The notes under the pieces: model-generated
Told to the model about the DNA's origin: nothing
What the model saw: only the letters and a program-made list of their open reading frames with translations
Database searches by the model: none
Position numbers and translations under genes: made by a program
From: Marinobacterium sp.
GTDB taxonomy: Bacteria > Pseudomonadota > Gammaproteobacteria > Pseudomonadales > Balneatricaceae
DNA: 16,000 nucleotides
Direction of reading: 5' to 3'
Assembly: GCA_048260865.1 (NCBI GenBank)
Contig: JBLXGN010000003.1
Span: 87,320-103,319, forward strand
Shown: positions 1 to 16,000 of the stretch, piece by piece
Layout: each line of letters begins with the position of its first letter
How positions within the stretch are numbered: the first letter of the stretch is position 1

Positions 1-1
1 G

Positions 2-1564
2 GCATTGGGCTTTTACACTCAGCTCAATGCGGATCTGCTCAGCGTGGCCGCAACGATAGCGAATCTGAGCCAGGATGCCGAGATCGCTCGTAGTTCAGCC
101 GCTTTCTACTCTTTTCTTCAGGCTAAAGAGCGAGCCGGTATCGAACGCGCGGTGCTAAGTAATGTCTTCGGGAGTGACCAGTTTGGGCCCGGACTGTATC
201 AGCGCTTCATCAATCTGGTTTCAGAGCAGAACACATATCTGAATCAATTCAAGGCACTCGCCACTTCCAGCAGCATTCAGGCCTATCAGGACATGACCGG
301 CTCCAGCGAGTTTCAGGCGGTAGAAAAGCTGCGCAGTATCGCCATGGAGCGTGCCGACAGCGGGCAGTTTGGGGTAAAAGGCACGGAATGGTTTGACCGT
401 GCCACTGACCGCATCAACCTGCTCAAGGCCTTTGAAGACAAACTGGCCTCTCAGTTGATCGGTACCGCCAGCCAGGCCCACGCTCAAGCCCAACGACATG
501 CGTGGCTCAGTCTGGCCGCTCTGCTTGCCACGCTCTTGCTGGTCGGGCTGATTTCCATCTGGATCATCCGTGGATTACACCGTCAGGTTGATGCGCTCTC
601 TCGCACCATGGCCTCGGTGCGCAACGAACATGACCTGACGGTTCGATCAGCCGTAATGTCAAAAGATGAGCTGGGCACTACCGCCGAACACCTGAACCAG
701 ATGCTCGAGCAGTTTGCCAACGCCATGAGCGAAGTATCCCAGGCCAGCAAGCAACTCTATGAAGAGTCGCAAAATACGTCTCGTGTAGTGCTCCAGGCAG
801 AAACCAGCATCAAATTGCAAAGCGACGAAACCATGCAAGTAGCCGCCGCCGTGGAAGAAGTTTCCACGGCTGTACAGGATGTGGCCAACAGCACCGTTAA
901 TGCCTCCGATGCAGCACTGGAAGCTGACCGTTTGGCACAGGATGGCCATGCCAAGGTCACAGCCGCTGCAACAGCGGTCGCCAATCTGGCACATGACAGT
1001 CAGCAATTGTCCGACATGACCGCGCGCCTGAACGAAAGCAGCCAGAAAATCTCTGATGTGACCGATGTCATCAACAGCGTGTCTGAACAGACCAACCTGC
1101 TGGCCCTTAATGCGGCCATCGAAGCCGCTCGTGCCGGTGAACAGGGACGTGGTTTTGCCGTGGTGGCTGATGAGGTACGCACCCTGGCTCAGCGTACTCA
1201 GGCGTCCACATCGGAAATTGATGCCATCATTCGCAAACTGCAGCAGGAAACCCAGCAGGCCAGCGACCTGGTGGCAAGTAATCAGCGTGACATGCTGACG
1301 GCAACCGAACGTGCACGTGAGGTAGAGGAATCTCTGGATGCCATTGTTGCGGCCATTGCCAGCATTACCAACATGTCGACCCAGATAGCCGCTGCAGCCG
1401 AGGAAGAATCAGCCGCCATCAATAACATTGGACAGAATATTACGCGTATCGACACCAGCGCAGAAGCGATCAAGGACAGTGCACACAGTCTGACCTCTCA
1501 CGCCGAACAGCAACTACGATTGGCGGAAGGGCTCAGTAACCTGATTGCACGCTTCAAGATCTGA
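2..1564 (+). CDS. Methyl-accepting chemotaxis protein with NIT-like periplasmic sensor domain, 5'-truncated by the window edge
   Basis: The frame is open from base 2, and the track's M at base 5 is only a TTG. About 165 aa of helical sensor sequence ([23 protein letters not shown]) resembles the NIT nitrate/nitrite-sensing domain. A TM helix follows ([22 protein letters not shown]), then a HAMP-like linker, then the canonical MCP signalling hairpin [38 protein letters not shown]. Stop codon at 1562-1564. Confidence 0.9.
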
Positions 1565-1583
1565 GCCCCGGTTTGGCTGATTA

Positions 1584-1621
1584 ACGATCCCGGCGACTTA
1601 TACGTGCCGGGATCGTGTTTT
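1584..1621 (+). terminator. Rho-independent terminator candidate for the MCP gene, embedded in the 3' end of convergent ygiQ
   Basis: Perfect 11-bp stem: acgatcccggc (1584-1594) pairs with gccgggatcgt (1606-1616). The loop is 11 nt and is followed by gTTTTgg. It starts 20 nt after the MCP stop. Confidence 0.5.
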
Positions 1622-3868
1622 GGCTTTGCTGTTGCGGCCTTTGGCAGCGGGCTTGGCAGCTCCCTGCTTACGACCTTGTCCACCCGTGCTCCGTGGCGGC
1701 AAGCCTGTATGCTGAGTCAACAACTTACCCTTGGCGGCACGACCGGCCCCGGCACGGCTGGAACTGGGTGAATTTTTGCGTCGCGGGTTCACATGCTGCG
1801 CATCCTCCGGCTGGGTCGCAGGGATCAACTGTTTCTCGCCATCGCCGATCAGATCGGCACGCCCCATCTCGGTAAGTGCTTCACGCAGCAATGGCCAGTT
1901 ATCCGGGTCATGCCAACGCAGAAACGCCTTGTGCAAACGGCGCTGACGCTCCCCTTTTACGGTTTCAACCTTCTCACCGCTCTTCTTGTACGTGAGCTTG
2001 CGCAGCGGGTTGCGACCGGAATGGTACATCGCCGTGGCCGTTGCCATCGGTGAGGGGTAGAACGCCTGTACCTGATCCGCCTTGAAGCCGTTCCGTTTCA
2101 GCCAAAGTGCCAGGTTCATCATGTCTTCGTCGGATGTGCCCGGATGCGCGGCGATAAAGTACGGAATCAGGTACTGATCCTTGCCCGCTTCTTTGGAGAA
2201 CTTCTCGAACATCTTTTTGAAAGCATCATAGGTACCGATGCCCGGCTTCATCATCTTGTCGAGCACACCACGTTCAGTATGCTCAGGTGCGATCTTGAGA
2301 TAGCCACCAACATGATGGGTCACCAGCTCGCGGACGTATTCCGGGTCTTGCACGGCAAGGTCGTAACGCAGGCCCGAGGCAATCAGGATCTTGTTTACAC
2401 CCTTGAGATCACGTGCCTTGCGATAAAGCGAGGTCAGCGAACTGTGATCGGTATTGAGGTTATGACAGATGCCAGGGAACACGCACGAAGGCTTGCGGCA
2501 CGCGGCCTCGATCTCGGGGCTCTTGCACGCCAGACGGTACATATTGGCAGTAGGGCCACCCAGGTCGGAAATGACACCGGTAAAGCCCGGCACCTTGTCA
2601 CGAATTTCTTCGATCTCGTTCAGGATCGACTCGTGAGAGCGGTTCTGAATGATGCGACCTTCATGCTCGGTAATGGAGCAGAAAGTACAGCCGCCGAAGC
2701 AGCCACGCATGATGTTGACCGAGAATCGGATCATTTTGTACGCCGGTATCTCCGCCTTGCCATAGGCCGGATGCGGCACGCGCTGATACGGCAGGCCGAA
2801 GACATGGTCCATCTCCTCGGTCGTCAACGGAATCGGCGGCGGGTTGAGCCAGACTTCCTGGTCGCCATGCAGCTGCACCAGCGCACGGGCGTTACCGGGA
2901 TTGGTTTCCAGATGCAGCACACGGTTGGCATGGGCATAGAGCACCGGGTCTTTGCTGACTTTTTCGAATGACGGCAAACGAATGACCGTCTGGCTGCGAT
3001 CCAGTTTGACGCGTGGCTCGATATGCAGAATCTGCACCTCGTCCTCGGCGTCCATCTCAGCGGTTTCTCCCCCTTCACGACCGTTTTCCAGCTGACAGGC
3101 TTCCAGATCGCGAGTGTTCACATAGGGGTTGATGATCTTGTCGATCTTGCCGGGACGATCGATACGGGTGGAGTCGATCTCCATCCAGTCTTCCGGCGTA
3201 TCCTTGCGCACAAAGGCAGTGCCACGCACGTCGGTGATTTCACTGACCGGTTCGCCACGGGCGATGCGGTGCGCCACTTCAACGATGGCACGCTCGGCAT
3301 TACCGTAGAGCAGCAGATCGGCACGGGCATCCAGCAGAATTGAGCGGCGCACCTTGTCCTGCCAGTAATCGTAATGGGCAATACGACGCAACGAGCCTTC
3401 GATACCACCCAGGATGATCGGCACTTCCTTATAGGCTTCTCGGCAGCGCTGGCTATACACCAGGCTGGCACGGTCCGGTCGGCTGCCCGCTTTACCGCCC
3501 GGTGTATAGGCATCATCGGAACGGATCTTTCGATCTGCCGTGTAGCGGTTGATCATGGAATCCATGTTGCCTGCGGCAACACCGAAAAACAGATTAGGCT
3601 TGCCCAGCGCCTTGAACGGCTCGGCAGAGTTCCAGTCCGGCTGGGCAATAATGCCGACCCGGAAGCCTTGGGACTCCAGCAAACGACCGATAATGGCCAT
3701 GCCGAATGACGGGTGATCCACATAGGCATCACCTGTCACGATGATAATGTCGCAGCTGTCCCAGCCAAGCTGGTCCATCTCCTCCCGGGACATGGGCATA
3801 AAGGGTGCAGGACCAAAACATTCGGCCCAGTATTTGGTGTAATCAAAAATCGGTGTTACTGCTTGCAT
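1598..3868 (-). CDS. ygiQ: YgiQ-family (UPF0313) radical SAM protein
   Basis: The N-terminus [50 protein letters not shown] is near-identical in pattern to E. coli YgiQ. The radical SAM cluster motif is [12 protein letters not shown] place the start at the ATG at 3868 (MQAVTPIF). The track's 23-aa extension to 3937 has no support. The C-terminal tail is Lys/Arg-rich. Confidence 0.9.
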
Positions 3869-3948
3869 GGATATCCCGGAATTGAGGCGCGTGCTAGGCG
3901 CGCGAGTATAGCGCATTTTTTGAACAGTTCCGACCATCCTGCCAACGC

Positions 3949-3974
3949 AAACGGCCCCGCAAGCGGGGCCGTTT
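3949..3974 (-). terminator. Rho-independent terminator downstream of nhaC
   Basis: aaacggccccgc (3949-3960) and gcggggccgttt (3963-3974) are exact reverse complements. This is a GC-rich stem with flanking A and T tracts. It lies 22 nt beyond the nhaC stop on the minus strand and upstream of the ygiQ start. Confidence 0.6.
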
Positions 3975-3995
3975 GGATTCAGGCATCTCGGATAA

Positions 3996-5315
3996 TCAGG
4001 CTGCGGCTTTCGGCGCCGGTTTACCGATTATAATCGAAAGGATTGCCATTGCCGCCAACATCCAGCAATAGTGGATGTTACCCACAATCACCAGTGGTGA
4101 CAGACCGGCAATGGAGCCAGCCAACAGCACCTGAGCGCCGTAAGGCAACATGCCCTGAACCACACAGGAAAAGATATCCATCAAGCTTGCACTTCGACGC
4201 GGATCGACGTCGTAACGCTGGGCCATATCCTTCGCCAGACCACCGGCAATCAGGATCGCAACCGTATTGTTGGCCGTACATACGTTGGTCAAGGCCACAG
4301 CAGCACTGATGCCGAACTCGCCAGAGCGACGGTGCTTCTTGGGGTCATCACTCTGACGCGACAGCTTGTCGATCACGCCTGCCAGCCAGACCAGACCACC
4401 TTGAGATTTCATCAGTGCACCCAGACCACCAATCAGCAGCGAGAGGATCAAAATCTCCTGCATGCCGGTGTAACCGGCATAGATATCCTTGGACCACTGC
4501 GCCAGGGTGTAAGCATCCTGCATGAAGAAGCCCACGCCACCTGCCAGCAAAATGCCTACAAACAGCACCAGCATCACGTTCAAACCGGACAGGGCCAGCA
4601 CCAATACCGCCAGATACGGCAGCACTCGAATCAATTCATAGTCACCGGGCGCTTCTACCTGTGCACTGCTGCCCTGAATGAACAGCCACACCAGTGTCAG
4701 CAGAGCGGCCGGCAGGGCAATTTTGAAGTTGAGGCGGAATTTGTCACGCATCTCACAGCCCTGGGTGCGGGTTGCCGCAATGGTGGTATCGGAGATAATC
4801 GACAGGTTGTCACCGAACATGGCGCCACCGATAACCGTACCGATGGTCAGCAGCAGAGACAGATCGGTCGCCTCAGCCACACCTACCGCAATCGGTGCGA
4901 TAGCCGCAATGGTACCCATGGAGGTCCCCATGGACGTCGCGACAAAAGCGGTAATCACAAACAGACCCGGCAGCACCATAGACGGCGGTATAATACTGAG
5001 ACCCAGGTTAACCGTCGCATCTACACCACCAACGGCCTTGGCAACACTGGCAAAAGCCCCTGCCAGCAGGTAGATCAGCACCATGGTAATGATGGTATTG
5101 TCGCCTACACCGCTGATAAAGGTTTCAATACGCTCATTCAGCTGGCCTTTCTGCAGCATCAGCGCCAGCACAATCGCAGGCAGAATCGCCACCGGAGCGG
5201 AAATTTGATAGAAGGCAAACTCGACTTCAGCTGCCTGATAGTAGAGACCGCTGCCGATAAACAGGGCCAAAAAGAGTCCTAGTGGCAGCAACGCCACGGG
5301 AGAATTTTTTGTCAT
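3996..5315 (-). CDS. nhaC: NhaC-family Na+/H+ antiporter (polytopic membrane transporter)
   Basis: 439 aa and hydrophobic throughout, with roughly 11-12 predicted TM segments. NhaC-like blocks are present: [38 protein letters not shown], and [29 protein letters not shown]. The substrate is not determinable from sequence. Confidence 0.8.
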
Positions 5316-5496
5316 TCTGGTGTCCGAATTATCGCTGGCCGATCAGGCCAAACACACACCACCGCTTTGCCGGATTGGCCAAGACAGTGAACGGAATCAA
5401 GGAGTTGCGCGCTATATCGAGCAGCTCGACAAGCGTCCATGCGGGATAACGGCGGCTTCATGCGCCGGAAAAGAGGCCTTTTATACACGAATCGCC

Positions 5497-5527
5497 ATAA
5501 AAACTGAAGTCTTTATAACCACTTCAG
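5497..5527 (-). terminator. Weak rho-independent terminator candidate after mtgA
   Basis: On the minus strand, CTGAAGT, a 10-nt loop and ACTTCAG (plus-strand coordinates 5504-5527) are followed by TTTTTAT. The hairpin lies 10 nt after the mtgA stop. The stem is only 7 bp and AT-rich. Confidence 0.4.
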
Positions 5528-5536
5528 CAATATTGC

Positions 5537-6262
5537 TCAATCCAGCTGCTCAATCCAGCCTGGCCCCAACTGCCGCATCTGCTGCCGAATCCAGCGCGCA
5601 CGCTCACGAATATAATCGGTCGGAGGCTGAGCCTGATATACCCAAGGGTTGGGCAAAATGGCAGCCAACCTTGCCGACTGATCTGCACTCATGCGCTCAA
5701 CTGGCCGTTGGTACCAGTATTCACTGGCAGCCCCTACCCCGTAGACACCGGGCGCAAACTCGACAATGTTCAGATAGAGCTCCAGCACCCTTCGCTTGCC
5801 CAAGATACCTTCCAGTAACAGTGCCAGCGGTGCTTCCATTCCTTTTCTGACCCAGTCACGGCCAGGCCAGAGAAACAGATTCTTGGCTGTCTGCTGGGTC
5901 AGGGTGCTTGCCCCACGAAGCCCTCTGCCATCCATCGCTTCCGATACGGCCTGACGCACTGCCTTCAGATCGACACCCTTATGCAGCGGGAAGCGCTGAT
6001 CCTCAGAAGCAACCACCGCAAGCTGCATGCTGACAGGTATCTGCTCCAGATCTACCCAGTGATGACGATATTCATCCGGATAGCCCTCAGGACTGCTCAA
6101 CTCACGCCAGATCATCCATGACCAGACGGGTGGATCTATGACTTTCAAGGACAAAACCAGCAATAACTGCAACACCACCAGTACCAGCACCAGACGCCAA
6201 AGCACCCACCAGATGGGGCGTAGCACGTAGCGAGATAGTTTGGATGGGGATCGACTGGTCAA
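5537..6262 (-). CDS. mtgA: Monofunctional biosynthetic peptidoglycan transglycosylase
   Basis: An N-terminal membrane anchor is followed by GT51 motifs: ASEDQRFPLHKG, RGASTLTQQTAKNLFLW, RKGMEA, and KRRVLELYLNIVEF. The C-terminus QLD matches E. coli MtgA. The start is a TTG at 6262, preceded by gagg. Confidence 0.85.
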   Translation of the reverse strand: MTSRSPSKLSRYVLRPIWWVLWRLVLVLVVLQLLLVLSLKVIDPPVWSWMIWRELSSPEGYPDEYRHHWVDLEQIPVSMQLAVVASEDQRFPLHKGVDLKAVRQAVSEAMDGRGLRGASTLTQQTAKNLFLWPGRDWVRKGMEAPLALLLEGILGKRRVLELYLNIVEFAPGVYGVGAASEYWYQRPVERMSADQSARLAAILPNPWVYQAQPPTDYIRERARWIRQQMRQLGPGWIEQLD

Positions 6263-6309
6263 GGTGCCTCTGTGAATAGTGCTAAAAGATTAGGGATTGT
6301 CAGGAAACT

Positions 6310-6338
6310 TTTACGTTAAGCTCCGGTCACCGTAATAT
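6310..6338 (+). promoter_or_regulatory. Candidate sigma70 promoter for the cop block
   Basis: TTTACG (6310-6315), a 17-bp spacer, then TAATAT (6333-6338). A weak dyad TTACG-N15-CGTAA spans the spacer. No experimental support. Confidence 0.3.
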
Positions 6339-6365
6339 ACTATGCCAACTCCATAAGTGACTGTC

Positions 6366-6701
6366 ATGTTTGCCGTATCCACCAACAGATTGACCGGATT
6401 GCTCAGCGCTCTTGCTCTGATCATGCTGTTGTTGGCACCCATCACGATGTCGGCAAGTTCAGCATCAATGACGGCTGATACCCTGATGGGCAACATGGCC
6501 CATGCACATGAGAGTTCACACACTGAGGACAACAGCTCCTCATGCTGGCAGCAGTGTCTAAATAGCTGCAGCAGCCACTGCACTCCAACCTTAATCAGCA
6601 TACCTCTGGCAAGTCTTGCCGGAGAAACCCTCGTTTATCTGCGACCTGATCTTTACCAGCCCCTGTTCCCCTCCGGACTGCATCGCCCTCCAAAGGTCTG
6701 A
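6366..6701 (+). CDS. Small secreted or membrane-anchored His/Cys-rich protein, putative copper-binding accessory protein
   Basis: ATG at 6366 gives 111 aa. The hydrophobic N-terminal segment is LTGLLSALALIMLLLAPITMSA. A His patch follows (MGNMAHAHESSHTED), then CWQQCLNSCSSHC, which is CX3CX3CX3C. The gene lies 67 nt upstream of copA on the same strand. Caveats: the Shine-Dalgarno sequence is weak and there are several rare codons (tta, ata, cta, aga). Any resemblance to DUF2946/CopL-type proteins is from memory only. Confidence 0.5.
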   Translation: MFAVSTNRLTGLLSALALIMLLLAPITMSASSASMTADTLMGNMAHAHESSHTEDNSSSCWQQCLNSCSSHCTPTLISIPLASLAGETLVYLRPDLYQPLFPSGLHRPPKV

Positions 6702-6768
6702 ATAGCCTTCTTTTCGGCTGCGCCCAGGGTGCAGCCAAGTATTCACATTGCTATTCAGGAGTACCTTC

Positions 6769-8709
6769 ATGAGTAAGGACAACGTTTTGCGTGCGCCCTC
6801 CAGGCGTCGTTTTGTCCAGGGATTGGCCCTGGGTGGTCTGGCTGCCGGGTTTGGATTGAGCAGCCGCTCCCTGCTGGCTGCCAGCGTACCTGCACCTCAG
6901 AGCACACCCGTGCTGTCCGGCACAGAGTTTGATCTCAATATTGGCCACCAGTTGGTCAATTTTACAGGCAAGGAAAAGCTCGCCACGACCGTTAACGGCA
7001 GCCTGCCAGCGCCAATCCTGCGTTGGCGCGAGGGTGATCGCGTGCGTCTTAACGTGAGCAACCATCTGCAAACGGACTCATCCATTCACTGGCACGGACT
7101 GATTCTCCCGACAGAAATGGATGGCGTACCGGGACTGAGTTTTGATGGTATCGCCCCGGGCGAAACCTTCAGCTACGAGTTCGACCTAAAGCAAAGCGGT
7201 ACCTACTGGTATCACAGCCATTCAGGGTTCCAGGAACAAACCGGTCTTTATGGCGCGATCATTATCGACCCTAAAGAGCCGGAACCTTTTGATTATGACC
7301 GTGACCATGTCGTCATCTTGTCTGACTGGAGTGACACACCACCGGATCAGGTGTTTGCCAACCTGAAGAAGATGAGTCACTACTACAACAGGCGTGAACG
7401 CAACCTGACGGACGATCTCATCCCCGAAATCCAGAAGGACGGCCTCGGCGCCACCTTCTCACGCCGCCAGATGTGGGAGAAAATGCGCATGAGTGACCGT
7501 GATATCTCCGATGTCACCGGTTACACCTATACCTTCCTGATGAATGGCCAAACACCAGCCAATGGCTGGACCGGTCTGTTCACGCCGGACGAAAAAATAC
7601 GCCTTCGTGTCATCAACGCCGCTGCCATGACGTTCTTTGACCTGCGCATTCCCGGCCTGAAAATGACGGTCGTCGCCTGTGATGGCCAGTATGTCCAACC
7701 CGTCACCGTGGATGAATTCCGTATCGGGATTGCCGAAACCATCGACGTGATTGTTGAACCCCAGAGCCATCAGGCCTATGCCCTTTTCGCCCAGGCGATC
7801 GACCGCTCCGGCTATGCCTTTGGTCAACTGACACCCGACCTTAGCCTGAAAGCTACACCTCCGCCGATGGACCCCGCCCCCGAGCTAAGCCATATGGACA
7901 TGGGCATGGATATGAGTAGCGGTAGTCATGGTGAACATGGCAGTCATGCCATGCCTGCACAAGATTCACACGCCGGACACGACCTGCATGCTGGTCATGC
8001 GGCCATGTCTCACGACGCCCACCAAAGCATGGCCATGCCGGTGCCTCAATCCCATGATCAACACTCAATGCCTGGCAATGCTCATCAGGCTCACGCGGGC
8101 CACGGCAAGACACAAAGCAGCGGACATGGCATGTCGCATGGCAGCAGCCATTCAATGGAGCCGACCTACAAGGGTCACCCTCTCTCCGCCGGTATGACCG
8201 TCCACAGCGAAACTGAGTACGGCCCCCATGTAGATATGCGTGCCGAGGCTCCGCAATACCGTTTGGATGACCCAGGTGTGGGTCTGCGTAACAACGGACG
8301 CAAAGTACTGACGTATGCGGATCTGCGCAGCTTGTATCCAACGCCTGATACTCGTGAGCCCGGCCGGGAAATTGAGCTGCATTTGACCGGCAACATGAGC
8401 CGCTACATGTGGTCGATCAACGGCATTCGATATGCAGACGCCGAGCCTATCCACCTGAACTACGGTGAGCGCGTGCGCATCACGCTGGTCAACGACACCA
8501 TGATGCCGCACCCGATTCACCTGCATGGCATGTGGAGCGACCTGGAAACCGGTGATGCCACTCACTTGCCCCGCAAGCACACTCTGGTGGTTCAGCCGGG
8601 TGCCAAATTGAGCTATCTGGTCACCGCCGATGCCCGAGGCGAATGGGCGTTTCACTGCCACCTGCTCTACCACATGATGGGCATGTTCCGAAAAGTCGTG
8701 GTCAGCTGA
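6769..8709 (+). CDS. copA: Copper-resistance multicopper oxidase CopA/PcoA, Tat-exported
   Basis: The start is the ATG at 6769, preceded by aggag. The twin-arginine signal is SRRRFVQGLALGGLAAG. The four copper-ligand blocks are HWHGL, WYHSHS, HPIHLHG and HCHLLYHMMGM. A Met/His-rich insert of about 100 aa sits before the C-terminal cupredoxin domain. Confidence 0.92.
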   Translation: MSKDNVLRAPSRRRFVQGLALGGLAAGFGLSSRSLLAASVPAPQSTPVLSGTEFDLNIGHQLVNFTGKEKLATTVNGSLPAPILRWREGDRVRLNVSNHLQTDSSIHWHGLILPTEMDGVPGLSFDGIAPGETFSYEFDLKQSGTYWYHSHSGFQEQTGLYGAIIIDPKEPEPFDYDRDHVVILSDWSDTPPDQVFANLKKMSHYYNRRERNLTDDLIPEIQKDGLGATFSRRQMWEKMRMSDRDISDVTGYTYTFLMNGQTPANGWTGLFTPDEKIRLRVINAAAMTFFDLRIPGLKMTVVACDGQYVQPVTVDEFRIGIAETIDVIVEPQSHQAYALFAQAIDRSGYAFGQLTPDLSLKATPPPMDPAPELSHMDMGMDMSSGSHGEHGSHAMPAQDSHAGHDLHAGHAAMSHDAHQSMAMPVPQSHDQHSMPGNAHQAHAGHGKTQSSGHGMSHGSSHSMEPTYKGHPLSAGMTVHSETEYGPHVDMRAEAPQYRLDDPGVGLRNNGRKVLTYADLRSLYPTPDTREPGREIELHLTGNMSRYMWSINGIRYADAEPIHLNYGERVRITLVNDTMMPHPIHLHGMWSDLETGDATHLPRKHTLVVQPGAKLSYLVTADARGEWAFHCHLLYHMMGMFRKVVVS

Positions 8710-8719
8710 GGAGACACTG

Positions 8720-9421
8720 ATGAATTTGCGAAAAACTATTCCCCTGCTGGCCCTGCTAACGCCAGCACTGACTCAGGCAGCCATGACAGATGACCCTGTG
8801 CTCGGCATGCTCAATGTAAAACAGCTGGAAGCAGCCTACATCGAGGACGATGTCCAGCTGCAATGGAATGTGGAAGGCTGGCTGGGAACGGATTTGCACA
8901 AGCTGGTCCTGACCAGCGAGGGTGCTCGACTGGATGGCCGCACCAGCAGCAATGAGCTGCGCCTGTTTTACCGCCGTGCCATCAGCCCCTATTGGAATAT
9001 GGAGCTGGGCTGGCATCATGAGCCTCTTGCTCTGCAGCGTGATGATCGCGCACTGATCGGTATCAGCGGCACCGCACCCTGGTTTATCGAAACTGAGGCC
9101 ACCCTGCTGGCGGGCCCCGGCAGTGATCTGAGTGCCGAGCTTAGCCTGGAACGCGAACTAAGACTCTCTCGTCAGTGGGTACTGGCTCCGGAAATGGGTC
9201 TAACCGCACATAACTTCAGCGACAGAGCCGAACATCATGGCAGTGGCCTGAGTGACCTTGAGCTGGAGTTGCGCCTGCTGTGGGAAATACGGCCTGACGT
9301 TACCCCTTACGTTGGCGTCAGTTGGGAGCGCAAACTGGGAGATAGCGCAGATCTGGCCCGGGATACCGGACATGACGTCGAAGAAACCCAGTGGCGGCTG
9401 GGGATAAGTTTCTGGTTCTAA
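8720..9421 (+). CDS. copB: Copper resistance protein B, outer-membrane CopB/PcoB family, short form
   Basis: gaggag lies 7 nt upstream of the ATG. The signal peptide ends ALTQA. CopB-like blocks are present: QLEAAYIEDDVQLQWNVEGWLGTDLHKLVLTSEG, LFYRRAISPYWNMELGWHHEP, and a C-terminal aromatic residue (ISFWF). It starts 10 nt after copA. Confidence 0.85.
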   Translation: MNLRKTIPLLALLTPALTQAAMTDDPVLGMLNVKQLEAAYIEDDVQLQWNVEGWLGTDLHKLVLTSEGARLDGRTSSNELRLFYRRAISPYWNMELGWHHEPLALQRDDRALIGISGTAPWFIETEATLLAGPGSDLSAELSLERELRLSRQWVLAPEMGLTAHNFSDRAEHHGSGLSDLELELRLLWEIRPDVTPYVGVSWERKLGDSADLARDTGHDVEETQWRLGISFWF

Positions 9422-9432
9422 CGGAGATCAAG

Positions 9433-9870
9433 ATGAGACACACAATAAAAACCCTGATGCTCACTGCCAGTCTGTTGGCTCTGCCGGTAACGGCACATGC
9501 TCATACCAATCACTGCAAGGATACGCAGCTGGGCGACCAGATGAAGTCCCTGAAGGAAAACTTCAAGACCTATCGTCAGGCCCTGTCCGAAGAGAACTGG
9601 CAGCAGATGGCTCAAGCGCGTGCAGAAATGCAGAGTCTGGCGACTGCTGCGGGTGACGAGCAACCGCTCAAAATGCATGATCTGCCCGCTGATCAGCACC
9701 CGCAGATGATGCAGGAGTATCAACAGGGACTCGCCAAACTGAATGATCTCTTTGACCAGCTGGCTCAGGCAGAGCAGGCGCAAAATGCCGATGCAGCTGC
9801 AGACCTGGTGGGTCTTATTGGCCAGCATAGCAAGCAAAGCCATGAGTCAATGCGCAAGGACTGCGATTAA
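9433..9870 (+). CDS. Periplasmic cytochrome b562-like four-helix-bundle protein
   Basis: ATG at 9433, preceded by ggag. The signal peptide is cleaved at [10 protein letters not shown]. By eye it aligns with E. coli CybC over its length: [11 protein letters not shown] matches EDNMETLNDNL and covers the Met7 ligand position. [23 protein letters not shown] matches [33 protein letters not shown] matches TTRNAYHKKYR and covers the His102 ligand position. The track's start at 9391 overlaps copB and is rejected. Confidence 0.6.
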   Translation: [145 protein letters not shown]

Positions 9871-9891
9871 GCAGCCCTCCTGACCCAACAC

Positions 9892-9920
9892 CCCGCCCTC
9901 AGCTCAGGCTGAGCGGCGGG
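9892..9920. terminator. GC-rich hairpin between convergent genes, a bidirectional terminator candidate
   Basis: cccgccctcagc (9892-9903), loop tcag, then gctgag-c-ggcggg (9908-9920). This gives 12 bp with one bulged C. On the plus strand it is followed by aTTTc; the minus-strand tail is poor in T. Confidence 0.45.
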
Positions 9921-9938
9921 ATTTCAACCTTAAGAAAC

Positions 9939-10694
9939 TCAGGGCGTTTCAAGATACTCACTGGCCCCCGGCCCCGGTTGCCACACCTGTATAAAGTCGG
10001 CACGAAACAGGAAGCCCTGTACCGCATCCACACCCAACTGTCGTGCGCGTTCAAACTGCTGCTCGTTTTCAACGCCCTCAAGAATCACCAGCTTGCCACT
10101 GGCCTTGGCGAAAATAATCAGCGCTTCGAACAACGCATCGGCGCCTGTTCCTGTCAGCCGACACAGCCAATCCCGCGCCAGTTTGACATAGTCCACACCC
10201 GCTAAAAGATCGAAGGACACCAGACTGTCCTGCGCGCCCACATCATCCAGCGCCAGTGGCAAACCGGCATCCCCAAAAGCCTGCTGCATGGCAATACTGA
10301 CCTGAGCATCAGACACTGAGCTGTTTTCAATAATTTCGACCACCGTATCAGGTCGATGCCGCAACAGCTCCACCATCGGGTGCAAAGGCTCATGCAGGAA
10401 CACTTCGAAGGCATCCTGATCAATATTGAGAAACAGATTGGGGCTATCAGGTGCGTGCAGCACCTGCAGCTGCTTCACCCGGTACTCCATTTGGAACAGG
10501 CTCAAGGGGCTGTGATGCAAGGCCCTGAACACCCGGTCAGGCGGCAAACGCTCGCCTCCATTCATGCGAAAGCGAGCCAAGGCTTCATGTCCCAGAACAC
10601 GACGATCCTGAGTTGAAACAATCGGCTGGTATTCCACACCTATACCCTTGCCGCCAAGAAAATCCAGCAGTGTTGCTGGTGAAATGTCATGCAT
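9939..10694 (-). CDS. Stand-alone EAL-domain protein, predicted c-di-GMP phosphodiesterase
   Basis: 251 aa with no sensor or GGDEF domain. The EAL catalytic set appears intact: YQPIV, HEALAR (E and R), LFLNID (N), EIIENS (E..E), LDDVGAQ (DD), VKLARD (K), LEGVENE (E), and VQGFLF (Q). Confidence 0.85.
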   Translation of the reverse strand: MHDISPATLLDFLGGKGIGVEYQPIVSTQDRRVLGHEALARFRMNGGERLPPDRVFRALHHSPLSLFQMEYRVKQLQVLHAPDSPNLFLNIDQDAFEVFLHEPLHPMVELLRHRPDTVVEIIENSSVSDAQVSIAMQQAFGDAGLPLALDDVGAQDSLVSFDLLAGVDYVKLARDWLCRLTGTGADALFEALIIFAKASGKLVILEGVENEQQFERARQLGVDAVQGFLFRADFIQVWQPGPGASEYLETP

Positions 10695-10765
10695 GCATTG
10701 CTCACTCTACCTGCTGTCTATGCAGCAGTACTTCATTAATGCTGATGTGGCGGGGGCACATGTAT

Positions 10766-11377
10766 TTAAGGGGCTAACTCCTGTTGCAACTGGCGATACC
10801 AGACATCCAGCATGCGCGGATCAGCCTGACTGACCTGCACAGTTGGAAACAGTGCTTTGGCACCGGCTTCCTGCATACGGTGTGTAACCGACAGCCCAAA
10901 AGCGCAGAACTGTGGATAACTGCGATCGCCCAGTGCAAGGACGGCAAAGGGACGCTCGGCAAGGGTCGGGGAAACAGGCTCGACATCCCAGCCTATGGCG
11001 GTTTTGGGCGGATCACCCGCCCCCGTGGTACTGACTACCATCAATAGTGCCCTGTCCGGCGGCTCAACGGTTGTCAGGCGATTGAGGGGGATGGTATCGG
11101 CGCTGAAACCAGACTTGCGCATACGCTTGCGCGTTTCCTGCGCCAGCTGCCGCGCGGTACCGGTTTCGGTGCCATAGGCGATCCAGATATCCTGGCGGCC
11201 GCTGGCCTGCTCACTGCCCGCACCGGCACGACGCAAGGCCCGCCAAACCACCAGGGTATAAGCCCCCAGCGCAAGGCTCGCCAGCCAGCGTCGTTCCGTA
11301 TCAACGCCACTGAACTGCCAGACCAGCACCAGGGCCAATCCGAGCAGCACCAGCAGGCTTTTCAGTCCTATCTTCAA
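10766..11377 (-). CDS. Membrane-anchored flavodoxin-like protein (CysJ-type FMN-binding domain only)
   Basis: Two N-terminal hydrophobic helices (SLLVLLGLALVLVWQF and WLASLALGAYTLVVW) precede FMN-domain blocks: IAYGTETGTARQLAQE, LLMVVSTTGAGDPP, and FAVLALGDRSYPQFCAFG. The TTG start overlaps the upstream stop as TTGA. No FAD/NADPH domain follows. Confidence 0.75.
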   Translation of the reverse strand: MKIGLKSLLVLLGLALVLVWQFSGVDTERRWLASLALGAYTLVVWRALRRAGAGSEQASGRQDIWIAYGTETGTARQLAQETRKRMRKSGFSADTIPLNRLTTVEPPDRALLMVVSTTGAGDPPKTAIGWDVEPVSPTLAERPFAVLALGDRSYPQFCAFGLSVTHRMQEAGAKALFPTVQVSQADPRMLDVWYRQLQQELAP

Positions 11378-12186
11378 AGCGGCAGCACTTCAATCGTTGC
11401 GGTATAGCCCAAACGCTTGCTTGCCCCTTCAATTTGGGTGGAAGGCTGCTCACCGGAAACATTGAGCCAATACATGCCCGGCTCCTTGAAGGTTACGTTC
11501 AGGTTACCTTCTGCATCAGTGGTCAATTTGATTTCTTCAACACTGTCACGGTAGCGGATACCGCCACGAATCAGCACCGCTTCCAGGCCTCCAGCAGGCT
11601 GACCATCAGCCAGGAACTGGAAAGTCACCGGCTCACCGGTAAAGAGATCATTCGGGTGTGTTACCGGTACCAGTTCCAGGCCTTCGCCTGTCGGCTTGAA
11701 GGTTGTCTCGGTGGGCGCACCCTTGGTCACGAAGACCTGCATGCGGTTATCCACTTCGCTGATCTGCAGATCTTCAGCATCCTTGGGGATACGCTTGTCC
11801 ATTTTGTCGGCTTTACCGAACCAGCGCTTGGGTTCGCCATTCTGGGTATAACGCGCAAAGACTCCCTGACGGCGCACTTCCAGGGTATAGGTACCATCTT
11901 CTGTCAGTTCGACATCGAAGGTAGAACGATACTTGCCCAGCGCCTGGTTCTGCGCTTCAACCTCTGCACCGCTCGGAGACGTAATTTTCAACGCGCCCAG
12001 CTGCAGCGGGAAATGCTCGAAGTAGAACAGGCTGTTGGACACGGCACCATCAACCGTAACCCAGGTATTTTCGCCGGACAAAACAGTTGCAGAGGGCAGC
12101 ATCCAGCTACGGTGAGCCTGAGCATTCATGGCCGTTCCCAGACCCAGAGCCAACAGCGCGCAAGCGCTCAAACGTTTGATATTCAT
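11374..12186 (-). CDS. Periplasmic DUF4198-family protein (COG5266-like metal-binding Ig-like fold)
   Basis: The signal peptide MNIKRLSACALLALGLGTAMNAQA would leave a mature N-terminus HRSWMLPS. The protein is beta-rich, and the pattern GTYTLEV, GLELVPVTHPNDL, GEPVTFQFLADGQP, GMYWLNV is typical of DUF4198 as I recall it. Confidence 0.7.
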   Translation of the reverse strand: MNIKRLSACALLALGLGTAMNAQAHRSWMLPSATVLSGENTWVTVDGAVSNSLFYFEHFPLQLGALKITSPSGAEVEAQNQALGKYRSTFDVELTEDGTYTLEVRRQGVFARYTQNGEPKRWFGKADKMDKRIPKDAEDLQISEVDNRMQVFVTKGAPTETTFKPTGEGLELVPVTHPNDLFTGEPVTFQFLADGQPAGGLEAVLIRGGIRYRDSVEEIKLTTDAEGNLNVTFKEPGMYWLNVSGEQPSTQIEGASKRLGYTATIEVLPL

Positions 12187-12213
12187 GCTATTTCCTTATG
12201 TGTTTGGCGTAAT

Positions 12214-12732
12214 TCAGGGTGTAAGTTCCAGCGCAACACGACCCAGCTCATGTTCACCCTGCAACTGTTGCTGCTGGGCTGCGGTGGCGGGCCACTGGAA
12301 CGGCAGTTTCAACAGTTCTCGTCCACCCAGCTCGCGTGCGGCTTCGATCACCAGGCGGTAGTTGCCGGCAGGCAACTGGGCCAGTTTTGGATCATTCGCG
12401 CCGAAGGTCATTTCATGGGAACCGACGGGGCGAGTCGCCCCCGAGAGGCCATCAACCGGCATATCCAGTTTGCGACCGCTGTGGCGCCACCACAGACGCA
12501 AGTCCTTTAGCCACTTGGTGCCTTCGTTATCGCGCATCTCCAGGTCGTACCAGACAGACAGATCCTGCTGGTGACGACCCTTATCGTTCTCGACCCATAC
12601 CGCCACATAGGGGCGGTGGTGCTCCGCTATATCGATGGCAGGTACTTCAACTTGAACCTTGAGTTCAGCCGCCATCACCTGGCTTGCCGCTGAAGACAGC
12701 AGCACTGCCGCTGTCATCTGTTTCCATTGCAT
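12214..12732 (-). CDS. Periplasmic DUF2271-family protein with ApbE-type flavinylation motif
   Basis: The signal peptide ends QVMA/AE. DUF2271-like blocks are HRPYVAVWVEN and KWLKDLRLWWRHSGR. The motif DGLSGAT occupies residues 94-100 (nt 12433-12453). aaggag precedes the ATG. Confidence 0.8.
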   Translation of the reverse strand: MQWKQMTAAVLLSSAASQVMAAELKVQVEVPAIDIAEHHRPYVAVWVENDKGRHQQDLSVWYDLEMRDNEGTKWLKDLRLWWRHSGRKLDMPVDGLSGATRPVGSHEMTFGANDPKLAQLPAGNYRLVIEAARELGGRELLKLPFQWPATAAQQQQLQGEHELGRVALELTP

Positions 12733-12797
12733 ACTTACTCCTTAACACGACGGCCGAAGGCTATCGGCACTGCCCTTTCATTTCGTACTTTGCCCAC

Positions 12798-13475
12798 TTA
12801 ATGCACCAGCAGCAGCGCCAGTAAAACCGGAACCACTACACCCAGCCCCGTTACGGGCCAGACAGAGGCTCGTTCGCGCTCATGCAGCCAGAGCACCGCC
12901 AGCCCCGTCAGGCTGAACACGAGACACACCAGTGCAAAAAAGTCGATAAACAGGCTCCAGGCCTGGCCGGCGTTGCGCCCCTTGTGCAGATCATTCAGGT
13001 AAGCGATCCAGCCACGATCGGTGGATTCGTACAGCAGCTCACCGGTTTCAAGATCCACGCTGAGCCAGGCATCTCCGCCGGGACGGGGCATGGACAGATA
13101 GACTTCAAACTCGGACCACTCCGGCGTGCGTAGAGGCACACTTAAACCCTTCTCCGTTTTGAGCCAGTTTCGCAATGACAGTGGCAACTCAGACTGCGCT
13201 TGCTGAGCCTGCTGAAGCGATTCCAGCATATGCTCAGGCAGTGCTTCTTCAATGGTGACAACGTCCTTGGAAGCCGGGATCTGACCGGCATGATTCAGCG
13301 TGAACCCTGTGACGGCGAACAGCAGCATGCCAAACAAAGCGAATGCAGAGCTGACCCAGTGCCAGGTCATAAGGCGGCGCATCCATACTGCACGAACGTG
13401 CCTCTGAGGCTTACCCTGAGACCCGGGTCGTTCGGCCGCCTCGACTTCTGCTCCAAGCTGTTGACTGTCCTTCAT
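12798..13475 (-). CDS. PepSY-associated TM-helix protein (PiuB/FoxB-like, short form)
   Basis: The TM1 context is RRLMTWHWVSSAFALFGMLLFAVTGFTLNHAG. A periplasmic PepSY-like insert of about 100 aa follows (AWLSVDLETGELLYES), then LNDLHKGRNAGQAWSLFIDFFALVCLVFSLTGLAVLWLHE and a third TM helix. The start is uncertain: ATG at 13475 or the internal ATG at 13382 (MRRLMTWHW). Confidence 0.8.
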   Translation of the reverse strand: MKDSQQLGAEVEAAERPGSQGKPQRHVRAVWMRRLMTWHWVSSAFALFGMLLFAVTGFTLNHAGQIPASKDVVTIEEALPEHMLESLQQAQQAQSELPLSLRNWLKTEKGLSVPLRTPEWSEFEVYLSMPRPGGDAWLSVDLETGELLYESTDRGWIAYLNDLHKGRNAGQAWSLFIDFFALVCLVFSLTGLAVLWLHERERASVWPVTGLGVVVPVLLALLLVH

Positions 13476-13539
13476 TTCGCGCTTGATCCCGCCGCCTCAA
13501 AAGCGAGGAGATTAGAACAATTCTCAATAATAAACAACG

Positions 13540-13566
13540 AATGATAATAATTCGTAATGATAATTT
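13540..13566. promoter_or_regulatory. Fur box 1
   Basis: gaATGATAATAATTCGTAATGATAATtt contains two TGATAAT half-sites (13542-13548 and 13558-13564). The 7-1-7 reading TGATAAT-A-ATTCGTA matches TGATAATnATTATCA at 11 of 14 positions. Confidence 0.7.
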
Positions 13567-13573
13567 ATGTAAA
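13544..13573 (-). promoter_or_regulatory. Candidate sigma70 promoter of the PepSY-DUF2271-DUF4198-FMN operon
   Basis: On the minus strand, TTTACA (plus-strand coordinates 13568-13573), an 18-bp spacer, then TATTAT (13544-13549). The spacer and the -10 element are covered by Fur box 1. Confidence 0.45.
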
Positions 13574-13617
13574 GCCCTCCTCGCTAGCTCAGGCCGATCT
13601 GCAATTATAGTAATACA

Positions 13618-13636
13618 AATGATAATAATTATTAGT
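13618..13636. promoter_or_regulatory. Fur box 2
   Basis: TGATAAT-A-ATTATTA (13620-13634) matches the 7-1-7 Fur consensus TGATAATnATTATCA at 13 of 14 positions. It lies about 110 nt upstream of the receptor start and overlaps a possible -10 element, GATAAT (13621-13626). Confidence 0.75.
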
Positions 13637-13745
13637 ATTGCTTTGATGTAAACAAATCTTTACCCTTCTCCGCGATTTCAACTCACTGCTGTTACTAGCG
13701 GACAACGACTACAAAACTATAACCACAAGGATAAGGAACTGAATC

Positions 13746-16000
13746 GTGAGGATTTCTCCCCAACGCGTCACGGCGTTTGCGCTGACCAGTGCCATTGCGG
13801 CCACCTTTGCACAGGCCTCTCAAGCAGAATCCAGGAACACTGTTGATCAGGACACTCTGGTCATCAGCGCAGCCGGTATCGAACAGAAACTGATCGATGC
13901 TCCTGCTTCCATCACCGTGATTAGTCAGGAAGAGCTCAGGAAGAAGCCTTATCTCACTCTGCTGGACGCCGTGCGTGAAGTAGAAGGTGTGGATGTGGGT
14001 GAAACCACTGATAAAACAGGCCAGGGCGGTATCAGCATCCGTGGTATGGGTGCCGACTACACGCTGATCCTGATCGACGGCAAGCGTCAGAACAACATCG
14101 GTGACATTTATCCGAACAACTTCGGCGGTAACCAGTTCAATCATATTCCGCCCAAGGAGATGATCGAGCGTATCGAGATCATCCGTGGCCCAGCGTCCAC
14201 GCTTTACGGCGCCGATGCACTGGGCGGCGTGATTAATATCATCACAAAGAAAGTCGGCAACGAGTGGCACGGCTCTGTATCCCACAGCCGTACCATCGAA
14301 TCCAACGATGATTTCGGTAATGACCAGACCACCGACTTTGCCATCAGCGGCCCTATGATCGAAGGCAAGCTGGGCTTGAATCTGCGCGGCAGCCTGTACG
14401 AGCGTGACGCGTCCACTCCCAGCTTCGATGACATCACCGATCCCAATGGAGATCTGGTTCCCCGCTCACTGGGTTACGGCTCTGGCGGCAAGACTGTGGA
14501 TAACGAAAACCGTAACCTGGGTATGCGCCTGGACTTCAAACCGGCCGACAACCAACTGCTGATGTTCGACATCGAAACCTCGCAGCAGGAATACGATAAC
14601 GTCCCGGTAGACGGTTCCAACCCGCTGGGTACCACCGACAGCGTCAACCGCCTTCCCCGTGCCGGCTACGCGCTGGAGCAGGAGTTCAAGCGTGACCAGA
14701 TGTCCCTGACCCATGAAGGCACCTGGGGCTTCGGTCATAGCACCATCAGCCTGCACCACATTGAAACCAGCAACGATGGCCGCACCCTGCCGCTGACCGC
14801 AACAGAACGACTGTTGTACGAAGAAATGGTCGCAAACGGTGCCATCGATGCTGAAATTGAAGCCACCTTCCTGCCACGCCAGAAGCGTGTTCTGGAAACC
14901 CGTCAGACCACACTGGATGTAAAATTCGACAGCCAGGTGGGTGATCATTGGCTGGTGTACGGTGGTCAGTATGTCGATGCCGAAATGGAAGACGGTACCT
15001 TCGGCATGAACGGCAGCGGCTTTGCCTCCGGCAGTGTACAGGAGCACAAGCAGTGGTCCCTGTTCGCCGAAGACAACTGGTCATTGACCAACAGCCTGAC
15101 CCTGACCGGCGGTCTGCGCTATGACGATCACAACATTTTCGGCGGTCATGTCAGCCCCCGCGTTTATGCCAACTGGGCCGTTTCACCTGAGTGGACACTG
15201 AAAGGTGGCGTCAGCACCGGCTACAAGGCACCTCAGGCCAGCGATCTGTATGACGGCATTACCGGCTTTGGTGGCCAGGGCACCCGTCCTTTCCATGGCA
15301 CACCGGACCTGGAACCGGAAACCAGTGTGAACAGCGAACTGGCGGTGTACTACAGCCACCCGGAAGGTCACAACTTCAACGCCACCCTGTTCTCCAACAA
15401 GTTCAAGGACAAGATCGAGAGCGGCGCGGGTATCTACCACTGTGATGATCCGGCGGCCAATGCTGGCAACTGTGCAAACCTTGCGTCCGAGTGGAATGAG
15501 ATTCTGGGTGACGGCTACCAGTTCAGTCAGCTGGTCAATATCGACAGTGCCCAGATTGACGGTCTGGAACTGGCCGGTAAGCTGCAGCTGACGCCGACCC
15601 TGAACCTGCGTGCCAACTACACGTATACCGATGCCCGTATCACCAGCGGCGCTAACAAGGGTGAACCGCTTAGCGGCACAGCCAAACATATGGCTAACGC
15701 CACGCTGAGCTGGCAGGCGACATCGAAGTTCAACACCTTCCTGACAGCAGAAATGCGCTCCAAGCGCTTCACCAGCAGCCCGCGCGGCTGGAACTCTGAT
15801 GTGGAATACCCGGAGTACTACAAGGACTATACCGTCTATCACCTGGGTGCCAGCTATGAAGTCACACCCAACTTCGTGCTGAATGCTCGTATCAACAACC
15901 TGCTGGACGAAGACTTCACCAGCTACAAGACTGTGTTCACCACTGAAGATGGTGGCGCCAGTTGGGATCCCAACTACATCGACGATTACAACGTCAAAGC
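13746..16000 (+). CDS. TonB-dependent siderophore receptor (CirA/FepA/IrgA-like), 3'-truncated by the window edge
   Basis: This gene is absent from the ORF track. My own translation from the GTG at 13746 (aagga 8 nt upstream) stays open to base 16000. The signal peptide is MRISPQRVTAFALTSAIAATFAQA and the TonB box is DTLVISA. Plug motifs are APASITVISQEEL, GISIRGMGADYTLILIDGKRQN, and IERIEIIRGPASTLYGADALGGVINIITKK. Barrel motifs are GGLRYDDH, LKGGVSTGYKAPQASDLY, PDLEPETS, and LRANYTYTDA. Confidence 0.9.
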   Translation, partial: MRISPQRVTAFALTSAIAATFAQASQAESRNTVDQDTLVISAAGIEQKLIDAPASITVISQEELRKKPYLTLLDAVREVEGVDVGETTDKTGQGGISIRGMGADYTLILIDGKRQNNIGDIYPNNFGGNQFNHIPPKEMIERIEIIRGPASTLYGADALGGVINIITKKVGNEWHGSVSHSRTIESNDDFGNDQTTDFAISGPMIEGKLGLNLRGSLYERDASTPSFDDITDPNGDLVPRSLGYGSGGKTVDNENRNLGMRLDFKPADNQLLMFDIETSQQEYDNVPVDGSNPLGTTDSVNRLPRAGYALEQEFKRDQMSLTHEGTWGFGHSTISLHHIETSNDGRTLPLTATERLLYEEMVANGAIDAEIEATFLPRQKRVLETRQTTLDVKFDSQVGDHWLVYGGQYVDAEMEDGTFGMNGSGFASGSVQEHKQWSLFAEDNWSLTNSLTLTGGLRYDDHNIFGGHVSPRVYANWAVSPEWTLKGGVSTGYKAPQASDLYDGITGFGGQGTRPFHGTPDLEPETSVNSELAVYYSHPEGHNFNATLFSNKFKDKIESGAGIYHCDDPAANAGNCANLASEWNEILGDGYQFSQLVNIDSAQIDGLELAGKLQLTPTLNLRANYTYTDARITSGANKGEPLSGTAKHMANATLSWQATSKFNTFLTAEMRSKRFTSSPRGWNSDVEYPEYYKDYTVYHLGASYEVTPNFVLNARINNLLDEDFTSYKTVFTTEDGGASWDPNYIDDYNVK

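Follow-up and report, generated by a model that had tools for sequence, protein, structure and literature searches.

What does a four-gene operon do when it stands divergent from a putative siderophore receptor and encodes no permease or ABC transporter of its own? We analysed such an operon in a 16,000-nucleotide stretch of the genome of a marine Marinobacterium (contig JBLXGN010000003.1), hereafter the window. An initial annotation had read its products as a wire carrying electrons from the cytoplasm to ferric iron: a CysJ-type FMN domain held at the membrane by two helices, a PepSY-TM protein with histidines at both ends of TM1 and TM2, a secreted DUF2271 protein with a covalent-FMN attachment motif, and a secreted DUF4198 protein whose mature form begins with histidine. 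Our analysis supports this reading, and we put the probability at roughly 0.7 that the operon is a Fur-repressed flavin/haem transmembrane conduit reducing periplasmic Fe(III). The four genes of the module and the gene that follows them are arranged as listed here.

9939..10694, minus strand: stand-alone EAL-domain protein, 251 aa (PF00563, E 7e-33)
10766..11377, minus strand: membrane-anchored CysJ/CPR-type FMN domain, 203 aa (PF00258 Flavodoxin_1, E 7e-22)
11374..12186, minus strand: secreted DUF4198 protein, 270 aa (PF10670, E 4e-54)
12214..12732, minus strand: secreted DUF2271 protein, 172 aa (PF10029, E 4e-48)
12798..13475, minus strand: PepSY_TM_like_2 membrane protein, 225 aa (PF16357, E 4.5e-76)

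The ORF coordinates and spacing agree with the tight, same-strand packing described initially. Starting from the PepSY gene, the ORFs are separated by 65 nt and then 27 nt, after which the TTG start of the FMN-protein gene overlaps the DUF4198 stop codon in a 4-nt TTGA; this start codon could be fixed because the N-terminus is conserved among homologues. An AAGGAG ribosome-binding site precedes the DUF2271 gene. The Pfam profile search placed all four proteins in the families first named, and no permease or ABC transporter gene is encoded within the module, again as first stated. Judged by sequence comparison, the module is a PepSY-like flavinylation-associated system in which every part named by the initial annotation is present and conserved. 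Just downstream of it, at 6748-9870 on the opposite strand, lie copA-copB-cytochrome b562-like genes.

These genes are repeatedly found together. In a neighbourhood census of 80 loci from related genomes, proposed together with the initial annotation, the order PepSY2-DUF2271-DUF4198-(ApbE)-reductase was found in 62 loci, and an independent precomputed Pfam context gives the same gene arrangement. The five-gene form (43 loci) comprises PepSY2, DUF2271, DUF4198, ApbE and an anchored Fld-FAD-NAD reductase of 450-550 aa, which has FAD and NAD-binding domains behind the same N-terminal anchor. A monophyletic short form, represented by 19 loci of Marinobacterium, Marinobacter and Bermanella plus the window, is missing ApbE and has its reductase reduced to the FMN domain. 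The type of system is already published; the trimmed short form is what the census adds. The EAL gene, 71 nt downstream of the module on the same strand, occupies this position in 7/19 short-form loci, all seven from Marinobacterium, and is absent from it in every five-gene locus. It could be co-transcribed with the module or just a passenger, and it lies outside the conserved module.

Upstream, the module faces a receptor gene on the opposite strand, in the divergent arrangement initially described.

13476..13745, unstranded: promoter/operator region between the divergent genes, containing three conserved Fur-like elements
13508-13527: Fur-like block C, footprint across Marinobacterium species
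13535-13573: Fur-like block B, footprint across Marinobacterium species
13616-13640: Fur-like block A, footprint across Marinobacterium species
13746..16000, continuing beyond the window end, plus strand: TonB-dependent outer-membrane receptor (Plug and TonB_dep_Rec_b-barrel domains)

Phylogenetic footprinting shows that blocks A, B and C are invariant across 5-7 Marinobacterium species, and -10/-35-like hexamers of the minus strand coincide in part with blocks A and B. The 7-1-7 Fur motif is matched at 13/14 positions at 13620-13634, where an overlapping 19-mer at 13621 scores 15/19, and a second Fur-like match to the 7-1-7 motif at 13542 reaches 11/14. When the intergenic region was shuffled, 7 of 2000 shuffles attained even 12/14. 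The initial claim of two Fur boxes holds in part: for the E. coli 19-mer consensus, the region contains no site with three or fewer mismatches (the best has four). Across the family, Fur-like operators lie upstream of the PepSY gene in 29/63 loci versus 1% of random segments. The operon is probably iron-repressed, under putative Fur control. The top NCBIfam models for the receptor are PRK13486/PRK13483, CfrA, IreA and CirA, all under their equivalog cutoffs, and it resembles a catecholate-siderophore receptor of the CirA/IreA/CfrA-like type. An orthologous divergent receptor is present in 12/19 short-form loci.

The DUF4198 protein has a visible signal-peptide cleavage site, AQA/HRSW, which gives the predicted mature N-terminus at His25. 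In 64 cluster-linked homologues His25 is conserved at 95%, His58 at 92% and His177 at 100%. An N-terminal histidine after signal cleavage occurs in 79% of the DUF4198 family, and in IsDUF4198 (PDB 9GCB) this residue binds Ni (PMC12537917). The profile of the window protein also matches the structures of Zcp from N. gonorrhoeae (9MHI-9MHO, E about 1e-6); the alignment to 9MHI spans only residues 94-244, and the sole conserved-histidine column within it, His177, stands opposite an Asp in Zcp. Zcp and IsDUF4198 share family, secretion and the N-terminal histidine after cleavage with the window protein, but their metal is Zn or Ni and their links are to Zur or Ni, whereas the window clade apparently conserves a different histidine set (His25, His58, His177) and belongs to a Fur-type redox operon.

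Could the module reduce or capture Cu, Ni or Zn rather than iron? The characterised DUF4198 proteins have Zn or Ni ligands, not Fe, bound through histidine sites that include the N-terminal one, and Zcp crystals soaked with Fe showed no density. Moreover, Bordetella CrpH, a PepSY_TM protein, is tied to copper, and the cop genes lie nearby. We nevertheless consider a non-iron metal unlikely. The operators are Fur-like rather than Zur- or CueR-like and recur family-wide, the receptor is of the catecholate-siderophore type, and the Zn ligands of Zcp (H29/H31/H142) appear to differ from the histidines conserved in the window clade. As for the cop genes, they are encoded on the other strand and are linked to the module in Marinobacterium only. 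Furthermore, the homologous Caulobacter crescentus operon CC3059-CC3063 (CCNA_03155-03159) is Fur-regulated and induced 12-50x by iron limitation (PMC3751524), and Tn-seq insertions in it lower fitness in EDTA (bioRxiv 10.1101/2024.10.16.618771). Homologues in Alteromonas are likewise induced under iron limitation (PMC7190382). We infer that the DUF4198 protein is a periplasmic metal (iron) binding partner.

The PepSY_TM_like_2 protein also matches PF03929 (42 bits versus a Pfam model cutoff of 28.8). Its architecture is TM1, a single periplasmic PepSY-like domain, TM2 and TM3, and the AF2 model (pLDDT 82) contains helices 23-61, 171-201 and 203-224 and a beta domain at 71-153. The histidines pointed out initially are visible at both ends of the first two helices: His39 and His62 on TM1, His164 and His198 flanking TM2. 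These four and the C-terminal His225 each show conservation of at least 97% among 64 homologues. Model and conservation place one pair, His39/His198, at the cytoplasmic face and the other, His62/His164, at the periplasmic face, consistent with a transmembrane electron carrier that would hold two haems b.

For the secreted DUF2271 protein, the flavinylation motif is SGAT at residues 97-100. The [S/T]-x-A-T pattern is kept in 20/20 short-form loci, window included, and Thr100 is at least 95% conserved in the homologue alignment. ApbE flavinylation of a DUF2271 protein at the equivalent Thr has been shown experimentally (PMC8238504), and the window protein is predicted to be a periplasmic electron carrier with covalent FMN.

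The 203-aa FMN protein has as its best NCBIfam match the FMN part of cysJ TIGR01931 (residues 55-182), and its loops ETGTA, STTGxGD and LGDRSYxxFC do not vary among 23 homologues. In the AF2 model (pLDDT 87) the anchor is a helical hairpin of helices 2-21 and 27-53 (pLDDT about 90), in agreement with the two helices of the initial annotation, and the basic stretch RALRRAG lies ahead of the FMN domain. The cytoplasmic location predicted for this domain is shown by its homology to the NAD(P)H-dependent long forms. With Foldseek the model matches the FMN domains of NDOR1, CPR, iNOS reductase and CysJ (E 1e-10 to 1e-8), and it resembles those that feed haem proteins, namely CPR, NOS reductase and BM3. 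Fold and loops correspond to those of CysJ, cytochrome P450 reductase, NOS reductase and NDOR1; CPR in addition shares the N-terminal membrane tether, and the window domain would, like it, feed a haem protein. It differs from these diflavin reductases in that the chain ends after the flavodoxin fold, with no Pfam match to PF00667 or PF00175. Because the FAD/NADPH half is absent, the FMN protein alone cannot oxidise NAD(P)H.

This absence, together with the fact that the donor of FoxB-type reductases is still called unknown in the literature, leaves some room for a conduit whose short-form haems take electrons from quinol or a different membrane donor, with the FMN domain in some other role such as regulation, assembly or reverse flow. 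We regard such a role as quite unlikely. It is consistently the FMN-domain gene that is translationally coupled to the module, every FMN-binding loop is retained, and the domain is most closely related to the FMN portion of the long-form NAD(P)H reductases, which occupy the same operon position.

The short form might also be a non-functional, decaying remnant of the five-gene system. It is a rare form, 1.84 billion representatives yielding about six clusters at 50% identity, and its losses are complete. ApbE is found by tblastn within 8 kb in 0/19 short-form loci versus 43/43 five-gene loci, and the search of the window gave nothing (best E 0.025, spurious). Likewise, a search of all frames for an FNR-like or NAD(P)H-binding module found none, either in the window or within 8 kb of the module in the 19 short-form loci. 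However, no remnants of the lost ApbE or FAD/NAD(P)H modules were found in any reading frame of these loci, and the monophyletic short form has been maintained with intact ORFs across three genera at 36-91% identity. The 4-nt overlap between the DUF4198 and FMN genes is kept in 18/19 loci, and the four membrane-edge histidines, the flavinylation Thr and the FMN loops are all retained. Since the histidines of the PepSY protein, the Thr of DUF2271 and the FMN loops persist, the short form looks functional, and we consider decay very unlikely. With ApbE and the FAD/NAD(P)H module missing, it must rely on genes elsewhere for an ApbE and for a partner that oxidises NAD(P)H; electron source and flavinylation enter our model as assumptions, given that neither gene lies within 8 kb.

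The initial annotation mentioned that comparative genomics had linked DUF2271 and PepSY-like proteins with iron. Méheust et al. 2021 (eLife, PMC8238504) defined "PepSY-like systems" and proposed iron reduction; the literature searched contains no biochemical reconstitution of one. These systems and the Caulobacter operon share with the window a PF16357 protein, DUF2271, DUF4198 and a CysJ-like reductase in the same order, upstream Fur-type operators, frequent TonB-receptor neighbours and the proposed periplasmic reduction of Fe(III). The window differs in having no apbE and in its 203-aa anchored FMN domain, as opposed to a reductase of 450-550 aa with FAD and NAD domains. In PepSY-like clusters the ApbE gene is frequent, not universal, and a cytosolic PF00175 module occurs in a subset (PMC8238504). 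According to papers that cite it, the only characterised relative of the PepSY gene is V. cholerae VciB (COG3295), an inner-membrane protein promoting Fe(III) reduction (cited in PMC8238504). As described there, VciB has no ApbE gene alongside, as in the window, but according to Méheust et al. it is also without DUF2271 or other flavinylation components.

A second comparison is with the PepSY_TM (PF03929) dihaem ferri-siderophore reductases FoxB of P. aeruginosa (7ABW), which binds haem according to the FoxB preprint, and HiuB of Caulobacter. Common to these and the window protein are the PepSY_TM superfamily, with PF03929 above cutoff, histidine pairs on both faces, an adjoining TonB receptor and a model of reductive iron release. 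Whereas FoxB combines four TM helices with two PepSY domains, the window protein, roughly half its size, has one domain and three helices and, unlike FoxB, a dedicated flavoprotein partner on either side. The structural resemblance is marginal: Foldseek against the PDB ranks FoxB first but weakly (E 0.027, TM-score 0.24), and a profile search of the PDB gave no hit. In PiuB-type fusions (PepSY_TM-flavodoxin-FAD/NAD), which run to about 800-860 aa and occur for example in Pseudomonas, a PepSY membrane part is also joined to a CysJ-like reductase with a homologous flavodoxin domain (32-38% identity), but here one polypeptide unites a long PF03929 membrane domain with the complete reductase, and DUF2271, DUF4198 and ApbE are absent nearby in 13 loci. 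Finally, it is highly improbable that the PepSY protein acts in the inner membrane as a siderophore permease, served by the DUF proteins as periplasmic binding or shuttle proteins and with no electron transfer: Manck et al. 2020 (PMC7190382) did read PepSY-TM proteins beside iron-regulated Alteromonas receptors as permeases, and the module encodes no other one, but the protein has just three TM helices, its conserved features are histidine pairs at both membrane faces, its obligatory partners are two flavoproteins (plus ApbE in the five-gene form), and FoxB, formerly called a permease, proved to be a dihaem reductase.

The electron-path reading is thus supported because the parts are conserved, the gene set recurs, the operators are enriched and the homologues are iron-linked, and it fits the published PepSY-like model (PMC8238504). 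We suggest haem binding by the PepSY protein, an order of carriers and a substrate. Reducing equivalents would charge the FMN in the cytoplasmic flavodoxin domain held by the hairpin, and this FMN would pass electrons to a haem b on the cytoplasmic side of PepSY_TM_like_2 (ligands His39/His198) and on to a second haem b on the periplasmic side, which His62/His164 would ligate close to the C-terminal His225. From there they would reach the FMN held covalently on Thr100 of DUF2271 and finally Fe(III), the His25/His58/His177 site of DUF4198 presenting or capturing the metal. The Fe(III) could be siderophore-bound, arriving via the neighbouring TonB receptor, or held on DUF4198, and the Fe(II) product would enter through a transporter encoded elsewhere. 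In the short form, ApbE would work in trans on DUF2271, and the FMN would receive its electrons either from a distinct flavoenzyme that oxidises NAD(P)H, such as a reductase of the Fpr type, or from the general flavodoxin/ferredoxin-reducing machinery.

More tentatively, the short form may be a natural split reductase, its stand-alone, hairpin-anchored FMN domain a dedicated docking module that feeds electrons to the cytoplasmic haem of a three-helix PepSY protein and that a housekeeping flavodoxin/ferredoxin-NADP+ reductase, in place of an FAD/NADPH domain of its own, recharges, with flavinylation of DUF2271 left to a respiratory (NQR/RNF-associated) ApbE; we rate this as possible rather than probable.

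Periplasmic reductive iron release by PepSY-type proteins is now recognised for FoxB, HiuB, FsrB and VciB, and the cytoplasmic electron donor of these reductases is still called unknown in the literature. PepSY-like operons name such a donor, the CysJ-like reductase, as well as a periplasmic relay, the flavinylated DUF2271 protein, and DUF4198 gains a redox context unlike its known Zn and Ni roles. As the general idea is already published, the value of the present locus lies in the variant and its testability and not in a new concept. The short form shows that neither a dedicated ApbE nor the FAD/NADPH module needs to be encoded in cis, and because each cofactor sits on a separate small protein, the trimmed Marinobacterium/Marinobacter form is a convenient minimal set for reconstitution. 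If the split-reductase reading is true, the four genes would be a minimal system that could be reconstituted to identify the donor to FoxB/VciB-type reductases.

The four genes of the iron module read along the minus strand from 13475 to 10766, with the following Pfam assignments:

12798-13475, minus strand: PepSY_TM_like_2 protein (PepSY2), 225 aa; PF16357, E 4.5e-76
12214-12732, minus strand: DUF2271 protein, 172 aa; PF10029, E 4e-48
11374-12186, minus strand: DUF4198 protein, 270 aa; PF10670, E 4e-54
10766-11377, minus strand: Flavodoxin_1 protein, 203 aa; PF00258, E 7e-22

The open reading frames confirm the operon with the coordinates and spacing given in the initial annotation (65 nt, 27 nt, then a 4-nt overlap of the TTG start of the flavodoxin gene with the TGA stop of the DUF4198 gene). 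Its four family guesses were also right, with large Pfam margins throughout; the PF16357 protein additionally passes the PF03929 (PepSY_TM) cutoff, and the top NCBIfam match of the flavodoxin protein is the FMN part of CysJ. Terminator-like hairpins within the operon are not enriched (6 compared with 4.7 in shuffles) and those flagged lie inside coding sequence, so they do not constitute evidence against co-transcription. An Rfam scan of the window found no RNA families.

Twenty-three homologues share the flavodoxin N-terminus from residue 1 on, so that the unusual TTG start is fixed, and all of them carry the FMN loops ETGTA, STTGxGD and LGDRSYxxFC unchanged. In the structural model (pLDDT 87), a helical hairpin (residues 2-21 and 27-53) leads by way of a disordered linker into a flavodoxin fold, which among solved structures most resembles the FMN domains of NDOR1, cytochrome P450 reductase, iNOS reductase and CysJ. 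The segment preceding the FMN domain is strongly basic in the window protein and all homologues, and long homologues sharing the anchor carry an NAD(P)H-binding domain. On these grounds the FMN domain is predicted to be cytoplasmic on its two-helix anchor, as initially proposed, and a periplasmic location was rejected.

With an alignment of the flavodoxin as query, we then searched a single genome of each species and typed the 80 loci obtained by tblastn, using the window proteins together with ApbE, FAD/NAD, PiuC and long PepSY_TM queries that came from the loci and were verified by Pfam. Domain queries were used because greedy ORF calling gave spurious long antisense ORFs in high-GC loci. 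The forms found were:

Five-gene form, 43 loci: PepSY2, DUF2271, DUF4198, ApbE and an anchored flavodoxin-FAD-NAD reductase of ~450-550 aa
PiuB-like form, 13 loci, mostly Pseudomonas: a single polypeptide of long PepSY_TM, flavodoxin and FAD/NAD
Short form, 19 loci and the window: PepSY2, DUF2271, DUF4198 and an anchored flavodoxin of 201-216 aa

Five-gene loci occur in Xanthomonadaceae, Undibacterium, Chitinimonas, Brevundimonas, Rhizobacter and others, and often have a TonB receptor and a PiuC-like 2OG oxygenase before them; the 13 PiuB-like loci lack DUF2271, DUF4198 and ApbE. The short form is found in Marinobacterium (12 loci), Marinobacter (6) and Bermanella (1), and precomputed Pfam calls reveal the same arrangement on a further metagenomic contig. 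It keeps the 4-nt overlap in 18 of 19 loci. The four-family set recurs in both five-gene and short-form loci, with a divergent receptor in 12 of the 19 latter. While the window operon shares PepSY2, DUF2271, DUF4198 and an anchored flavodoxin with the five-gene form and with published PepSY-like systems, the five-gene form has ApbE and an FAD/NAD reductase, whereas the reductase of the window is FMN-only. In the 19 short-form loci and the window, tblastn detected neither ApbE nor an FAD/NAD module in any reading frame within 8 kb. A neighbour-joining tree unites the flavodoxin domains of the short form in one monophyletic group, and an exhaustive search of 1.84 billion representatives returned only ~6 full-length short-form clusters at 50% identity compared with hundreds of long forms. 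Both results indicate that the window belongs to a rare, single-origin, trimmed lineage of a widespread operon.

The top match of the exhaustive search was an 1839-aa protein with six separate flavodoxin-like stretches, and several further matches of 1000-4000 aa have 3-5 such stretches; all of these are multi-FMN-domain proteins. Some loci have other layouts. Acinetobacter sp. ANC 3832 encodes an ApbE-DUF2271 fusion of 518 aa (5695-7251 of the locus) with AKPS replacing SGAT, in a cluster with rearranged order and DUF4198 on the opposite strand. A Parahaliea MAG (locus 3-1817) has DUF4198 followed after 27 nt by the full anchored flavodoxin-FAD/NAD reductase with no ApbE between; we regard this arrangement as intermediate, on a contig of only 2.2 kb, so that ApbE could sit elsewhere in the cluster.

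The covalent-FMN attachment motif noticed earlier in the secreted DUF2271 protein (S97-G-A-T100) is retained as [S/T]-x-A-T in 20/20 short-form loci. In the short form ApbE would have to act in trans, which is plausible because this flavinylation motif is kept, and the FMN domain would have to receive its electrons from another flavoenzyme that oxidises NAD(P)H. In a less likely alternative, electrons would enter the short form by a route other than the flavodoxin. In Marinobacter short-form loci, the flavodoxin gene is followed ~0.5 kb downstream (9103-9786 in locus L013, 8906-9589 in L017) by genes for a cytochrome b561 (PF01292) and for a small secreted protein, cytochrome c'-like by eye; neither is present in Marinobacterium. 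Their position may be coincidental, or they may provide the membrane with an alternative source of electrons.

Systems of this type have been described before, and genetic tests exist for part of the scheme. Méheust et al. 2021 defined "PepSY-like systems" as PF03929/PF16357 proteins with ApbE, DUF2271 (2833 clusters) and DUF4198 (1500 clusters), with an NAD-binding domain on the PepSY-like gene itself in 1077 systems and a TonB receptor in 231. Their experiments demonstrated flavin transfer by ApbE to the motif Thr of a DUF2271, and they suggested that such systems move electrons across the membrane to reduce and assimilate iron (PMC8238504), in agreement with the comparative-genomic iron link mentioned in the initial annotation. 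In Caulobacter, expression of the five-gene operon CC3059-CC3063 rises 12-50 fold when iron is limiting and when fur is mutated, and the promoter of the operon is covered by Fur sites (PMC3751524); transposon insertions in this operon lower fitness in EDTA (bioRxiv 10.1101/2024.10.16.618771). Alteromonas DUF2271/DUF4198 pairs adjoining iron-responsive receptors are induced under iron limitation (PMC7190382). The literature searched contained no biochemical reconstitution of the whole electron chain, consistent with the earlier statement that the combination has no biochemical description as a unit.

The divergent region upstream of the operon, aligned from seven Marinobacterium species, contains these features:

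13746 onward, plus strand, running off the window: TonB-dependent receptor (domain calls), divergent from the operon
13616-13640: footprint block A, conserved in 7/7 species
13535-13573: footprint block B, conserved in 5/7 species
13508-13527: footprint block C, TTGAGAATTGTTCTAATCTC (operon strand), conserved in 7/7 species and nearest the PepSY start codon

No site matched the E. coli Fur 19-mer consensus with three or fewer mismatches. The region was next scored against the 7-1-7 and 19-mer motifs, with shuffles for comparison, and the analysis was extended to the whole family and to phylogenetic footprints. Positions 13620-13634 match 13/14 of the 7-1-7 motif, with an overlapping 19-mer at 13621 (15/19), and a second Fur-like cluster lies around 13542 (11/14); even 12/14 was reached by only 7 of 2000 shuffles of the intergenic region. 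Both sites overlap -10-like hexamers of minus-strand promoter candidates. The two Fur boxes initially described thus hold as Fur-like sites, not as strict consensus matches, and block C is a third element. Across the wider family, 29 of 63 loci score 12/14 or better in the 350 nt upstream of the PepSY gene, compared with 1% of random segments. Together, scored sites, footprints and family-wide enrichment make putative iron/Fur control of the operon well supported at the sequence level. Block C is palindrome-like and resembles the TGAGAAT-N-ATTCTCA sites that many five-gene loci carry ~20 nt ahead of the PepSY gene. The top NCBIfam models of the receptor (PRK13486/13483, CfrA, IreA and CirA, all under their equivalog cutoffs) place it among catecholate-siderophore-type receptors, in line with the siderophore receptor first suggested.

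Signal cleavage of the DUF4198 protein is predicted at AQA/H25, so that His is the first mature residue, as previously noted; among 64 homologues His25 is conserved in 95%, His58 in 92% and His177 in 100%. Two proteins of the family have been characterised, Zcp (Zn; 9MHI-9MHO) and IsDUF4198 (Ni; 9GCB), which binds Ni through its N-terminal His (PMC12537917). The DUF4198 profile matches Zcp at E about 1e-6 over residues 94-244 of the window protein, where His177 aligns with an Asp of Zcp; the conserved His set of this operon's clade appears to differ from the Zcp triad (H29, H31, H142). The remaining genes of the window are:

9939-10694, minus strand: stand-alone EAL-domain protein, c-di-GMP phosphodiesterase type, 251 aa, 71 nt downstream of the flavodoxin gene
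6748-8709, plus strand: CopA multicopper oxidase with a long His/Met-rich insert, in a copper-resistance cluster (6748-9870)
8720-9421, plus strand: CopB, same cluster
9391-9870, plus strand: cytochrome b562-family periplasmic protein, ORF overlapping the copB 3' end
1598-3937, minus strand: YgiQ-type radical SAM protein with a Lys/Arg/Ala-rich C-terminal tail, unrelated to the operon
5-1564, plus strand: NIT-domain (nitrate/nitrite-sensing) methyl-accepting chemotaxis protein, cut by the window start, unrelated to the operon

The EAL gene is kept downstream of the flavodoxin in 7/19 short-form loci, all Marinobacterium, and may be co-transcribed with the module. The CopA-CopB-cytochrome b562 trio also adjoins the module in M. 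stanieri. The DUF4198 chemistry, the copper-linked PepSY_TM protein CrpH of Bordetella and the adjoining cop genes suggest a module serving a metal other than iron, a reading opposed by the Fur-type operators, by the type of receptor and by the Caulobacter data. Three genera retain every cofactor residue and the coupling overlap, which speaks against a decaying remnant.

Hydropathy and an AlphaFold2 model (pLDDT 82) give the PepSY protein three TM helices (23-61, which includes TM1, 171-201 and 203-224), with an alpha/beta domain, modelled as periplasmic, between TM1 and TM2. The His residues reported at both ends of TM1 (His39, His62) and TM2 (His164, His198) are 97-100% conserved in 64 homologues. 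Two haems would account for these four. A fifth, His225 (last codon 12798-12800), absent from the initial list, sits where TM3 reaches the periplasm and is the C-terminal residue in 98% of homologues, in contexts such as ...LLVH and ...LFIH. Three helices with face-paired His and two flavoprotein partners do not fit a permease.

FoxB (PDB 7ABW) is a dihaem PepSY_TM ferrioxamine reductase of Pseudomonas aeruginosa whose electron donor is still described as unknown; the haem sites of its homologue HiuB are AlphaFold-predicted. Single-sequence PDB searches with the PepSY and DUF2271 proteins gave chance matches only, and the PepSY profile search did not reach FoxB. Foldseek ranked FoxB first, yet under significance, and filing the PepSY protein as FoxB-like on structural grounds was rejected. 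We infer that this half-size protein binds haem, perhaps as a dimer, given that FoxB consists of two such units in tandem.

In the path considered most likely, electrons would load the membrane-tethered FMN of the flavodoxin and pass to a cytoplasmic-face haem (His39/His198), a periplasmic-face haem (His62/His164, with His225 nearby) and the FMN on DUF2271 Thr100. From there they would reduce Fe(III) delivered by the receptor or held on DUF4198, and an unlinked transporter would import the Fe(II). What was observed here, namely a conserved set of obligatorily linked parts together with the operator footprints, supports the initial interpretation of an electron path for ferric iron reduction, of which we infer the carrier order and the substrate. 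The homologue literature agrees, with DUF2271 flavinylation, Fur control, an iron-stress phenotype and the FoxB haems demonstrated by others.

Operons of this type put DUF4198 in a redox context. The window adds a rare trimmed variant with no ApbE and an FMN-only reductase, whose small size makes it well suited to the search for what donates electrons to periplasmic reductases of the PepSY type, as a minimal system.

Follow-up and report, generated by a model that had tools for sequence, protein, structure and literature searches.

A DUF2271 protein encoded by a Marinobacterium sp. raises the question of whether it carries a covalently bound flavin and, if it does, which enzyme attaches it. 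The protein displays a complete ApbE-type flavinylation motif, and no apbE gene accompanies it. The gene was analysed in its surroundings, a stretch of DNA of 16 kb that is referred to throughout as the window, and the locus was compared with related loci from other bacteria.

The DUF2271 protein and its flavinylation motif

The gene lies on the minus strand at 12214..12732 and encodes a predicted periplasmic beta-sandwich protein of 172 aa. As previously proposed, the product belongs to the DUF2271 family (PF10029, E 4.1e-48); it scores 163 bits against a gathering cut-off of 27.3, and the match spans profile positions 2-135 of 136. The sequence AAGGAG is found 6 nt upstream of the ATG, and the start codon is therefore well supported. 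Inspection of the N-terminus also upheld the earlier assignment of a signal peptide, predicted to cover residues 1-21 (12670-12732, minus strand): the sequence MQWKQMTAAVLLSSAASQVMA, followed by AE, presents K4, hydrophobic residues at 7-17 and V-M-A before a likely cleavage site preceding A22. An AlphaFold2 model of the protein (pLDDT 92) shows an all-beta core with two short helices, residues 1-20 having low pLDDT. No solved structure close to the protein was found, either by sequence or by fold. The exact sequence of the protein had no match on record. About 2,000 homologues were retrieved, the closest named ones being from Marinobacterium, and the best genome matches were GCA_041595975.1 (96%) and M. 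stanieri DSM 7027 (83%).

Codon reading places the motif D94-G-L-S-G-A-T100 at 12433..12453 on the minus strand, from the gat codon of Asp94 (12451-12453) to the act codon of Thr100 (12433-12435), exactly where the preliminary description had located it. Residues 94-100, DGLSGAT, match D-x-x-[S/T]-G-A-[S/T], and Thr100 is the predicted FMN phosphoester acceptor. When the six-frame translation of the whole 16-kb window was searched with D..[ST]GA[ST], this was the single match. In the AlphaFold2 model, the motif comes after helix 79-84 and before strand 104-111, in a loop and short strand that are modelled with confidence. Three plus-strand open reading frames run antisense over the motif (11434-12510, 12336-12662 and 12362-12574); they were rejected as artefacts of GC-rich coding sequence.

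The ApbE-type nature of the motif had been claimed from its letters, and it is borne out by alignment, since DGLSGAT falls on the conserved flavinylation site of DUF2271. It had also been proposed to check whether the motif Thr is conserved across DUF2271 homologues. It is, at 90% or more in diverse samples and in all 83 loci compared. Among 150 representatives at 50% identity, the family motif reads D-[GA]-[VIL]-[ST]-[GSA]-[AP]-T-[RK], with Asp in 128 of the 141 rows that have no gap at its position and Thr or Ser at the final position in 128 of 142, and many of the rows without the motif Asp or Thr/Ser are fragments. In a curated alignment of 58 DUF2271 sequences, the positions of D94 and T100 are each at least 90% conserved. 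In the best 120 of the approximately 2,000 homologues, the motif-terminal AT is invariant (92 sequences with [ST]GAT and 28 with S[AS]AT). The 83 loci include 36 without a linked apbE, and in all 36 both the motif Asp and the Thr are kept; these loci span genera in which DUF2271 shares only about 51-63% identity with the window protein.

The Gly and the Ala of the motif differ between DUF2271 homologues that all keep the Thr. The variant SSAT occurs in M. stanieri (locus L003, 10001-10516), SAAT in many Stutzerimonas and Aquimonas, and SGPT or S[ST]PT in some Alpha- and Betaproteobacteria. Variation at Gly or Ala was noted in L003, L071, L055, P0002 and 27 other close homologues. In another ApbE substrate, a Gly-to-Ala exchange is reported to lower flavinylation (PMC12052999).

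The flavinylation reading is supported yet already known, and re-derives a DUF2271 result of 2021. DUF2271 was identified as an ApbE substrate with a conserved [S/T]GA[S/T] motif by Méheust et al. 2021 in eLife (PMC8238504) and is treated as an established flavinylated domain in later work (PMC11334425). The homologue from Amantichitinum ursilacus (WP_053936890.1) is likewise a secreted PF10029 protein of about 170 aa with the conserved [S/T]GA[S/T] site. It was flavinylated on co-expression with its ApbE, as detected by in-gel UV fluorescence, and the Thr-to-Ala substitution that served as control abolished the modification, this Thr being the sole ApbE target (PMC8238504). The co-expression and Thr-to-Ala experiment suggested in the preliminary description has thus essentially been done on this homologue (PMC8238504). 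The two clusters differ in that apbE lies within that of A. ursilacus and is absent from that of the window.

The motif D-x-x-[S/T]-G-A-[S/T] is also common to DUF2271 and to NqrC/RnfG (FMN_bind) and NqrB/RnfD, in which FMN is carried on the final Thr. Like DUF2271, these proteins are extracytosolic and take part in electron relay. The DUF2271 beta-sandwich, however, is a fold unrelated to theirs (PMC11334425), and DUF2271 is not an ion-pump subunit.

The PepSY-like cluster and its iron-related surroundings

DUF2271 is the second gene of a minus-strand cluster that encodes, in this order, PepSY_TM_like_2, DUF2271, DUF4198 and a membrane-anchored flavodoxin. This is a typical "PepSY-like" cluster. 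Méheust et al. catalogued 3220 such clusters, of which 2833 contain DUF2271 and 1500 contain DUF4198; they ascribed to them a proposed role in iron reduction and assimilation on the grounds of Fur repression in Shewanella and Caulobacter and of links to VIT1 and TonB receptors (PMC8238504).

The first gene of the operon (12798..13475, minus strand) encodes a PepSY_TM_like_2 membrane protein (PF16357, E 4.5e-76; PF03929, E 1.4e-10). Across 83 homologues, H39, H164 and H225 are at least 98% conserved, H62 88% and H198 78%. From this conservation, which is as expected for bis-His sites of the FoxB type, we infer that the protein binds haem, and it is presumed to be a transmembrane haem electron conduit. 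FoxB is a di-haem PepSY-family protein with bis-His haem sites (PMC11334425); FoxB of P. aeruginosa (PDB 7ABW) and VciB of V. cholerae are PepSY-family periplasmic ferric/siderophore reductases. The window protein belongs to the Pfam clan of FoxB and VciB and resembles them in its conserved His residues and in the extracytosolic Fe(III) reduction proposed for it, but FoxB and VciB function without a flavinylated DUF2271 partner. Comparison with the solved FoxB structure (7ABW) gave no detectable sequence match, and searches with the PepSY-like and DUF4198 proteins returned no meaningful PDB sequence matches.

The DUF4198 gene (11374..12186, minus strand; PF10670, E 4.1e-54) encodes a secreted protein of 270 aa. 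It adjoins DUF2271, in the same gene order, in 82 of the 82 related loci. The window copy is intact, whereas in GCA_041595975.1 (L001, 1576-2388) the gene is split into two called open reading frames of 149 and 118 aa, a sign of a possible frameshift, assembly error or pseudogene in that genome.

The fourth gene (10766..11377, minus strand) encodes a membrane-anchored flavodoxin-domain protein of 203 aa (Flavodoxin_1, PF00258, E 6.9e-22) with two N-terminal hydrophobic segments forming a TM hairpin. Its domain is similar to the FMN domains in CPR and CysJ, and the protein is presumed to be the cytoplasmic electron-input module. The equivalent gene in 58 of the 82 related loci encodes a fusion of flavodoxin and FNR (FAD/NAD) domains of 460-570 aa, similar to diflavin reductases. 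The window protein has Flavodoxin_1 only and is missing the NAD(P)H-binding module PF00175. This flavodoxin-only short form was found only in L001-L007, L009, L042 and L056, all of which come from Marinobacterium, Marinobacter or Bermanella, and no FNR module is encoded within 10 kb of it.

A stand-alone EAL-domain gene of 251 aa (9939..10694, minus strand; PF00563, E 7.3e-33) comes next after the flavodoxin gene, which has the same orientation and is separated from it by 71 bp, and may be co-transcribed with the iron-reduction operon. It occupies this position in five Marinobacterium loci (L001 and L003-L006). We tentatively suggest, as something possible rather than probable, that the PepSY-DUF2271-DUF4198 system of Marinobacterium, Marinobacter and Bermanella is a minimal variant in its own right, which relies on genes outside the cluster for its maturation as well as for electron input, and in which the EAL protein might couple periplasmic iron reduction to c-di-GMP turnover. 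Such a variant has neither apbE nor an NAD(P)H-binding FNR module, and its flavodoxin would need an unlinked reductase. The short-form flavodoxin partner is a mildly novel aspect of the locus that lies outside the original finding.

Clusters with the same core, that is a PepSY-like protein, DUF2271, DUF4198 and a partner of the flavin reductase type, are known from Caulobacter (CCNA_03155-03159), from Shewanella oneidensis (a Fur-repressed cluster) and from Alteromonas (MASE_17430/17435). They are characterised by iron/Fur regulation and by association with TonB-dependent receptors. The Caulobacter cluster is Fur-regulated and is required for fitness when EDTA makes iron limiting (PMC12004947), and expression of the homologous Alteromonas genes rises under iron limitation (PMC7190382). 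Compared with these systems, the Marinobacterium version has no apbE and no FAD/NAD module, and has a 203-aa flavodoxin with the EAL gene next to it.

The divergent intergenic region upstream of the operon (13476-13745) is 270 bp long and contains 63% A+T, versus 44% for the window. On its other side a TonB-dependent outer-membrane receptor is encoded on the plus strand (13746..16000); its translation opens with a signal peptide, continues with sequence resembling a plug and a barrel, and is cut off by the window end. At the same position, L002 encodes a protein with PF07715 and PF00593, and exbB/exbD/tonB lie upstream of the same locus in M. sediminicola. Fur-box-like sites are present in the intergenic region at 13540..13637. 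The 9-mer AATGATAAT occurs there as three exact copies, at 13540, 13556 and 13618, where 0.06 would be expected, and TGATAATAATTATTA at 13620-13634 corresponds to a 7-1-7 Fur box with 1 mismatch. These Fur-box-like matches are the best in the window and overlap a minus-strand promoter-like site of the PepSY operon (13573..13544). The full 19-bp E. coli Fur consensus gave no match with 3 mismatches or fewer, the best site, at 13621, having 4, and was less informative than the 9-mers and the 7-1-7 form. The link to iron is drawn because of the Fur-box-like sites, the TonB-dependent receptor, the exbB/exbD/tonB genes of M. sediminicola and the iron regulation of homologous clusters. Judged from sequence, the cluster, the divergent receptor and the Fur-box-like sites together point to periplasmic ferric-iron reduction.

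Several other features of the window were recorded. Next to the iron cluster, at 6748-9870 on the plus strand, lies a copper-resistance cluster made up of copA, copB and a gene for a secreted cytochrome b562-like protein, with synteny preserved in L001 and L002. The multicopper oxidase encoded by its copA contains a long insert, rich in His and Met, at about residues 370-470. The gene at 5-1564 on the plus strand specifies a methyl-accepting chemotaxis protein that carries a nitrate/nitrite-sensing (NIT) domain; the NIT match begins at profile position 91, so the window start probably truncates this gene. A YgiQ-type radical SAM protein (1598-3937, minus strand; Radical_SAM_N, Radical_SAM and DUF3362) ends in a long tail rich in Lys, Arg, Ala and Gly over about the last 90 residues. 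No Rfam matches were found in the window.

Distribution of apbE and the source of the modifying enzyme

The statement that no apbE lies nearby holds for the window. All 13 genes carry other Pfam assignments, and an HMM built from E. coli ApbE and 47 cluster ApbEs, with regions trimmed to the alignment of E. coli ApbE, gave no match in any window reading frame of at least 100 aa. In order to place this absence, 82 related loci, obtained with a locus query of 22 closer sequences, were compared with flanks of up to 10 kb where the contig allowed. In 47 of them apbE lies directly after DUF4198, and these 47 loci all belong to Burkholderiales, Xanthomonadales, Nevskiales, Steroidobacter or Alphaproteobacteria. 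The remaining 35 are without apbE and come from Pseudomonadales/Oceanospirillales, except for two unclassified MAGs and one Bordetella locus, in which the contig ends right after DUF4198. The apbE-less genera are Marinobacterium (7 loci), Stutzerimonas, Pseudomonas, Azotobacter, Thiopseudomonas, Marinobacter, Bermanella and Thalassolituus, and apbE is absent within 10 kb of the cluster in all seven Marinobacterium loci.

The simplest reading of this distribution is that lineages with another ApbE, one that serves NQR/RNF, do without a copy in the cluster. NQR/RNF depend on ApbE and are generally present in marine gammaproteobacteria. In E. coli, apbE/ftp is located apart from its Rsx substrates, between ada and ompC. 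This position supports the reading, as do three published observations: Azotobacter has nqrABCDEF and two rnf operons (PMC4465626); cluster-linked apbE, the 'orphan apbE', is found particularly in genomes without another substrate (PMC8238504); and ApbE requires only the 7-residue D-x-x-[S/T]-G-A-[S/T] motif (PMC12052999), so that an unlinked ApbE can act. The earlier idea of an enzyme encoded elsewhere fits both the way in which the presence and absence of apbE split by taxonomy and the recognition of the bare motif by ApbE. The word 'Marinobacterium' is absent from the supplementary files of Méheust et al. 2021 (PMC8238504), and a search of the literature on Marinobacterium together with nqr, apbE or rnf found nothing relevant.

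Together, these observations lead us to favour, with a probability of about 0.8, the reading that Thr100 is covalently flavinylated and that DUF2271 is the electron carrier of a Fur-regulated PepSY-like iron-reduction system, its ApbE acting in trans and being most likely that of Na+-NQR/RNF. An unlikely alternative on the last point is that flavinylation depends on a second, dedicated apbE paralogue elsewhere in the genome and not on the NQR/RNF housekeeping enzyme. Many genomes do encode multiple ApbEs (PMC8238504), and with apbE inside the cluster in 47 of 82 related loci a translocated copy is conceivable. However, no apbE lies within 10 kb in the seven Marinobacterium loci or in nearly all those of Pseudomonadales/Oceanospirillales, for which loss in the presence of another ApbE is the simpler account, and the recognition of a minimal motif by ApbE is not partner-specific (PMC12052999).

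That DUF2271 is unflavinylated in this lineage, the motif being kept for structure or for non-covalent binding of flavin or metal and apbE having been lost as dispensable, is much less probable still. The lack of apbE in the window and in every Marinobacterium locus would agree with it, and the FAD/NAD module is also missing, which suggests a reduced system. Against it stand the retention of the Thr and the Asp in 36 of 36 apbE-less loci despite protein identities of about 51-63%, the fully canonical window motif (SGAT) and the general occurrence of NQR/RNF in marine gammaproteobacteria, with Azotobacter as the published case. Finally, a chance match without function has a negligible probability: a degenerate motif of 5 positions arises at about 7e-6 per residue, with a handful expected per genome, but the number of matches expected from amino-acid composition is 0.03 for the 13 window proteins together and 0.001 for the DUF2271 protein, and chance is effectively refuted because the motif aligns exactly with the conserved, experimentally validated site of the family.

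A proposed electron path and its meaning

The favoured reading, flavinylation of Thr100 by an unlinked ApbE, can be extended to a putative path for electrons from the cytoplasm to iron. After Sec export of DUF2271, ApbE would transfer FMN from FAD to Thr100 by a phosphoester bond; the enzyme, encoded elsewhere, would act in trans and would most likely be the one that matures Na+-NQR and/or RNF. Electrons would enter at the cytoplasmic side through the membrane-anchored flavodoxin-domain protein, and would cross the membrane via the His-ligated haems of PepSY_TM_like_2. In the periplasm these haems would reduce the FMN bound to DUF2271, which in turn would pass electrons to Fe(III) or to a ferric chelate taken up through the neighbouring TonB-dependent receptor. 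DUF4198 would be a likely periplasmic partner that binds metal or substrate.

As a discovery, the result carries little weight, since DUF2271 as an ApbE substrate in PepSY-like, iron-associated clusters was published in 2021 (PMC8238504). The modest addition made here is that the presence of apbE inside the cluster tracks taxonomy, as expected if lineages with NQR/RNF reuse their housekeeping ApbE. The value for annotation is that the window protein can be described as a periplasmic electron carrier, predicted to be covalently flavinylated, that serves a predicted Fur-regulated ferric-reduction system.
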